This document shows positions 1 through 64,000 of a stretch of DNA of 64,000 nt, one piece after another; positions within the stretch are counted from its first letter, which is position 1; each line of letters opens with the position of its first letter. The notes under the pieces are model-generated. The model saw nothing but the letters and a program-made list of their open reading frames with translations. It did not search any database and was not told where the DNA came from. The stretch is from Clostridia bacterium (GTDB lineage Bacteria > Bacillota > Clostridia > Christensenellales > Aristaeellaceae), in NCBI GenBank assembly GCA_017549335.1, contig JAFYVB010000019.1:241-64240 (forward strand). The letters are read 5' to 3'. Position numbers and translations under genes: made by a program.

Positions 1-549
1 TTTTTGCGAGAAGTGGATCGCGGCGAGGTTGATCCCCTGCTCCTGATCCCCATGTTCGTTCTGGATTTCCTCTGCATCCATCCCTTCAACGATGGCAATG
101 GACGCATGAGCCGCCTTTTGACCCTCTTACTGCTGTATCGCAGCGGGTACATCGTCGGCAAGTACATCAGTATCGAAATGCTGATCGAAAAGACGAAGGA
201 CACCTATTATGATGCACTGCAAGCAAGCTCTACCGGCTGGCACGACGGCGCGAATGATTACATGCCTTTTGTCTCCTACACGCTGGGCATTATCAAGAGC
301 GCATACAAGACGTTCTCTGAGCGCGTGGAGCATTTGACCACAAAGGGTATCTCCAAGCCGGAACGCGTGCGCCAGTTCATCGAAAACAAACTGGGCAAGG
401 TGACAAAGAAGGATATCATGGACGCTTGCCCCGATATCAGCGCAACCACCATCGAAAAGGCTCTTGGTGAGCTGGTGAAGGATGGTACGATCATCAAGAT
501 TGGCAATGGACGCGGCACGGGGTATGTTTACAACCGCAATGATCAGTGA
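1..549 (+). CDS. Fic family protein, C-terminal part (5' end outside window)
   Basis: The frame is open to the window edge. Fic motif HPFNDGNGR lies at nt 79-105, followed by a winged-helix-like tail (KKDIMDACPDISATTIEKALGELVKDG). Confidence 0.85.
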   Translation, partial: FLREVDRGEVDPLLLIPMFVLDFLCIHPFNDGNGRMSRLLTLLLLYRSGYIVGKYISIEMLIEKTKDTYYDALQASSTGWHDGANDYMPFVSYTLGIIKSAYKTFSERVEHLTTKGISKPERVRQFIENKLGKVTKKDIMDACPDISATTIEKALGELVKDGTIIKIGNGRGTGYVYNRNDQ

Positions 550-563
550 TTGGAGGGAACGAT

Positions 564-896
564 ATGGCTACCTTTGAAAATACAAACAAGACTTTGCATA
601 TTGCTGACGCTACACGTGAAATCGCTGAAATTCAGAAGATCATTAACGACTATAAGCAGGGGCGCGGAATTGATCGGGAAAAGGTTGCTGAAATCATCAA
701 GCGTCTTAATTCGAAAGACGTTACCATCGCGCTCTTCAATTCCAAACTGAATCCGAGTTGGACGTTGATTGCCGATGCAACAGACGAGCAGATTATTGGC
801 AATTTGAATCTTACGCTGTTGTACCTGTCTGGCAAAATGACAGTCGAAGGAATCTGTGATATCGTCAAAGGAGACAAGAACCATACTAACACTTAA
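564..896 (+). CDS. hypothetical protein, 110 aa
   Basis: ATG 564 is preceded by GGAGGG (552-557), 15 nt after the Fic stop and co-oriented with its neighbours. The composition is charged and helical. No motif was recognised. Confidence 0.55.
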   Translation: MATFENTNKTLHIADATREIAEIQKIINDYKQGRGIDREKVAEIIKRLNSKDVTIALFNSKLNPSWTLIADATDEQIIGNLNLTLLYLSGKMTVEGICDIVKGDKNHTNT

Positions 897-953
897 TTCG
901 ATTGAAAAAGATATATTTTGTGGCCAAACGAATGCACAGAAGGAGTTGAGGTC

Positions 954-3900
954 ATGATAAAAAGATGGTTTGAACGAATTTATGCAGGAATCCGAAAGAT
1001 AGTTACCAAAATCAAAACTAAGCGAGCTTCTAAAAAACACAACACCATCTTTTGGAGTCTGACTCCCAAAGATGATCTTGACTTGCAGATTTATGAGCAA
1101 GCGATTGATTATGCTTTTAAGAAAAAAGACATACATAATGTCGCAATTTCAGGTGCTTATGGCGCGGGAAAAAGCAGCATTATTGCATCCTACAAAAAGA
1201 AGCATCGTCGTCTTAAGTTCATGCATATTTCGCTTGCGCATTATCAACCTATTTCTAATCAGGACGGAGAAGCTAATATCGCTGAAAATGCGCTTGAACT
1301 GAAAATCCTCAATCAGCTTGTTCACCAGATCCCGGCAAGAAAGATTCCGCAAACTGGGTTCCGCGTAAAGCATCCGATCACATTTTGGCGAACATTGCTT
1401 TGGACTATTAGCCTTGCTGGATTTAGCATGGCTATGCTGTATGTCTTCTTGTTTGCCAAGTGGGGGAGTTTTGCGATTACGCTAACTGAATCACTTCCGG
1501 AACAATTTGCCCCATATATTGATGCTACAACACAGCCCTATGCGAGGTTGCTTGCGTTGGGTATTTGTATTCTGTTTGCAGTATTTATTCTGTATAAGGT
1601 CATTAGCGTTCAACGTCTTAAGAACGTCCTGAAGAAGGTGAGCATTCAGGGTAATGAAATCGAACTGAGTAATGGCGAAGTGGATTCATTTTTTGACCGC
1701 TACCTGAACGAAGTCCGCTATCTTTTTGAAAACGTTGGAGTGGATGCCATCGTCTTTGAGGACATGGATCGTTTCAATATGGAGAGTATTTTCGAAAGGC
1801 TCCATGAGGTGAATACACTGGTCAATCTTCGCAGAAAGAAGAAGCCGCTGCGTTTTATTTATCTCCTTAGAGATGATATCTATAAAACAAAAGATCGTAC
1901 CAAGTTTTTTGATTTTATTATCCCGGTTATTCCTGTCATTGATGCTTCGAATTCGTACAATAAGCTGAAAGAAATGCTGGAAAAGGCAAGCTTAATAGAA
2001 GGATTCGATGATTCGTTTTTGCAAGGTATTTCGCTGTACATTGATGACATGCGTCTTCTGCAAAATATTGTGAATGAGTTTATCATTTACTTTGATGAGC
2101 TGAAATCAACGGAACCCAATGCCAATAATATGTTGGCAATTATCACATACAAGAATTTGTTCCCGAAAGATTTTAGTGATTTGCAGTTGGGGCGTGGATA
2201 TGTTGCTTCTTTGTTTGCAAACAAGCATCTGTTGATTGATGCGCGTCAAAAAGAGTTGAATTCTCAAATTAAGGAAGCAGAAGCAAGAATTCAGCAAATA
2301 GATGCAGAAATTGCAAAAAGCGAAGAAGAAATAGACAAGATTTATGTCAATCCGTACTCTCGCTATCGATCTGATGAAGAAAAAGCTGCGATTGCGTTGA
2401 GAAAACAGTTAGTTCGCGAGAAAAAAGAAGGACATTCGGACGAACTTAGAGCATCGATAATTAGAGATAAAAAGTCCTTGGCTGAATTGGCGCAATCCAA
2501 TTTAAGCGAGTTGCTTAACCGTGATAACATAGATCAGTTTATGGTGCTGAGTGAACATTCACAAGAATATGCTGACGTTTTGCAAAATGAATACTTTGCA
2601 CTATTGAAATACTTGATCCGCAATGGTTTTATTGGAGAAACTCATTCTGATTACATGACGTATTTCTACGACGGGAACATTTCTGTTACGGACAAGACCT
2701 TCTTGCGCAGTATTACGGATCAGGAGGCTAAAGAATTCACCCATCCGCTTAGAAATGTTGCCGTTGTTCTGAAACGAATGAGAGACATCGACTTCGATCA
2801 GATCGAATCGCTTAACTTCGATTTGTTTGCGTTTATGCTGCAGCATGCAAATGCTAATCTTCCCCGTTACATTGCAATGATGCAGACGAATAAAGCAACA
2901 GATTTCGTGATTGAGTTTTTTGGAAAGAATCGCGTTATGCCGGAACTGATTCGAAATCTAAGCAAGCATTGGGCTGATTTTTTGCATCAAGCAATCACGA
3001 ATGGTTGGTTCGACAAAAAATCAATGAAAGAGTATTCCGTCAACGCATTGCTGTATCTTGATTCGGAAGAATTGAAAGCAGTGAACATTGATGGTTGTTT
3101 GACTGCCTATGTTTCAAAGATGCCCGACTATCTTAACATCGATAATCCAGATATCGATAGACTGATTGCTTCTTTTGAAGAAATAGGAATTGTGTTCGGA
3201 ACTATTGATGAAGAACACGCCGACACTACGTTGCTGAATGCTGTTTATGTCAGTAGTTTGTATACGCTCAATGCAGCCAATATTGCCGTAATGCTACATA
3301 CTCAATACAGTGTTCGTGATGATGAAGCCATCATGCATCGGAATTATTCAGAAATAATGTCTCGCTCCCATTCTCCAATGGCTGTCTATGTTTTGAATAA
3401 CGCTGAGATATACATGCAAACTTACTTGGGCATGTGTAATGGCTGGGTGGACGATTCTGAGGATTCAGTAATTGCTATTCTGAATAGCGAAGATATTTCT
3501 TTGGATACGAAAATTCGCTATATTGCCATCATGCGGACGATGATTACAGACCTAACGGCTGTCACTTGCATTGAGTGTTGGGAAACAATGTTTGAAAAGG
3601 AGCGTGTCGTATTCTCTGAACATAATGCGCTGGCCGCTTTCTTCCAGAATCAAGAACTTACTCCGCTGCTGATTGGCTTCGTCAATAAGGGGCAATGTGT
3701 AATTGACTGCGATGCCATTCGAAATGAATATCAGAATGACAAGCTGGTAACGTTTATGGAAGCCATGATGCGGGAGGACAGTGTGTCAAATACAGTGTTT
3801 GAATGCTGGATTTCCGGCTTGTACTCGATTTGCTCAGATGAATATGCTTCCTTTGAAGTGGGAACAACGCTTAATGCAGTCAAAATGCGATTCCTATTTG

Positions 3901-4604
3901 ATCTGAACATTATACCCATGACCGCAGATGGCTTGTCTTTTGTTAGAAAGCATTATTGTCAACATATTCGCTACTTTGTCGTTCAAAGGATTTCGGAGTA
4001 TGTCGCAATAATGAATGCAACGATCTTCATCCATGAAGAATTGTTGAACTTGTTGACTTGGCAGGAAGTAGATAGCGATACCAAACTGGAACTGCTCAAA
4101 CATGCCTCTCAACCCATCAGAATAAGCAGCAGCAACTATGAAGCCCCGGTTGCGTTACACATTGTCCAGCATAACTTTGACGAAAGTGAATTGCCGCAAT
4201 GCCTACTTCAATATAGAAAGTATAGCGCTGAGGTACGGGAGGCTCTTGTCGAAAAAGCGTTGTTGAATATTGATGTCGCTATTGAAAATGCAGATAAGCT
4301 TGATGATGCGCTGGTAGTCAGCTTGATGAGTAGCGAAATTGCTCTTGAAAAACGCATCGAGTTCCTTGTTAAGCTGATGCATGTGTGGAGTCAGGAATGT
4401 ATTTTGCAAGAACTGGATAATTGTGGCCTAAATGAATATCGCAAGCTTCTGAAACCTTACGCTGGTAAGACAATCGCTGTTGATTCTATTAGCAGTAAAT
4501 TGCTGAGCGCTTTCCAGTCAGCTCAATGGATTGACTCTTATGCAAAGGATGCTAACGATACCAACCTATACAGAATTGAATTGCCGAAAAAGAAGCAGAA
4601 GTAA
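954..4604 (+). CDS. KAP-family / YobI-like P-loop NTPase with transmembrane insertion, 1,216 aa
   Basis: ATG 954 follows AGGAG (941-945). Walker A GAYGAGKSS is at 1152-1175, two hydrophobic helices at about 1380-1604, and Walker B AIVFEDMDR at 1743-1772. A long helical C-terminal region includes a coiled coil (QKELNSQIKEAEARIQQIDAEIAKSEEEIDKI). The architecture matches B. subtilis YobI and KAP NTPases. Confidence 0.75.
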   Translation: MIKRWFERIYAGIRKIVTKIKTKRASKKHNTIFWSLTPKDDLDLQIYEQAIDYAFKKKDIHNVAISGAYGAGKSSIIASYKKKHRRLKFMHISLAHYQPISNQDGEANIAENALELKILNQLVHQIPARKIPQTGFRVKHPITFWRTLLWTISLAGFSMAMLYVFLFAKWGSFAITLTESLPEQFAPYIDATTQPYARLLALGICILFAVFILYKVISVQRLKNVLKKVSIQGNEIELSNGEVDSFFDRYLNEVRYLFENVGVDAIVFEDMDRFNMESIFERLHEVNTLVNLRRKKKPLRFIYLLRDDIYKTKDRTKFFDFIIPVIPVIDASNSYNKLKEMLEKASLIEGFDDSFLQGISLYIDDMRLLQNIVNEFIIYFDELKSTEPNANNMLAIITYKNLFPKDFSDLQLGRGYVASLFANKHLLIDARQKELNSQIKEAEARIQQIDAEIAKSEEEIDKIYVNPYSRYRSDEEKAAIALRKQLVREKKEGHSDELRASIIRDKKSLAELAQSNLSELLNRDNIDQFMVLSEHSQEYADVLQNEYFALLKYLIRNGFIGETHSDYMTYFYDGNISVTDKTFLRSITDQEAKEFTHPLRNVAVVLKRMRDIDFDQIESLNFDLFAFMLQHANANLPRYIAMMQTNKATDFVIEFFGKNRVMPELIRNLSKHWADFLHQAITNGWFDKKSMKEYSVNALLYLDSEELKAVNIDGCLTAYVSKMPDYLNIDNPDIDRLIASFEEIGIVFGTIDEEHADTTLLNAVYVSSLYTLNAANIAVMLHTQYSVRDDEAIMHRNYSEIMSRSHSPMAVYVLNNAEIYMQTYLGMCNGWVDDSEDSVIAILNSEDISLDTKIRYIAIMRTMITDLTAVTCIECWETMFEKERVVFSEHNALAAFFQNQELTPLLIGFVNKGQCVIDCDAIRNEYQNDKLVTFMEAMMREDSVSNTVFECWISGLYSICSDEYASFEVGTTLNAVKMRFLFDLNIIPMTADGLSFVRKHYCQHIRYFVVQRISEYVAIMNATIFIHEELLNLLTWQEVDSDTKLELLKHASQPIRISSSNYEAPVALHIVQHNFDESELPQCLLQYRKYSAEVREALVEKALLNIDVAIENADKLDDALVVSLMSSEIALEKRIEFLVKLMHVWSQECILQELDNCGLNEYRKLLKPYAGKTIAVDSISSKLLSAFQSAQWIDSYAKDANDTNLYRIELPKKKQK

Positions 4605-4609
4605 GCTAA

Positions 4610-4645
4610 AGGCCCAACACCTCGTCCTCTGTAGGTGTTGGGCCT
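4610..4645. terminator. bidirectional hairpin between convergent NTPase and integrase genes
   Basis: Perfect 13-bp inverted repeat AGGCCCAACACCT-N10-AGGTGTTGGGCCT. Confidence 0.7.
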
Positions 4646-4651
4646 CACAAC

Positions 4652-5881
4652 TTACAGCAACTCAATCCCCCTCTTCAACTCCGCGATGCCATCCTCCGAA
4701 ACTGCGATGTAATACTTCCTTGTAGTCTCAATCTTGCCGTGGCCCATCTGGTTGCACAGCAAATGCGGCGGGATGTTCATGTCGGCGAGGTGGGTTCCGT
4801 AGGTGTGCCGGAGATGGTGGTATTTGAAGTTGATTCCCTTTTCTTTGAGGGCTCTTGATGGGTATTTGATCGAATTCACCGTCTGCATGTGACCGTTCGG
4901 CAGAGAGTTGACCAGTTCAAGAGAGGAAATCATCTGCCCGTCCACGTCTTCGATCATGGTCTGATTCTGCTGCCGCTGATAGAAAAGAACGACTTCATCT
5001 TCCTTGCGCCTCTCCCACAGCGCGGCCAAATACTGTTTCATGCGTTCGTTCAGGTAAATGGTGCGGTAGGCGTTCTTCGTTTTGAGTGTCACCAGCTTGA
5101 TGATCCCGTCCTGATACTGCATCTGACGCTCAATGCGGATCATGCCGTTTTCAAGATCAACGCAGTCCCATTTGAGGCCGAAACACTCATTGATGCGCAG
5201 TCCGCAATAGCGACCCAAGAGGTAAGCAGTCTCCGTGTTTGTTCCTGCAAAATATTCGTCCATGATGGCGCATTCGGCTCTTGTAAAGGCTACGATGTCC
5301 AGCCGTTCGTCCACCTTGGCTTTCGGCATGTGAATCTTCGTGTCTTTGTTCACGCACATCTTGTTGTACGCCTGTTGGGACATGTAATCGCGGGAGTACG
5401 CTTGCCCGAAGATCAGGTAGAACATTTTGAGGAAGGATTCCACATACCGGAAGGAATGGCCCTGCTCATAGTACAGGTTGGCAAGATAATCCTGCACCTC
5501 GGCCACAGAAATCTCATCGATCACCCGCTCCCCGAACTTGTCCCGAAGATAGTTGTTCCAAAGCGAATTCTGCTTCAAAACGGTGTTGTAGGCTCTGTCG
5601 GCGCGACCCTTTTCGCAGTATTCAAGGAACACTTCTTTTACAGTTTTAGGCTCGGCAATCGGAATGCCGTCAATCGGTTCTTTGGCTTTCGCGGCCTTGA
5701 TTGCAGCGCGGCGTGCATCAACAGCAGCTTTCTTTGTCAGGTAGGGCACTCCGTAAACGTCTTTCGTGCGGCGTTGCGCAATCACTTCGCCATCGACAGT
5801 TATCTTGAATCGGTACGCCCAGTTGCCGCTTGGCAGGGGATAAACGCCTGTGTCGTACTTCTTTTTCTTCGCTTTCGCCAT
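4652..5881 (-). CDS. tyrosine-type site-specific recombinase/integrase
   Basis: 409 aa. The C-terminal catalytic region reads HHLRHTYGTHL...GHGKIETTRKYY, and an upstream RINE arginine context is present. RBS GAAGGAG precedes ATG 5881. Confidence 0.9.
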   Translation of the reverse strand: MAKAKKKKYDTGVYPLPSGNWAYRFKITVDGEVIAQRRTKDVYGVPYLTKKAAVDARRAAIKAAKAKEPIDGIPIAEPKTVKEVFLEYCEKGRADRAYNTVLKQNSLWNNYLRDKFGERVIDEISVAEVQDYLANLYYEQGHSFRYVESFLKMFYLIFGQAYSRDYMSQQAYNKMCVNKDTKIHMPKAKVDERLDIVAFTRAECAIMDEYFAGTNTETAYLLGRYCGLRINECFGLKWDCVDLENGMIRIERQMQYQDGIIKLVTLKTKNAYRTIYLNERMKQYLAALWERRKEDEVVLFYQRQQNQTMIEDVDGQMISSLELVNSLPNGHMQTVNSIKYPSRALKEKGINFKYHHLRHTYGTHLADMNIPPHLLCNQMGHGKIETTRKYYIAVSEDGIAELKRGIELL

Positions 5882-6049
5882 GATTTTTCCGCTCCTTCAA
5901 AATTGTCTTTTTAGACACTTTCAAAGAAACCGACACTGCGTGTTTTCGCCACCATCAGCGGGAAACCAAGTGTTCGTTCCCCAGCGGGGCGTAGAAATCG
6001 CAGGGATTCGGCCCGAAGGGACGAAGAACGGAGATTTCCAGCCGCGCTA

Positions 6050-6118
6050 ATGGCCCGCGACGAAGCCCGCCATGGCAAGGCTTTCGAAGGCCTCCTGAAG
6101 CGCTACTTCGGCAAGTAA
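6050..6118 (+). repeat. att-like direct repeat copy 1 (truncated gene 3' end, reads MARDEARHGKAFEGLLKRYFGK*)
   Basis: About three-quarters identical by eye to 9134-9200. It ends in TAA, is followed by a terminator, and lies beside the integrase 5' end. Confidence 0.6.
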
Positions 6119-6146
6119 GAAATCCAGTAAAATCAAAGGTTTTCAA

Positions 6147-6179
6147 GGGAATCACTCTGAAAAGGGTGGTTCCCTTTTT
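6147..6179 (+). terminator. intrinsic terminator after repeat copy 1
   Basis: GGGAATCAC-N10-GTGGTTCCC followed by TTTTT. Confidence 0.5.
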
Positions 6180-6382
6180 CTACTTTTCTGCCATTCTGCT
6201 TCTGGTTTGGGTGTGTTTTCACCCCTCCTTTATGTCATTCCTATGCAGAAAACTAAAGACCAATAGTGAATATAAAGTGGATTGACTGACCTGTTTTAAT
6301 AATCTGTTTTTATAATCATCGAATTAATATTGATTTTTTGTTCGCATCATGGTATAATCAGCAGCGGAAAGGAGATGAAATC

Positions 6383-7375
6383 ATGAACCGCGAAACGATT
6401 GCTAAGATTGTGAAAGCAAGCGGCGTATCTGCCGGCGAATTAGTTCTTGTTCACTTTTGGGGTGAAGACGCAGATAAAGAAATAGCAAATAACTTTGTTG
6501 CGTCTGTCGCCGCTTTGGGAGCAACCCCCTTTCTTTTGCAGCAGGCTCGCTCGATCAATCAGACTATTTTCTCGACTGCAAAAGAAACTTGCTTTGATGA
6601 TCGCTACTTTGACCTGTTTTCCAAGTTTGATGCTGTACTGGATGTATTTGCATACCAACCTATTGTTCTTGGCGGTAAGATTGAAGAGGAACAGATGGTT
6701 CTTTACCGCAAGTACATCTCGCAGTTGTTCTACAAGCTGATGGAATGCACACGTTTTACGCAAATACGGATCCCAACAGTAGCTAATGCGGCAGAGTCAA
6801 ATCTTGATCCTCAGGAATACATTCAACGAATGACTAAAGCTTTTGATATTGACTACCCCGAAGTTGATTTAGCTTGTAAGCGTGAAGTTGAACGATTTTC
6901 AGGAGTGACCAAGGTTGTTGTTCATTCAGGGATTGATTGTGCTTTGTATTTTGATATAACCGATCGCGCATGGCACGTTGATTCCGGCAATGGCGATCTT
7001 CCTTGCGGAGAGATATACATTGCTCCAATAGAAGACAAATCCTGCGGCAATGTATTCTTTGAAACATTCTATTTGGATGATGTGAAATACAACAATGTTA
7101 CTTTACAGATTTCAGATGGCGAAGTTTCAGGGAGTAGCAACAAGGACGTTGAGGAACATTTTGCTAAGTTGTCGAAAGAAGATAGGATGGTTTGTGAACT
7201 GGGTCTGGGAATGAACCCCAATGTAAAGGACTTGTGCGGATATACCGTGCTTGACGAAAAAATGATGGGAACATTTCACATTGCAGTTGGTACCAATACT
7301 ATGTTCGGCGGAAAAAACGAAGCATCCAATCACATTGATTTTGTGGGATGCGGAAAAGTAGAGGTTATCTTATGA
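6383..7375 (+). CDS. M29 (aminopeptidase T/PepS)-like protein, 330 aa
   Basis: ATG 6383 follows GGAGA. The C-terminal motifs GEIYIAP, ELGLGMNP, LDEKMMGTFHIAVG and SNHIDFV resemble thermophilic metalloprotease M29. Confidence 0.7.
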   Translation: MNRETIAKIVKASGVSAGELVLVHFWGEDADKEIANNFVASVAALGATPFLLQQARSINQTIFSTAKETCFDDRYFDLFSKFDAVLDVFAYQPIVLGGKIEEEQMVLYRKYISQLFYKLMECTRFTQIRIPTVANAAESNLDPQEYIQRMTKAFDIDYPEVDLACKREVERFSGVTKVVVHSGIDCALYFDITDRAWHVDSGNGDLPCGEIYIAPIEDKSCGNVFFETFYLDDVKYNNVTLQISDGEVSGSSNKDVEEHFAKLSKEDRMVCELGLGMNPNVKDLCGYTVLDEKMMGTFHIAVGTNTMFGGKNEASNHIDFVGCGKVEVIL

Positions 7376-7743
7376 TTGAACAGAATCTGTCGAAGCTGAG
7401 TTGCTACTTTGAAGAACAGATTGCTATGTGCGGCCAGCGGACTGCGGAATTGCTTGCGGATGCTCGTACAGACGAAGCCAACTTTGAGAAAATCAAAGCG
7501 AATGTCTACGATATCTTCCGCACAATCCTTTCTGTTGCGGTCAAAAGCAGCAAAGGAGATCCCGTAACCGTCCGGCGTTTCTTTCTTCAAAAAGCTGAGC
7601 AGATCCCGTCAAACTGGATGGCTGCGTTCGAGGCAGCGAAACAGCACAATGATGTGATCAAGATGCAGATTGAGCAAATCAAGCTTGATACAATTCATGA
7701 GATCAAGGAGACCTTTGCAAACATTTGGGAGGGAGAAGCATGA
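7372..7743 (+). CDS. hypothetical helical protein, 123 aa
   Basis: ATGA start/stop overlap with the upstream gene (ATG 7372, TGA 7373-7375). No motif was recognised. Confidence 0.6.
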   Translation: MIEQNLSKLSCYFEEQIAMCGQRTAELLADARTDEANFEKIKANVYDIFRTILSVAVKSSKGDPVTVRRFFLQKAEQIPSNWMAAFEAAKQHNDVIKMQIEQIKLDTIHEIKETFANIWEGEA

Positions 7744-8294
7744 CAGAATTTGAGGCGATTCGCCTTTTTAAGTGCCTGTCTGATAAGTCTCGCTTGCAAA
7801 TCCTCAAGTCGCTTGCAATCGAAGATATGTATGTTGAGCGTTTAGCTGAACGACTTGGCATCACTGCCCCGACGGCATCCTTTCACTTGAAAAAGTTGGC
7901 TGATGCCGGTGCAGTTACATCCTACAAAAGTCAGTACTACATGATGTATTCACTCAAGAAGGATATCTTTGAAACAAGCATTATGGATATTCTGCAAGAG
8001 GAGTCCGATGAAGCTGAGGTACACGCTCAACGGGATGCTGAATATCGTCAGAAGGTGATTGATGCATTCTTCGAGTATGGTAAGCTGAAAGCTATTCCCA
8101 CCCAGCGCAAGAAGGAACGTATTGTTCTGGAAGTTATCGTCCAAGCATTCGAATATGATCGTGTTTACTCCGAACGTGAGGTTAACATTATCATTGCTGA
8201 TTTTCATGACGATTTCTGTACGATCCGTCGTGATATGATCGGCGAGCAACTTCTGGATCGAGACACTACAGGATATTGGCGTGTGAAGCCATAA
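7740..8294 (+). CDS. ArsR-family HTH regulator with DUF2087-like C-terminal domain
   Basis: ATGA overlap at 7740-7743. The N-terminus FKCLSDKSRLQILKSL...VERLAERLGITAPTASFHLKKL is a typical ArsR/SmtB wHTH. Confidence 0.75.
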   Translation: MTEFEAIRLFKCLSDKSRLQILKSLAIEDMYVERLAERLGITAPTASFHLKKLADAGAVTSYKSQYYMMYSLKKDIFETSIMDILQEESDEAEVHAQRDAEYRQKVIDAFFEYGKLKAIPTQRKKERIVLEVIVQAFEYDRVYSEREVNIIIADFHDDFCTIRRDMIGEQLLDRDTTGYWRVKP

Positions 8295-8306
8295 GGAGAT
8301 AATGAG

Positions 8307-8747
8307 ATGGTTATTGGAATCTTTGGTGAAAGTTGTACCGGAAAATCCACACTTGCAGAAAAGCTGAAAACACAGCTTGATGCTGAAGTCTACACCGGTA
8401 AAGATTATTTGCGTCTTGCGAAGAATGAGACCATGGCAAAGATGCTTTTTCAAAAGAAACTGGATGAAGCGGTCTCTGGCTCGCATATTATCTATGTGAT
8501 TTCTGAAAGAGAACATTTGCCATTACTCCCAGCCAACGCAATTAGAATTCTGGCAACAGCAGATTTAGCGGTCATTAAAGAACGTTTCGCACAGCGTATG
8601 AGAGGGAATCTTCCTGCACCCGTTGCGGCCATGCTGGAAAAGAAGCATGGGTGCTTTGATGCCGAAAACTGTGATTTTCACGTGGTCTCCGGCCAAGATG
8701 ACCTGGATGAGGTTTGTACTTCCATTCAGAACAAAGTGCTTGGATGA
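8307..8747 (+). CDS. small P-loop kinase-like protein (cytidylate-kinase-like / AAA), 146 aa
   Basis: AAGGAG lies at 8293-8298. Walker A is GESCTGKST. Confidence 0.65.
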   Translation: MVIGIFGESCTGKSTLAEKLKTQLDAEVYTGKDYLRLAKNETMAKMLFQKKLDEAVSGSHIIYVISEREHLPLLPANAIRILATADLAVIKERFAQRMRGNLPAPVAAMLEKKHGCFDAENCDFHVVSGQDDLDEVCTSIQNKVLG

Positions 8748-8870
8748 CAAGGCGGTCTGCTGGTAAGGATTGTGCCTCCAATAGAAAAAACAACAGGATG
8801 TGAAGCAGTATCGTGGGATGAATGGGTATGCTAACATGAGAACAACATACATAAAGAAAGGAAAATCATC

Positions 8871-9128
8871 ATGAACATGAATTGGAAAGACATGACGCTG
8901 CTGCAAAAAATTGCCCTGATCATTAGCTGCATTGCTGCTTTTATAGCCGCACTTGCCCTTCGGGATCCGAACCTTTTCCCCATCAACATGACTTCCCCCG
9001 CTATCGCAGTGATTACTGTCTTCGAAGCCTTGGCCTATTGGAAGCAAAACCGCAAATTGGCCTATCTGCTGATTGCCGGTGCAGTCATTTCCCTGGCCTT
9101 CTTCGGAGCAGAGCTTTTCCTGCTTTAA
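8871..9128 (+). CDS. small hydrophobic membrane protein, 85 aa
   Basis: AAAGGAAAA lies upstream of ATG 8871. Two to three predicted hydrophobic helices. Confidence 0.5.
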   Translation: MNMNWKDMTLLQKIALIISCIAAFIAALALRDPNLFPINMTSPAIAVITVFEALAYWKQNRKLAYLLIAGAVISLAFFGAELFLL

Positions 9129-9133
9129 TAAAA

Positions 9134-9200
9134 ATGGCGCGGAGAAACCCGCCATGCCAAGGCTTTCGAAATCCACCCGAAGCGCTGCTGCAACAAGTAA
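9134..9200 (+). repeat. att-like direct repeat copy 2 (degenerate)
   Basis: Aligns with 6050-6118 with two 1-nt gaps. The shared core is CCCGCCATG(G/C)CAAGGCTTTCGAA...GAAGCGCT...AAGTAA. Confidence 0.6.
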
Positions 9201-9231
9201 TTTAACCCAAATAAGCTAAAACGCCGATTTC

Positions 9232-9265
9232 AGAGGACGGTCCCGCGAGGGGCTGTCCTCTTTTG
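9232..9265 (+). terminator. intrinsic terminator after repeat copy 2
   Basis: GAGGACGGTCCC-GCGA-GGGGCTGTCCTC followed by TTTT. Confidence 0.5.
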
Positions 9266-9403
9266 GGTCTTGCTTCAGTCCTTGGCTTCTGCTGCCACCG
9301 CTCAGACCAGTTTCCTCTGTCACAACTCTTCAGTCACAACATTGGCTAAATTACAGGTGCAGCAGTTTCTTCTGTCAATTTTCCGTTTCAAAGAAAAGGG
9401 CAG

Positions 9404-9432
9404 TTGCCGCTTTCGTCATTATGTGGTAAAAT
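9404..9432 (+). promoter_or_regulatory. sigma-A-type promoter candidate
   Basis: TTGCCG, a 17-nt spacer, then TAAAAT with TGG immediately upstream (extended -10). Confidence 0.4.
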
Positions 9433-9484
9433 GCCTTATATCGGTGCTGAAAGGAGAAATTTAGTATTTGACGAAAGCCTGGGG

Positions 9485-9809
9485 ATGTACACCGCCAAGG
9501 TAAACGGCGTCACTGTAGCCTATGAGGATGAGGCTTCCGCCAACGATCTTGATCGGGCAAACACCGTTGCGAGCTTGTATTACAAGCGTCTTGACGAGAT
9601 CATTGCCTTCATGATGCCCGATCTTCGTGAGATGTACGGCGAAACAGATGCAAAAAACCGTAAAGGAAAACCTTGGCACGCCCATCGTTTATCCCGATAC
9701 GTGTGTTATTGAGTATCTTGATCATTCGCTGGACTATGAGCACATCTTCACGCTGGAGTTCTCCAATCCCGATTTTACCGGCTTTAAATACTTTTCTGTG
9801 GATGGCTGA
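9485..9809 (+). pseudogene. frameshifted hypothetical gene (A6 tract at 9651-9656)
   Basis: Two overlapping ORFs (9404..9712 and 9627..9809) join into one sensible protein if one A is removed: ...REMYGETDAK|TVKENLGTPIVYPD.... The start codon is uncertain. Confidence 0.55.
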
Positions 9810-9838
9810 TCAAAAAACTCATTAAACGAGGTGGCAAT

Positions 9839-10930
9839 ATGTTTTCTCTGCTTCCCTACAAAGCTCCCGACTTTACTCAGAAACAGTTTGTCGATGCGCC
9901 CGATGCCGTATTCGTTCCGGCGCCGGCTGACGGCGTTGCGCCCGAAAACTTCCATGCCATGAGCATCTTCCCCGAATACATGAAGGTAAACGGTGAATGG
10001 CTGCTGGCCGAGGAAAGCCGCATGGACTGCGGTGCCGTGCTGGAAAACGGCAAAATTGCCGTTAAGGAGTTCCGCCGCCTGAAGAAGGGCGATCTGGTGC
10101 TTGTCGGACGTACGGAAAACTGCGAAGACGGCATTTATATGTATGCCGATGGTTTTGAAGAAGAAAAGGCTACGAAGGATACCTTTGCCTTCCGGCAGAA
10201 TCGCAGCCGTGAAACGGCTTTTTCGAAAGATTATGACGATCTGTATGAGCTGCTCAAATATGAGCGCGATCACGGCAAGATCGTTTGGGTTATGGGCCCC
10301 GCCTTTTCCTTTGACCAGGACGCCCGCAACGCCATGAGCTGCCTGATCGAAAACGGCTATGTTCATGCCGTCCTTGCCGGTAATGCTTTGGCTACCCACG
10401 ATCTGGAAGGTGCATATCTGGGCACCGCGCTGGGACAGGATATTTACACCCATGTTTCCCAGCCCAACGGCCACTACAATCACCTGCAGACCATCAATCG
10501 CGTTCGCTATCACGGCAGCATTGCCAACTTCATCCGTGAAGAAGGCATCGACAACGGCATTGTGTATAACTGTGAAAAATATGGCGTTCCCTATGTGCTG
10601 GGCGGCTCCATCCGCGATGACGGTCCTCTCCCACCTGTTTACGGCGACGTTTACGCCGCGCAGGACGCCATGCGCAACGAGATCAAGAGCGCTACCACGG
10701 TAATCTGCCTTGCCACCATGCTGCACACCATTGCTGTTGGCAATATGACGCCCTCTTACCGTGTTCTGGCGGACGGCACCGTGCGCCAGGTATACTTCTA
10801 TTGTGTGGACGTCAGCGAGTTCACCGTTAACAAGCTGGCTGACCGCGGCAGCCTCAGCGCCCGCGGCATCGTTACCAACGTGCAGGACTTCGCCGCACTG
10901 GTGCAGAAAGGTCTTGGACTGAACAAATAA
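9839..10930 (+). CDS. conserved protein, LOR/SDH-type (TIGR00300-like, deoxyhypusine-synthase-like fold; possible ornithine cyclodeaminase-type enzyme)
   Basis: GAGGTGG RBS. The motif block GPAFSFD...LAGNALATHDLE...GTALG is recalled from the LOR/SDH conserved region. The product assignment is tentative. Confidence 0.55.
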   Translation: MFSLLPYKAPDFTQKQFVDAPDAVFVPAPADGVAPENFHAMSIFPEYMKVNGEWLLAEESRMDCGAVLENGKIAVKEFRRLKKGDLVLVGRTENCEDGIYMYADGFEEEKATKDTFAFRQNRSRETAFSKDYDDLYELLKYERDHGKIVWVMGPAFSFDQDARNAMSCLIENGYVHAVLAGNALATHDLEGAYLGTALGQDIYTHVSQPNGHYNHLQTINRVRYHGSIANFIREEGIDNGIVYNCEKYGVPYVLGGSIRDDGPLPPVYGDVYAAQDAMRNEIKSATTVICLATMLHTIAVGNMTPSYRVLADGTVRQVYFYCVDVSEFTVNKLADRGSLSARGIVTNVQDFAALVQKGLGLNK

Positions 10931-10943
10931 TCGCCTAAAACAA

Positions 10944-10975
10944 AGAAGCCCGCAAGGGCTTCTTTCATTTGTTTG
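10944..10975. terminator. hairpin between convergent genes
   Basis: GAAGCCC-GCAA-GGGCTTC followed by a T-rich tract. It overlaps the AraC stop codon. Confidence 0.5.
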
Positions 10976-11774
10976 AAAATGACCGCACGATCATTTGTTT
11001 GGGTGACAGAGCGTATTTCTTTTTGAAAACCTTGGAAAAGTACAGTGCATCCGAATATCCGCAGCGTTCTGCGATTTCACGCACGTTTCCTGCTCCGCCT
11101 TCGATCAGCTTCAAAGCATATTCGAGTCGGCGCTCCTGAAGGTATTCCGTAAAGCTAATACGCACCATTCTTTTAAATGCAGCAGAAAGATACTTTGGAT
11201 GAAAAGCAAATCTTTGACTGAGAAAGGATAGATTCAGCGTGCTGTCTGTAAAGTGACCATCAACATAGCGCTTCACCTGCAAAATTCCATTCATTTTTTC
11301 ATCCGGATGCATTTCATCTTTTTTCAAGCACAAATGCGAAAAAGTGTAAAGAAGTATCCCCTCACAAATCAGATCAAGATTTTCCTCTGTTACGGCGACA
11401 AAAGCATTTTCCCACAGCGGACGTATCGAATCGTAGCCGTGATACACCGGCTTTGTACGTGGCGAATCAATTCGATCAATCAGTGCCGCAGCCCTGCTTC
11501 CAACAAAAGTAATATAGATATACTCCAGACAGTTAGCATTCTCAATGTAATACGAATTGGCAGCAAGAATGACGAAGATATCCCCTGATGTCAAGTCATA
11601 CTCCGTACCGTTGGTATGCAGCTTTCCCTCTCCATGCGTTACGAAAGCCAAAGAATAAGTAGATGGCAAAATGGGTTTTTGTTCAAATTGAGCATTTCTC
11701 TCATACACAAAATGAACGATGTTGATCTCCTCCGCAGAGACTCTGCCCGAAACAAATTTGCAAATATTATCCAT
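10965..11774 (-). CDS. AraC-family transcriptional regulator (cupin + HTH)
   Basis: C-terminal HTH REIAERCGYSDALYFSKVFKKKYALSP. GAGGTG RBS. Confidence 0.9.
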   Translation of the reverse strand: MDNICKFVSGRVSAEEINIVHFVYERNAQFEQKPILPSTYSLAFVTHGEGKLHTNGTEYDLTSGDIFVILAANSYYIENANCLEYIYITFVGSRAAALIDRIDSPRTKPVYHGYDSIRPLWENAFVAVTEENLDLICEGILLYTFSHLCLKKDEMHPDEKMNGILQVKRYVDGHFTDSTLNLSFLSQRFAFHPKYLSAAFKRMVRISFTEYLQERRLEYALKLIEGGAGNVREIAERCGYSDALYFSKVFKKKYALSPKQMIVRSFSNK

Positions 11775-11921
11775 AGCAGCACCTCACCATTTAATTATAC
11801 GGCTCAATCATAAATCGTCAACCGAAAACATTACTATATTCCATATTTTTATGGTATTTATCCATTCATTTGGCTTTAATGTTACCGTATAATGAAACTG
11901 ATCATTTTCTCTGGAGGCGGT

Positions 11922-13175
11922 ATGATGAATAAATGTAAAATCGGCGTTGTTGGCGTAGGACGCGGCATGATGATGCGCAAATATTGCGAAGATGCCGAAA
12001 ACGCGCAGATCGTTGCCATCTGCGATATCTGGGAGGAAGGTCTTGAAAAGGCCAAAGCAAAGCTTGGCACAGACAGCGTTACTTACTACACGGACTATAC
12101 CGAGTTTTTGAAGCACGATATGGACGCCGTTCTTTTGGCCAACTACGCCACCGAGCACGCGCCCTTTGCCATTGCTGCTATGAAAGCCGGCAAGGACGTG
12201 ATCAGCGAAGTATTGCCCGCACAAAATATGGCGGAAGCGGTTGCTCTGATCGAATGTGTGGAAGAAACGGGCCGCAAATATTGCTATGCCGAAAACTATT
12301 GCTTTATGGGCGGTCCTCTGGAAATGCGCAAAAAATATCTGGACGGCACGCTGGGCACCTTTGAATACGGCGAAGGCGAATATATGCATAACTGCGAGCC
12401 TCTGTGGCCCCGCATCACCTACGGTCAGCCCGAACACTGGCGCAATAATATCTCCGCATTCTTTTACTGCACTCACTCGGTGGGCCCGCTGCTGCACATC
12501 ACCGGCATGCGCCCTGTCAGCGTGGTAGGCTTTGAATGTCCCTTTAACGAGCGCATGGCTCGCATGGGCGCAAAAGCCGGCAATACGGCCATCGAAATGG
12601 TCACGCTGGAAAACGGTGCGGTTGTAAAAAGTCTGCACGGCCTTGGCTGCTCCAAGGATTCCATCTGGTATTCGGTATACGGCAGCAAGGGACGCATGGA
12701 AACAGCCCGTGAAGATGCGGAATGCGGCAATATGAACCGTGTTTATGAGAATCTTGACGCTTACAGCGGCGAAAACAAGAACAACCCCACCAGTCATATG
12801 TATGAAGACGAGCTTCTTTTGAAGGGCGCCAAGCACGGTCATGGCGGCAGCGATTATATTTGTCTTTATTACGCCGTCGAATACATCCGCGGCGATAAAA
12901 CCGCTGATATCGTGGACGTTTACGAAGCCGTTGATATGTGGATGTGCGGACAGTTCGGTTATTTTTCCGTTCTGGACGGAGGCTGCGTAAAGCAGATCCC
13001 CAATCTGCGCGTCAAAGCAGAGCGCGATGCATGGCGGAACGACCTGCGCTGCACCGATCCCGCCGTCGCCAAGGATCAGCTGCTGCCCAGCTATTCCAAG
13101 GGCAATCCCGACATCGATCCGGCCATCTACGATTACTGGAAAGAAAAATGGGAAGAAGTAAAGGATAAAAAATAA
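11922..13175 (+). CDS. Gfo/Idh/MocA-family oxidoreductase
   Basis: N-terminal Rossmann motif KIGVVGVGRG. GGAGG lies 5 nt upstream of ATG 11922. Confidence 0.9.
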   Translation: MMNKCKIGVVGVGRGMMMRKYCEDAENAQIVAICDIWEEGLEKAKAKLGTDSVTYYTDYTEFLKHDMDAVLLANYATEHAPFAIAAMKAGKDVISEVLPAQNMAEAVALIECVEETGRKYCYAENYCFMGGPLEMRKKYLDGTLGTFEYGEGEYMHNCEPLWPRITYGQPEHWRNNISAFFYCTHSVGPLLHITGMRPVSVVGFECPFNERMARMGAKAGNTAIEMVTLENGAVVKSLHGLGCSKDSIWYSVYGSKGRMETAREDAECGNMNRVYENLDAYSGENKNNPTSHMYEDELLLKGAKHGHGGSDYICLYYAVEYIRGDKTADIVDVYEAVDMWMCGQFGYFSVLDGGCVKQIPNLRVKAERDAWRNDLRCTDPAVAKDQLLPSYSKGNPDIDPAIYDYWKEKWEEVKDKK

Positions 13176-13185
13176 AACACATAAA

Positions 13186-13216
13186 AAGCCGCAGCGCAAA
13201 TGCTGCGGCTTTATTT
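13186..13216. terminator. bidirectional terminator
   Basis: AAGCCGCAGC-N6-GCTGCGGCTT, flanked by an A-run and a T-run. Confidence 0.6.
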
Positions 13217-14266
13217 CATAATCAGTGAAGGAATACCGGCTTGCACATATCCTCGGTAAAGGATACTCTCAAAGTCTCCGTACACAAGGTTTTGAGGCAG
13301 TTTGCCCAGCGCCGAAATCAGCATATCATCGGTCGGGATGTCCTTCAGATCGTAATATGCACCATAATCACGATTTCCGGGCAATTCACTTATCAGATGC
13401 GCGGTTTCCTTTGCATCAAGGGTACGCAAATCTCCAAGACACTGTACCTCTGCGCCTGAATTGCCGATATAAAGCTTGCAGTCAGCATGTACCGTCAGAT
13501 ACGTTTCTTCCTGAGGCTGCGTATACCGCGCAGACCAATCAATACCCTGTCTGATTTTGTCCATCGCCGAAGCAATCGTATTTTCCGAGGCTTCTCTGAG
13601 AATATTTCCCCCATTCTGACGCCATTGCGTCAGATGCCCGCGTATTTTTTCAATATCCTCCAATCTCGCCCGATGAGGCTCGAAATCCATCATGTTTTGA
13701 TGGGGGGTGAATATGGGAATTGCAAAATAAATACTTTCAGGGCAGATCCGTTCAATCGTTTGGGTAATTGCCTCTGCATCCATGGGAAAATAGCGATTCA
13801 TCATCAGCGAGACACTGACAGACGCACCCAATGAACGGGCATACAAAGCCGATTCAACAGCCTTTTGATGCGCGCCTTTCCGTCTGACTATTTCATCGTG
13901 ATGATGGGAATCCCCGTGGAGCGTGATCCCAAAGTCTTTATAGCCTTTTTCAAGATAAGAGCGAAGGACGTTGGCCTTATCATCACGGCGCATCAAGGCA
14001 ATACCCGTCGTCATGCCGTGATGATAGTATACGGCTTTCCTTGTTTCAGATACCGCCTGTACGATCCTAAGAATCTCCGGATGATTTATCGGTTCATGGT
14101 CCAGTGTATAGGACAATTCTGCAGGAAGGTATTCCGCTATCTCATCCAGTTTATTCAAGCATCCGATCACATCTTCCAGCGCCATCATCGGCGCAGGGCC
14201 GCCATTTACATAGCAATGCATGCATCGGGTATTACACCCCGATACAAGAATATCAAAATTGATCAT
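13211..14266 (-). CDS. radical SAM protein
   Basis: N-terminal CxxxCxxC motif (GCNTRCMHCY). No SPASM-type Cys cluster was seen. Confidence 0.8.
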   Translation of the reverse strand: MINFDILVSGCNTRCMHCYVNGGPAPMMALEDVIGCLNKLDEIAEYLPAELSYTLDHEPINHPEILRIVQAVSETRKAVYYHHGMTTGIALMRRDDKANVLRSYLEKGYKDFGITLHGDSHHHDEIVRRKGAHQKAVESALYARSLGASVSVSLMMNRYFPMDAEAITQTIERICPESIYFAIPIFTPHQNMMDFEPHRARLEDIEKIRGHLTQWRQNGGNILREASENTIASAMDKIRQGIDWSARYTQPQEETYLTVHADCKLYIGNSGAEVQCLGDLRTLDAKETAHLISELPGNRDYGAYYDLKDIPTDDMLISALGKLPQNLVYGDFESILYRGYVQAGIPSLIMK

Positions 14267-14279
14267 TTGTTTCTTTCCG

Positions 14280-15320
14280 TCAAATATTCAGCACATACGC
14301 CAGCATCAGGTTCGTCGTGTTAAGAAGACTTAGAGTGTGCGTGCGCTCGCGGCCGTGGCTGCAGTAAACGGGCATACCGAAGGCGGCAGCCGAAATATTG
14401 TTGCTGCAGGTCAGGGCAGTGGAGGCATCCGTGGAATAGCGGAAGAAAATATCCACCGCATAGTCGCACTCCGCCTTTTCAGCGTAATTGATCAGGCGCG
14501 TCACCAGATCATAGGTATAGGGCGCTTTTCTGTCCTTTGCACAGATCGTCACGCAGCGCTCATGGCCATCGTTGTCAGGGCCGATCAGGCCGATATCAAT
14601 CGCCACATATTCCGATACCTCCGGCGGCACCCAGGGACCGCCAAGGCCGATTTCTTCGGCAAAGGTAAAGGCGATCATTGTTCTGAAAGCAGGCTTCAGA
14701 TCATTTTCCCTGAGGTATTTCAGCATCGCAAACACGCAGGCGATCGCTGCTTTGTCATCAATAAAACGGGATTTGATATAGCCGTTTTTCGTGAATTCGC
14801 AGCACGGCTCCACGCTGATCACATCGCCGTGGCGGATGCCCATCTTCTGCACATCCTCTTTGCTGTGAATATCCTCATCCAGCAGCACGATCATGGTATC
14901 ATCGCTGCGTTCCAGCGTGCGTGCATTCTCAAACACATGGGTGGAGTGGGATTGACAAGCCAGCAGACCCGTATATTCACGCCCGTCACGGGTATGCACC
15001 GTCACAGAGGAGCCTTCCGCACTGATGTATTGCATTCCCCCAAGGCTTCTCACGCGGATTTTTCCATCCGCGTCGATGCGGCGAACGACCATGCCAAGGG
15101 TATCCCAGTGCGCGGAAAGCAGCACAGTTTTGCTGTTGTCCTCGCCTTCAACGGTCAGATATCCCGTGCCGCGGCGGTCATAGGTGATGCCAAACCCAAG
15201 CTGAGAAGCCATTTCCTCAAGAACGGGATTTACCTTCACGCCGTAGCCTACGGGGCTGGGCGTGTGCACAAGGCGTTCAAAGCAATTCAGCAAATATTTT
15301 TCATCAATCCGGAATTTCAT
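14280..15320 (-). CDS. M42-family metallopeptidase (glutamyl aminopeptidase/FrvX-like)
   Basis: Family-typical N-terminus, plus LLSAHWDTLGMVV and DDKAAIA motifs. Confidence 0.85.
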   Translation of the reverse strand: MKFRIDEKYLLNCFERLVHTPSPVGYGVKVNPVLEEMASQLGFGITYDRRGTGYLTVEGEDNSKTVLLSAHWDTLGMVVRRIDADGKIRVRSLGGMQYISAEGSSVTVHTRDGREYTGLLACQSHSTHVFENARTLERSDDTMIVLLDEDIHSKEDVQKMGIRHGDVISVEPCCEFTKNGYIKSRFIDDKAAIACVFAMLKYLRENDLKPAFRTMIAFTFAEEIGLGGPWVPPEVSEYVAIDIGLIGPDNDGHERCVTICAKDRKAPYTYDLVTRLINYAEKAECDYAVDIFFRYSTDASTALTCSNNISAAAFGMPVYCSHGRERTHTLSLLNTTNLMLAYVLNI

Positions 15321-15321
15321 T

Positions 15322-15999
15322 TTACAACGCTCCGATCACTTCGTTTACGATCTCAATGCAGATCGCAGCCGCTTCATCAACCGTCTGGGTAAATTCCTCC
15401 GCGCCACCTGTAATACCGTCGCTGACCACCTTGATCATCATGCAGGGAACATTGTTGCGGTCACAGGTCATGGCGATGCCTGCAGCTTCCATTTCGCAGA
15501 TCTCTGCGCCGTAACGGCGGTTGAGATCGCGCTTGGCTTCAGGATCGGCAATAAACTTGTCGCCCGATGCGCAGATGACAGGCTTCAGTTCGGGATACAT
15601 TTCCCTTGCCTTGTCAAACAGAGCCTTATCAACGGGAATATACACGTCGGGATACTTCAGATAGCGGCCGACTTCACAGTTGTCCACAGCGCTGGTATCG
15701 AAATCGTAATGCACGACTTTTTCAACGACAGCCGTTTTGGTCTTGCCCATTTCTTCGGTCAGGCCGCCGACCACGCCGAAGTTGACGATCATATCCACAC
15801 GGTATTCGCTGATCAGATACTGGGTGCCGGAGGCCGCGGAGATCTCGCCCGCACCGCAATTGAGAATGATCAGTTCGTACTGCGGGGTTTTGTATTCAAG
15901 CACTCTGTAGCCGCAAACGTTCTTTTCCTGCAGCGCATCACCGTACTTGTCCAGAACGGCCTTAATTTCCACTGCAACGATCATACCAATCTTTTTCAT
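15322..15999 (-). CDS. 5'-methylthioadenosine/S-adenosylhomocysteine nucleosidase family (PNP_UDP_1)
   Basis: MKKIGMIVAVEIK..., GVVGGL and CEMEAAGIA motifs. AAGGAG RBS. One nt separates its stop from the next gene. Confidence 0.8.
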   Translation of the reverse strand: MKKIGMIVAVEIKAVLDKYGDALQEKNVCGYRVLEYKTPQYELIILNCGAGEISAASGTQYLISEYRVDMIVNFGVVGGLTEEMGKTKTAVVEKVVHYDFDTSAVDNCEVGRYLKYPDVYIPVDKALFDKAREMYPELKPVICASGDKFIADPEAKRDLNRRYGAEICEMEAAGIAMTCDRNNVPCMMIKVVSDGITGGAEEFTQTVDEAAAICIEIVNEVIGAL

Positions 16000-16011
16000 G
16001 TGTATATCTCC

Positions 16012-16914
16012 TTATTCCTCATAACAATCATAGGCTTCGAGGATGGCTTTGCCGATTTCATAGAGCATTTCTTCGGCTTTGATGCGTACATTAAGAGGCG
16101 CAGTTCTCAGGGCATTTCCCCGCTCGCTGTCGCGGCGCTTATCGGCAGGGAGGAAGATATTGGCTTCAAAGGTAAAATACCCCTTATAGCCGATATCCTT
16201 CAGTCCGTTCATGACAGCATCCAGGCTCATGGTACCCATAAACGGGAAAAAATGCGAATCGTGATCGCCCATATTATCCTGAATGTGCAGGGCATACACA
16301 TGATGCCCCACAATGCGCAGCGCTTCATCCTGAGGCATATCCTGCAAATTGGCGTGCCCCGCATCCCATACGGCGTGGAAATAAGGATGATCCACATAAT
16401 CGATCAGTGCCCGCAGATCAACAGCGTTATCCACCCAGAAAACGCCTTCTTTGTACATTTTATTGAAGTTTTCCGTCAGGATATACACGCCCTTTTCCTG
16501 CGCCAAAGGCAGAAGACGCATATAAAACTCCTTGTTGCGTTCAAAGCACTCTTCTTTTGTCAGGCCGTATTCATAGCCCGAATGAACGACCATGCGGTCA
16601 ATCCCCAGCAGAGCACAGCATTCGATGCACCGCTTGTTAACCTCGATAAAGGGCTCGTAGTTTTCTCCCTTAACAATGGGCGTACCCATGGGTGCATGGG
16701 ACTGAACAAAACGGATTCCCATCTCATCGGCAGCCTTTTTCAGTTTTTTCATCTCGGCCTGCCAATTATCGGAAAAAGCGCCGGTACCGTTCCGGTAATC
16801 GATACCGAAATTATAATCGGCATATTTGAAACCGGCTTTTCGGATATAACGGATGCATTCTTCCTGAGAAATCGTATAGCGCCCGAAATCACCGGTTGTA
16901 GTTGCAAGTTTCAT
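16012..16914 (-). CDS. sugar phosphate isomerase/epimerase (xylose-isomerase-like TIM barrel)
   Basis: Family-typical HAP...VVH...ENF...DAGHAN pattern. RBS AAGGGGTGA. Confidence 0.85.
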   Translation of the reverse strand: MKLATTTGDFGRYTISQEECIRYIRKAGFKYADYNFGIDYRNGTGAFSDNWQAEMKKLKKAADEMGIRFVQSHAPMGTPIVKGENYEPFIEVNKRCIECCALLGIDRMVVHSGYEYGLTKEECFERNKEFYMRLLPLAQEKGVYILTENFNKMYKEGVFWVDNAVDLRALIDYVDHPYFHAVWDAGHANLQDMPQDEALRIVGHHVYALHIQDNMGDHDSHFFPFMGTMSLDAVMNGLKDIGYKGYFTFEANIFLPADKRRDSERGNALRTAPLNVRIKAEEMLYEIGKAILEAYDCYEE

Positions 16915-16982
16915 TGTATTTTCACCCCTTTACGATTATTATAAACCGATATACGCACAAGTCAAGCACCGAATAACAGAAA

Positions 16983-17008
16983 AAGCCCGCATCCGTAGAT
17001 GCGGGCTT
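16983..17008 (-). terminator. terminator downstream of the C69 peptidase gene
   Basis: AAGCCCGCATC-N4-GATGCGGGCTT with a T-run on the minus strand. Confidence 0.5.
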
Positions 17009-17022
17009 CAAAATATACAGCG

Positions 17023-18588
17023 TTATTCAGCGATCAGTTTGTTAACCAGTTCAACAACCGCAGTATGCACTTCTTCTGCAGCAGCAGCGCTGATGGCAGT
17101 GCAGGCTTCGGCAGCGGCTTCGGCGGTCTGGGCAGCGGCAACGGCTTCCTGCAGCTGGGTATAAGCAGCGTAGCAGTGATTCTGCAGCGCGTTCATCTTG
17201 CAGTTGACGGTTGCAATCTCATTGACGCTCAAATTGCCATAGGTCACGATGTTGGACAGCGCATCCATCGTCCAGTAGCAGGAATCAGCCCAGTTGGCAG
17301 GCAAAGTCTTGAAGCCTTCCACCTTCACGCGAGCGCCGTCAACATACATGTTCTTGCTGGAAGGATAGCAGACGCCTTCTGCGGGCTTTTCGGTCACGAA
17401 ACCGGCAGCGGCGGTGGAAACCTTAAGTCCCTTGTAAGTGTCGGTCGTCAGCATGGGATAGTAGGGAACGAAAGCGTTGTATTCGCCGTCATCCATGGCA
17501 ACCCATTCAACGGTATCGGTCACGCTGTCTTCGGGGAAGATCTGGAAGATATGGGTTTCCAGGTTGCCGGTCTTACCGATGCCGGGAATCTTGTAGTAGC
17601 CAATCACGTCAGCGACAGTATACAGATGATCCGGCTTCACACTGCTGTAGAAGGGAACGATACTGCCGTCAGCGGCCACATTGGAGATGGTGTAATCGTC
17701 AAAGGTCACGTCATTGCCCATTTCCTTGCCGTTCACATAATCCAGACCGTCCAGCATACGGGAGGAAGGAGTCTGAGCGCCGTTGTAGGACTGCACATAA
17801 TTGATCGTGTTGGCGGCTTCATCGCCCACGTAGGTACCGGCGGCCTTGGCAGTTTCGATAAGTCCGGCGGACGCGACAACGTTATCCGTATCATCCAGAT
17901 CCACCAGACCGATCACAGACTGGTTGGGCTGCACGAAAGCAACATTACCGTTGAGCTTAACCGCGATATACTGATGACCGGTAACGTTTTCAATATACCA
18001 CACTTCGGAGTGGTCCGCAAGGAAGATACCCGATCCATTGTTGCATCCGGATTCATCATAAATCTTGGTAAGCAGATCCAGCGCTTCCTTAGCAGTGGCG
18101 CATTCGCTGAGCAAGATGGTAGTGATTTCAGCTTCCTCGATACCGTCCTTGGTGTAAGGATCAATATTATAGACGGGGCTGACGGTGTTCAGCGTCTCGG
18201 TAGCGGTAACGGTCAATCCCTTTTCGTTGGTACCGGCCGCGCCGTAGGGATTGTGCTTGTGGGTACCGCCGCAGTCAGGGCAAACGTTGCCGACGCCTTC
18301 CCAGTTGTCATCGGACATGGTAGTGAAGGAATAAGAATCCTTAGCGAAGGTGTAGGTGAAGCCGTAGCAACCCTTGTAGAGCTCACCGGCCTTATATTCA
18401 CCGGCCTTGCTAACGTACATCAGTTTATTGTAGCTGTTGGTCAAATCCTCGGAACGGGCAAATATGGCAGAGCCATCAGCCGTCAGGTCGGAACCGACGT
18501 AAATAGCAGTACAAGCCATGGCGCCGGAGGAAAGGCAGAGCATCAGGGCAACGATAAGAGAAATAACGGACTTAAACTTCAAAGACAT
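17023..18588 (-). CDS. secreted C69-family dipeptidase
   Basis: Signal peptide MSLKFKSVISLIVALMLCLSSGAMA, then the nucleophile context CTAIYVG. ATG 18588 was chosen over the longer ORF. Confidence 0.85.
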   Translation of the reverse strand: MSLKFKSVISLIVALMLCLSSGAMACTAIYVGSDLTADGSAIFARSEDLTNSYNKLMYVSKAGEYKAGELYKGCYGFTYTFAKDSYSFTTMSDDNWEGVGNVCPDCGGTHKHNPYGAAGTNEKGLTVTATETLNTVSPVYNIDPYTKDGIEEAEITTILLSECATAKEALDLLTKIYDESGCNNGSGIFLADHSEVWYIENVTGHQYIAVKLNGNVAFVQPNQSVIGLVDLDDTDNVVASAGLIETAKAAGTYVGDEAANTINYVQSYNGAQTPSSRMLDGLDYVNGKEMGNDVTFDDYTISNVAADGSIVPFYSSVKPDHLYTVADVIGYYKIPGIGKTGNLETHIFQIFPEDSVTDTVEWVAMDDGEYNAFVPYYPMLTTDTYKGLKVSTAAAGFVTEKPAEGVCYPSSKNMYVDGARVKVEGFKTLPANWADSCYWTMDALSNIVTYGNLSVNEIATVNCKMNALQNHCYAAYTQLQEAVAAAQTAEAAAEACTAISAAAAEEVHTAVVELVNKLIAE

Positions 18589-18880
18589 TGTGTAAACCTT
18601 CCTTTCATGGATTGCAAAATCTGTTATGTCTTGCTGACACGATGCATTATATTGCATTCTTATACACTTGTCAAGCATATTTATACATCTTTCGAATGTT
18701 TTTTGATTGTATTTCGCCCCATGTCCTTTCCTTCCAAACATGAGCCATTTAGTACATCATCCCTTGTATTGCCTTGTTTGCTTCCCTTTCTGAACCTGAT
18801 TGCATAAGAAAAGCCTGTTCCGCTCGTTTTTCGAAGCCGCGAAACAGGTTTTCACTCAATATATAATTATGCATCGTTCA

Positions 18881-19894
18881 TCAAAAAGATGCATCAATAA
18901 ATTCCGCGAGGGATCTGCGTATTTTCCCCGTATAGCCCGTTACAGAATGGGCTTCCAGCATGGAACGAAGCACGGCCTCCTCCGTTGCCTCCGCCGCTGC
19001 ACGGAAGGCCTGATTGATATGGGATTCATGGATGCAACGAATGTTCATGATTTCATCCGTATCCTCGATGCGGTTTGCCGTTGAGAAACCCACCATGATT
19101 TCTCCGCTGCCATGGCCGATATAGCTGCCCAGTCTTGCAAGGCCGACGCTGCAGCGCTTGATGATCCTCTCCAGTTGTCTGTGAGTAACGGGAAGATCGG
19201 TCGCCAGGATCATGATGCAGCTTCCCTGATCGGGTGTATCTTCCATTATTTTGCGGTTAATCTCTTCCCCCACGTTTTCGCCGTTGATTCTCAAATCCCG
19301 CAGTGACCCATGATTGCTCTGAACAAGCACTCCCAGCGTATATCGCTTCGAGCCGATTTCAATTTCGCGGGAAGAGGAACCAATGCCGCCTTTCAGATCA
19401 TGGCAGGTCATTCCTTTGCCCGCGCCCACGTCGCCCATCTCAAACACATCCGAAGCGTTTTCAACGGCTGCAAACACCTCCTTCTGACCGATCGCACGAT
19501 GGCGGATATCATTGAGAGAGGCGTCGTTGCATTCACACACAACAGGATTGACCGAGCGGATCGCATAGCCACTCTTCTCTGCGCAGCGGCACATATACTC
19601 CACCGCCGCATCATGCACCAAGCCCACATTCAGCGTATTGGTAAGAAAAACCGGCGTTTCAAGGGTGCCCAGCTCATCGATCTGCACAAGTCCTGCCGTT
19701 TTGCCAAAGCCGTTGAGTACATAGCTTGCAGCGATCATTTTACGTTTATAAATATCATCTTCGCAAGGAAGGATCACAGTAACGCCTGTTTTGTGCCGAT
19801 CATTATCCACGGTGCAATGTCCCACGCGAACGCCAGGAACATCACATACGGAATTTCTCTTTCCTTTTTTCATGCGGCCGACGGTAATATCCAT
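18881..19894 (-). CDS. P1/S58 (DmpA-type) aminopeptidase
   Basis: MDITVGR...GVRVGH...TGVTVIL...KGGIGSSS. AAGGAGA RBS before ATG 19894. Confidence 0.85.
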   Translation of the reverse strand: MDITVGRMKKGKRNSVCDVPGVRVGHCTVDNDRHKTGVTVILPCEDDIYKRKMIAASYVLNGFGKTAGLVQIDELGTLETPVFLTNTLNVGLVHDAAVEYMCRCAEKSGYAIRSVNPVVCECNDASLNDIRHRAIGQKEVFAAVENASDVFEMGDVGAGKGMTCHDLKGGIGSSSREIEIGSKRYTLGVLVQSNHGSLRDLRINGENVGEEINRKIMEDTPDQGSCIMILATDLPVTHRQLERIIKRCSVGLARLGSYIGHGSGEIMVGFSTANRIEDTDEIMNIRCIHESHINQAFRAAAEATEEAVLRSMLEAHSVTGYTGKIRRSLAEFIDASF

Positions 19895-20008
19895 GTGTTT
19901 CTCCTTTTGAGTATGTTCTATACAAATTATACTCAAAAAAATCCGTAAGTGCAACGCAATATTCCGAAACCGCGGACATGGGAATACAAAACAAAAACAA
20001 AATAGCCA

Positions 20009-20037
20009 TTGACATCTGCTCAAGCTTCCCCTATAAT
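20009..20037 (+). promoter_or_regulatory. consensus sigma-A promoter
   Basis: TTGACA, a 17-nt spacer, then TATAAT. Confidence 0.7.
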
Positions 20038-20055
20038 GACCTCAATCTCAACGAA

Positions 20056-20176
20056 GCCTGCAGAATTGACAAAAAACCGCAGGCGGAGGGAACTCCGGAG
20101 AATCTCTTCAGTGAGTGCCGAAGGTGCAAAGCCGGTTATACCGGTGGAATCTCTCAGGCAAAAGGACGGAGCAGGC
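20056..20176 (+). promoter_or_regulatory. glycine riboswitch (single aptamer with 5' accessory hairpin)
   Basis: CCGGAGAAUCUC...GCCGAAGGUGCAA...GAAUCUCUCAGGCAAAAGGAC matches the conserved glycine aptamer core. The downstream gene is an alanine/glycine:cation symporter. Confidence 0.75.
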
Positions 20177-20271
20177 TATCAATATACATTCGTGTATCAG
20201 CTGTCTGCATCAGTCCCCCGGAGCTGCCTGAATGGGCGACTATTTTTTATTTCAGAAAGGGGACGCACACC

Positions 20272-21786
20272 ATGGAACAATTCTTCTCTGCCATCGCCAA
20301 AGGAAACGACGTCATCAACACCTTCATCTGGACGACGCTGGGTCTTGTACTGCTGCTTTCCACAGGTCTTCTCACCACCATCATCACCAAGTTCTTCCAA
20401 GTAACGCAGGTTAAACTCTGGTGGAAAAACACCATCGGCAGCCTCTTTAAGAAAGAGGTTATTGCTCACAGCAAGGATAAGAGCTCCATTTCTCCGTTCC
20501 AGGCGCTTTGCACGGCGCTTGCCGCCACCATCGGCGTGGGCAATATCGCCGGCGTTGCCACGGCTATTTGCATCGGCGGCCCCGGCGCCGTCTTCTGGAT
20601 GTGGGTTGCCGCTTTCCTTGGTATGATGACCAACTACTCCGAAAACGTACTGGGCATCTACTACCGTCGCCGCAACGCCAGCGGCGAATGGAGCGGAGGC
20701 GCCATGTATTACCTCAAAGACGGTCTGGGTGCCAAAAAAGGCTGCAAGAAGCTGGGTAAAATCCTTGCCGTTCTTTTCAGCATCTTCACGCTGTTTGCCT
20801 CCTTCGGCATCGGCGCCATGGGACAGGTCAACAAGATCGTTGTCAACATCGAATCCGCTTTCCCCATCAGCACGCTCAACAACGTAGTATTGTATGAAGG
20901 CGTTTCCCTCTACTCACTGCTGATCGGCCTTGCCTTGGTCGCTCTGGCTGCCGCCATCACGCTGGGCGGCCTCAAGCGCGTTGCCAACTTTGCCGAAAAG
21001 GTCGTTCCTTTCATGGTCGTTCTGTTTATCAGCGGCAGCATCGTTATCATCCTGAAGAACTATGACAGCATTCTGCCCGCCTTCGGTTCCATCTTCAAGA
21101 CCGCCTTCTCTCCCCTTGCCGTAGCCGGCGGTACCGTTGGCGCCGCCATCAAGACCGCCATGGTACAAGGCTTCAAGCGCGGCGTATTCTCCAACGAAGC
21201 CGGTCTTGGTTCCTCGGTCATGGTTCACTCCAACTCCAACATTAAAGAACCCGTCAAGCAGGGTATGTGGGGCATCTTCGAAGTATTTGCCGATACCATG
21301 GTGGTATGCACCATGACCGCTTTGGTCGTTCTCACCTCCGGCGTTTATGACCTGAACACCGGCGCCATCGCTGCAGGTCTTGGCAACGACGCCACCCTCG
21401 TGGCTGCTGCTTTCAACTCCGTATTCCCCTTTGCCGATATCGGCAAAAAGTTTGTTGCCATCGCCATCCTGCTCTTCGCCTTCACCACCGTGCTGGGCTG
21501 GAACCATTACGGCACCAAGGCTTGGGAATATCTCTTCGGCGAAAAGAGCACCAAGGTTTATAAGGTCATCCATCTTGTCATGATCCTCTGCGGCGCGCTG
21601 CTGACCTCCTCCCTGGCATGGGATATTTCCGACACCTTCAACGGTCTGATGATGATCCCCAACCTGATCGGCGTGATCGCCCTGTCCGGTCTTGTCTATA
21701 AGATCACGAAAAACTATCTTGACCGACAGAAGGATCCTTCCGTTAAGCCCATCCTGAACATCTTCGAAGACGAGGAAGCAAAATAA
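20272..21786 (+). CDS. agcS: alanine/glycine:cation symporter (AGCS family)
   Basis: 504 aa, polytopic, with a family-typical N-terminus and motifs (FQALCTALAATIGVGNIAGVATAI). RBS AAAGGGGA. Confidence 0.9.
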   Translation: MEQFFSAIAKGNDVINTFIWTTLGLVLLLSTGLLTTIITKFFQVTQVKLWWKNTIGSLFKKEVIAHSKDKSSISPFQALCTALAATIGVGNIAGVATAICIGGPGAVFWMWVAAFLGMMTNYSENVLGIYYRRRNASGEWSGGAMYYLKDGLGAKKGCKKLGKILAVLFSIFTLFASFGIGAMGQVNKIVVNIESAFPISTLNNVVLYEGVSLYSLLIGLALVALAAAITLGGLKRVANFAEKVVPFMVVLFISGSIVIILKNYDSILPAFGSIFKTAFSPLAVAGGTVGAAIKTAMVQGFKRGVFSNEAGLGSSVMVHSNSNIKEPVKQGMWGIFEVFADTMVVCTMTALVVLTSGVYDLNTGAIAAGLGNDATLVAAAFNSVFPFADIGKKFVAIAILLFAFTTVLGWNHYGTKAWEYLFGEKSTKVYKVIHLVMILCGALLTSSLAWDISDTFNGLMMIPNLIGVIALSGLVYKITKNYLDRQKDPSVKPILNIFEDEEAK

Positions 21787-21797
21787 GACAAATAAAC

Positions 21798-21831
21798 GCC
21801 CCGTGAGAAAATGCTCACGGGGTATTTTTTA
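21798..21831. terminator. bidirectional terminator
   Basis: CCCCGTGAG-N6-CTCACGGGG followed by a T-run. Confidence 0.7.
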
Positions 21832-22671
21832 TTCGGCTGTCACAAATGCAGCGCCATACGCACCGGGACCGATATGCGGTGCGATCGCCGTGCCAATAGC
21901 AGATTTCAGCGCTTCATCCGTCTGCACACCAAGCGTTTTGAGCTTTTCAACGAGAGCCCGGCAGTTGGTATCATCGTAGGAATAAAGCGGAATTACGGGA
22001 TGTTCCCTGTCAATTTTGATTGCAGCAATGCGTTTTGCCAGGCTCTCGATGGCTCGATGGCGACCAAGCGCTTTTCCCGTCATGACGATCCTGCCGTCTT
22101 CGGAAACAGTCAGCAGCGGCTTGATCTTCGCCAGCGTACCGATACTCGCCACAGTCTTGGAAATTCGTCCGCTGCGTGCCAGATTATCCAGCGTATCAAG
22201 GCTTGCAAACAGGCGGATACGCTTCTTAACTTCATTCAGTTTGCTGACGATCTCCCCGGCAAGCGCCTTTCCCTCATCGCGCAGACGGCAGGCATGCATG
22301 ACCAGCAGCTTTTGTCCGGCAGCGCCGTTAAGAGAATCCACAATGTGCAGCTTGTCATACGAAAGCATGGAAGCGGCAATTCTTGCGCTTTGAAGCGTGC
22401 CTGACAGCGCCGACGAAATGGAAATATACACAGCCTCTTCGCCTTTTTCTTTTATGTTTTCAAAAATCTTCAAAAATGCGTCGGGCGATGGTTGGCTGGT
22501 TTTTACGTCTTCACCGGAAAGAAGACCGTTCCAAAATGCACTCTCCGTCAAGTCAATACCGGGCGTGTAACTTTTATTTCCGATCATCACCTGTGTACGG
22601 ACGCACTCAACATCAAAAGTTTTCAGTTCTTCATTGGTAAAATCCGCCGCAGAATCCGTGATAATGCGCAT
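21829..22671 (-). CDS. DegV-family fatty-acid-binding protein
   Basis: MRIITDSAADF... and the overall DegV pattern. GGAGGG RBS. Confidence 0.9.
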   Translation of the reverse strand: MRIITDSAADFTNEELKTFDVECVRTQVMIGNKSYTPGIDLTESAFWNGLLSGEDVKTSQPSPDAFLKIFENIKEKGEEAVYISISSALSGTLQSARIAASMLSYDKLHIVDSLNGAAGQKLLVMHACRLRDEGKALAGEIVSKLNEVKKRIRLFASLDTLDNLARSGRISKTVASIGTLAKIKPLLTVSEDGRIVMTGKALGRHRAIESLAKRIAAIKIDREHPVIPLYSYDDTNCRALVEKLKTLGVQTDEALKSAIGTAIAPHIGPGAYGAAFVTAE

Positions 22672-22818
22672 ACTGTCCCTCCGATTTTTGACAATCTACA
22701 CTTAAATTATAAGGCTACGTTATATCTTTTGTCAAGTTTTTCAACAACCGCTCGGAAGGCTTTCTTGTACCGATTCACCCATAGACCGGCCAATTCATAT
22801 ATTGCATTGTGAAGCTGT

Positions 22819-22856
22819 GTGAAAATTGTTTCACTTATTGCACAGTTGTGTATAAT
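22819..22856 (+). promoter_or_regulatory. palindromic operator candidate plus -10 box upstream of the ZIP transporter
   Basis: GTGAAA-ATTG-TTTCAC (22819-22834) lies 16 nt upstream of TATAAT (22851-22856). Confidence 0.35.
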
Positions 22857-22887
22857 ATATTTGAATCCTGCATACCGAGGTGATACA

Positions 22888-23670
22888 ATGACGTTTGAAA
22901 TCCTGCGTGAAATACTTGTTCCTTTTCTCGGCACAACGCTGGGCGCCGGCTGTGTATTTTTCGTCAAAAAGCAGTTAAATCTTTCAATCCAACGCGCACT
23001 GACAGGCTTTGCCGCAGGCGTGATGGTAGCCGCATCCGTTTTCAGTCTGCTTCTTCCTGCCGTTGAGCAAGCCGCTCCCATGGGCAAATTCTCATTCTTC
23101 CCAGCTGTATCGGGTTTTCTTGCAGGTATTTTCTTTTTGATGCTGCTTGACCGCATCATCCCCCATCTGCACATGAACAGCGACAGCCCTGAAGGCATCC
23201 GAAGCAAACTGAAGCGCTCCTCCATGATGACGCTGGCTGTTGCCCTTCACAATCTTCCCGAGGGAATGGCTGTCGGCGTTGTGCTGGCAGGTCTACTCAA
23301 AGGAACGCCCGGCATCTCCACCGCCGCCGCGCTTACACTGTCGCTGGGAATCGCCATTCAGAATTTTCCCGAAGGCGCGATCATCGCCATCCCACTTCGC
23401 AACGAAGGCATGAAGCGCGGAAAGGCCTTTCTTTTGGGTACGCTTTCGGGTGTGGTAGAACCCATCGGAGCCGTATTGACGCTGCTTGCAGCCGATCTGA
23501 TCGTTCCCGCCATGCCCTATCTTCTCAGTTTCGCCGCAGGTGCAATGCTGTACGTCGTTGTGGAAGAGCTGATTCCCGAAATGTCAGAGGGTGCCCATTC
23601 CCACGTTGGTACGGTGCTGTTTGCCGTTGGCTTTTCACTGATGATGGCGCTGGACGTTATCCTTGGCTGA
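22888..23670 (+). CDS. ZIP-family metal (zinc) transporter
   Basis: HNLPEGMAVG and IQNFPEGAI motifs. GAGGTGA RBS. Confidence 0.9.
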   Translation: MTFEILREILVPFLGTTLGAGCVFFVKKQLNLSIQRALTGFAAGVMVAASVFSLLLPAVEQAAPMGKFSFFPAVSGFLAGIFFLMLLDRIIPHLHMNSDSPEGIRSKLKRSSMMTLAVALHNLPEGMAVGVVLAGLLKGTPGISTAAALTLSLGIAIQNFPEGAIIAIPLRNEGMKRGKAFLLGTLSGVVEPIGAVLTLLAADLIVPAMPYLLSFAAGAMLYVVVEELIPEMSEGAHSHVGTVLFAVGFSLMMALDVILG

Positions 23671-23689
23671 CTTTTTGCAATATATTAAA

Positions 23690-23716
23690 TGCCGGCACAA
23701 ACGCCGGCGTTTTTTA
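23690..23716 (+). terminator. intrinsic terminator
   Basis: GCCGGC-N6-GCCGGC followed by TTTTTT. Confidence 0.6.
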
Positions 23717-23775
23717 TTGCAGAAATGCAGCTGTGCATGATATAATGGGCTCATCCCTGCACGGAGGCCATGCGA

Positions 23776-24882
23776 ATGAACGCGATTAAATATACCATGC
23801 TCTTTTTCGCCATACTGGGCGCTGTTGACCGCATCATTGGCAATCGTTTCGGTCTTGGGAAAGAGTTTGAAAAAGGATTTATGATGCTTGGCAACATGGC
23901 GCTGAGCATGATCGGCATGATCGTTCTTTCTCCCTGGCTTGCCGAGATTCTCAAGCCTGTTTTTGCCTTCTTTTCCGACACACTGCAAATTGACCCATCC
24001 ATCATACCCGCATCATTGTTTGCCAACGACATGGGCGGCGCCCCTCTCGCCAAAGCCGTCGCGCTGAATACGGATATCGGTTTGTTCAATGCACTGATTG
24101 TTTCTTCCATGATGGGCTGCACCGTTTCCTTTACTATCCCCTACGGTTTAGGCCTCGTTTCCCCTTCTCAGCATCGCGAAATGCTGCTTGGCTTGCTATG
24201 CGGGATCGTGACCATTCCGCTGGGCTGCTTTTTTGCAGGATTATTGCTTTACATTCCGCTTTCTGCACTGCTAATCAACCTGCTGCCGCTGATTGCTTTT
24301 TCCTTGCTGATCAGCATCGGGCTGATGCTCAAACCCGAAGTCTGTGTGAAGATTTTCAACATTTTCGGATTATTTATCAAAGGGCTGATCACCGTCGGCC
24401 TGATCCTGGGCGTGATTCGCTACCTGACAGGCTTCGAGCTGATTAAAGGACTGGAAACGCTGGAGGAAGGCGCGTCGGTTTGCCTCAACGCTGCCGCCGT
24501 CATCTGCGGCGCGTTCCCATTGATGTATATTGTATCCGGCCTGCTCAAAAAACCTGTTAAAAAATTCGCAGCGCTGCTTCACGTCAATGAGATCTCCGTC
24601 GTCGGTCTTATTTCTTCCTCCGCAACAAGCATGACCACCTTCGGCTTTATGGATCAGATGGACAAAAAGGGCGTTCTTCTCAACTGCGCATTTGCCGTAT
24701 CCGGCGCGTTTACTTTCGCCGGTCATCTTGCCTTTACCATGGCTTTTAATGCAAGCTATCTGCCCGCCATGATCCTTGGCAAGCTATCTGCCGGCATTCT
24801 CGCCGTGTTCCTTGCAAATCTGCTCAGTAATCGACTTTTGAAACAACCAGAAGGGATGAAAGCAAATGACCATTACCAATGA
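23776..24882 (+). CDS. eutH: EutH-family membrane transporter
   Basis: AVDRI, FEKGF and ANDMGGAPLAK blocks match E. coli EutH. GGAGG lies 8 nt upstream of ATG 23776. Confidence 0.8.
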   Translation: MNAIKYTMLFFAILGAVDRIIGNRFGLGKEFEKGFMMLGNMALSMIGMIVLSPWLAEILKPVFAFFSDTLQIDPSIIPASLFANDMGGAPLAKAVALNTDIGLFNALIVSSMMGCTVSFTIPYGLGLVSPSQHREMLLGLLCGIVTIPLGCFFAGLLLYIPLSALLINLLPLIAFSLLISIGLMLKPEVCVKIFNIFGLFIKGLITVGLILGVIRYLTGFELIKGLETLEEGASVCLNAAAVICGAFPLMYIVSGLLKKPVKKFAALLHVNEISVVGLISSSATSMTTFGFMDQMDKKGVLLNCAFAVSGAFTFAGHLAFTMAFNASYLPAMILGKLSAGILAVFLANLLSNRLLKQPEGMKANDHYQ

Positions 24883-25717
24883 ATCAATTTCCCAGTGGAT
24901 CTGTGATTACATGGCTGATCCTGCGCACAACACCATGAAGGAGCTGCCCCTTCCCGCTTTTGATATGCCGCTGGTTGGTTTCAGCGCCGCCACCGATCCT
25001 TATTTCGCCTTCTATAAGGAACATATCGATCCGAATTTCTACCGACTGCCCACCCAGTGGCTGGAAAGCACCTTCAGTCATACCTTCGATCCGGAGAACG
25101 TTTCGATCATCAGCTGGGTTCTTCCGCATACGGAGGATACCCGCAAAAAGAGCGCCGCCTGCACCGATGCTCCCACTATGGAGTGGGAACATGTGCGTGT
25201 ACACGGCGAAGAATGCAACCGCGATCTGGCAAAAGCGCTGGAGACATTCTTCAATGAAAACGGCATCGAAGCCGTCGCGCCCATGTGCTCTCCCGAATTT
25301 TCATGGGGTGACAGCGAAAAGTTTGTTGTTGTATCCAACTGGTCCGAGCGTCACACCGCGTTTATCTCCGGTCTTGGCACCTTCGGTCTGTGTGACGGTC
25401 TTATTTCGAAAAAAGGCAAAGCAGCGCGATACGGTTCTGTGATCGTCAACTGCAAGCTTACCCCCACCGAACGTACGTACACCGAATACAACGAATACTG
25501 TCAGGCGAAAAACGGCTGCACCGCCTGTATCCGCCGCTGCCCTGCCGGCGCTATCACGCCCGACGGTGGTCATGACAAAAACAAGTGCCGCGCTTATCAC
25601 GCAGAAGTTATCAAGCCGCTGCTGAAAGACCGCTACGGTTACGAAGGTTACGCCGTTTGCGGGCTCTGCCAAACCGGTGTACCTTGTGAATGCAAAATTC
25701 CTACAGAAAAGGATTAA
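24866..25717 (+). CDS. 4Fe-4S protein, epoxyqueuosine reductase (QueG)/reductive-dehalogenase-like
   Basis: WSERHTAFISGLGTFG block and two Cys clusters (CTACIRRCP, CGLCQTGVPC). It overlaps eutH by 17 nt. Confidence 0.65.
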   Translation: MTITNESISQWICDYMADPAHNTMKELPLPAFDMPLVGFSAATDPYFAFYKEHIDPNFYRLPTQWLESTFSHTFDPENVSIISWVLPHTEDTRKKSAACTDAPTMEWEHVRVHGEECNRDLAKALETFFNENGIEAVAPMCSPEFSWGDSEKFVVVSNWSERHTAFISGLGTFGLCDGLISKKGKAARYGSVIVNCKLTPTERTYTEYNEYCQAKNGCTACIRRCPAGAITPDGGHDKNKCRAYHAEVIKPLLKDRYGYEGYAVCGLCQTGVPCECKIPTEKD

Positions 25718-25720
25718 TTT

Positions 25721-26254
25721 ATGGAATACACACTCAAAAACGGAAAAACCCTTACCGTTCGTCAGCTCATCCCGGACGACGCTCAGGAGATGCTGGATCT
25801 TTTGAAGACCGCCGATACGGAAACGCGCTTTTTGGCGCGCAACCCCGGCGAACTTACGCTGACCGTCGAGAAAGAACGCAGTTTTATCGAAAACGGCCTG
25901 CAGGATACCAATTCCGCAAAATTCGCCGCTTTTTATGAAGGAAAGCTGGTGGGTCACTGCTCCATCGGCCTCGTCCGCAGCCGTCAGCGTTTTCGACATC
26001 GCTCCGAAGTCGCCTTCCTGCTCTATAAGGATTTCTGGGGGCTTGGCATCGGAAGCTGCATGATGGAAGAATGCATCCGATGGGCGCAGGAACATGGCGT
26101 CCTGCAGATCGAACTGGATGTCGTTGCGCAGAACGAGCGGGCGATGGCACTATACCGCAAATACGGTTTTGAAATCTGCGGAACTCTCCCCCGTGCTCTG
26201 CGGTATCCCGACGGCACCTTTGCCGACGAATACAGAATGATCAAAATACTGTAA
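25721..26254 (+). CDS. GNAT-family N-acetyltransferase
   Basis: GLGIG...A..LY.K.GF pattern. 3 nt after the upstream stop. Confidence 0.85.
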   Translation: MEYTLKNGKTLTVRQLIPDDAQEMLDLLKTADTETRFLARNPGELTLTVEKERSFIENGLQDTNSAKFAAFYEGKLVGHCSIGLVRSRQRFRHRSEVAFLLYKDFWGLGIGSCMMEECIRWAQEHGVLQIELDVVAQNERAMALYRKYGFEICGTLPRALRYPDGTFADEYRMIKIL

Positions 26255-26284
26255 ACTTTCAAGTATTTTCAGGAGGAACTCGCT

Positions 26285-27508
26285 ATGCAAAAAACAAGAC
26301 TTCGCCGCTATGCCAAACTGATCGCCAAAATGGGCGCCAACGTTCAGAAGGGGCAGGATGTTTTCCTGTTTGCCGGCCTTGACCAGCCTGATTTCGTTGT
26401 TATGCTCACCGATGAGCTTTATAAATGCGGCGCCCGCAAGGTGCACGTTCGCTTCAGCTATCAGCCCCTTGAAAAGTATCATGTGCGTCACCAGAGCATC
26501 AAAACCCTTTCCACGGTAGACGCCGTATCCGAAGCCGATCTCAAATACATGGCGGAAAAGCTGCCCTGCCGCGTATACCTCACTTCCAACGATCCCGACG
26601 GCCTCAAGGGCATGAATATCGGCAAGCTCTCCAAGGGACAGCAGGCGCGTTATCCCCTCATCAAGCCCTACACCGACGCCATCGACGGCAAGCATCAGTG
26701 GTGCATCGCCGCCGTCCCCGGTGCTGCCTGGGCAAAGAAGGTATTCCCCGGTCTGCGCGCCGGCGCGGCCATGGAAAAGCTGTGGGAAGCCATTCTCACC
26801 ACCGCCCGTGTAGACGATGATCCCATCGCTGCCTGGGAAGCCCACAATAAGGATCTGCAGGATCGCTGCGCTTACCTGACCAATCTGGGCATCGAAACGC
26901 TGGAATACAAAGCAGCCAACGGCACCGATCTGCGTGTGGGCATGATCGAAGAAGCCGTCTTCTGCGGCGGTATTGAAACCACCAAGGCAGGCGTAACCTT
27001 TAATCCCAACATTCCCACCGAAGAATGCTTCATCTCCCCCAAGCGCGGTGAAGCGGAAGGCATTGTTTACTCCTCCAAGCCCCTGTCCTATCAGGGACAG
27101 CTGATCGAGAACTTCTGGTTCCGTTTTGAAGGCGGCCGTGTGGTCGAAGCCCAAGCCGAAAAGAATGACGAAGCTCTGCAGAAGATGATCAACATGGACG
27201 AAGGCGCCCGTTATCTGGGCGAGTGCGCCCTTGTTCCCTTCTCCAGCCCCATTAATCAAACCGGGCTTCTTTTCTACAACACCCTCTTTGATGAAAATGC
27301 CTGCTGTCATCTGGCCTTGGGCCGCGGCTTTGGCGATACCATCCGCGATTATCACAACAGAACCCATGAAGAAATCAAAGCGCTGGGCATCAACGAATCC
27401 ATGATCCACGTGGACTTCATGATCGGCACGGCGGATCTTTCCATTGTTGCTCACTGCCGCGACGGCAAGACCGTTCAGATCTTCAAGGACGGCGAGTGGG
27501 CGTTCTGA
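26285..27508 (+). CDS. M29 aminopeptidase (AmpS/PepS type)
   Basis: 407 aa, with a family-typical N-terminus (YAKLIAKMGANVQKGQ) and C-terminal ECALVPF, NTLFDENACCHLALG and HVDFMIG. AGGAGGA RBS. Confidence 0.9.
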   Translation: MQKTRLRRYAKLIAKMGANVQKGQDVFLFAGLDQPDFVVMLTDELYKCGARKVHVRFSYQPLEKYHVRHQSIKTLSTVDAVSEADLKYMAEKLPCRVYLTSNDPDGLKGMNIGKLSKGQQARYPLIKPYTDAIDGKHQWCIAAVPGAAWAKKVFPGLRAGAAMEKLWEAILTTARVDDDPIAAWEAHNKDLQDRCAYLTNLGIETLEYKAANGTDLRVGMIEEAVFCGGIETTKAGVTFNPNIPTEECFISPKRGEAEGIVYSSKPLSYQGQLIENFWFRFEGGRVVEAQAEKNDEALQKMINMDEGARYLGECALVPFSSPINQTGLLFYNTLFDENACCHLALGRGFGDTIRDYHNRTHEEIKALGINESMIHVDFMIGTADLSIVAHCRDGKTVQIFKDGEWAF

Positions 27509-27518
27509 TCGCAAAAAG

Positions 27519-27549
27519 AAAGAGACCGTTAAACCGGTCTCTTTTTTTA
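27519..27549. terminator. bidirectional terminator
   Basis: AGAGACCG-N6-CGGTCTCT flanked by A- and T-runs. Confidence 0.7.
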
Positions 27550-27551
27550 TG

Positions 27552-28772
27552 TCAGTATTTCCCTGTTCCGCCGCAGGAGCTGCATCTTCCGCCCATGCAG
27601 AAATTGCAGTCCTGCTGTACATATTGCGTCGTTCCGGGCACCCACGTGGATACGCTGCCCATACCGCCGCAGCTGCGGCATCTTCCGCTGCCCCCGCAGG
27701 AGCCGCATGTCCATCCCGATACGCTGCTGCCCGTTTTGGTCGAGGTTGTTTGCTTCTTTTCCTCGGGCTTGAGGCTTACCGCGCACAGTGCCTCGATGTC
27801 GCCCGGCTCCACGCCGTCCTTCATTTTGGCGTATACGTAGTATACCGCCGCGACGTCCTTTTCATAATACATCACGCGCACAAATACGGATTGGTATTTG
27901 TTGTTCTCCTTGATCGTAGGCCCGTAAAGCCCGCCGTCACAGCTGGTGAGGAAGAAGGGATTTCCCCCGTGACCGTTATTGAAAATCTTCGTCTGCGTTT
28001 GATTGGTATATGCCGTAGATGCAGTGAGAAAATCATCCAGTTCAAAGATATCCCCCTGCATCATATATCCCGCGTCATGACAGAAATAAATTTCCTCGTT
28101 CCTGTAATAATCGCCCACCCACAGCCATTCGCTTTTGTTGAGATGCCGCTTTGCCGTGCCGGTATACGTCTTTCCGCCGCGGACGATCATCGCCTCGCCG
28201 ATTTTCACCCTGAAGCGCCCGTCCTGCGTTTCAAAGGTATCGTCGCCGTACCTGATCAGCGCAGCGTCGGCGGAAGCGCCACGGGTATTCACCGCAGCGT
28301 TATTTCCGCTCATGCGGTGGCCAAGATCCTTCATTTTGAGATCCGACGTGAACTTGAATGTATATTCTCCGCGGCTTTGGGAATAAATGCACAAATGGCA
28401 GTTCGGCCCCTTGTATGTGGACGGAACAATCTTTTCAAAGTCCGCGCCGTCATAATCGAGTTTCCACGATACGTACTTTCCCTGCTCAAAATAGCCCGCC
28501 AGCGTAAAGCCTTGATCCTGCAGATACGCGACGTATGCTTCCATCACTTCAACCTTGGCGTAGTATGTCAGATACTGAACAACCGGCCCGTCAACATCAT
28601 ACAGCCTGTCATTGGTTTTCGCCGCGCCTTCACTCCAGTCATGGAAGGATTGAAAGACATTTTCCTCCTGCCGGTTTTCAAGCGTAATCTTTTCCGCTAC
28701 AAGCGTACCCTCCGCCTGCACGCAGGTAATCAGGCATACAAACAGCATACACAGACACAACATTCTTTTCAC
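27552..28772 (-). CDS. signal-peptide protein with C-terminal DnaJ-type CxxCxGxG zinc-finger repeats
   Basis: GTG 28772 follows GGAGGG. The N-terminus is MKRMLCLCMLFVCLITCVQAEG. The C-terminus is CGSCGGSGRCRSCGGMG...CNFCMGGRCSSCGGTG. Confidence 0.75.
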   Translation of the reverse strand: MKRMLCLCMLFVCLITCVQAEGTLVAEKITLENRQEENVFQSFHDWSEGAAKTNDRLYDVDGPVVQYLTYYAKVEVMEAYVAYLQDQGFTLAGYFEQGKYVSWKLDYDGADFEKIVPSTYKGPNCHLCIYSQSRGEYTFKFTSDLKMKDLGHRMSGNNAAVNTRGASADAALIRYGDDTFETQDGRFRVKIGEAMIVRGGKTYTGTAKRHLNKSEWLWVGDYYRNEEIYFCHDAGYMMQGDIFELDDFLTASTAYTNQTQTKIFNNGHGGNPFFLTSCDGGLYGPTIKENNKYQSVFVRVMYYEKDVAAVYYVYAKMKDGVEPGDIEALCAVSLKPEEKKQTTSTKTGSSVSGWTCGSCGGSGRCRSCGGMGSVSTWVPGTTQYVQQDCNFCMGGRCSSCGGTGKY

Positions 28773-28775
28773 GGT

Positions 28776-29633
28776 TTATCCCTCCATCGCCAGCAGATAT
28801 CTGCCCAGCTTCACAGTATATTTCATAAATTCCATGCGCAGCACGTTATCCTCCGGCAGGCACTTGAGCGGCTGCGCAGATTCATACACAAAGTCGCCCT
28901 TGTAGCCGCTGTTTTTAAGTGCTCTTACCACCTTCGGCCAATCAATAATGCCCATGTAAGGCATAAAATGATCGTCCTTCTCGCCGCGGTTGTCCTGAAT
29001 GTGAGTGCATTTAAGATGCTTACCCAGCAGCATGATATTCTCCGCCTGATCCAGGCCCTCGATAAGATTGCCATGTCCCGTATCCCAGCAAAAGCCGAAG
29101 CGCTCGTGATTGCCCGCCGCTTCCCGCAGCTTCAAAAGTCTTTCCGCGTTGCAGAAATAGGTACGCCCGGTGTTTTCAAAGGCAAGGCCAATGCACGGCA
29201 CAGCGCTGATGGCATGGTTGAAAAAGTCAACATTCCTTTTGAACATTTCTTCTTCATCCGTTCCGCACAGCGTCATGAAATCCAGCGGATGCACCACTGC
29301 CCAGGGAGCGCCTAGACGCTCAGCCAATTCCAGCGTACGGATGATATGCTTGTAATAATCCTCAAGCTGCTGAGGATCTTTATAATCCGCAACATGACCG
29401 AAGCGTGCATGCACCTGAGAAATGGGCATGCCGGTTTCCCTGAGTATCTCTTTGGCTTTTTCGATGAAGGCATCCTGCTCTTCATGCGTCAGCGTCATGT
29501 CTATCTCGTTGAAATGAACATCCACCGCGTCAAAGCCCGCCTCTTTACAGGCATAGATGCCCTCAAGCGCGCGTGCGGGCGCATTGCCATCGCTCCGCAG
29601 CGAAAAAATATTCAGCGTTGTGGAAAGCCGCAT
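28776..29633 (-). CDS. sugar phosphate isomerase/epimerase (TIM barrel)
   Basis: Family pattern (VHPL...FEN...DTGHGN). GAGGTGA RBS. 3 nt upstream of the next gene. Confidence 0.85.
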   Translation of the reverse strand: MRLSTTLNIFSLRSDGNAPARALEGIYACKEAGFDAVDVHFNEIDMTLTHEEQDAFIEKAKEILRETGMPISQVHARFGHVADYKDPQQLEDYYKHIIRTLELAERLGAPWAVVHPLDFMTLCGTDEEEMFKRNVDFFNHAISAVPCIGLAFENTGRTYFCNAERLLKLREAAGNHERFGFCWDTGHGNLIEGLDQAENIMLLGKHLKCTHIQDNRGEKDDHFMPYMGIIDWPKVVRALKNSGYKGDFVYESAQPLKCLPEDNVLRMEFMKYTVKLGRYLLAMEG

Positions 29634-29750
29634 ACTCTCACCTCAAAATTCATTCGCTGTTTCCATTATAATCCCTTGCAATCCCAGCCGCAAGTAATTA
29701 TAATAGAATTATCCAATTTTTGTACTATTGCTTAAGGAGGCATACTTCCC

Positions 29751-30470
29751 ATGAACACCATCAAAGTCAAGCACGATATGGTACCTTTCGTCGCCCATCG
29801 CGGCTGCAGCGGTCTGGAAAAGGAAAATACCCATGCCGCCTTCGTTGCCGCCGGCAACCGCAGCTACTTCGGCATCGAAACCGACGTTCACCGCACGCTG
29901 GACGGCAAGTTCATCTGCTTCCATGACGACACCACCGGCCGCGTCGCCATCGACAACATGGTCGTCGAGCAGACCACCTTTGATACCCTGCGCAACCTGA
30001 TCCTTGCCGACACCGACGGCAAGAAGGGCCGTACCGACCTGCGTATGCCCACCCTGCAGGAATACATCCAGATCTGCAAAAAGTACGGCAAGATCGCCGT
30101 TCTGGAGCTGAAGAACACCTTCGAACCTGCTGACGTGATGAAGATCGTTGAGATCATCAAGAACGAAGATTACCTCATCAGCACCATCTTCATTTCCTTC
30201 TCCTTCACCAACATGGTCACCCTGCGCAACCTGCTGCCCGAGCAGCCCTGCCAGTACCTGCTCAGCAAATGGGGCGAGGATCCCATTCCCCAGCTGAAGG
30301 AGTACAACCTGGATCTGGACATCCGTTACACCGAGCTGAACGAAGAGCGCATCAAGGCGCTGCACGAAGCGGGCATCAAGGTCAACTGCTGGACCGTGGA
30401 TGACAAGAAGGCCGCCGAGCAGCTGATCGAATGGGGCATTGACTACATCACCACCAATATTCTGGAATAA
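29751..30470 (+). CDS. glycerophosphodiester phosphodiesterase
   Basis: VAHRGCSGLEKENT...GIETDVHRTLDGKFICFHDD. AAGGAGG RBS. Confidence 0.9.
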   Translation: MNTIKVKHDMVPFVAHRGCSGLEKENTHAAFVAAGNRSYFGIETDVHRTLDGKFICFHDDTTGRVAIDNMVVEQTTFDTLRNLILADTDGKKGRTDLRMPTLQEYIQICKKYGKIAVLELKNTFEPADVMKIVEIIKNEDYLISTIFISFSFTNMVTLRNLLPEQPCQYLLSKWGEDPIPQLKEYNLDLDIRYTELNEERIKALHEAGIKVNCWTVDDKKAAEQLIEWGIDYITTNILE

Positions 30471-30481
30471 TCTTCACGCAA

Positions 30482-30516
30482 AAGCACCGACTCATTTGAG
30501 CCGGTGCTTCTTTTTA
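30482..30516. terminator. bidirectional terminator
   Basis: AAGCACCG-N12-CGGTGCTT followed by a T-run. Confidence 0.7.
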
Positions 30517-32172
30517 TTCTTCTCTCAGCTTTTTCAGCCGCTTCATCACGTCATTTTCTCCGCGACCGAAATAATCGTGCAGCTTGCGATATTCTGCGAA
30601 CAGCTGCTCATAAACCAGCACGTTTTGGGGAATGGGCGTATACACCTTCTGCTCAGTCTGCGCCATGGCACGGATGGCATCAAACGCGCTGTCATAGCCG
30701 CCCTTTTCTCCGCCTACCGCGGCAGCAGCCAGAATAGCGCTGCCCAGCGCCGGTCCCTGATCGCTGCCGGCAATGCGTACAGGCATATTGAGTACGTCCG
30801 CATAAATCTGCATCGCCATGGCATTTTTCTGGCTGATGCCGCCCGTGGCAAACAACTCATTCACAGGAACGCCGTTTTCGCGGAAGTTCTCAATGATCAT
30901 GCGAGCACCGTAGGCTGTGGATTCGATCAGGGCGCGGTAAATCTCTTCTGCCTTGGTTTGCAGCGTAAGCCCCAGGAGCATCCCCGTCAGATCAAAATCC
31001 ACCAGAATGCTGCGGTTTCCGTTCCACCAATCCAGCGCAAGCAAGCCGCTTTCGCCGGGACGAAGTTTTTCGGCAAGCTCTGTCAGGTAAGCCTGAATAT
31101 GCATCCCGCGCTTTTCAGCTTCCTCAAAATATACTGCCGGAACGCAGTTTTTAACGAACCACGCATACTGATCGCCCATGCAGCTTTGTCCCGCCTCGTA
31201 GCAGAAATAGCCCGGCAAAATGCCATCCTCCAGCACTCCGCAGATTCCCGGCACAGGCGCTCCCGTTTCCGAAAGAGCCATGAAACAACCAGACGTGCCC
31301 ATCACGATCATCAACTGCCCGGGCTTGGTCATGCCAACGGCAGGCACGCCGCCATGCGCATCCAATATGCCTACGCACACAGGCAAGCCTTTCGGGAGAT
31401 CGAGCTTTACCGCCATTTCATCCGTTACCGTCGCTGCAACGCTTACCAATTCCTGAATAGGTGCTTTGACTTTCTTGTGCATCGCTTCTTTCAGAACGGG
31501 ATGAACGGCTTCAAAGTAGGCATCCCGCGGGAAGCCCGTGTGCTTATTCCAAAGGAACTTATACCCCGCCGCGCAATAGTTGCGGATCAGTTTTCCTGTC
31601 AGCTTAAAGGAAACCCAATCAATGGCTTCCACCCATTCGTCCATGGCTTTATAGACGCCCGGCGCATCCTCGATCACCTCCAGCAGCTTGGGCAGCGCCC
31701 ATTCGCTGGATACCTTGCCGCCGTAATTGACCAGCCAAGGCTCGTTCATTTCAACGGCTGCGCGGGTCATACGATCAGCCTGTTTTTGCGCACCGTGATG
31801 CTTCCACAGTTTTACATAGGCATGGGGCTCGGTTTCAAACTCTTCTCGGAAGCACAGCGGTTCACCGTTTTTATCAATGGGCAAAACCGTACTGGACGTG
31901 AAATCGATTCCCAGCGCGATGATATCGCTTTTATTAACGCCCGATTTTTGAATCACGTCGGGCAGTGTTTTTTCGAGCACTTCCAGATAATCCTTAGGAT
32001 GCTGCAACGACCAATCAGCAGGGAGCTTTTTCCCGCAGGGAATTTCGCTGTTCATCACAGCATGGGGATATTCATACACAGAAGATGCAAGCTGCCGTCC
32101 ATCTTTTACGTCCACCAGCACAGCTCGTCCCGAAAGGGTGCCGTAGTCCAATCCGATCACATATTTACTCAT
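30514..32172 (-). CDS. araB: FGGY-family kinase, ribulokinase-like
   Basis: MSKYVIGLDYGTLSGR..., FGGY motifs and 552 aa. GAGGAG RBS before ATG 32172. Confidence 0.8.
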   Translation of the reverse strand: MSKYVIGLDYGTLSGRAVLVDVKDGRQLASSVYEYPHAVMNSEIPCGKKLPADWSLQHPKDYLEVLEKTLPDVIQKSGVNKSDIIALGIDFTSSTVLPIDKNGEPLCFREEFETEPHAYVKLWKHHGAQKQADRMTRAAVEMNEPWLVNYGGKVSSEWALPKLLEVIEDAPGVYKAMDEWVEAIDWVSFKLTGKLIRNYCAAGYKFLWNKHTGFPRDAYFEAVHPVLKEAMHKKVKAPIQELVSVAATVTDEMAVKLDLPKGLPVCVGILDAHGGVPAVGMTKPGQLMIVMGTSGCFMALSETGAPVPGICGVLEDGILPGYFCYEAGQSCMGDQYAWFVKNCVPAVYFEEAEKRGMHIQAYLTELAEKLRPGESGLLALDWWNGNRSILVDFDLTGMLLGLTLQTKAEEIYRALIESTAYGARMIIENFRENGVPVNELFATGGISQKNAMAMQIYADVLNMPVRIAGSDQGPALGSAILAAAAVGGEKGGYDSAFDAIRAMAQTEQKVYTPIPQNVLVYEQLFAEYRKLHDYFGRGENDVMKRLKKLREE

Positions 32173-33022
32173 CGGTATTTCTCCTCTTTTGGCCGTAGTC
32201 GTCCGTAAACGGAATGATTCTCTTTTCGCCCACCGGCTTATGCCCCAGCACGGTATCCAGATCCACACTGGTCAGTGAGGCGAAAATATTGTTTTTCAGC
32301 TTGGGATTTTCCTTTTCCAGTGCAGCGATCAGATCCTTAACGTACTTTCGCTTGCCGCCGTCTTCACTTTTTGTCACCTTGCATGCACAGCGCAGGCAAT
32401 CCAGGCCCATGGCATTCTGCCAGTCCACAATATGCTCTTCCCGCACGGTGTACAAGGGGCGTATCAGTTCCATGCCATCCCAGTTATCGCTCATCACCTT
32501 AGGCATCATGGTTTTGTATTGACCTTCGTAGAACATACTCAGAAGGACTGTCTGCACCACGTCGTCAAAATGATGCCCCAGTGCAATCTTATTACATCCT
32601 CGTTTTTTTGCTTCCTTATACAGATATCCCCGGCGCATAGCGGCGCATACATGACAAGGGGATGCCGGCGCGCTCTCCACCGCTTCAAAAATAGGGCTGT
32701 CAAATATCTCGAGATCAATTTCGAGCTTCTTTGCATTTTCGATGATTTTCTGTCTGTTTTCAGGTTCATAACCCGGATCCATAGACAGATAGATCAATTC
32801 AAAGGGCATTTCGCTGTGACGCTGCAGCTGTCGAAGACACACTGCCAGCAAAAGCGAATCCTTGCCTCCCGAAATGCATACGGCGATTTTATCTCCCGGC
32901 GCGATCAACTGATAATTTTTCACCGCTTTGATAAAGTTGCGCCAGATAGGCTTGCGGAATGTTGTTATCACGCTATGTTCAGCCGCTGTATGGCGGTCAT
33001 TCATGCAAACGCGCACCTCCAT
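32165..33022 (-). CDS. PP-loop ATPase, TtcA-family tRNA thiolation enzyme
   Basis: SGGKDS PP-loop plus CxxC pairs. The alternative start 33004 also has an upstream GGAGGTG. Confidence 0.8.
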   Translation of the reverse strand: MEVRVCMNDRHTAAEHSVITTFRKPIWRNFIKAVKNYQLIAPGDKIAVCISGGKDSLLLAVCLRQLQRHSEMPFELIYLSMDPGYEPENRQKIIENAKKLEIDLEIFDSPIFEAVESAPASPCHVCAAMRRGYLYKEAKKRGCNKIALGHHFDDVVQTVLLSMFYEGQYKTMMPKVMSDNWDGMELIRPLYTVREEHIVDWQNAMGLDCLRCACKVTKSEDGGKRKYVKDLIAALEKENPKLKNNIFASLTSVDLDTVLGHKPVGEKRIIPFTDDYGQKRRNTDE

Positions 33023-33100
33023 AAAAAGTACAGAAATATTATATCACACCACAGAGATTTGTGCTATAATGAAATCAAACAAGCGAAAGGATTCACTGTA

Positions 33101-33901
33101 ATGCTCGATCTGAATCTTATCAAATTCTCCGTTATCCCCGTGATTAAGAAAGCCGGCGAGCGTATTCGCACCACGCATTCCTCTCCTGTTCATGAAAAGG
33201 CCGGTCACTATAACTTCGTTACCGATACCGACGTTGCCGTACAGGAGTTTCTCCGCGGTGAGCTTTCCAAGCTCCTGCCCGACGCCCGCTTCTTTGCCGA
33301 GGAACAGGAAAACGCCGCTTTGACGGATGAATACACCTGGGTGGTCGATCCCATCGACGGCACTTTGAACTTTATGCGCAACCGTCATTTTTCCTGTGTA
33401 TCCATTGCCCTGCTCAAGGATAAAACGCCTGTACTGGGCATGATCTATAATCCCTTTGCGGACGAATTGTTCACCGCTGTCAAGGGACAGGGCGCCTACT
33501 GCAACGATAACAGCATTCACGTAAGCAGCGCGCATTTTGAAAAATCCCTTTCCACGGTGGGCACTGCGCCTTATAACGCCGAGCTCCACGAGGCAACCGT
33601 TTACTGCATCCGCGAATTCCTCACAAAAGGCGGTGATATCCGCCGCACAGGCTCCGCTGCCCTTGATCTGACGGACGTTGCATCAGGCCGCACCGATACC
33701 TTTGTGGAGCTCATTCTCTCTCCCTGGGATTTTGCAGCGGGCGCTTTGCTGGTCACCGAAGCCGGAGGGCGTTTTGATATGCCTTACAACGAAAACGGCA
33801 TCGATTTTGGCAAGCCTGCCGCCATTTTTGCCAGCAATCCCGTTACCTATGAAAAGGCCCTCCAAATCGTCAAAAAAGCAAAGGAGCTGATCAAAGAATG
33901 A
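33101..33901 (+). CDS. inositol monophosphatase family protein
   Basis: WVVDPIDGTLNF and AALDL motifs. Confidence 0.9.
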   Translation: MLDLNLIKFSVIPVIKKAGERIRTTHSSPVHEKAGHYNFVTDTDVAVQEFLRGELSKLLPDARFFAEEQENAALTDEYTWVVDPIDGTLNFMRNRHFSCVSIALLKDKTPVLGMIYNPFADELFTAVKGQGAYCNDNSIHVSSAHFEKSLSTVGTAPYNAELHEATVYCIREFLTKGGDIRRTGSAALDLTDVASGRTDTFVELILSPWDFAAGALLVTEAGGRFDMPYNENGIDFGKPAAIFASNPVTYEKALQIVKKAKELIKE

Positions 33902-34728
33902 TCCTGTCCTCGCCTCATGTACACACGCAGTTTTGCGACGGCAAAAACACAGCCGAAGAAATGGTGCTTTCCGCCCTTGAACACGGCTTTCAATCCATTG
34001 GCCTTTCCAGCCATGCAAAACAGCATTTCGATCATCAATACGCGATGGACACTGAGCGTGAGGAAGCCTATATTCGCGAAGTGCGTCGTCTGCAAAAGAA
34101 ATACGAAGATAAGATCCGAATCTGGCTTGGAACCGAGCTTGATCTGTTTTGCTGTGCCGAGACCGGCCGTTTTGATTATGTGATCGGCTCTCTGCATCTC
34201 ATCCCCACTGCCGATAGGATCCTTGGAGTTGACAACACCAAGGAGCGTCTTTTGAACATCTGCGATGACGTCTTCGACAAAGACGGCATTGCCATGGCCA
34301 TTGAGTATTTCCGCTATTACGGCGCATATATCTATGCCCAGCGTCCGCACATCGCCGGACATATGGATCTGATCCGCAAAAACAATATGGAAGGCGATAT
34401 CTTTGACGAAAGCGACCCGCGCTATCGCAAAGCTGCCCTCAACGCCCTCGGCATGGTAAGAAATTCCGGCGCTATCATTGAAGTGAACACCGGCGCCATG
34501 GCGCGCTACGGTGCAAAAACGCCCTATCCCGATCGTTTTCTGCTGGAAGAGTGGCTGAACATGGGCGGCGAGGTCATCCTTTCCTCCGATTGCCATCGTG
34601 CCGAACACATTATGACCGGTTATGCGCAGTCCGTAGACCTTCTGCTTTCCATTGGTTACAAAACGGTGAAAGTCCTGGGCACCGGAAATGCGCTGTTTGA
34701 AACAACAGAGCTAAAGCCCCTGCGATGA
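33898..34728 (+). CDS. PHP-domain histidinol-phosphatase family protein
   Basis: HVHTQFCDG N-terminus. ATGA overlap with the upstream gene. Confidence 0.8.
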   Translation: MILSSPHVHTQFCDGKNTAEEMVLSALEHGFQSIGLSSHAKQHFDHQYAMDTEREEAYIREVRRLQKKYEDKIRIWLGTELDLFCCAETGRFDYVIGSLHLIPTADRILGVDNTKERLLNICDDVFDKDGIAMAIEYFRYYGAYIYAQRPHIAGHMDLIRKNNMEGDIFDESDPRYRKAALNALGMVRNSGAIIEVNTGAMARYGAKTPYPDRFLLEEWLNMGGEVILSSDCHRAEHIMTGYAQSVDLLLSIGYKTVKVLGTGNALFETTELKPLR

Positions 34729-35069
34729 ACATGGATTTGAAGAAGATCCACGACCGCTGCATGAGTCAGCCCGGCGCGGAAGTAACCTATCCCTTTGGCC
34801 CAACACCCGTATGTTATAAACTGCACGGGAAAATATTTGCCATGTTCTTTCATGAGTGGCAGGATCCCATCATCACGCTGAAATGCCAAAAGGATGCAAA
34901 CATTCCCCTCCGCGCCCTGTTTCCAGATCATATCATCCGCGCCTATCACCTTTCCGACGCCCACCAACCCTACTGGTTTTCGGTCAGAATAAAAGGATTT
35001 CCGGAAGAAGTACTGCTGCAGCTGATCGATGAGGCCTATGATGCACTACGAAGCAGTATCATCAAATAG
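34725..35069 (+). CDS. MmcQ/YjbR-family protein
   Basis: PGAEVTYPFG...YKLHGKIFAM pattern. ATGA overlap. Confidence 0.75.
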   Translation: MNMDLKKIHDRCMSQPGAEVTYPFGPTPVCYKLHGKIFAMFFHEWQDPIITLKCQKDANIPLRALFPDHIIRAYHLSDAHQPYWFSVRIKGFPEEVLLQLIDEAYDALRSSIIK

Positions 35070-35071
35070 CA

Positions 35072-35108
35072 AAAGCGCTTCGGATACTCCGAAGCGCTTT
35101 CTCTTTTT
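35072..35108 (+). terminator. intrinsic terminator
   Basis: AAAGCGCTTCGG-N5-CCGAAGCGCTTT followed by CTCTTTTT. Confidence 0.7.
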
Positions 35109-35208
35109 GCAATATTATTATAGCAAAAATCACGGTTCATTTCAAGACTTGTATTTGTCTCCGATATATGTACAATTTTCTTGTAAGATGTTTTAAGGAG
35201 GCGAACAT

Positions 35209-36525
35209 ATGACTGTTTCGGAAAACCGCATTTTTGATCTGTCAATGATCTGGAAACAGGCTTCCGCCCTGTTTCCCTATTTTGACAAACTCGATATGAA
35301 CTGGGATCAGGTCTATCTCAAGTATCTTTCAAAGCTCTCCGATTCATTGTCTGAAATGGAGTTTCATCTTCTCCTTGCAGAGTTTACCAACCAACTTTGC
35401 GACGGTCATACCGATTATTCTCTGCCCCGTTCCTTACGCAGCAGTCATGGTTTTTTCCCTTTTTCGCTGCGGCTTGTCGAGAACCGTTACTATATTGATA
35501 CTGCGCCACGCGCCTATGAAGAACTTCTTTATCAGCCTATTCTCGCAATTAATCACATGCCCATTGAGCAGTTGATCACTCAATTGTTCCGCTATTGCTA
35601 TCATGTTGACACATATATACCCGGATACCGTCTTCATCATTTTCTTCCCTTTCTTCTAAATCCTGCGGGAAATATTCTGTCAACAGAAAAAGGCGAATAC
35701 GCCTTTGATCTTCTCCCCGAAATTCCACGCGAGCTTCAGGCTGCCGAAATTTCTCTACCCCGTGGTTTTTTGTTGCTTAAGCAAAACAAACTGGACATCC
35801 GTCTGTATGATGAAAGCATTCTGTATGTCCGAATTGACGATTTTCTCTACAGGGAAGCTGCGGATGAAATACGCGCCGCTCTTCAAAATGCAAACGGTAT
35901 AAAAGGATTGATCGTCGATGTGCGCGAAAACATCGGCGGCATGACCATATATGGCGCTGAGGTTGCCAAACTTCTCATATCGGGAGAGTTTCAGGCTTGC
36001 AGCAAACGCACCCGCTTAACAAAGGGCGTTGATTTTGCATCGGCCAGCCAACTGTCCAGATGGAGCGAAGAGCGAATCAACAAGCATATTACAGACGGCT
36101 ATTCCACACGCGAAGAAATGGAAGAGAGCCTTCAATATATAAAGAATGCGCATTTCTTTCACTATCAGGATCGCTTTGGTTCTCCTAATCACACCGCTCT
36201 ATTTAACGGTCCCTGCGTGCTCTTGAGCTCCCGTCATACGCTGTCTGCCGCAGAAGATTTCACCGCGATGTTCAAAACAAATAAGCGCGCCGTCATCATC
36301 GGCGCTCCCACCAGCGGTACCACAGGAACGCCTCTTATCCAACAGCTTTCCTGCGGCGGAATGCTTCGTGTATGCTCGGTGGGCTACCGTCTGCTCGACG
36401 GAACGGAGTTTATCGGCCGTGGCATCGAGCCGGATATTCCTTGCGAGCTAACCTTAGACGATTACCGGAAGGGATACGATTCCGTTTTAGAAAAAGGGCT
36501 CTCCCATCTCAAAACGCTGCTGTAA
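35209..36525 (+). CDS. S41-family peptidase
   Basis: GLIVDVRENIGG and LSAAEDF motifs. AAGGAGG RBS. Confidence 0.8.
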   Translation: MTVSENRIFDLSMIWKQASALFPYFDKLDMNWDQVYLKYLSKLSDSLSEMEFHLLLAEFTNQLCDGHTDYSLPRSLRSSHGFFPFSLRLVENRYYIDTAPRAYEELLYQPILAINHMPIEQLITQLFRYCYHVDTYIPGYRLHHFLPFLLNPAGNILSTEKGEYAFDLLPEIPRELQAAEISLPRGFLLLKQNKLDIRLYDESILYVRIDDFLYREAADEIRAALQNANGIKGLIVDVRENIGGMTIYGAEVAKLLISGEFQACSKRTRLTKGVDFASASQLSRWSEERINKHITDGYSTREEMEESLQYIKNAHFFHYQDRFGSPNHTALFNGPCVLLSSRHTLSAAEDFTAMFKTNKRAVIIGAPTSGTTGTPLIQQLSCGGMLRVCSVGYRLLDGTEFIGRGIEPDIPCELTLDDYRKGYDSVLEKGLSHLKTLL

Positions 36526-36531
36526 CACGAT

Positions 36532-36562
36532 AAAAGCGATACGCTTCAAGCGTATCGCTTTT
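36532..36562. terminator. bidirectional terminator
   Basis: AAAAGCGATACGC-N5-GCGTATCGCTTTT. Confidence 0.7.
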
Positions 36563-36566
36563 CATA

Positions 36567-37667
36567 TTACACATATACTCTTGGCACACGTTTTCCGATG
36601 ACAGCCGTTGCTTCATTGCGGTTGAGAGCGCCGATGCCGGCATATTCTCTCAGGGTGATATCGTCACCCAGCAGCGTCACGGCATCGCCTGCGCGAACGC
36701 CTTCGATATCCGTTACGTCCACCATCATCTGATCCATGCACAGCAGGCTATTGACCGGAGCGCGCTTGCCGCGAACAAGAACGACGCCTTTAAAGCTCAT
36801 CACCCGGGGATAACCGTCCACATAACCGCAGGAAACGGCAGCAATGCGACTGTCGCGCTCCATTTTATGATCATCGTCGTATCCGAGATACTCGCCTTTT
36901 TTCACATCAAACACTCGCATAACGCGAGCCATAAAGCGGGCAACAGGACGAACTCTTTCAGGATTTTCAAACCGCTGAGGATAATTACCGTAGAGCAGCG
37001 CTCCCACGCGCACGGCGTCATACTGCCATTCGGGATAGCGTACCAGGCCGATGGAATCCAGCATATGAGCAAACTTTACGTTAATGCCCTTTTCTTTCAG
37101 ACCGCTTCTTACGCTTTCAAAAGCACCGTGCTGGGCGATATCGCTTTCACGGTCATGGAGGGCAAGATGGGTATAAAGCCCCTCTGCCACGATCCCCGAC
37201 ATATAAGCGCACTGCTCGATCTTATCCACCGCTTCGTGAGGCTCAAAGCCAATGCGGTGAAGGCCTGTATCCACCTTGAAGTGCACATAGGCCTGCCGCC
37301 CTGTTTCCTGAGTGGCTTCGGATATACGAAGCGCAGCCGGCAGACTTCCCGCCGTCAGGCGAATGCCTTGCAATACGGCGCCCTCGATATTGCCGTCCAG
37401 CGTTTCGCCCATGCACAGAATCCATGCATCAGGCAGCGCTTCACGGAGGATAAAAGCTTCGTCAAGGCTGGCGACAGCAAACATCCTCACGCCGTTTTCC
37501 CACAGGCATCTGCCCACAGCGGGCGCACCCATGCCGTAAGCATCCGCCTTCAAAACGGCGATCAGGTTCGTATCCTTTTTGAGATACGTTTGCGTTAACT
37601 GCAGATTATTTTTAACAGCGCCAAGATCCACTTCAAGCCAGCAGCGGGCGCGGGGATGATCCAGCAT
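36567..37667 (-). CDS. alr: alanine racemase
   Basis: PLP-lysine motif AVLKADAYGMG. 366 aa. Confidence 0.9.
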   Translation of the reverse strand: MLDHPRARCWLEVDLGAVKNNLQLTQTYLKKDTNLIAVLKADAYGMGAPAVGRCLWENGVRMFAVASLDEAFILREALPDAWILCMGETLDGNIEGAVLQGIRLTAGSLPAALRISEATQETGRQAYVHFKVDTGLHRIGFEPHEAVDKIEQCAYMSGIVAEGLYTHLALHDRESDIAQHGAFESVRSGLKEKGINVKFAHMLDSIGLVRYPEWQYDAVRVGALLYGNYPQRFENPERVRPVARFMARVMRVFDVKKGEYLGYDDDHKMERDSRIAAVSCGYVDGYPRVMSFKGVVLVRGKRAPVNSLLCMDQMMVDVTDIEGVRAGDAVTLLGDDITLREYAGIGALNRNEATAVIGKRVPRVYV

Positions 37668-37669
37668 AT

Positions 37670-38602
37670 TTACGCTTCCTTACAGATATTCTCGTATTCG
37701 GTCAGTTCCCTGACGTTGCCAAGCACAAAATGGCCCGGCTCAATCTCCACCCATCGGGGAAGATCGGTGGAATAATCATGTACCGATTCATCGTAAACCA
37801 GCGGCACCTTGCTTTTTTCATACGCCGGGTTGGGCATGGGCACAGCACTGAGCAGTGCACGGGTATAAGGATGCAGCGGGCGATGGAACAGCGTTTCGGT
37901 ATCCGCCAGTTCAACCAGCACACCCTTGTGGATCACAGCGATGCGGTCGCAGATAAAGCGCATGACCGACAGATCATGAGAGATAAACAGATAGGTCAAG
38001 CCGCGCTTTTTCTGCAGCTGGCTCATGAGGTTGAGCACCTGCGCACGGATGGATACATCCAGCGCGGAGATGGGTTCATCGGCAATGATGAAATCGGGAC
38101 GCATGATCAACGCACGGGCAATACCGATGCGCTGACGCTGACCGCCCGAAAACTCATGGGGAAAGCGGCTGGCAAATTCAGGCAGCAGGCCCACGTCCAT
38201 CAGCGCTTCTTCCACCATCTGCGTACGCTGTTCACGGGTCAGCTTTTCGCCGGTGTTGTACAGACCTTCACTGACGATATAATCCACCTTTGCACGCTCG
38301 TTCAGCGATGCCATGGGGTCCTGGAAAATCATCTGCACTTCCCGCGTCACGCGGTGATCCAGTTCTTTGGAAATCTTTCCGTTTATCTTCTGACCTTTGT
38401 AGATGATCTCGCCTGCCGAGGTGGGATATACGCGGATAATGGATCGTCCGATGGTGGTTTTTCCGCTGCCGGATTCGCCCACCAGGCCAAAGGTTTCGCC
38501 GGCATAAATATCAAAGGAAACGCCGCGCACGGCTTCAAACTTCTTACGGCGTTCACCGAAAGATACGTGCAGATCACGCACCGAAAGAATCACGTCACTC
38601 AT
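37670..38602 (-). CDS. oppF: oligopeptide ABC transporter ATP-binding protein
   Basis: [17 protein letters not shown]-type signature (FSGGQRQR) and a C-terminal oligopeptide domain. Confidence 0.9.
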
Positions 38603-39641
38603 ACAGGCTCCCTCCCTCCGGCGTCAGGCGTTTCAAAGCTTCCGGCGGCTCCACCTTGGGTGCGCGTTCATCCATCAGCCAGGATCGTACCTTATGGGTT
38701 TCGGATACGTCAAAATAAGGCGGACGCTCCACAAAATCAATGTTCAGCGCCTGGGGATTGCGGGCGGCGAAGGCATCGCCGTTGATCTCGTTAAACAAAT
38801 TGGGCGGGGTACCGCGGATGGAGAAAAGCTCCTCCCCCTTCACGCCAAGCTGCGGAAGGGAGGACAAAAGCGCCCAGGTATAAGGATGCCGGGGCGAATA
38901 GTAGATCTCCTCGCAAGTGCCGACTTCAACGATATCGCCCGCATACATAACGGCAATGCGGTCGGCCACGTTGGCGACAACGCCAAGGTCGTGGGTGATA
39001 TAAACAGTGGTCAGCTGATACTTGCGAACAAGGTTCTTGATCAGCTGCAAAATCTGCGCCTGAATCGTTACGTCAAGAGCCGTCGTAGGCTCGTCGCAGA
39101 TCAGAATCTTGGGATTGCAGGCGATCGCAATGGCAATTACGGCACGCTGCCGCATACCGCCCGAAAATTCGTGGGGATACTGCTTTGCACGACGTTCAGG
39201 TTCTGTGATACCCACGTCTGTGAGAATTTCACAAATGCGCTTTTGCGCCTCTTCCCCTTTCAATCCCTGATGCAATTTCAGTGCTTCACCGATCTGCGCA
39301 CCGATGGTTTTCAGAGGATTGAGGCTGGTCATGGGATCCTGCAGTACCATAGCGACCTCACGACCGCGGATCTTCAGCCACTGCTTTTCGGTTTTATATT
39401 GCGCCAGATCCTCGCCGTTGTAGAGGATGCTGCCGCTGTCCACCCAGCCGTTCTGATCCAATAAGCCCATGAATGTTTTGGTCAGCACCGATTTGCCGCT
39501 GCCCGATTCCCCAACGATCGCAAAGCTTTCGCCCTTGTACAGGTCAAGGGATACGCCGCGAATGGCATGAAGCACCCTGCCGCGAAGGCTGAACTTCACG
39601 TTCAAGTCGCGCACGGATAAAACAACTTCTTTGTTTTCCAT
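38595..39641 (-). CDS. oppD: oligopeptide ABC transporter ATP-binding protein
   Basis: GESGSGKSV and [18 protein letters not shown]. Confidence 0.9.
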
Positions 39642-39653
39642 TACGCATCCTCC

Positions 39654-41057
39654 TTACAGGTGATTCTTGGGATCGGCGGCATCGGCAAAGGCATTGCCGA
39701 TGATGTAGAAAGAAATGGTGATGATGGACAATACGATGGTCGGGAACACCAGCTGATAGCTATGGGAAGTGGAGATCAGCTTGCGGCCGATGTTGATCAG
39801 GTTGCCCAAAGACGGCGTACTGACGGGGAGACCCAAACCAATGTAAGTAATGAACACTTCGTTGCCGATGGCGCCGGGCACAGCAAGGGACATACGCAGC
39901 GTAATGACCGAAACAAGATAAGGCAGCAGGTTGCGGTAAATAATGCGCAGCGTGCCCGTTCCCAGGCAGCGGGAAGCAAGGTTATAATCGCGGTCGCGGA
40001 TGATGATGATCTGATTGCGGATAAAGCGTGCCATGCCCACCCAGCCCGTCAGGCTCATGGCAAAGATCAGCGTGCCAACGCCGGGACGGAGGATGTAGGC
40101 AATGAGGATCAGCACGATGGTGGTGGGAATGTTGTTGACCACGTTGTAGATTTCCGTCAGCAGACGGTCAAGCTTGCGAACGTACCCCCACAAAACGCCC
40201 ACAACAATACCGATGATCGCTTCGATCAGGGCAACGACAAAGCCGATAAACAAGGAAGTGCGGGTGCCTGACCACACCAGCGCCCACAGATCCTGACCCA
40301 GGTTGTTGGTACCGAACAGGAAAGGCGCATCATCGGGAAGAATGCGCAGTTCACATTCTTCGGTGGTCACGGCGGTGTCGCCGCTGATCGACAGGTACTT
40401 CTTTTCAACGAACAGGTCGTCGCCGTCATTGGAGAAATCTACCGGCGAGGTATACAGCTTCGTCTTAAAGCCCGAACGGGATTCATAGGGCACCTTGTAA
40501 GGATCGGCGGGAAGCTTCAGCTGGGTAGTAAAATCGTTTTTCACATAGCCGGTCATCCCGTTATAATCCACCTTGCAGTAATCCTTGCCGTATTCGATCA
40601 CGGTAAAGATCTCACGAGCTTTTACGTCGCTGAGCACGTTGCCCACAGCAATCCACTGTTCGTCGCCGTATTCCTTAACGATCAGCTCCGTCCCCTTGGG
40701 CGCTTTGGCCTTCACCGTGGTAAGCGCGGGCGGAACGTTGCTCACCTGCATTCCGGTGATGGGATGATTGATGATCAGGTTGGCTTTATGCTGTTTAGGC
40801 AGAACAGGCTGAATGAAGGTAAACGCCATCAGAAGAACCAGGACAATCAAAAGCGTTACAGCCAGCTTATTCTTGAAAAACACACGGAAGGTGCTGCCCC
40901 AGTAGGAGTAATTGGAATAGCCCGTTTTTTCAGCTGCGTCCGGATTGTAGGGCGCAAAGCCGAAGGGATTCTTTTTTCCGGCTTCGATTTTCTTTTCAAG
41001 CTCGGCGCTCATGCGTTTTTCAACGGGAGCAGCCTTCAAATTACGAAAAAGTCCCAT
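39654..41057 (-). CDS. oppC: oligopeptide ABC permease with enlarged extracytoplasmic loop
   Basis: The C-terminal 220 aa are a typical OppC/DppC permease core. A ~160-aa insert follows TM1. TAATG overlap with oppB. Confidence 0.9.
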   Translation of the reverse strand: MGLFRNLKAAPVEKRMSAELEKKIEAGKKNPFGFAPYNPDAAEKTGYSNYSYWGSTFRVFFKNKLAVTLLIVLVLLMAFTFIQPVLPKQHKANLIINHPITGMQVSNVPPALTTVKAKAPKGTELIVKEYGDEQWIAVGNVLSDVKAREIFTVIEYGKDYCKVDYNGMTGYVKNDFTTQLKLPADPYKVPYESRSGFKTKLYTSPVDFSNDGDDLFVEKKYLSISGDTAVTTEECELRILPDDAPFLFGTNNLGQDLWALVWSGTRTSLFIGFVVALIEAIIGIVVGVLWGYVRKLDRLLTEIYNVVNNIPTTIVLILIAYILRPGVGTLIFAMSLTGWVGMARFIRNQIIIIRDRDYNLASRCLGTGTLRIIYRNLLPYLVSVITLRMSLAVPGAIGNEVFITYIGLGLPVSTPSLGNLINIGRKLISTSHSYQLVFPTIVLSIITISFYIIGNAFADAADPKNHL

Positions 41058-41998
41058 TATCTTGCACCCTCCTTCTTTGCAAAGGTGATGCGCGGATCGA
41101 TTGCCGTCATCAGCAGGTCGCCCAACAGAAGCCCGATAATGCCGATACAGCTGTAAATCATAACGATCGCCTGCACCATGGGATTATCCTGACGGTTAAT
41201 CACGTCTACCAGCAAGCCGCCCATACCGGGCACAGAGTAGAGCGATTCGATATAAATCGAGCCGCAGATCGTGTACATCAGCGAAGTGGGAATATACTGC
41301 ACCATGGGCACGAAAGCGTTGCGGAAAACGTGGCGCATGGTGATCTTTTTATTTTCAACGCCCTTGGCGCGGGCAAGCTTTACATAATCCTTATTCAGTT
41401 CATCCACCATATAGCGGCGCAGCCACATAGCATAATAGGCGATGTTGCCAAGTGCCATGGAGAAGATGGGCAGGATCCACGTCTGCCATTCGGAGCGGTT
41501 GAACAGCATGGGAACGCCCAGCGCCTTTGCGCCGTAGGACTGCAGATAAATATAATAAACGGCAGCTGGCACCGCATTTACAAACACAATAAACGCTGTG
41601 CCGAACTTATCCCAGAATTTCGATTTTGAACGGGCCATGGCAGCGCCCAGAGGCAAACCCAGCGCCATAGCGAGAATCATGGATATAATGCCCAGCAGCG
41701 CCGAAACGGGCGCCTTCTGCGCAATAATGCCGGTAATGGGCGCATCCACACTGTAACGGGCGGAAGTGCCCAGATCGCCTTTGAGAAGATTCTTGAAAAA
41801 ATGAAGCAGCTGAACCGGCATGGGATCGTTCAGCCCCATCTTGTCCAGCTTGGCCTGAATAATATTTTCGTCCAGCTTGTCGTAGTTGTCAAAATAGCCC
41901 TCGATGGGCATTTGACGCACGAGAACAAAAACGACGGTCAATACGATGACCAACGTCAGGATCGCAGATAATAATCTTTTCAGTACGTACTTGGTCAA
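41057..41998 (-). CDS. oppB: oligopeptide ABC permease
   Basis: TTG 41998 follows AAGGAG, with the N-terminus LTKYVLKRLL. The GTG at 42028 is an alternative start. Confidence 0.85.
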   Translation of the reverse strand: MTKYVLKRLLSAILTLVIVLTVVFVLVRQMPIEGYFDNYDKLDENIIQAKLDKMGLNDPMPVQLLHFFKNLLKGDLGTSARYSVDAPITGIIAQKAPVSALLGIISMILAMALGLPLGAAMARSKSKFWDKFGTAFIVFVNAVPAAVYYIYLQSYGAKALGVPMLFNRSEWQTWILPIFSMALGNIAYYAMWLRRYMVDELNKDYVKLARAKGVENKKITMRHVFRNAFVPMVQYIPTSLMYTICGSIYIESLYSVPGMGGLLVDVINRQDNPMVQAIVMIYSCIGIIGLLLGDLLMTAIDPRITFAKKEGAR

Positions 41999-42104
41999 AA
42001 TGCGCTCCTTGCTCCTCTGCAAACGCACTTCACAGAGGCATTGCTGCGGCAGGAGACACTTTCATGTCCCCTGCCGCATTTCACTTCATGTTTTAAACGG
42101 TATT

Positions 42105-44018
42105 TTATTTGTTGTTCAGCGCTTCACGGGCTTCGAGCCACTTGTCGTAGGCATCGTAGTACATTACGGTGCTCATGGGCTTATCCAGAAGCTTGGAACC
42201 CTTATAGCGTTCGTTGGAGATGCCGAAGGGCGCAAACTGCTGAGTGAAGGGATCGATACGGCTGGCCGTATAACCGCCGTTGCCCGTGCCGAAGGGAATG
42301 GTCAGCGCATGATTGATCAGGAAAGCTTCGGCCTTGGCATACGCCAGATAACGAGCCTGAATGTCATCGGTGATGGCATGAGCGGCGTTGACCAGCTTGT
42401 AGTATTCGTCGGTCAGGTTCTTAATGCCGGCATGATCGACAATGAACTGATAACTGTTGCCTTCGGACTTGAAAATCTCGGTGTAGGTCTGGGGATCGGC
42501 ATAGTCGGGACCCCAGTTGGTCTTCATGATGCAATAGTTTCCGGCGCGGCGGGTAGCGTTGAGGAAGCCGGAAGAGGGATAACCCTCGATGATGACGTCA
42601 ATGTAATCCTTGCCCAGCAGATCTTCCAGCTGCTGTTCAACGATCTGGGATTCTTCCGCCCAGCCGCCGACGCTGGTATTGTAAGGCATATAAACCAGCA
42701 CGGGGAAGGTTACGGTATCCTTCAGTTCTTCGATGGCCGCCGCCTTGTACTTGAGCGCTTCCTCGGCATTGAAGGTGGCGCCGCCCTTGGCGGTGATGCC
42801 GGCCAGTTCACCCATGTTCACATAGTCCGTACCCTGATAGGTTACGAAGTTGGGAGGAGTGATGCTGTTGAAAATCAGCTCAGCGGCGTTGTCGGGATCG
42901 GTGATGGTCATGGCCTTCACGCGGTCAAGACCGGCAAAGATGGACTGACGGAAGTTCTCGCTGGTAACAGCCTTTTCCCAGTTGTCAGGCTGATACTTCG
43001 CATCCAGGCCCTTGTGGGGATTGAAGTTGAAGGAGTAGAAGTAGGAGTAGAAGCTGGTCTGGCGGACAGGGCGGATGTAATCAGCCTTGACGGGATCAGC
43101 CAGCCACTGAGCGGCTACGTCGTTGTCGATGGAAGCGGAGTCCACCTCACCCTGCAGATAGAGGGTAGAGGAAATGGTGGAAGATTCCTTGTTGTACTTG
43201 TAGGAAACCTTCTCAATGTGCACGTTGGCGACGTCCCAGCCCAGAGCATTCTTGGTAAGAACGCGTTTTTCCTGAGGCTTGAACTCGCTCAGATAGTAAG
43301 CGCCGCAGTAGAGCAGGGTATCGTTGCCGGTGGCAAGGCCGAACTGCGCACCCTTTTCGGTGAGGAAAGGCTCATACACAGGCATGAAGGTCACGTACGT
43401 GGTCATGGACAGGAAATAGGGAGTGGGCGTAACCAGCGTGTACTCAAGGGTGTACTTATCCAGCGCCTTGATGCCCACGGTTTCAAAGTCCATCACAGGA
43501 GCGGGAGCTTCGCCTTCCTTGGGAGTGGAAGTGCCCTTGTAATAGGCTTTGGCGCCGACAATTACGTCGTAAAGAATATTGGCGGTACCGGAAGCATTCT
43601 TCGCATCCAGAATGTACTTGGCGGCAGCCACAAAGTCATTGGCCGTCACTTCGGCAACCTCTTTGCCGTTGCCATCCACCCACTTGACGCCGGGACGGAT
43701 CTTGAACGTCCAGGTCAGACCGTCAGGGCTGTTCACCCAGCTTTCAGCCAGAGAGGGCTTCACCTGACCGAATTCATCGTATTCGACCAGCGTATCGATC
43801 ACATTGGCCGCCAGCGCAAATTCGTTGGTGGTGGAAGTAGTCAGATAGTTCAGAGAAGTAACCTCGCCGGAATAAAGCGTGCTATACTCATTCTTCGCGA
43901 CCCAACCGGGCTTCTTTGCACCGTCGCGCAGCAGGAACCAATAGCCTGCGAAGGCAGCGGCAGCAACCACAAGGACAGCCACAGCAATAATCAGCCACTT
44001 TTTAGAATTCTTTTTCAC
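42105..44018 (-). CDS. oppA: peptide ABC substrate-binding protein (family 5), membrane-anchored
   Basis: GTG 44018 lies 7 nt after AAGGAGG. The N-terminal hydrophobic anchor has no lipobox Cys. 637 aa. Confidence 0.85.
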   Translation of the reverse strand: MKKNSKKWLIIAVAVLVVAAAAFAGYWFLLRDGAKKPGWVAKNEYSTLYSGEVTSLNYLTTSTTNEFALAANVIDTLVEYDEFGQVKPSLAESWVNSPDGLTWTFKIRPGVKWVDGNGKEVAEVTANDFVAAAKYILDAKNASGTANILYDVIVGAKAYYKGTSTPKEGEAPAPVMDFETVGIKALDKYTLEYTLVTPTPYFLSMTTYVTFMPVYEPFLTEKGAQFGLATGNDTLLYCGAYYLSEFKPQEKRVLTKNALGWDVANVHIEKVSYKYNKESSTISSTLYLQGEVDSASIDNDVAAQWLADPVKADYIRPVRQTSFYSYFYSFNFNPHKGLDAKYQPDNWEKAVTSENFRQSIFAGLDRVKAMTITDPDNAAELIFNSITPPNFVTYQGTDYVNMGELAGITAKGGATFNAEEALKYKAAAIEELKDTVTFPVLVYMPYNTSVGGWAEESQIVEQQLEDLLGKDYIDVIIEGYPSSGFLNATRRAGNYCIMKTNWGPDYADPQTYTEIFKSEGNSYQFIVDHAGIKNLTDEYYKLVNAAHAITDDIQARYLAYAKAEAFLINHALTIPFGTGNGGYTASRIDPFTQQFAPFGISNERYKGSKLLDKPMSTVMYYDAYDKWLEAREALNNK

Positions 44019-44300
44019 GTTTTGTTCCTCCTTATCCGTTGATATCATCCATTTCCCGCGGTTTCACCGTCGAGTTGAATCATCGTTGTTGGGATTTTAG
44101 CATACACCGTTTCACTTTGCAATGTATTCTTTTAAAAAATCCAGTTTTGCACTGTATTTATTCTGTATATATCCGAATTTGCAGGATTCCGTTTTCGTTT
44201 CTTCGTTTCTGCAGCTTCAAAAGCGATTTTGTATCTTTCACAGGATCCGATTCCGCGTCTTCAATCAAAAAACCATGTGCATGATCCCTTACATTTGCAA

Positions 44301-44329
44301 AATATAAGGGATTTTTCTGCACATGTCAA
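44301..44329 (-). promoter_or_regulatory. sigma-A promoter candidate for the opp operon
   Basis: On the minus strand: TTGACA, a 17-nt spacer, then TATATT. Confidence 0.5.
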
Positions 44330-44353
44330 GCATAATATGGTTTTTTGTGCAAA

Positions 44354-45337
44354 TCATCTCCACTTTTGCACAATATTCACATTGCGATAATAATAATGTA
44401 TGATTTCATCCGCAGTTTTCCCTTCTTTTGCCATGGCATAAGCGCCCCATTGCGACATTCCCACGCCGTGTCCATAGCCTTTTCCGTTAAAAACCACCTT
44501 GCCGTCCATAAAAGAAACGGAAGTCAGAAGGGTGGATTTCATCTCTGCACTGCCAAGGGAAATGCGCAGTTCGTTGGCAGGAACATTTTTCCCGTTGATT
44601 TCAATATATTTGCACCTGCCGCTTTCCCCCTTTTCCCCCGCCGCAACGCTTTCGATCTTATCTCCCACCTTTACACCGCACTTTTTCGCAGCCTCCAGCA
44701 CTTCATCGGGCGAAAACGCCGCCGTCCACGACTTTGCTTTCCCGTCGGCCGATTCATCCTCCGTGCTCTTTACGCTTTGCGTATAGGGAGCTTCTTCCCG
44801 ATAGCTCAGCCCTTCCCCCGCCTGCGCGGTACGTCCGCCCGAATGCGCATGGAACCATGCATAGATCGGTTCTCCCCGGTAGGCAACGATCAACCCGCGG
44901 GTCGCTTCCACGGCCCGCTTTATGTTCTCATTGATTTCCGCAGCGTTATATGCCTGCGCTTCCTCGATATCGGTGGATATATCCGCGCCCTCGTACTTGC
45001 TTTGCTTTTCGGAAAGAAACTTGATCACAAAGGTTCTTGCAAGGATCGCCTGCGCCTTGAGCGCTTCTTCCGGCCAGTCGTTTTTCATTTCGCCGGCAAG
45101 CACGCCGCACAGATAGCTTTCAATATCCATTTCCCTGATTTGCTTTTCATCGGTAATGTACACGCGAATCTTCGGCACACCGTTTTCGTCCAGTCTTACC
45201 GTATCGGGCAGGTTTGGATCAAAAGAAATTTCGTTTTCGTTTCCCGGTATTCTTTCTTCTCCTCTCGTTGCCGCTTTGCAGCCCGAAAGCAGCACAACGG
45301 CAGCCAGCAACAGACAGAGCAGTTTATATATCTTCAT
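44354..45337 (-). CDS. spoIID: stage II sporulation protein D (SpoIID/LytB domain), lipoprotein
   Basis: Lipobox LLSGC. GYGHGVGMSQWGA motif. Confidence 0.9.
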   Translation of the reverse strand: MKIYKLLCLLLAAVVLLSGCKAATRGEERIPGNENEISFDPNLPDTVRLDENGVPKIRVYITDEKQIREMDIESYLCGVLAGEMKNDWPEEALKAQAILARTFVIKFLSEKQSKYEGADISTDIEEAQAYNAAEINENIKRAVEATRGLIVAYRGEPIYAWFHAHSGGRTAQAGEGLSYREEAPYTQSVKSTEDESADGKAKSWTAAFSPDEVLEAAKKCGVKVGDKIESVAAGEKGESGRCKYIEINGKNVPANELRISLGSAEMKSTLLTSVSFMDGKVVFNGKGYGHGVGMSQWGAYAMAKEGKTADEIIHYYYRNVNIVQKWR

Positions 45338-45345
45338 AAAAAAAA

Positions 45346-45400
45346 TCGCCTCCCGAAGCTATTGTATCCCAAAAGATACCTTTGCATTCGGGAAGCGATC
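45346..45400 (-). terminator. radA terminator (composite hairpin + U8) abutting the spoIID start codon
   Basis: On the minus strand: GATCGCTTCCCGAA...(inner GTATC-N6-GATAC)...TTCGGGAGGCGAT, then TTTTTTTT, then the spoIID ATG. Confidence 0.6.
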
Positions 45401-45409
45401 GGATTTTGA

Positions 45410-46789
45410 TTATCTTTTGCGAAGACCCAGCACAGCCACGGCCTGTGCCAGCGTATTGACGGGGATAAACTCAACGCCTTCCGGCTTTCTGATCTTCTTG
45501 AGCGAGTCACTGGGACACATAATCTGTTTGAATCCAAGGCGAACGCATTCGTTGATCCGCCGTTCCATCTGTGTAATGGCGCGGATCTCGCCCGCCAGCC
45601 CGACCTCGCCCATCACCGCCAGATCACTTGGCAGCGGAACGTCTGAGAGCGAGGAGGCCACCGCCACGCAAAGCGGCAGGTCAACAGCGGGCTCGGACAG
45701 CGACAGGCCGCCCGCCACATTGACGTAAACGTCCTGATTGTACAGCTTCAGACCCGCACGTTTTTCAAGCACCGCCAGCAAAAGCGCCACGCGTCCCTGA
45801 TCGGCGCCGTTGACCGTGCGCCTCGGCACAGCGTAAAAAGATTGTGCAGCCAGCGCCTGCAGATCCACCAGCATGGGGCGGCTGCCTTCCATACAGCAGA
45901 ATACCACCGAGCCGCTCGCTCCCGAAGCACGGTGCGAGATCAGCGTTTCGGAAGCATTCTCCACCGGCATCATACCTTCGCCCGTCATGGAGAAAATGCC
46001 CAGCTCGTTTACCGAACCGAAGCGGTTTTTCACAGCGCGAAGCAGACGGTATTCATGCTGATAATCGCCCTCGAAATACAAAACCACGTCCACCATATGC
46101 TCCAGCACGCGGGGACCGGCCAGAGAACCTTCCTTGGTCACATGGCCCACCAGCACCACCGTGCAGCCGTTGGTTTTGGCATAGCGCATCAGAATGGCCG
46201 CGCTTTCGCGAACCTGACTTACGCTGCCGGGCGCACCCGCAAGATCGGGACGGTACATGGTCTGCACCGAGTCGATCACCACAAAATCGGGCTGTTCGGC
46301 GTTCAGCTTCTCCTCCACCGCATCCATGGCGTTTTCAGCCAGCACACGGATACCGCTGTCATCTGCTCCCAGTCTGTCGGCGCGAAGGCGGATCTGTCTT
46401 GCGCTTTCTTCGCCCGTCACATACATGACGCGTTTGCCGAGCCGAGCCAGTTTATCGCACACCTGCAAAAGCAGCGTGCTTTTGCCTACGCCCGGTTCGC
46501 CGCCCACCAGCATCAGCGAGCCCTCCACCACGCCGCCGCCAAGCACTCTGTCAAATTCAGCAATGCCCGTGCGCTCGTGGGACTGCACGCCCGCGGCGAT
46601 ATCGCTCATTGTTTCCACGCGTCCGCCCGTGCCGCCGCGCTGCTTGTTGGGCTTTGCAGGCGCCTGCACAGGCTGGGGCGCCGTTTCTTCCATGGTGTTC
46701 CACTGATCGCAGGAAGGGCATTTCCCGTACCAGCGGGAACTTTCATAACCGCATTGAGAACATATATATACATTCTTTTGTTTGGGCAA
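45410..46789 (-). CDS. radA: DNA repair protein RadA/Sms
   Basis: Zn finger CSQCGY...CPSCDQWNT and Walker A GGEPGVGKST. TTG 46789 lies 7 nt after GGAGG. Confidence 0.9.
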   Translation of the reverse strand: MPKQKNVYICSQCGYESSRWYGKCPSCDQWNTMEETAPQPVQAPAKPNKQRGGTGGRVETMSDIAAGVQSHERTGIAEFDRVLGGGVVEGSLMLVGGEPGVGKSTLLLQVCDKLARLGKRVMYVTGEESARQIRLRADRLGADDSGIRVLAENAMDAVEEKLNAEQPDFVVIDSVQTMYRPDLAGAPGSVSQVRESAAILMRYAKTNGCTVVLVGHVTKEGSLAGPRVLEHMVDVVLYFEGDYQHEYRLLRAVKNRFGSVNELGIFSMTGEGMMPVENASETLISHRASGASGSVVFCCMEGSRPMLVDLQALAAQSFYAVPRRTVNGADQGRVALLLAVLEKRAGLKLYNQDVYVNVAGGLSLSEPAVDLPLCVAVASSLSDVPLPSDLAVMGEVGLAGEIRAITQMERRINECVRLGFKQIMCPSDSLKKIRKPEGVEFIPVNTLAQAVAVLGLRKR

Positions 46790-46937
46790 GATACTTCCTC
46801 CTTCCGAAATATTGTAAAATTCGCCGCAAAGGACGTTTTCCCTGCCTTTTACCAGCAATTTCCATGCTTTTTCCCTTGTAATCGGCGGCGTAATTCTTTA
46901 TAATATGGATTGTTTATTTTTGGAGGATACCCAAGCC

Positions 46938-48011
46938 ATGAGAAAAGAACGCGCGTTATTTCAGGAAAAAGAAAAAGAGAAGGTTTCCGGCTGTCTTGTA
47001 TACCCGCTGCTGCTGGTACTGGCGGCTGCCGTGATCATTGCGCTGAATCTGATCAACAGCGGCCGCGTGCTGCTCGATAAACAGGACGTCACCGTTCCGT
47101 CGCTTTCAAGCGATCTTGAAAAATACCGCATTTTGCACATCAGCGATCTGCACGGAAACGAATTCGGCGCAGATCACTCCACCCTTTCAAACTTGCTGAA
47201 GGGATCTTCCTATCGTGCGGTTTGCATCACCGGCGACGTCTGCGGCAGGGACGGCAGCTACGATGCATTTTTGAAGCTGCTTGATATTTTCCCCGCCGAG
47301 ATCCCCGTATTTTTCATCGCAGGCGATGAAGACCCCGAACCCATCCTCACGGCAAGCCACGGCTCTGACAGTGTAAAGGCGGATTATATCCTTGCCGCCG
47401 AAGCCAAAGGCGCCATCTATCTGGATGCCCCCTACAAGCTCACCGTGGGCAAAAGCGTGATCTGGTTCTCTCCCGAATCGGTGTACGGACTGGATATCGA
47501 TTCTTCCCGCGCCGCCTATCAATCCAGAAGAGATCAGCTGACCAAAGGACAGGAACAGTATCTGCCCGATAACGCGGCGCAAATCCGCGCCATCGACTAC
47601 AGGCTGGACGTCCTCTCCCGCATCGAAGCCGCCAGGCGCGAAATGAAACCGGTCGATGCGCAGATTGCCCTTACCCATCACCCCCTGACCGGCGAAACCC
47701 TCAATCTCCTCCAGCAATGGGCCGGCAGTGCGGAAGGCAACTTTCTCCGGAACGTATCTCTCATCCTCGCCGGGCATTATAACGCAGGCCAGGTCAGAGT
47801 ACCGCTGATCGGCGCACTTCGCGCTCCCGCTTCCGCAGGCGGCAAGTGGCTGCCCGGCGACGAGGCCATCGTGGGTCTTAACACCATCCACGGCGTGACC
47901 CAGTATATCAGCCCCGGCCTTGGCGTATCCAGGGATTATCTCATCCCGCTGCGCATCTTCAACACCCCTTCCATTACCCTCATCACCCTCACTTCCAGGC
48001 TGACGGTGTAA
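46938..48011 (+). CDS. membrane-anchored metallophosphoesterase
   Basis: ILHISDLHG, GDVCGRDG and IAGDEDP motifs, plus an N-terminal TM helix. The start is uncertain (46905 is the alternative). Confidence 0.75.
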   Translation: MRKERALFQEKEKEKVSGCLVYPLLLVLAAAVIIALNLINSGRVLLDKQDVTVPSLSSDLEKYRILHISDLHGNEFGADHSTLSNLLKGSSYRAVCITGDVCGRDGSYDAFLKLLDIFPAEIPVFFIAGDEDPEPILTASHGSDSVKADYILAAEAKGAIYLDAPYKLTVGKSVIWFSPESVYGLDIDSSRAAYQSRRDQLTKGQEQYLPDNAAQIRAIDYRLDVLSRIEAARREMKPVDAQIALTHHPLTGETLNLLQQWAGSAEGNFLRNVSLILAGHYNAGQVRVPLIGALRAPASAGGKWLPGDEAIVGLNTIHGVTQYISPGLGVSRDYLIPLRIFNTPSITLITLTSRLTV

Positions 48012-48017
48012 TTCTTC

Positions 48018-48046
48018 TTGACAATTCCGATGAATCTTCATATAAT
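48018..48046 (+). promoter_or_regulatory. consensus sigma-A promoter
   Basis: TTGACA, a 17-nt spacer, then TATAAT. Confidence 0.7.
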
Positions 48047-48052
48047 GGATCA

Positions 48053-48285
48053 GGCGATGAACGGAAAAGTCGTCCGGCAAATTCACCCCAAGAGAGAGCG
48101 CGTCACCGGCTGCGAGCGTGCTCGGGCGAATCGGGCAGTGCCTCCGCGAGCCGCACACCGAAAATTACAGTAGGCTGTGCCGTATACGCTGCGTTAAAGC
48201 GATTCAAGAGGAAAAGCGCTGCTTTTCAATCGGAGTGGAACCGCGGTTTATCACCGTCTCCTTGCTGGAGGCGGTGTTTTGTTTT
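48053..48285 (+). promoter_or_regulatory. T-box leader (presumed Cys) with terminator
   Basis: AGAGAG at 48091-48098 and T-box sequence AATCGGAGTGGAACCGCGG at 48228-48246. The terminator is CACCGTCTCC/GGAGGCGGTG plus a T-run (48252-48285). The downstream genes are cysE-cysS. Confidence 0.8.
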
Positions 48286-48306
48286 GTAGTTGTAAAGGAG
48301 ATTTCT

Positions 48307-49017
48307 ATGTTCGCAAGACTCACCGAGGACATCTCAACGGTTTTTGCCCGCGACCCCGCAGCAAAAAGCAAATGGGAAGTGCTCTTCTGCTACGCCGGCG
48401 TCAAAGCCCTGTTTTCCCACAGGCTGGCGCACAGGCTGTATAAAAACGGCCATTATTTCCTTGCGCGGTGGCTCTCTTCCCGCTGCAAGAAAAAAACAGG
48501 CATCGAGATTCATCCCGGCGCCACCATCGGCAGACGGGTATTTATCGACCACGGTTCAGGCGTTGTGATCGGCGAAACCTGCGAGATCGGTGATGACGTG
48601 ACCATCTATCAGGGCGTCACGCTGGGCGGTACAGGCAAAGATCACGGCAAGCGCCATCCCACCATCGGAAACGGTGTGATCGTAGGTGCAGGCGCCAAGG
48701 TGCTTGGCCCCATCGAAATCGGCCAGAACGTCAAAATCGGCGCCGGTGCGGTGGTATTAAAGCCCGTCCCCGAAGGATGCACCGTAGTAGGCAACCCCGG
48801 CCGCATCGTGCGCCGCGCAGACGGTTCCCGTCCCACTCTTGACCATGCCAACCTGCCCGACCCCATGCTGGAGCGGATGCAGCAGCTGTACGAGCGGCTC
48901 GTTGAGCTTGAAACGGCCCTTCGCCGCCACGCCTGTGAGGCAGGATGCGAAACCTGCGGGCAGGACGCCGCCTCTTGTCCCCTCAACCATATTTGCAACC
49001 CAAAGACAGAACCGTAA
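48307..49017 (+). CDS. cysE: serine O-acetyltransferase with Cys-rich C-terminal tail
   Basis: Hexapeptide repeats ([11 protein letters not shown]...[11 protein letters not shown]). AAAGGAG RBS. Confidence 0.9.
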
Positions 49018-49032
49018 GGAGGAATATACATT

Positions 49033-50430
49033 ATGCAGATTTTCAACAGCAAAACCCGCCGCAAGGAAGATTTCGTCCCGATCCGCGAAGGTCACGTGGG
49101 TATTTACGCCTGCGGCCCCACGGTGTATGACTATTTTCACATCGGCAACGCCCGTCCCTTCATCACCTTTGACGTGCTGCGCCGCTATCTTGAGCATCGC
49201 GGCTACAAGGTGACTTTCGTACAGAACTTTACCGATATCGACGACAAAATGATCCGTCGCGCCAACAACGAAGGCATCACCGTCAAAGAGCTGGGCGACC
49301 GCTTCATCGGCGAATATTACAAGGACGCCAAGGCGCTGGGCATCCGTCCCGCCACCGTTCATCCCCGCGCCACCGAGCATATTCCCCAGATCATCTCCCT
49401 CGTGCAAAAGCTGATTGACAACGGTCTTGCCTATGAAGTAAACGGCGACGTTTACTTTGACACCAAGGCCTTCCCCCACTACGGCTGCCTTTCCGGTCAG
49501 AATCTGGAAGATCTGGAAGCCGGCGCCCGTATCGAAGTGGACTCCGTCAAAAAGAATCCTGCAGACTTTGCCGTATGGAAGGCCCAGAAGCCCGGCGAGC
49601 CCGCCTGGGAAAGCCCCTGGGGCATGGGACGTCCCGGCTGGCACATCGAGTGCTCTGCCATGAGCATGGAATATCTGGGCGACACCTTTGACATCCATTG
49701 CGGCGGCAAGGATCTGCTCTTCCCGCATCACGAAAACGAAGTAGCCCAGAGCGAAGGCGCCACCGGACATCCCTACGTCAATTACTGGATGCACAACGGC
49801 TTCATCAACGTGGATAATGAAAAGATGTCCAAATCCCTGGGCAATTTCTTCACCGTCCGCGACATTCTCAAGGAGTACGAAGCCGAAGACGTGCGTATGT
49901 TCATGCTTTCCGCCCAGTACCGCAGCCCCATCAACTTCAGCCGTGAGATGATCGCGCAAGCGCACGCTTCGCTGACCCGTCTGTACACCGCCCGCGATCA
50001 GATGGAATTCCTGCTGCAGCACGCTGCCGATAAGGAACAGACCGCCGAAGAAACCGCGCTGGCTGAGCGCATCGCAAGCTATATTGCCCGCTTTGACAAT
50101 GCCATGGACGATGACCTGAACACCGCCGACGCCATGGGCGCGCTGTTTGAGATCGTGCATGACGCCAACGTGACACTCACCGCCGACAGCAGCAAAAAAG
50201 CCATTGAGAACACCCTCAGCGCCCTCACTTCTCTTTGCGACGTGCTGGGTCTGCTGGTCAAAAAGACAAACGACCTCCCCGCCGAGGTGCAGCAGATGGC
50301 CGACGAGCGCGCTCAGGCCCGTAAAGACCGCGACTGGAAAAAGAGCGATGAGCTCCGCGACGCCCTCAAGGCTCTGGGCTACATCGTAGAAGACACGAAA
50401 GAAGGTCAGAAGGTACGAAAGGCAGTATAA
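49033..50430 (+). CDS. cysS: cysteine--tRNA ligase
   Basis: HIGN (HIGH) and KMSKS motifs. 465 aa. Confidence 0.95.
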   Translation: MQIFNSKTRRKEDFVPIREGHVGIYACGPTVYDYFHIGNARPFITFDVLRRYLEHRGYKVTFVQNFTDIDDKMIRRANNEGITVKELGDRFIGEYYKDAKALGIRPATVHPRATEHIPQIISLVQKLIDNGLAYEVNGDVYFDTKAFPHYGCLSGQNLEDLEAGARIEVDSVKKNPADFAVWKAQKPGEPAWESPWGMGRPGWHIECSAMSMEYLGDTFDIHCGGKDLLFPHHENEVAQSEGATGHPYVNYWMHNGFINVDNEKMSKSLGNFFTVRDILKEYEAEDVRMFMLSAQYRSPINFSREMIAQAHASLTRLYTARDQMEFLLQHAADKEQTAEETALAERIASYIARFDNAMDDDLNTADAMGALFEIVHDANVTLTADSSKKAIENTLSALTSLCDVLGLLVKKTNDLPAEVQQMADERAQARKDRDWKKSDELRDALKALGYIVEDTKEGQKVRKAV

Positions 50431-50468
50431 ACCTGCATCCTGTATCTCCCCGCGCCCGCAAGGCAGTT

Positions 50469-50807
50469 TTGCCGATCTTGAGCATTCTCCTGGCGGGCGC
50501 TCTTTTGTGTGCCGTCGCCGGCTATCTTTTTTCATTCAGGCCCACGCCTGTATATGCCTATTTGTCCGAAAATGTTACCCCTGCGCCTCAGCCGTCCCCA
50601 ATGATCGCCGAAGGCATGATCAATATCAATTCCGCCTCCCTTGAGGAGCTGATAGCACTGCCCGGAATCGGTGAAACGACAGCCCGCGCCATCCTCGGTT
50701 TGCGCTTGGAACTGGGCACGTTCCGTATCAAGGAAGATCTTTTGCTGGTCAAGGGCATCGGTGAAAAGAAGCTGGAAGCCATCCGCGAACTGATTTATAT
50801 CAGGTAA
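50469..50807 (+). CDS. ComEA-like helix-hairpin-helix DNA-binding protein (short form)
   Basis: N-terminal TM helix and tandem HhH (LPGIGETTARAI...VKGIGEKKLEAI). TTG start, no clear RBS. Confidence 0.65.
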   Translation: MPILSILLAGALLCAVAGYLFSFRPTPVYAYLSENVTPAPQPSPMIAEGMININSASLEELIALPGIGETTARAILGLRLELGTFRIKEDLLLVKGIGEKKLEAIRELIYIR

Positions 50808-50820
50808 CCGCGTTTTCCCC

Positions 50821-50849
50821 TTGTATTTCCAGCAAAAAAACGCTATAAT
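50821..50849 (+). promoter_or_regulatory. sigma-A promoter candidate for glnS-gltX
   Basis: TTGTAT, a 17-nt spacer, then TATAAT. Confidence 0.5.
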
Positions 50850-50904
50850 AACAAAATGGCTGCTTGTTGGCCTGCATCAAATCATTTATTACGGAGGGAT
50901 CATT

Positions 50905-52659
50905 ATGGAAGAAGCGTTCGAACGCACCAATTTTATCTGGGATGCCATTGACCAGGATCTGGAGAGCGAACGCTATCAACAGGTCCACACCCGTTTCCCG
51001 CCCGAACCCAACGGCTATATGCATATCGGTCACTGCAAGGCGCTGATCACCGACTTTTTGACTGCCGAAAAGTACGGCGGTCTTTGCAACCTGCGCTTTG
51101 ACGACACCAATCCCGCCAAGGAAGATACCGAGTATGTGGAAGCCATCAAGCGCGATATCAAGTGGCTGGGCTTTGACTGGACGGGCGGTCTGTATTATGC
51201 GTCCGATTACTATGACAAGTGCTATGAAATCGCCGAGGACTGGATCAAGCGCGGTCTGGCCTACGTGGATGAGCTGAGCAAGGATGAAATGCGCGAATAT
51301 CGCGGCACGCTGACCAAGCCCGGCAAAAATTCCCCCTGGCGCGACCGTCCCGCGGAGGAATCTCTTGATCTTTTCCGCCGCATGAAAGCCGGCGAATTTG
51401 CCGAGGGTCAGTACACCCTGCGCGCCAAGATCGATATGGCCTCGCCCAACATCGTCATGCGCGACCCTGCCATGTACCGCATCCTGTACAAGGAGCACTG
51501 GCGCACGGGCAAAAAGTGGTGCATCTACCCCATGTACGACTTTGCCCATCCCATCGGCGACGCGCTGGAAGGCATCAGCCATTCGCTGTGCTCTCTTGAA
51601 TATGAGATCCACCGTCCTCTCTACGATTGGGTGGTGGAGCACAGCCAGAATATGCTGCCCGCCAAGCCCCGTCAGATCGAGTTTGCCCGCCTGAACCTGA
51701 CCCAGACCGTCATGTCCAAGCGCAAGCTCCGCGCACTGGTGGAAGGCAAGTTCGTCCGCGGCTGGGACGATCCCCGTATGCCCACCCTGTCCGCACTGCG
51801 CCGCCGCGGCTATACCGCCGCCGCCATCCGCGATTTTATCAGCCGTGTGGGCGTGGCTAAGGCCGACTCCACCGTTGACTACGCGCTGCTGGAAGCCTGC
51901 GTACGTGAAGATCTGGGCAACAACGCCGCCCGTGCCATGGCCGTGCTGAACCCCATCAAGGTGGTTCTGACCAACTGGCCCGAAAACGAAACCAAAACCC
52001 TCGTGATGGAAAACCATCCCGATCATCCCGAAATGGGCACCCACGAAATCACCTTCGGCCGGGAGATCTATATCGACGCCGATGATTTCATGGAAGAACC
52101 CGCCAAGAAGTTCCAGCGTATGTACCCCGGCTTTGAAGTTCGCCTGAAGGGCGCCTACATCGTCAAGTGCGAAGGCTGCACCAAGGATGAAAACGGCAAC
52201 GTCGTTGAAATCCAGTGCACAGTGGATCTTGATTCCGCCTCCGGCACCCCCGGCTCCGAACGCAAGATCAAGGGCAAGGTTCTCCATTGGGTCAGCGCCG
52301 CTGACGCCGTCCCCTTCGAAGCCCGTCTGTACGAGCCTTTGCTCGCTTCCGACGAGGAGCTTGCCGAAGAAGCCGAAGCCGTCGCCGAGGAAACCGCCGA
52401 TACCGAAGAGAATCAGGAAGTTGCCGACGAGACCCTTACCCGCAAGGATTACGATTTCCTCAAGAAGCTCAATCCCAACAGTCTGTCTGTGGTAAACGGC
52501 TTTGTTGAGCCCTGTGTCCTTGATGCGCAGGTCGGCACCACTTACCAGTTCCTGCGCGTGGGCTATTTCTGCAAGGATCCCGATTCCACCGCCGTAAAGC
52601 CCGTTTTCAACCGCACCGTCGGTCTGCGCGATACCTTCGCCAAGCAGGTCAAGAAATAA
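50905..52659 (+). CDS. glnS: glutamine--tRNA ligase
   Basis: FPPEPNGYMHIGH (HIGH) and VMSKR motifs. GGAGGG RBS. Confidence 0.95.
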   Translation: MEEAFERTNFIWDAIDQDLESERYQQVHTRFPPEPNGYMHIGHCKALITDFLTAEKYGGLCNLRFDDTNPAKEDTEYVEAIKRDIKWLGFDWTGGLYYASDYYDKCYEIAEDWIKRGLAYVDELSKDEMREYRGTLTKPGKNSPWRDRPAEESLDLFRRMKAGEFAEGQYTLRAKIDMASPNIVMRDPAMYRILYKEHWRTGKKWCIYPMYDFAHPIGDALEGISHSLCSLEYEIHRPLYDWVVEHSQNMLPAKPRQIEFARLNLTQTVMSKRKLRALVEGKFVRGWDDPRMPTLSALRRRGYTAAAIRDFISRVGVAKADSTVDYALLEACVREDLGNNAARAMAVLNPIKVVLTNWPENETKTLVMENHPDHPEMGTHEITFGREIYIDADDFMEEPAKKFQRMYPGFEVRLKGAYIVKCEGCTKDENGNVVEIQCTVDLDSASGTPGSERKIKGKVLHWVSAADAVPFEARLYEPLLASDEELAEEAEAVAEETADTEENQEVADETLTRKDYDFLKKLNPNSLSVVNGFVEPCVLDAQVGTTYQFLRVGYFCKDPDSTAVKPVFNRTVGLRDTFAKQVKK

Positions 52660-52698
52660 TCACACAGAAGGTTTTCCCTTCTTTTAGGAGGATAACAC

Positions 52699-54156
52699 AT
52701 GAAAGAAGTTCGCACGCGCTTTGCCCCCTCGCCCACGGGCTTTATGCACCTGGGCGGTCTGCGCACCGCGCTTTATAACTATCTCTATGCCAAGAAGAAC
52801 GGCGGTAAGTTCATCCTGCGCATTGAGGATACCGATCAGGAACGCTTTGTAGAAGGCGCCACCGAGGTCATTTACGATACCCTGCGCGGCTGCGGCATGG
52901 ATTGGGACGAAGGTCCCGATATTGGCGGCGACTATGGCCCCTACGTGCAGTCCGACCGCAAGGATATGTATCTTCCCTATGCCCAGCAGCTGGTGGAAAA
53001 GGGCGCTGCCTACTACTGCTTCTGCACCAAGGAAGAGCTGGACGAGCGCCGTGCCGCCTGCGAAGCAAAAGGCGAAGTGTTCAAGTATGACAAGCACTGT
53101 CTGAACATGAGCAAGGAAGAAGTGCAGCAGAAGCTTGACGCGGGCGTTCCCTACGTCATCCGCCTCAACTGCCCCACCGAAGGCGAAACCACCTACGAAG
53201 ACGTGGTTTTCGGCAAATTGACCTTCCCCAACGACACGCTGGATGACATGGTGCTCATCAAGCAGGACGGTATGCCCACCTACAACTTCGCCAACGTTGT
53301 GGACGATCATCTCATGGGCATCACCCACGTCATGCGCGGCATGGAGTATCTCTCCTCCACTCCCAAGTACAATCTGCTTTACAACGCTTTTGGCTGGGAT
53401 ATCCCCGAATACGTGCATCTCACCACCGTTATGCGCGACGCCCAGCACAAGCTTTCCAAGCGCGACGGCGACGCCTATTACAGCGATTTCATCGAAAAGG
53501 GCTACCTGAAGGAGGCGCTGATCAACTATCTGGCGCTGGTGGGCTGGAATCCCGGCGATGACCGCGAGTTCTTTACCATGGACGAGCTGATCGACGTATT
53601 CGACATCCATCGCCTGAACAACTCCCCCGGCATCTTCGATATGAACAAGCTGGACTGGATGAACACCCAATACATCGCCAAGATGGATCCCGAAAAGTAC
53701 CTTGAGATGGGCACGCCCTGGTTTGACAAGGTGCTTGCCGGTAAGAACATCGATTACAAGCGTCTGGCCGAGCTGATGCAGGGCCGCACCGAAGTGTTCA
53801 ACCGCGTACCTGCCATGGTGGAGTTCCTTGCCGAAATGCCCGAATACGAGCTGGAGCTGTACACCCACAAAAAGATGAAGACCAATCCCGAAGTCGCCAA
53901 GGAATCTCTGGAGCTGGTCAAGCCCGTTCTGGAAGGCATTCAGGATTGGACCGAAAGCAATCTGCATGACGCTGTGATGGAAGCCATCGCCTCTTCCGGC
54001 AAGAAAAACGGCGCTGTTCTGTGGCCTCTGCGCATCGCCATCTCCGGCATGGCCTCCACACCCGGCGGCGCCTTTGAAATCGCCTACCTGCTGGGCCGTG
54101 AGGAAACCATGGCGCGTCTTGAAAAATCCATGGAAAAGCTTGCCGAAAACGCTTGA
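52699..54156 (+). CDS. gltX: glutamate--tRNA ligase
   Basis: RFAPSPTGFMHLGG and KLSKR motifs. AGGAGG RBS. Confidence 0.95.
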   Translation: MKEVRTRFAPSPTGFMHLGGLRTALYNYLYAKKNGGKFILRIEDTDQERFVEGATEVIYDTLRGCGMDWDEGPDIGGDYGPYVQSDRKDMYLPYAQQLVEKGAAYYCFCTKEELDERRAACEAKGEVFKYDKHCLNMSKEEVQQKLDAGVPYVIRLNCPTEGETTYEDVVFGKLTFPNDTLDDMVLIKQDGMPTYNFANVVDDHLMGITHVMRGMEYLSSTPKYNLLYNAFGWDIPEYVHLTTVMRDAQHKLSKRDGDAYYSDFIEKGYLKEALINYLALVGWNPGDDREFFTMDELIDVFDIHRLNNSPGIFDMNKLDWMNTQYIAKMDPEKYLEMGTPWFDKVLAGKNIDYKRLAELMQGRTEVFNRVPAMVEFLAEMPEYELELYTHKKMKTNPEVAKESLELVKPVLEGIQDWTESNLHDAVMEAIASSGKKNGAVLWPLRIAISGMASTPGGAFEIAYLLGREETMARLEKSMEKLAENA

Positions 54157-54181
54157 TTTTCCACCAGATATTGCATATAAT
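54153..54181 (+). promoter_or_regulatory. sigma-A promoter candidate
   Basis: TTGATT, a 17-nt spacer, then TATAAT. Confidence 0.45.
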
Positions 54182-54225
54182 AGCATATATGAGATAACAA
54201 AATAACCCGAAGGAGGTTGTTTCCC

Positions 54226-54453
54226 ATGAAATCCATTCCGATCAAGCTCAGCTTTGCCGAAGAAGTAAAGACCTTCGTCAACATCGTGAACCGCTACGAT
54301 TATGATATGGACCTTCGCGCCGGCCGTCACGTGGTTGACGCCAAGTCCATTCTGGGTATCTTCTCTCTGGATCTGAGCCGCCCCATCACGCTGGAAGTCT
54401 ATGCCGATTCCTGCGATGAGCTGGAGCGCGACATCACTCAGTTCAAGATCTGA
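54226..54453 (+). CDS. HPr-fold protein lacking the His15 motif, 75 aa
   Basis: AGGAGG lies 9 nt upstream. A VDAKSILGI block resembles the HPr Ser46 region. No GxHARPA motif. Confidence 0.65.
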   Translation: MKSIPIKLSFAEEVKTFVNIVNRYDYDMDLRAGRHVVDAKSILGIFSLDLSRPITLEVYADSCDELERDITQFKI

Positions 54454-54467
54454 TGCATACCGCTCAT

Positions 54468-54501
54468 TCCCCCGCGCATAGGTTACGCGGGGGGATTTTT
54501 T
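54468..54501 (+). terminator. hairpin + U-run ending at the yqfC start codon
   Basis: TCCCCCGCG-N10-CGCGGGGGGA, then TTTTT, then ATG 54502. Confidence 0.6.
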
Positions 54502-54747
54502 ATGTCTAAAAACCTGCTGTTCCCGCCCGAAGCGGTATCGGGCGCAAGCCGCATCATCTTAACGGGCGAAGACCGATTGCTCATCGAACAGCACAAGGGA
54601 CTGTTTTCCTATGACAGCGCCTGTATTCGTGTGCGCATCGGCGAAAAAATACTCAATATCCTTGGCGAAAAGCTTGTCATTCACCGTTTTGGAGCGGATG
54701 AAATCTGTATTCACGGTACTGTCCGTGCCTTGGAGTTTGATTCATGA
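54502..54747 (+). CDS. yqfC: sporulation protein YqfC (YabP family)
   Basis: 81 aa. YabP-like pattern (ILTGEDRLLIEQHKGL...IHGTV) and synteny with yqfD. Confidence 0.8.
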   Translation: MSKNLLFPPEAVSGASRIILTGEDRLLIEQHKGLFSYDSACIRVRIGEKILNILGEKLVIHRFGADEICIHGTVRALEFDS

Positions 54748-55895
54748 GGCCCATTTGCGAGCACATCCGAATCCAAGGCGTGGGAATTGACAGGCAGCTG
54801 TCCGCACTGGAAAAGCGGGGATTCACGCTTTATGATATCCGAAAAATCAACCTGAAAACCGCAGAATTCGGTTATGCCAAATCAAACAGCGCCGAAATTC
54901 TCGAATTCCTTTCGCAGCGCGGCTTTTCGGTATCGGTTTTGCCGCCGAAGGGAGCGGCGCATCATGTACAAGAGCTGCGCTCCAATCTCTTTTTGATCTG
55001 CCTTTCCTTATGTGCTCTGCTGCTCCTTTCCTTTGCCATGCGCTACGTTTGGCATATTGAGATCCGCGGGGCATCGTCCTATATCGGCGAAATCCGTCGG
55101 TTCCTCGATGAAGAAAACATCCGTCCGGGCATCCCTGCAGAACGGATCGATGTAAAAGCGCTGGCCGATGCGCTCACCCGCAGGCTGCCGCGGGTTGCCT
55201 GGGTTCGCGCCTATCTGCAGGGGCTTACGCTGTGCATCGATGTAACCCAAGGCGTTCCCATACCGAAAATCGAAACGGAGGGCGGCAACGGAAATGTGAT
55301 CGCCCTGCAGGACGGCGTGATCTTCAGCATGGACGTGTACGCAGGCACGCCTGCCGTGAAACCGGGCGACAGCGTAAAGGCGGGCGACGTATTGATTTAC
55401 GGTCATGAACGCGCTTCTAACGAAACGCTTACCACTCTTCGCGCACGGGGAAAAGTGATCGCACGCAGCTTCAGATCGGATACGGCAGCGCTTTCCCTTA
55501 CCTCTTATGAATCCGTCCGCACCGGCAGATCCGAAACGCACGCTCTCATCCGCACGCCTCTTTTCAGCCTGCAGATAAGCGATTCCCCCGCGTATCTCAC
55601 CTCCGAATTCGAATCGGAGTATCTTCCGCTTGGCGGCGCATGGATCCCCGTATACCTTGAAAAGCGTACCGTTCACGAAGTATATCTCAACCCCTCTGTC
55701 CCCGATGAAGCCCGTCTGAAAGCTGAATCCGGGCGTCTGGCCATGCAAAAACTGCTGCTTTCTTTAGGAGAAAACGATGAAATTATTGACAAATGGCTGG
55801 ATTATAGTATGATAGAAGGGGGAATTATATTAGCAACCGCCACTGCCGAGGTTTTGTCAGACATTGGACAGTTTTCCCCCGAAACACCGAATTAG
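54744..55895 (+). CDS. yqfD: sporulation protein YqfD
   Basis: ATGA overlap with yqfC. Size, a single central TM helix and synteny all fit. Confidence 0.8.
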   Translation: MRPICEHIRIQGVGIDRQLSALEKRGFTLYDIRKINLKTAEFGYAKSNSAEILEFLSQRGFSVSVLPPKGAAHHVQELRSNLFLICLSLCALLLLSFAMRYVWHIEIRGASSYIGEIRRFLDEENIRPGIPAERIDVKALADALTRRLPRVAWVRAYLQGLTLCIDVTQGVPIPKIETEGGNGNVIALQDGVIFSMDVYAGTPAVKPGDSVKAGDVLIYGHERASNETLTTLRARGKVIARSFRSDTAALSLTSYESVRTGRSETHALIRTPLFSLQISDSPAYLTSEFESEYLPLGGAWIPVYLEKRTVHEVYLNPSVPDEARLKAESGRLAMQKLLLSLGENDEIIDKWLDYSMIEGGIILATATAEVLSDIGQFSPETPN

Positions 55896-55907
55896 GAGAT
55901 TATCTGC

Positions 55908-56873
55908 TTGCTTTTATCTTTGGAAAATATCGACAGCTATCAAACGCTGTTTGGCATGAACGATCGAAACATGGCTGTGTTGGAGCAGGAACTTTCGGTC
56001 ACTGCTGCGCTGCGCGGTCAGGAGCTGCGTTTGACGGGCGATCCCGAAAACGTACAACTGGCCGAATCGGTCATCGAATCCCTTTTATCGCTGCTGAGAA
56101 ACGGCGAAAATATCGATCCCATGCGTATCCGCTATGCCATCTCCCTCGCCCGCGACGGTCAGGGAGAGCGCGTGGAGGAGCTAAGCGACGGCAGCGTTGT
56201 GGCTGTCACCCATCGAGGTCGTCCCATCCGCTGCAAAACCCTGGGTCAGCGCGCGTATGTGGACGCCGTGCGTCATCATGAACTGACGCTGGCCGTAGGC
56301 CCGGCCGGTACCGGCAAAACCTATCTTGCCATGGCATTGGCCGTGGTGGCGCTCAAAAACAAGGAAGTGGAGCGCATCATCCTCACACGCCCCGCCGTGG
56401 AAGCCGGCGAAAAGCTGGGCTTCCTCCCCGGCGACATGACACAGAAGGTCGACCCTTATCTGCGTCCGCTTTACGATGCGCTGTTTGACATCATGGGCGG
56501 CGACGCCTATCAGCGTCTGGTGGAGCGCGGCACCGTGGAAGTGGCGCCCCTCGCATTTATGCGCGGACGTACGCTGAACAACGCCTTTATCATCCTCGAT
56601 GAGGCGCAGAATACCACCACCGAACAGATGAAAATGTTCCTCACGCGCCTTGGCATGGGCTCAAAATGTGTAGTAACGGGCGACATTTCCCAAACCGACC
56701 TGCCCCGCGACAAACGCAGCGGCCTGACCGAAGCCATGAAAGTGCTCAAAAATGTGCAGGGCATATCCCTGATTGAACTGACCGCCATGGACGTTGTACG
56801 CCACGAATTGGTGCAGCGCATCGTCCGCGCCTACGAAGTATATGAAAAGAGAGATCAGAAACATGACCGCTAA
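55908..56873 (+). CDS. phoH: PhoH-family ATPase
   Basis: GPAGTGKTYLAMA and ILDEAQN motifs. TTG start 8 nt after TAGGAGA. Confidence 0.9.
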   Translation: MLLSLENIDSYQTLFGMNDRNMAVLEQELSVTAALRGQELRLTGDPENVQLAESVIESLLSLLRNGENIDPMRIRYAISLARDGQGERVEELSDGSVVAVTHRGRPIRCKTLGQRAYVDAVRHHELTLAVGPAGTGKTYLAMALAVVALKNKEVERIILTRPAVEAGEKLGFLPGDMTQKVDPYLRPLYDALFDIMGGDAYQRLVERGTVEVAPLAFMRGRTLNNAFIILDEAQNTTTEQMKMFLTRLGMGSKCVVTGDISQTDLPRDKRSGLTEAMKVLKNVQGISLIELTAMDVVRHELVQRIVRAYEVYEKRDQKHDR

Positions 56874-59415
56874 AGCATTCCGTTCCCGCACGCGCAAGCT
56901 GTGGGCGCAGACAAAACGTCTTTCGGCCAGATTTGCCAAGACATTTTGGTCGCTGCGCACCCTTGTCTGCGCGCTGTGCTCGCTGATCATTCTGACGCTG
57001 TTCCTCGCAGCCATTGTGCCTGTGCGCTATACGATTTCCGTGGGCACGGTACCCACGCACACCATCACCGCCAACCGCGACGTGGTGGACGAAATCACCA
57101 CCGAACAGCTGCGCAAGCAGGCAGCCGCCGCCGTGGTTCCCTCGTATTACTACGCTGAGGGGATTACCGAGCAGGTGCTTGCCGATTTTGATAAGCTGTT
57201 TGTGCAGTTTGATGCTGCCATCCAGTACAGCGCAACCCTTGAAAATCCTTCTCCCGCCCGGAATTATACAGCCGAAGAGCTGGCATACGCCCGTACCATT
57301 CTCACAAATCTTGAACTGCGGGACTACCAGCTGCGCACGCTCCTCAACACGCCCCGCGCCGATCTGGGCTCGCTTCGTGAAACGGTGTATGCCGCCCTTC
57401 AGAACACCATGGCAGCCAGCGTTACCGAAGGCCACGAAGACAGCGCGGTATCGGGCATCATGCAGATCATCGGCTATCGCGTAGACAACACCAGTCTTTT
57501 GCTCAACATTGTCCAGCCCATGCTGCGCGAGGTCATCAAGCCCAACATGATCATCGATCAGGCTGCCACCGACGCAGCCAGGCAGCTGGCCCGCGACAGC
57601 GTGGAGCCCATCGTATACAAACAGGGCCAAAACATCGTTGTCAAAGGCGAAGGCCGCGTTGAAAAATATCAGTATGATATGCTCTCAAACCTTGGACTTC
57701 TGAGTAATTCCACGGTGGATCTGAGCATCTATCTGGGGGCTGCGCTGCTTGTTGCGCTGGTGCTGTTTGTCGCGCTTCTCACTATTCGTCTGATCGACAA
57801 GCGCACAGCCTTGAATTACAAGCGTCTTCTCCTTCTGCTCTCCATTATGATCATTACGCTGGGCGCCGCCATTCTCATGCGCCTGATCGATATCCGCCTC
57901 GCCCCCATCGCACTGTGCGCTATCCTGCTTTCCTCCATGCTGGGGCTTCGCAGCGGCATCACAGTGAACATCGCCATGGTGGTTCTGATCAGCTCGCTGG
58001 CAGCAGGCGGCAGCAATTCCTACACCAGTGAAATGGTGCAGCTGTTGGCCGGCGGTATTCTTTCCGGCTCCTTCGCAGCCCTTGTGGTGCACAAAAAATA
58101 CAGCCGTCTGCGCGTGATCGGCGCCGGCTTTACGGCAGCTGTTTTCGGTTTCCTCACCACGCTTGCGCTGGGATTGATGACCAGCAGTTCCACCTCTGTC
58201 ATCCTTACCAACGCCCTTTGGTGCACCGGCGGCGGTTTGATCTCCGGTCTGTTTGCCATTGCCTTCCAGCCGCTGCTTGAGGCGATTTTCAACCTTGCAA
58301 CGCCCACCAAGCTGATGGAATTGAGCAATCCCAATCATCCGCTGCTGCGCCGTCTGCTGCTGGAAGCGCCCGGCACCTATCATCACTCCATCGTAGTGGC
58401 CAACCTTGCGGAAGCCGCCGCCGAGGCCGTGGACGCGAATCCTCTGATGGCCCGCGTAGGCGGTTACTATCATGACGTGGGCAAGCTGCGCCGTCCCCAG
58501 TATTTCAAGGAAAACCAGCTGGGCATGGAGAACAAGCTCAACGAGCTTGATCCCTATACCGCGGCGCAGATCATTATCGCCCATCCCAGAGACGGCGTTA
58601 CCCTGGCGCGCAATTACCGGCTGCCCAAGGAAATCTGCGCCATGATCCAGGAACATCACGGCAACACGCCCGTTATGTACTTCTATTCCAAGGCCGTCAA
58701 GGAAATGGGCGAAGAAAATGTGGATATCGCCTCTTTCCGCTACGACTCCCAGACGCCGTCCACCAAGGAAGGCGCTATCCTGCTGCTGTGCGACACGATC
58801 GAAGCCGCTGTGCGCTCGATGAACAACCCCACGCCTGAAGCCATTGAGGAATTCATTGTAAAGCTGGTTCGCGGCAAGCTTCAGGACGGTCAGCTTTCCA
58901 ACAGTCCTTTGACACTGCGCGACATCGACGCCATCTGTCAGGCGTGCATTACCGTGCTTAACGGTGTTTTCCACGAGCGCATCGAATATCCCGATGCACC
59001 GCCTGCAGCCGCCAAACCCGCCGTTGCCAAGGCTCCTGTTTCCGTAACCACCAAGGATGCCGAAGTGCCGTGGGACGGCGAAGAGGCCGAGGACGAAAAT
59101 GAAGAAAAAGCAGTTCAGCAGAGCATCTTTGACGAGCCCGTCCCGCTTGCTGAGCCCGAACCTGAGCCCCTGACCCCCGTCATTGTGGCTCCCGAGCAAT
59201 TCGAGCCCATAGCGCCCCTGCCTGTGATTGAGCCGCCGGCCCCCGAAGCGCTCCCCTCGCTGGATGACCTTCTCGGCAAAGCGCCGCAGGAAGAATCCAT
59301 GGAGCCAGTCATTCCCCAGGAATCCGAAACGGCTGAAGATCTCCCCGACGAAGAAAACATTTCCGAAGAATCCGTGCAGGCAGATGCCGAAGATCCGGAG
59401 GACGAAAATGTCTGA
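56863..59415 (+). CDS. pgpH: 7TM-receptor HD-domain phosphohydrolase (PgpH/YqfF type) with acidic Pro-rich tail
   Basis: A multi-TM block, then an HD domain (HHSIVVANL...YYHDVGK...EHHG). It overlaps phoH by 11 nt. Confidence 0.85.
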   Translation: MTAKAFRSRTRKLWAQTKRLSARFAKTFWSLRTLVCALCSLIILTLFLAAIVPVRYTISVGTVPTHTITANRDVVDEITTEQLRKQAAAAVVPSYYYAEGITEQVLADFDKLFVQFDAAIQYSATLENPSPARNYTAEELAYARTILTNLELRDYQLRTLLNTPRADLGSLRETVYAALQNTMAASVTEGHEDSAVSGIMQIIGYRVDNTSLLLNIVQPMLREVIKPNMIIDQAATDAARQLARDSVEPIVYKQGQNIVVKGEGRVEKYQYDMLSNLGLLSNSTVDLSIYLGAALLVALVLFVALLTIRLIDKRTALNYKRLLLLLSIMIITLGAAILMRLIDIRLAPIALCAILLSSMLGLRSGITVNIAMVVLISSLAAGGSNSYTSEMVQLLAGGILSGSFAALVVHKKYSRLRVIGAGFTAAVFGFLTTLALGLMTSSSTSVILTNALWCTGGGLISGLFAIAFQPLLEAIFNLATPTKLMELSNPNHPLLRRLLLEAPGTYHHSIVVANLAEAAAEAVDANPLMARVGGYYHDVGKLRRPQYFKENQLGMENKLNELDPYTAAQIIIAHPRDGVTLARNYRLPKEICAMIQEHHGNTPVMYFYSKAVKEMGEENVDIASFRYDSQTPSTKEGAILLLCDTIEAAVRSMNNPTPEAIEEFIVKLVRGKLQDGQLSNSPLTLRDIDAICQACITVLNGVFHERIEYPDAPPAAAKPAVAKAPVSVTTKDAEVPWDGEEAEDENEEKAVQQSIFDEPVPLAEPEPEPLTPVIVAPEQFEPIAPLPVIEPPAPEALPSLDDLLGKAPQEESMEPVIPQESETAEDLPDEENISEESVQADAEDPEDENV

Positions 59416-60319
59416 AAACAGCATCCTGCTTGATTTTGATTATGAGGTGAGCGTTCCCGCAGGTACGGAAGATATGCTCCGCCGTGTTGCGGAAAAGTGT
59501 CTCGAAGCAGAAGGCGTCACGCTTCCCTGCGCCGCCTATCTTCGTTTTACCGATGATGACCGCATTCACGAGATCAACCGCCAACAGCGAGGAGTTGACC
59601 GCGCAACCGACGTGCTTTCTTTTCCTGCCGGCCCCTTCTCTCCAGGCCACACCGCCGGCAAGCATGAGAAGCAGCTTCGCCGTCAGTGGGACAGCGAATA
59701 CCGTGCCTGCGTGCTGGGCGATATCATCATTTCCCTGGATCATGCCCGTGCACAAGCACAGGAATACGGTCACAGTTTAACCCGCGAGCTTGCCTATCTA
59801 ACGGCTCACGCCCTCTTTCACCTGATGGGATACGATCACATGAACGATAATGATAAGGAGCAAATGAGAAAAATGGAAGAAAAAGCCCTGAACAGCGCCG
59901 GTATTGCCCGCGTAACCGATGACGAGCTGGTTGCCCTTGCCAAAGAAGCGCTTAAGAATTCGTATTCTCCTTATTCCAAATACCGCGTCGGAGCCTGCTT
60001 GCTGGCCAAGGACGGCCGCACCTTCACGGGCTGCAACGTGGAAAATGCCAGCTACGGCGGAACCAACTGCGCCGAGCGCACCGCGCTTTTCAAGGCCATC
60101 AGCGAAGGCGCCCGCGAATTTGTAGCCATCGCTGTTGCCGCCGAGAAATCGCTTCCCTGGCCCTGCGGCATCTGCCGTCAGGTACTCAATGAGTTTGCCC
60201 CCGATCTTCGCGTCATCGCCGCCTGCGGTGATGAGCGCGGCGAGCTGCTGCTCTCCCAGCTTCTCCCCCATTCTTTTGGCCCGTCCAGCGGCACGGGTGA
60301 TTATCTTGGAAAGGACTAA
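59408..60319 (+). CDS. ybeY: YbeY endoribonuclease fused in frame to cytidine deaminase
   Basis: The YbeY motif HALFHLMGYDH is followed, without a stop, by Cdd motifs (SPYSKYRVGA, CAERTALF, PCGICRQ). 303 aa. Confidence 0.85.
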   Translation: MSENSILLDFDYEVSVPAGTEDMLRRVAEKCLEAEGVTLPCAAYLRFTDDDRIHEINRQQRGVDRATDVLSFPAGPFSPGHTAGKHEKQLRRQWDSEYRACVLGDIIISLDHARAQAQEYGHSLTRELAYLTAHALFHLMGYDHMNDNDKEQMRKMEEKALNSAGIARVTDDELVALAKEALKNSYSPYSKYRVGACLLAKDGRTFTGCNVENASYGGTNCAERTALFKAISEGAREFVAIAVAAEKSLPWPCGICRQVLNEFAPDLRVIAACGDERGELLLSQLLPHSFGPSSGTGDYLGKD

Positions 60320-60325
60320 CAAAAA

Positions 60326-61222
<897 letters not shown>

Positions 61223-61243
61223 TTTCACATCGGAGATGCAAGC

Positions 61244-62524
61244 ATGAGCTATTACAAACAAGCCATGGAAGAACGCTCCAAACAGTCGGGCGGGAAATCC
61301 TGCCCTTATCGCCGCGCCTTTGCGCGGCTTTCCTTGTTTGTACGTTCCCTCGATTATGCGCCGCTGCTGCTCATTTACGCCGTTGCCGTGCTGTATGCCG
61401 TTATCTGTTCACTGCACGGTTTTGACCCGTTCGGCTCCTCTCCCTACAATACCTACACCCTGCAGGCACTGGCGTGGCGGAACGGACAAATGTCACTGGG
61501 GCGGGATTATCCTCACCTTGAGCTGGCTATTTTCAATAACGACTGGTGGGTGTCCTTCCCCCCGGTGCCCAGCATTCCCATGTTTCTGCTGTCTTTCATT
61601 TTCGGCGAAAACACCCCGGATAATCTGCTGGTAAAGGTTTATATGCTTGCGGGCTGTCTTTTCGGCTACGGTCTTTTCAGGCGTGCAAAATATGACAAGC
61701 TTTCCTCCGTCTGCTTTGCGCTGCTCACAAGCTATGCCTCAGCTCTGATCTCGCTGACCACCAACGGCGCCGTATGGTATCTGGCGCAAACCCTTGCCTT
61801 CCTGCTGACCATGGGCGCAGTGTATTTCATGTTCTGCGGAAAATACACTTTATCGCTGCTCATGTACGCACTGGCTGTGGGCTGCCGCCCCTTTAACGCC
61901 GTATACGGTCTTGTTCTGTTTGTGATGTGGCTGGAAACCGTCCTCCGTGAAAAGCGTTCCTTCAAGCGCGAGATCATCCGCCTCATTCCCGGCGTTACGC
62001 TCGGCCTGTGCATCGCCTTTGCCTACGGCTGGTATAACTGGGCCCGTTTTGGCAATCCCTTAGAATTCGGTCACAACCATCTGCCCGAATTCTCTTTCCA
62101 GGGCGGCATACAGTTCTCTTTGGATCATGTGGCGAAGAACGTGGATCAGTTCATCTTCGGCCTGCCTTTCTATCAAGGCGAAAACGGAACAGAGCTGAAC
62201 GTCTTCGGCTTTTCCATGTTCATCGTACACCCTGTCTTTTGGATGATGCTCCTCCTTTTCGTCATCGACGTCATCCGAAAGCGAGCCAGCTATACGAAGA
62301 TCGCGATCATCGCCGCATTTTGCATTCAGCTGTTTTGTCTGTTGCTGCACCGCACCTTCGGCGGATACCAGTTTGGCGCGCGCTATACCTGCGATCTGCT
62401 TCCCTATGCCGCGCTGTATTTTGCACTGCCGGGCCGTGTTCGCCGCATGACGCTGTGGGAAGGTCTTCTCCTTCTCTCCGCCCTCGGTTTTGCCGTATGG
62501 GGCGCATGTGCCGTTCCGCTTTAA
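61244..62524 (+). CDS. polytopic membrane protein, GT-C-like (function uncertain)
   Basis: About 10 hydrophobic helices. The N-terminal loop has acidic residues, as in ArnT/PMT-type glycosyltransferases. GGAGA RBS. Confidence 0.55.
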   Translation: MSYYKQAMEERSKQSGGKSCPYRRAFARLSLFVRSLDYAPLLLIYAVAVLYAVICSLHGFDPFGSSPYNTYTLQALAWRNGQMSLGRDYPHLELAIFNNDWWVSFPPVPSIPMFLLSFIFGENTPDNLLVKVYMLAGCLFGYGLFRRAKYDKLSSVCFALLTSYASALISLTTNGAVWYLAQTLAFLLTMGAVYFMFCGKYTLSLLMYALAVGCRPFNAVYGLVLFVMWLETVLREKRSFKREIIRLIPGVTLGLCIAFAYGWYNWARFGNPLEFGHNHLPEFSFQGGIQFSLDHVAKNVDQFIFGLPFYQGENGTELNVFGFSMFIVHPVFWMMLLLFVIDVIRKRASYTKIAIIAAFCIQLFCLLLHRTFGGYQFGARYTCDLLPYAALYFALPGRVRRMTLWEGLLLLSALGFAVWGACAVPL

Positions 62525-62563
62525 AAATCGCGGTATTTCTTGCATTTTTTGATGCTTTGGGGC

Positions 62564-62592
62564 TTTACATTTATGCATTTTCCGCGTATAAT
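62564..62592 (+). promoter_or_regulatory. sigma-A promoter candidate for ileS
   Basis: TTTACA, a 17-nt spacer, then TATAAT. A second TATAAT lies at 62600-62605. Confidence 0.5.
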
Positions 62593-62605
62593 AACTGGGT
62601 ATAAT

Positions 62606-62819
62606 GCGATGATGGGGACGGGCGCGGAAATGCGCTTTCAGCGAGTCGGGGAGGATGCGAGCCCGGCAGCGGCAGCCAAAGCCAAATCACCCCTGAGCTT
62701 GGTTTAATCGCCACGGTTTGCCCCCGATACAGGGCTGAGAGCGGACGCAGTTTATCTGTGTCAACTTGGGTGGTACCGCGGCCTGTCCGTCCCATGGGAT
62801 GGACAGGCTTTTCATTTTC
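62606..62819 (+). promoter_or_regulatory. T-box leader (Ile specifier AUC) with terminator
   Basis: AAATCA context at 62684-62689 (ATC at 62686-62688) and T-box AACTTGGGTGGTACCGCGG at 62763-62781. The terminator is GCCTGTCCGTCCC/GGGATGGACAGGC plus a T-run. Confidence 0.85.
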
Positions 62820-62853
62820 TCCGAAATGCGGAGACAGCCGAAAGGAGCAGAAC

Positions 62854-64000
62854 ATGTACAAAAAAGTAACAACCGACATGAATTTCACCGAGCGTGAAAA
62901 AGAGGTGCTCAAGTATTGGAAGGATAACGACATCGCCAAGAAGAGCTTCGCTCTGCGCGAAGGTGCTGAAAACTTTACCTTCTTTGACGGCCCCCCCACC
63001 GCCAACGGCAAGCCCCATATCGGCCACGTGCTGACCCGCGCCATCAAGGATCTGATCCCCCGCTATCAGACCATGAAGGGCAAGTCCGTCCTTCGCATCG
63101 CCGGCTGGGATACCCACGGTCTGCCTGTTGAACTGGAAGTGGAAAAGAAGCTGGGTCTTGACGGCAAGCCCCAGATCGAAGCCTACGGCATTGAGCCCTT
63201 CATCAAGCAGTGCAAGGAAAGCGTATGGAAGTACCTGCACCTGTGGGAGGATATGTCCGAGCGCGTGGGTTACTGGGTGGATATGGAACATCCCTACGTC
63301 ACCTACCACGATAACTATATCGAATCCGTTTGGTGGAGCCTGCGTCAGATCGCCGATAAGGGCATGATCTACAAGGGCCACAAGATCGTTCCTTACTGCC
63401 CCCGCTGCGGCACCGCGCTCTCTTCCCACGAAGTGGCGCAGGGCTACAAGGCCGTCAAGGAATTCTCCGTGTTCGCCAAGTTCGCCGTCAAGGGCGAAGA
63501 AAACAAGTACATCCTCGCCTGGACCACTACGCCCTGGACGCTGCCCAGCAACGTTGCACTGTGCGTAAACGCCAATGAGGATTACACCGAGTTCAAGTTC
63601 GGCGAAGAAACCTACATCATGGCCGATGCTCTGATCGAATCCGTATTCAGCGCCGACGACGTGGCCAAGATCGAAAAGGTGCGCTCCTTCAAGGGCGCCG
63701 ATCTGGTGGGCACCGAGTATCAGCCCCTGTTCCCGCTGAAGAACCTGCCCAAGGAAAAGGCCTGGTACGTGGTTGCCGACGATTACGTCACCCTGACCGA
63801 CGGTACCGGTATCGTGCATATCGCTCCCGCCTTCGGTGAAGATGACGCCCGCGTTGGCCGTACCAACAACCTGCCCTTTGTCCAGCTGGTGGATGCGCAG
63901 GGCAAGCTGACCGAGGAAACCCCGTGGCACGGCACCTTCGTCAAGGACGCCGATCCCATGATCATCGATGATCTCCGTTCCCGCGGCCTGCTGCTCAAGA
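62854..64000 (+). CDS. ileS: isoleucine--tRNA ligase (3' end outside window)
   Basis: ATG 62854 follows [19 protein letters not shown] (HIGH) is present. The frame stays open to the window edge. It is missing from the ORF track only because it has no stop. Confidence 0.95.

Follow-up and report, generated by a model that had tools for sequence, protein, structure and literature searches.

Tmn is a stand-alone anti-phage transmembrane NTPase whose first report, according to PMC11846954, is that of Gao et al. (2020). Tmn-25 of Escherichia coli ECOR25 and four other Proteobacterial variants have been validated, and an analysis of Tmn neighborhoods found no conserved operon (PMC13001434). That Tmn acts against phage, assembles as a decamer, turns over ATP in response to a trigger and exports Mg2+ is known from experiments on Proteobacterial variants only, and its plasmolysis read-out has been defined in a Gram-negative envelope. 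Two further systems are relevant here. EcSofic is a class II Fic defense protein with a small downstream antitoxin, AS1 (PMC12249575), and the KAP P-loop NTPases PifA and EF_KAP are membrane-associated, have defense activity and are found on islands of gut Firmicutes marked by small serine recombinases (PMC13552941).

Here we describe a locus from a Clostridia metagenome-assembled genome (MAG) in which a Fic gene, an ORF of 110 codons and a gene for a large membrane NTPase follow one another. The whole stretch of DNA analyzed, hereafter the window, is 64,000 nt long, and all positions are given in its coordinates. A sequence-only reading of this DNA had put the three genes forward as one undescribed defense or abortive-infection module. 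What we found is an ordinary defense island with two independent defense-type units, and not a new three-gene system. Positions 1–6179 very probably form the right end, with its cargo, of an integrative element of gut or rumen Clostridia, on which a Tmn cassette and a Fic-110aa pair have been joined by the deletion of a mod-res pair.

The large gene encodes a Tmn-family NTPase

The large gene and the parts of its product that were considered are as follows.

954–4604, + strand: 1,216-aa transmembrane P-loop NTPase of the Tmn family, YobI-like (PF20693, PADLOC Tmn, hhalign)
1152–1175, + strand: Walker A motif GAYGAGKS, aa 67–74; G72/K73 correspond to Tmn-25 G66/K67
1392–1457, + strand: predicted transmembrane helix 1, aa 147–168 (Kyte-Doolittle window 19, maximum 1.88)
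1533–1619, + strand: predicted transmembrane helix 2, aa 194–222 (Kyte-Doolittle maximum 2.71)
1743–1772, + strand: Walker B region DAIVFEDMDR, with FEDMDR at aa 268–273; D270/R273 correspond to Tmn-25 D276/R279
2223–2495, + strand: proximal arm, paired long helices forming a coiled-coil hairpin, aa ~424–514 (AF2 model)
2592–4448, + strand: distal arm, alpha-solenoid-like, ~45 short helices, aa ~547–1165 (AF2 model)

The 1,216-aa protein is identical to the MAG Clostridia protein IKW00_05080 of NCBI. It matched the YobI-ATPase profile PF20693 with 388 bits (cut-off 27; E = 7.9e-116) over profile positions 1–362 of 363, and the PADLOC Tmn profile with E = 6.6e-64 over positions 20–484 of 1,273. 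The Pfam scan returned YobI-ATPase only, and KAP_NTPase (PF07693) gave no match at E ≤ 0.01; of the KAP/YobI assignment made in the sequence-only reading, the YobI half therefore held and the KAP half did not. Its description of a YobI-type P-loop NTPase with a transmembrane hairpin inside the NTPase domain was borne out by PF20693 and by hydropathy. The Walker motifs lie at the positions it gave, 197 aa apart, and the two hydrophobic helices between them are the only such segments in the whole protein (Kyte-Doolittle maximum beyond aa 450, 1.35).

As a reference for validated-type Tmn we used WP_064055658.1, an E. coli plasmid protein named ‘anti-phage transmembrane ATPase’, in which each residue mutated in Tmn-25 is found under its published number. 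An hhalign comparison with the family profile gave a probability of 100% (E = 2e-61, 1,119 columns) and placed profile positions 10–1198 on residues 20–1246 of 1,273, arms included. All nine NTPase residues that are essential in Tmn-25 are conserved in the Clostridial protein: G72, K73, Y256, D270, R273, N291, K317, F318 and R367 correspond to Tmn-25 G66, K67, Y262, D276, R279, N297, K325, F326 and R374, respectively, and the nine are invariant in 10 further homologues. Of the three essential proximal-arm residues, R544 aligns with R483, and F506 and Y541 fall in a region where the alignment is unreliable. Compared pairwise with clade I Tmn, the protein is only ~30% identical over the NTPase domain and 13–18% identical over the arms.

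The ~800 aa that make up the C-terminal region are predicted to be nearly all helical, with long paired helices first, as had been proposed for a helical tail with a coiled coil. The AF2 model of the arms (mean pLDDT 86.5) shows the coiled coil followed by the solenoid, with a small beta element C-terminal to the distal arm; helices 4–31, 54–71 and 74–94 of the modelled fragment are the paired helices of the proximal arm. The top Foldseek matches of this model were all HEAT/ARM solenoids, none with E ≤ 1e-3 and with low TM-scores, and the whole protein, searched by sequence against the PDB, returned no match. When the distal-arm region alone was the query, 1,729 representative clusters were matched; among the 150 matches listed, the full-length proteins (~1,100–1,300 aa) carried the match at the same C-terminal position.

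It could be argued that likeness to Tmn is confined to a shared NTPase fold and that this YobI-like protein has a membrane role outside defense, the more so as B. subtilis YobI has, to our knowledge, no assigned function. We regard this as very improbable. The homology to validated Tmn is full length, arms included; the gene belongs to the AT-rich cargo of a mobile element; its relatives adjoin McrBC, Type III restriction-modification (R-M) or other conflict-system genes; and dN/dS is 0.16 in the arms vs 0.07 in the NTPase domain, faster-evolving arms being expected of a sensor in an arms race. Defense, argued for by the Tmn homology and by the integrase-bearing island, is the best reading of the gene, as first suggested. 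The protein is a Tmn member over its full length and belongs to an already described anti-phage family, so that the large gene is not new: Tmn is in PADLOC and has been characterized experimentally (PMC13001434, PMC11846954), and for this reason the label ‘undescribed’ had to be withdrawn.

The Tmn cassette moves between neighborhoods

Comparison with related loci delimited the unit to which the gene belongs.

912–4646, + strand: Tmn cassette, consisting of a leader with a ribosome-binding site, the gene and a terminal hairpin (blastn breakpoints)
4610–4645, no strand assigned: perfect 13-bp hairpin with a 10-nt loop, where the Tmn and integrase genes converge (folding, blastn breakpoints)

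Matches to the window in blastn spanned 912–6179 in L017, 917–4646 in L019 and 1047–4602 in L020, and the cassette is 87–89% identical in L017 and L019. At L019 it lies beside McrBC with no Fic gene; the sister element L017 has the order Fic-109aa-Mod-Res-Tmn-integrase. Fic is likewise missing from the Tmn loci L020, L103 and L022, the last two of which, together with L104, carry distant Tmn homologues. The cassette moves as one unit between different neighborhoods, and to judge from its relatives it is a self-contained single-gene system with no conserved operon partner.

The hairpin was confirmed as a perfect 13-bp stem (4610–4622/4633–4645) that folds with –29.2 kcal/mol (z = –5.0), and none of 200 shuffled sequences folded as well. 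The terminator scan did not report this hairpin, which has a loop of 10 nt and is not followed by a T run. Despite having no strong T tract, this part of the cassette probably acts as a bidirectional terminator. The promoter scan of the window was at background (11 found vs 11.8 expected), and for this reason we claim no promoter for the cassette.

Fic and the 110-aa ORF are linked

Upstream of the cassette lie the following features.

1–549, + strand: gene for a SoFic-like class II Fic AMPylase, 3' part only, encoding residues ~171–352 of 352 (Pfam Fic, PADLOC SoFic)
79–105, + strand: Fic catalytic motif HPFNDGNGR (direct translation)
564–896, + strand: 110-aa helical protein, kept only beside one Fic sublineage (17 homologues, dN/dS, AF2)

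Direct translation confirmed the catalytic motif, and the longer HxFx(D/E)GNGRxxR signature is present as HPFNDGNGRMSR at 79–114. The N-terminal part missing from the window was recovered in L001, where the full-length gene (352 aa) occupies 8538–9596 and includes the inhibitory motif SNRIEG. The fragment matched Pfam Fic with E = 2e-9 and PADLOC SoFic with E = 1e-24; for the full-length protein the SoFic match was E = 1.9e-38 over profile positions 50–352 of 361, a coverage that extends into the C-terminal winged-helix domain, to which DIP2311-like_C also gave a weak match. The SoFic equivalog model NF046030 of NCBIfam scored 48.4 bits, below its cut-off of 550. The closest solved structure is 8uqu_A (E = 3e-86), and the match to SoFic chains in the PDB (E ~3e-7) was confined to the Fic core. 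In this class II SoFic-like family, hsdM (Type I) lies directly downstream of Fic in 35 of the 63 usable loci; judged by such neighborhoods, the lineage would normally stand at the head of an R-M operon.

The 110-aa ORF has a GGAGG ribosome-binding site upstream, 17 homologues with 33 invariant columns and a dN/dS of 0.08–0.10, and is a real gene under purifying selection. Its AF2 model is a helical bundle (pLDDT 79) that matched no PDB fold (best E ~1), and searches of Pfam, NCBIfam and PHROGs returned no match; PADLOC gave only PDC-M54B at a non-significant E of 0.004. It stood behind Fic in every context examined and never with Tmn alone, and is thus linked to Fic. It is absent from L023, whose Fic locus is 90% identical. 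What fills the cargo slot behind Fic-110aa varies: it may be Type III R-M, Tmn or a gene of the abortive-infection family Abi_2, or the slot may be empty.

The coupling of this ORF to mod is at least as tight as its coupling to Fic: its stop overlaps the start of mod by 14 nt in L015, L016, L017 and L018, and in L010 the overlap is with a fragment of mod. These overlaps raise the alternative that the protein is part of a former Type III R-M operon, for example an accessory or regulatory subunit, and is a leftover in the window and not a partner of Fic. The mod remnant 3' of the ORF in the window points the same way, as does the variability of the slot between Fic and mod, which holds 110 aa, 208 + 110 aa or, in L023, DUF6680. 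Set against this are the purifying selection on the ORF where mod is absent, a fragment or a remnant (L009, L010, L012 and the window) and the position of Fic upstream of it in every case seen, and we consider the alternative unlikely. By analogy with AS1 of EcSofic, the 110-aa protein would most likely modulate or neutralize Fic; an antitoxin is possible, and would then act on Fic and not on the NTPase. Only tentatively do we propose that it is an undescribed partner (antitoxin, regulator or phage sensor) of R-M-associated class II Fic, in a two-gene module that heads a variable defense-cargo slot in integrative elements of gut Clostridia.

An apparent deletion scar joins the two units

A short segment between the ORF and the Tmn gene bears on how the three genes came together.

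883–915, + strand: decayed 5' end left over from mod, a Type III R-M methyltransferase gene (alignment with L015, L017)

This segment aligns with L015 from 4766 and with L017 from 3696, where mod starts at 4768 and 3698, respectively; in both loci the same sequence opens an N6_N4_Mtase gene, and in the window the start ATG is mutated to ATA. It is best read as a deletion scar that joins the 110-aa ORF to the Tmn cassette, and Fic-110aa would adjoin Tmn here through the loss of an intervening Type III mod-res pair.

If the three genes were one three-component system for defense or abortive infection, along the lines of the sequence-only reading, the NTPase would be the sensor, Fic the effector and the small protein an adaptor or an antitoxin. 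The genes do point the same way and are 14 and 57 nt apart, with no terminator between them and a single hairpin after the last; they are probably co-transcribed, so that some functional interplay is possible. Likewise, at L104 a Fic gene and a small downstream ORF lie ~3 kb from a distant Tmn homologue. However, two opposite-strand genes intervene there, and neither the Fic of L104 nor the 102-aa ORF beside it is related to its counterpart in the window. The trio is not a conserved module, because each part occurs without the other. Close Tmn relatives (L019, L020) lack Fic, and in L017 Mod-Res separates the two; Fic-110aa is found without Tmn in four independent contexts (L009, L010, L012 and L015); and neither Tmn nor the 110-aa ORF was found near the wider Fic family in any of 80 genomes. 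With a junction that appears to be a scar, and with no conserved operon in the published Tmn neighborhoods (PMC13001434), we regard a three-component system as highly unlikely, and the adjacency as no mark of a unit. A functional link through ATP, which Tmn depletes and Fic consumes, was considered and set aside as unsupported.

The mobile island and its right end

4652–5881, – strand: tyrosine integrase of the island (Phage_integrase E = 5e-21, SAM-like N-terminal domain, PHROG 1 E = 3e-43)
6049–6179, + strand: island right end, a 3' gene fragment ending in …ARDEARHGKAFEGLLKRYFGK and a stop, with a terminator-like hairpin at 6145–6176 (blastn, terminator scan)

The convergent integrase seen earlier beyond the hairpin, and with it the location on a mobile island, was upheld by the Pfam match and by the boundary at 6179, where homology to L017 and L009 ends. 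The locus is a tyrosine-integrase integrative element with the recombinase at one end and a defined flank boundary at 6179. Further copies of the right-end sequence lie at 9133–9200 of the window and, in L009 and L023, at the borders of modules, and 6049–6179 is probably the att region; the gene fragment within it matched no Pfam family. A search for att-type direct repeats in 16 kb of L001 gave nothing convincing. The left end of the island lies beyond the contig, and the 64,000-nt window contains no tRNA or tmRNA usable as an integration site. A small resolvase is also present on the island.

All three genes had been described as AT-richer than their surroundings. This holds for the 110-aa ORF (42.0% GC) and the 1,216-aa gene (40.3%) against a window mean of 51.5%, but not for the Fic fragment (51.9%), which like the integrase (51.1%) has the same composition as the window. 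The anomaly is limited to two genes and therefore marks cargo, not the trio.

Discussion

The arrangement that we consider highly probable has two units. Unit 1 would be the self-contained Tmn cassette (912–4646). From its homology with Tmn-25 of E. coli, the protein is expected to be held in the membrane by the hairpin of two helices that its P-loop domain contains, and to oligomerize, and its cytosolic coiled-coil and alpha-solenoid arms may recognize a phage protein. Tmn would then turn over ATP and export Mg2+; the cytoplasm and the ATP pool would collapse and phage replication would be arrested. Unit 2 would be the class II SoFic-like Fic (1–549, the rest lying to the left of the window) with the 110-aa helical protein (564–896). 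The two would have become neighbors on loss of the intervening Type III mod-res pair, leaving the scar at 883–915.

The main value of this work lies in a false lead averted, since a standard PADLOC/DefenseFinder run would already label the large gene Tmn and the Fic SoFic-like. Beyond that, a Tmn cassette from Clostridia whose mobile boundaries are clean could be used to test the plasmolysis/Mg2+-export mechanism of E. coli in a Gram-positive-type envelope, and a small conserved, unannotated protein family (110 aa), linked to an R-M-associated Fic lineage, has been flagged.

With respect to described systems, the large protein resembles Tmn in its length (1,216 aa vs ~1,210–1,273 aa), in having a Walker A and a Walker B motif with two transmembrane helices between them (here by hydropathy), in keeping all nine essential NTPase residues and in the coiled-coil proximal and alpha-solenoid distal arms. 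It is also, like Tmn, a single-gene cassette on mobile DNA in defense neighborhoods, with variable arms that evolve faster than the NTPase core. It differs in its host, a Clostridia MAG, and so in envelope from the Gram-negative hosts in which Tmn was validated; in its identity to clade I, ~30% in the NTPase domain and <20% in the arms; and in its vehicle, a tyrosine-integrase island in place of an F-type plasmid. The KAP proteins PifA and EF_KAP are likewise membrane-associated P-loop NTPases, and a small resolvase accompanies the island here too, but the KAP_NTPase model was unmatched at E ≤ 0.01 and the present protein falls under the separate YobI-ATPase model. The Fic protein shares with SoFic and EcSofic the motif HPFNDGNGRMSR, an N-terminal inhibitory SxxxEG, a C-terminal winged-helix domain and a near full-length PADLOC match. 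It differs in scoring far under the NCBIfam SoFic equivalog cut-off (48 vs 550 bits), in being much nearer to the structure 8UQU than to SoFic, and in that its wider family characteristically heads Type I or Type III R-M operons. As in EcSofic-AS1, a small gene lies directly downstream of Fic, a likeness of position and linkage only; its product, confined to one narrow sublineage, has 110 aa, whereas AS1 has 47 aa.

Layout of the island

The arrangement described by the sequence-only reading was confirmed by an ORF map and by direct translation, and its interpretation, an undescribed three-gene defence module, was partly supported.

Features of the island in the window (genes from the ORF map, motifs and segments from direct translation)
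1–549, Fic fragment
79–105, Fic motif HPFNDGNGR
564–896, 110-aa ORF
954–4604, 1,216-aa ORF (Tmn)
1152–1175, Walker A, GAYGAGKS
1743–1772, Walker B, DAIVFEDMDR
aa 147–168 and aa 194–222 of the 1,216-aa protein, hydrophobic segments
4652–5881, integrase, convergent to the Tmn gene

Exactly two strongly hydrophobic segments were found in the 1,216-aa protein, both between Walker A and Walker B. Folding recovered the perfect 13-bp stem of the hairpin at 4610–4645 (-29.2 kcal/mol, z = -5.0). The trio had been described as AT-richer DNA; this holds for the small ORF (42% GC) and the large gene (40%), the only AT-rich ones of the four genes, but not for the Fic fragment (51.9%), which like the integrase (51.1%) is at the window mean. 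A 197-aa antisense ORF (543–1136, minus strand), which overlaps the small ORF as well as the start of Tmn, is probably spurious, since the plus-strand ORF is under purifying selection.

The large protein belongs to the Tmn family

The 1,216-aa protein is a member of the Tmn family. Its sole Pfam match was YobI-ATPase (PF20693, E 8e-116); hence, of the proposed KAP/YobI-type assignment, the YobI part stood but the KAP part did not, as KAP_NTPase was unmatched in the Pfam scan. PADLOC matched the protein to Tmn (E 7e-64), and a multiple alignment showed that all nine essential NTPase residues are kept. The plasmid-borne E. coli protein WP_064055658.1, whose annotation reads 'anti-phage transmembrane ATPase', carries all the mutated Tmn-25 residues at the published numbering. 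A search with the C-terminal 796 aa alone returned 1,729 representative clusters; among the 150 matches listed, full-length proteins (~1,100–1,300 aa) matched this region at the same C-terminal position. Enterobacteria commonly carry full-length homologues that are ~39% identical and bear the annotation 'YobI family P-loop NTPase'. The helical region noted beyond the NTPase domain was borne out when the arms were modelled with AF2 (pLDDT 86.5): long paired helices are followed by ~45 short helices and a small terminal beta element; the nearest Foldseek folds were all HEAT/ARM solenoids, none individually significant.

PMC11846954, citing Gao 2020, describes Tmn as a transmembrane NTPase with activity against several phages. 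In an in-depth characterization (2026 preprint, PMC13001434), the protein is placed in the YobI family and has two TM helices within its P-loop domain. It assembles as a decamer whose arms, coiled-coil proximally and an ARM/HEAT-like solenoid distally, detect RIIB, a phage protein; once activated, it turns over ATP and exports Mg2+, and plasmolysis follows. By analogy with E. coli Tmn, the window protein would act in the same manner. The earlier reading was right about a defence role, and the system, having been published, is not undescribed.

Gene neighborhoods of Tmn

Ten clades of Tmn have been reported, with Bacillota accounting for 24% of occurrences and a conserved operon being absent (PMC13001434). 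An exact-protein look-up located the left flank of the island on a 124-kb metagenome contig (L001), on which an ArdC-like protein (ArdC-N/MPTase-PolyVal), a small resolvase (a 197-aa small serine recombinase) and an 895-aa TPR/DUF6273 protein without a defence-library match (L001 1900–6490) are followed by two small ORFs, an HTH regulator, a full-length 352-aa Fic that supplies the missing N-terminus, the 110-aa ORF, Tmn and the integrase. Defence islands marked by small serine recombinases have been described for gut Firmicutes, and such recombinases were recently proposed as defence-island markers (PMC13552941). The window island is an ordinary defence-cargo island with a new Tmn member on it.

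The trio is not a conserved module. The same element in L017 (Tmn 89% identical) has a Type III Mod-Res pair between the small ORF and Tmn; L019 (87%) reads McrB-McrC-Tmn without Fic, small ORF or integrase; and L020 (73%) has no Fic. The blastn breakpoints delimit the Tmn cassette at ~912/917–4646, hairpin included, and the right end of the island at 6179. Positions 883–915 are a mutated copy of the mod start-codon region (ATG to ATA), joined to the Tmn leader in exactly the way seen downstream of res in L017; the present adjacency of the small ORF and Tmn is therefore a deletion scar. In a Paenibacillus locus (L103 3301–6808), a distant Tmn homologue comes directly after genes encoding CTD6 and MC2/MC4 domains, components of NTP-dependent conflict systems. 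Another distant Tmn homologue (L104, ~39% identity) has a 312-aa Fic and a 102-aa ORF (2635–3885) ~3 kb upstream, both unrelated to the window counterparts; Fic followed by a small ORF may be an arrangement that recurs in defence islands.

The Fic protein and the 110-aa ORF

The Fic protein is of class II: it has the inhibitory motif SNRIEG, and a winged helix lies at its C-terminus. A genome scan yielded at least 597 relatives, from which 80 loci were fetched and 63 were usable. Neither the 110-aa ORF nor Tmn was near Fic in any of the 80. A Type I hsdM (HsdM_N + N6_Mtase; e.g., L037 6001–8561) lay directly downstream of Fic in 35 of the 63, which suggests that the Fic/R-M association is systematic; these Fic-family loci (L025–L102) are 60–67% identical and come from gut Clostridia genomes. 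The Fic lineage is R-M-associated, and only a narrow sublineage of it has the 110-aa partner.

Only 17 relatives of the 110-aa ORF were found; with 33 invariant alignment columns and a dN/dS of 0.08–0.10, it encodes a real protein. It is predicted to be helical, and structure and family searches gave no fold or family match. Fic precedes it in every context, sometimes with a 208-aa ORF between them (L015 3823–4449; L010 7374–8000; L012 185–811) that has no family match and is missing from the window; the 208-aa stop either overlaps the start of the 110-aa ORF or lies directly against it, suggesting translational coupling. What occupies the slot downstream of the 110-aa ORF varies: Tmn, Mod-Res, a mod fragment, an Abi_2-family gene (in L012, after a further ~0.6 kb) or nothing at all. 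An antitoxin or regulator role is plausible by analogy with EcSofic, for which a 47-aa downstream antitoxin, AS1, was reported (PMC12249575); an R-M-accessory role is also possible, given that the ORF overlaps mod by 14 nt in L015 and L017.

Repeats at the right end

A ~70–120-nt sequence, comprising a gene 3' end (…ARDEARHGKAFEGLLKRYFGK*) without a Pfam family match and a terminator-like hairpin, recurs at module boundaries in the window (6049–6179 and 9133–9200) and in the homologous loci L009 (6303–6425 and 8465–8584) and L023 (757–825, 1892–1928 and 5646–5726). The copies look like att sites that stayed behind as related elements accreted in tandem. The window segment between them, 6180–9132, is lower in GC (0.42–0.46 versus 0.53 further right) and may represent an earlier island at this site that has since decayed. 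Its content is a weak peptidase_M29-like protein, a 131-aa ORF, an ArsR-type HTH_5/DUF2087 regulator, a small P-loop kinase-like protein and an 85-aa membrane ORF. Two ordinary Firmicute features, a glycine riboswitch aptamer (20085–20179, 51 bits) and a T-box leader (48048–48264, 95 bits), sit in the window's housekeeping portion.

Comparison with known systems

The Fic protein resembles SoFic in its nearly full-length PADLOC match (E 2e-38), but it scores below the NCBIfam cut-off for SoFic equivalogs, and the structure nearest to it is 8UQU. With Tmn-25, the large protein shares the nine NTPase residues and the two hydrophobic segments between the Walker motifs. Its pairwise similarity to the clade I Tmn WP_064055658.1 (L022) ends after the NTPase domain, whereas a family profile of 73 sequences aligned with that protein end to end (probability 100%, E 2e-61, 1,119 columns), linking the arms as well.
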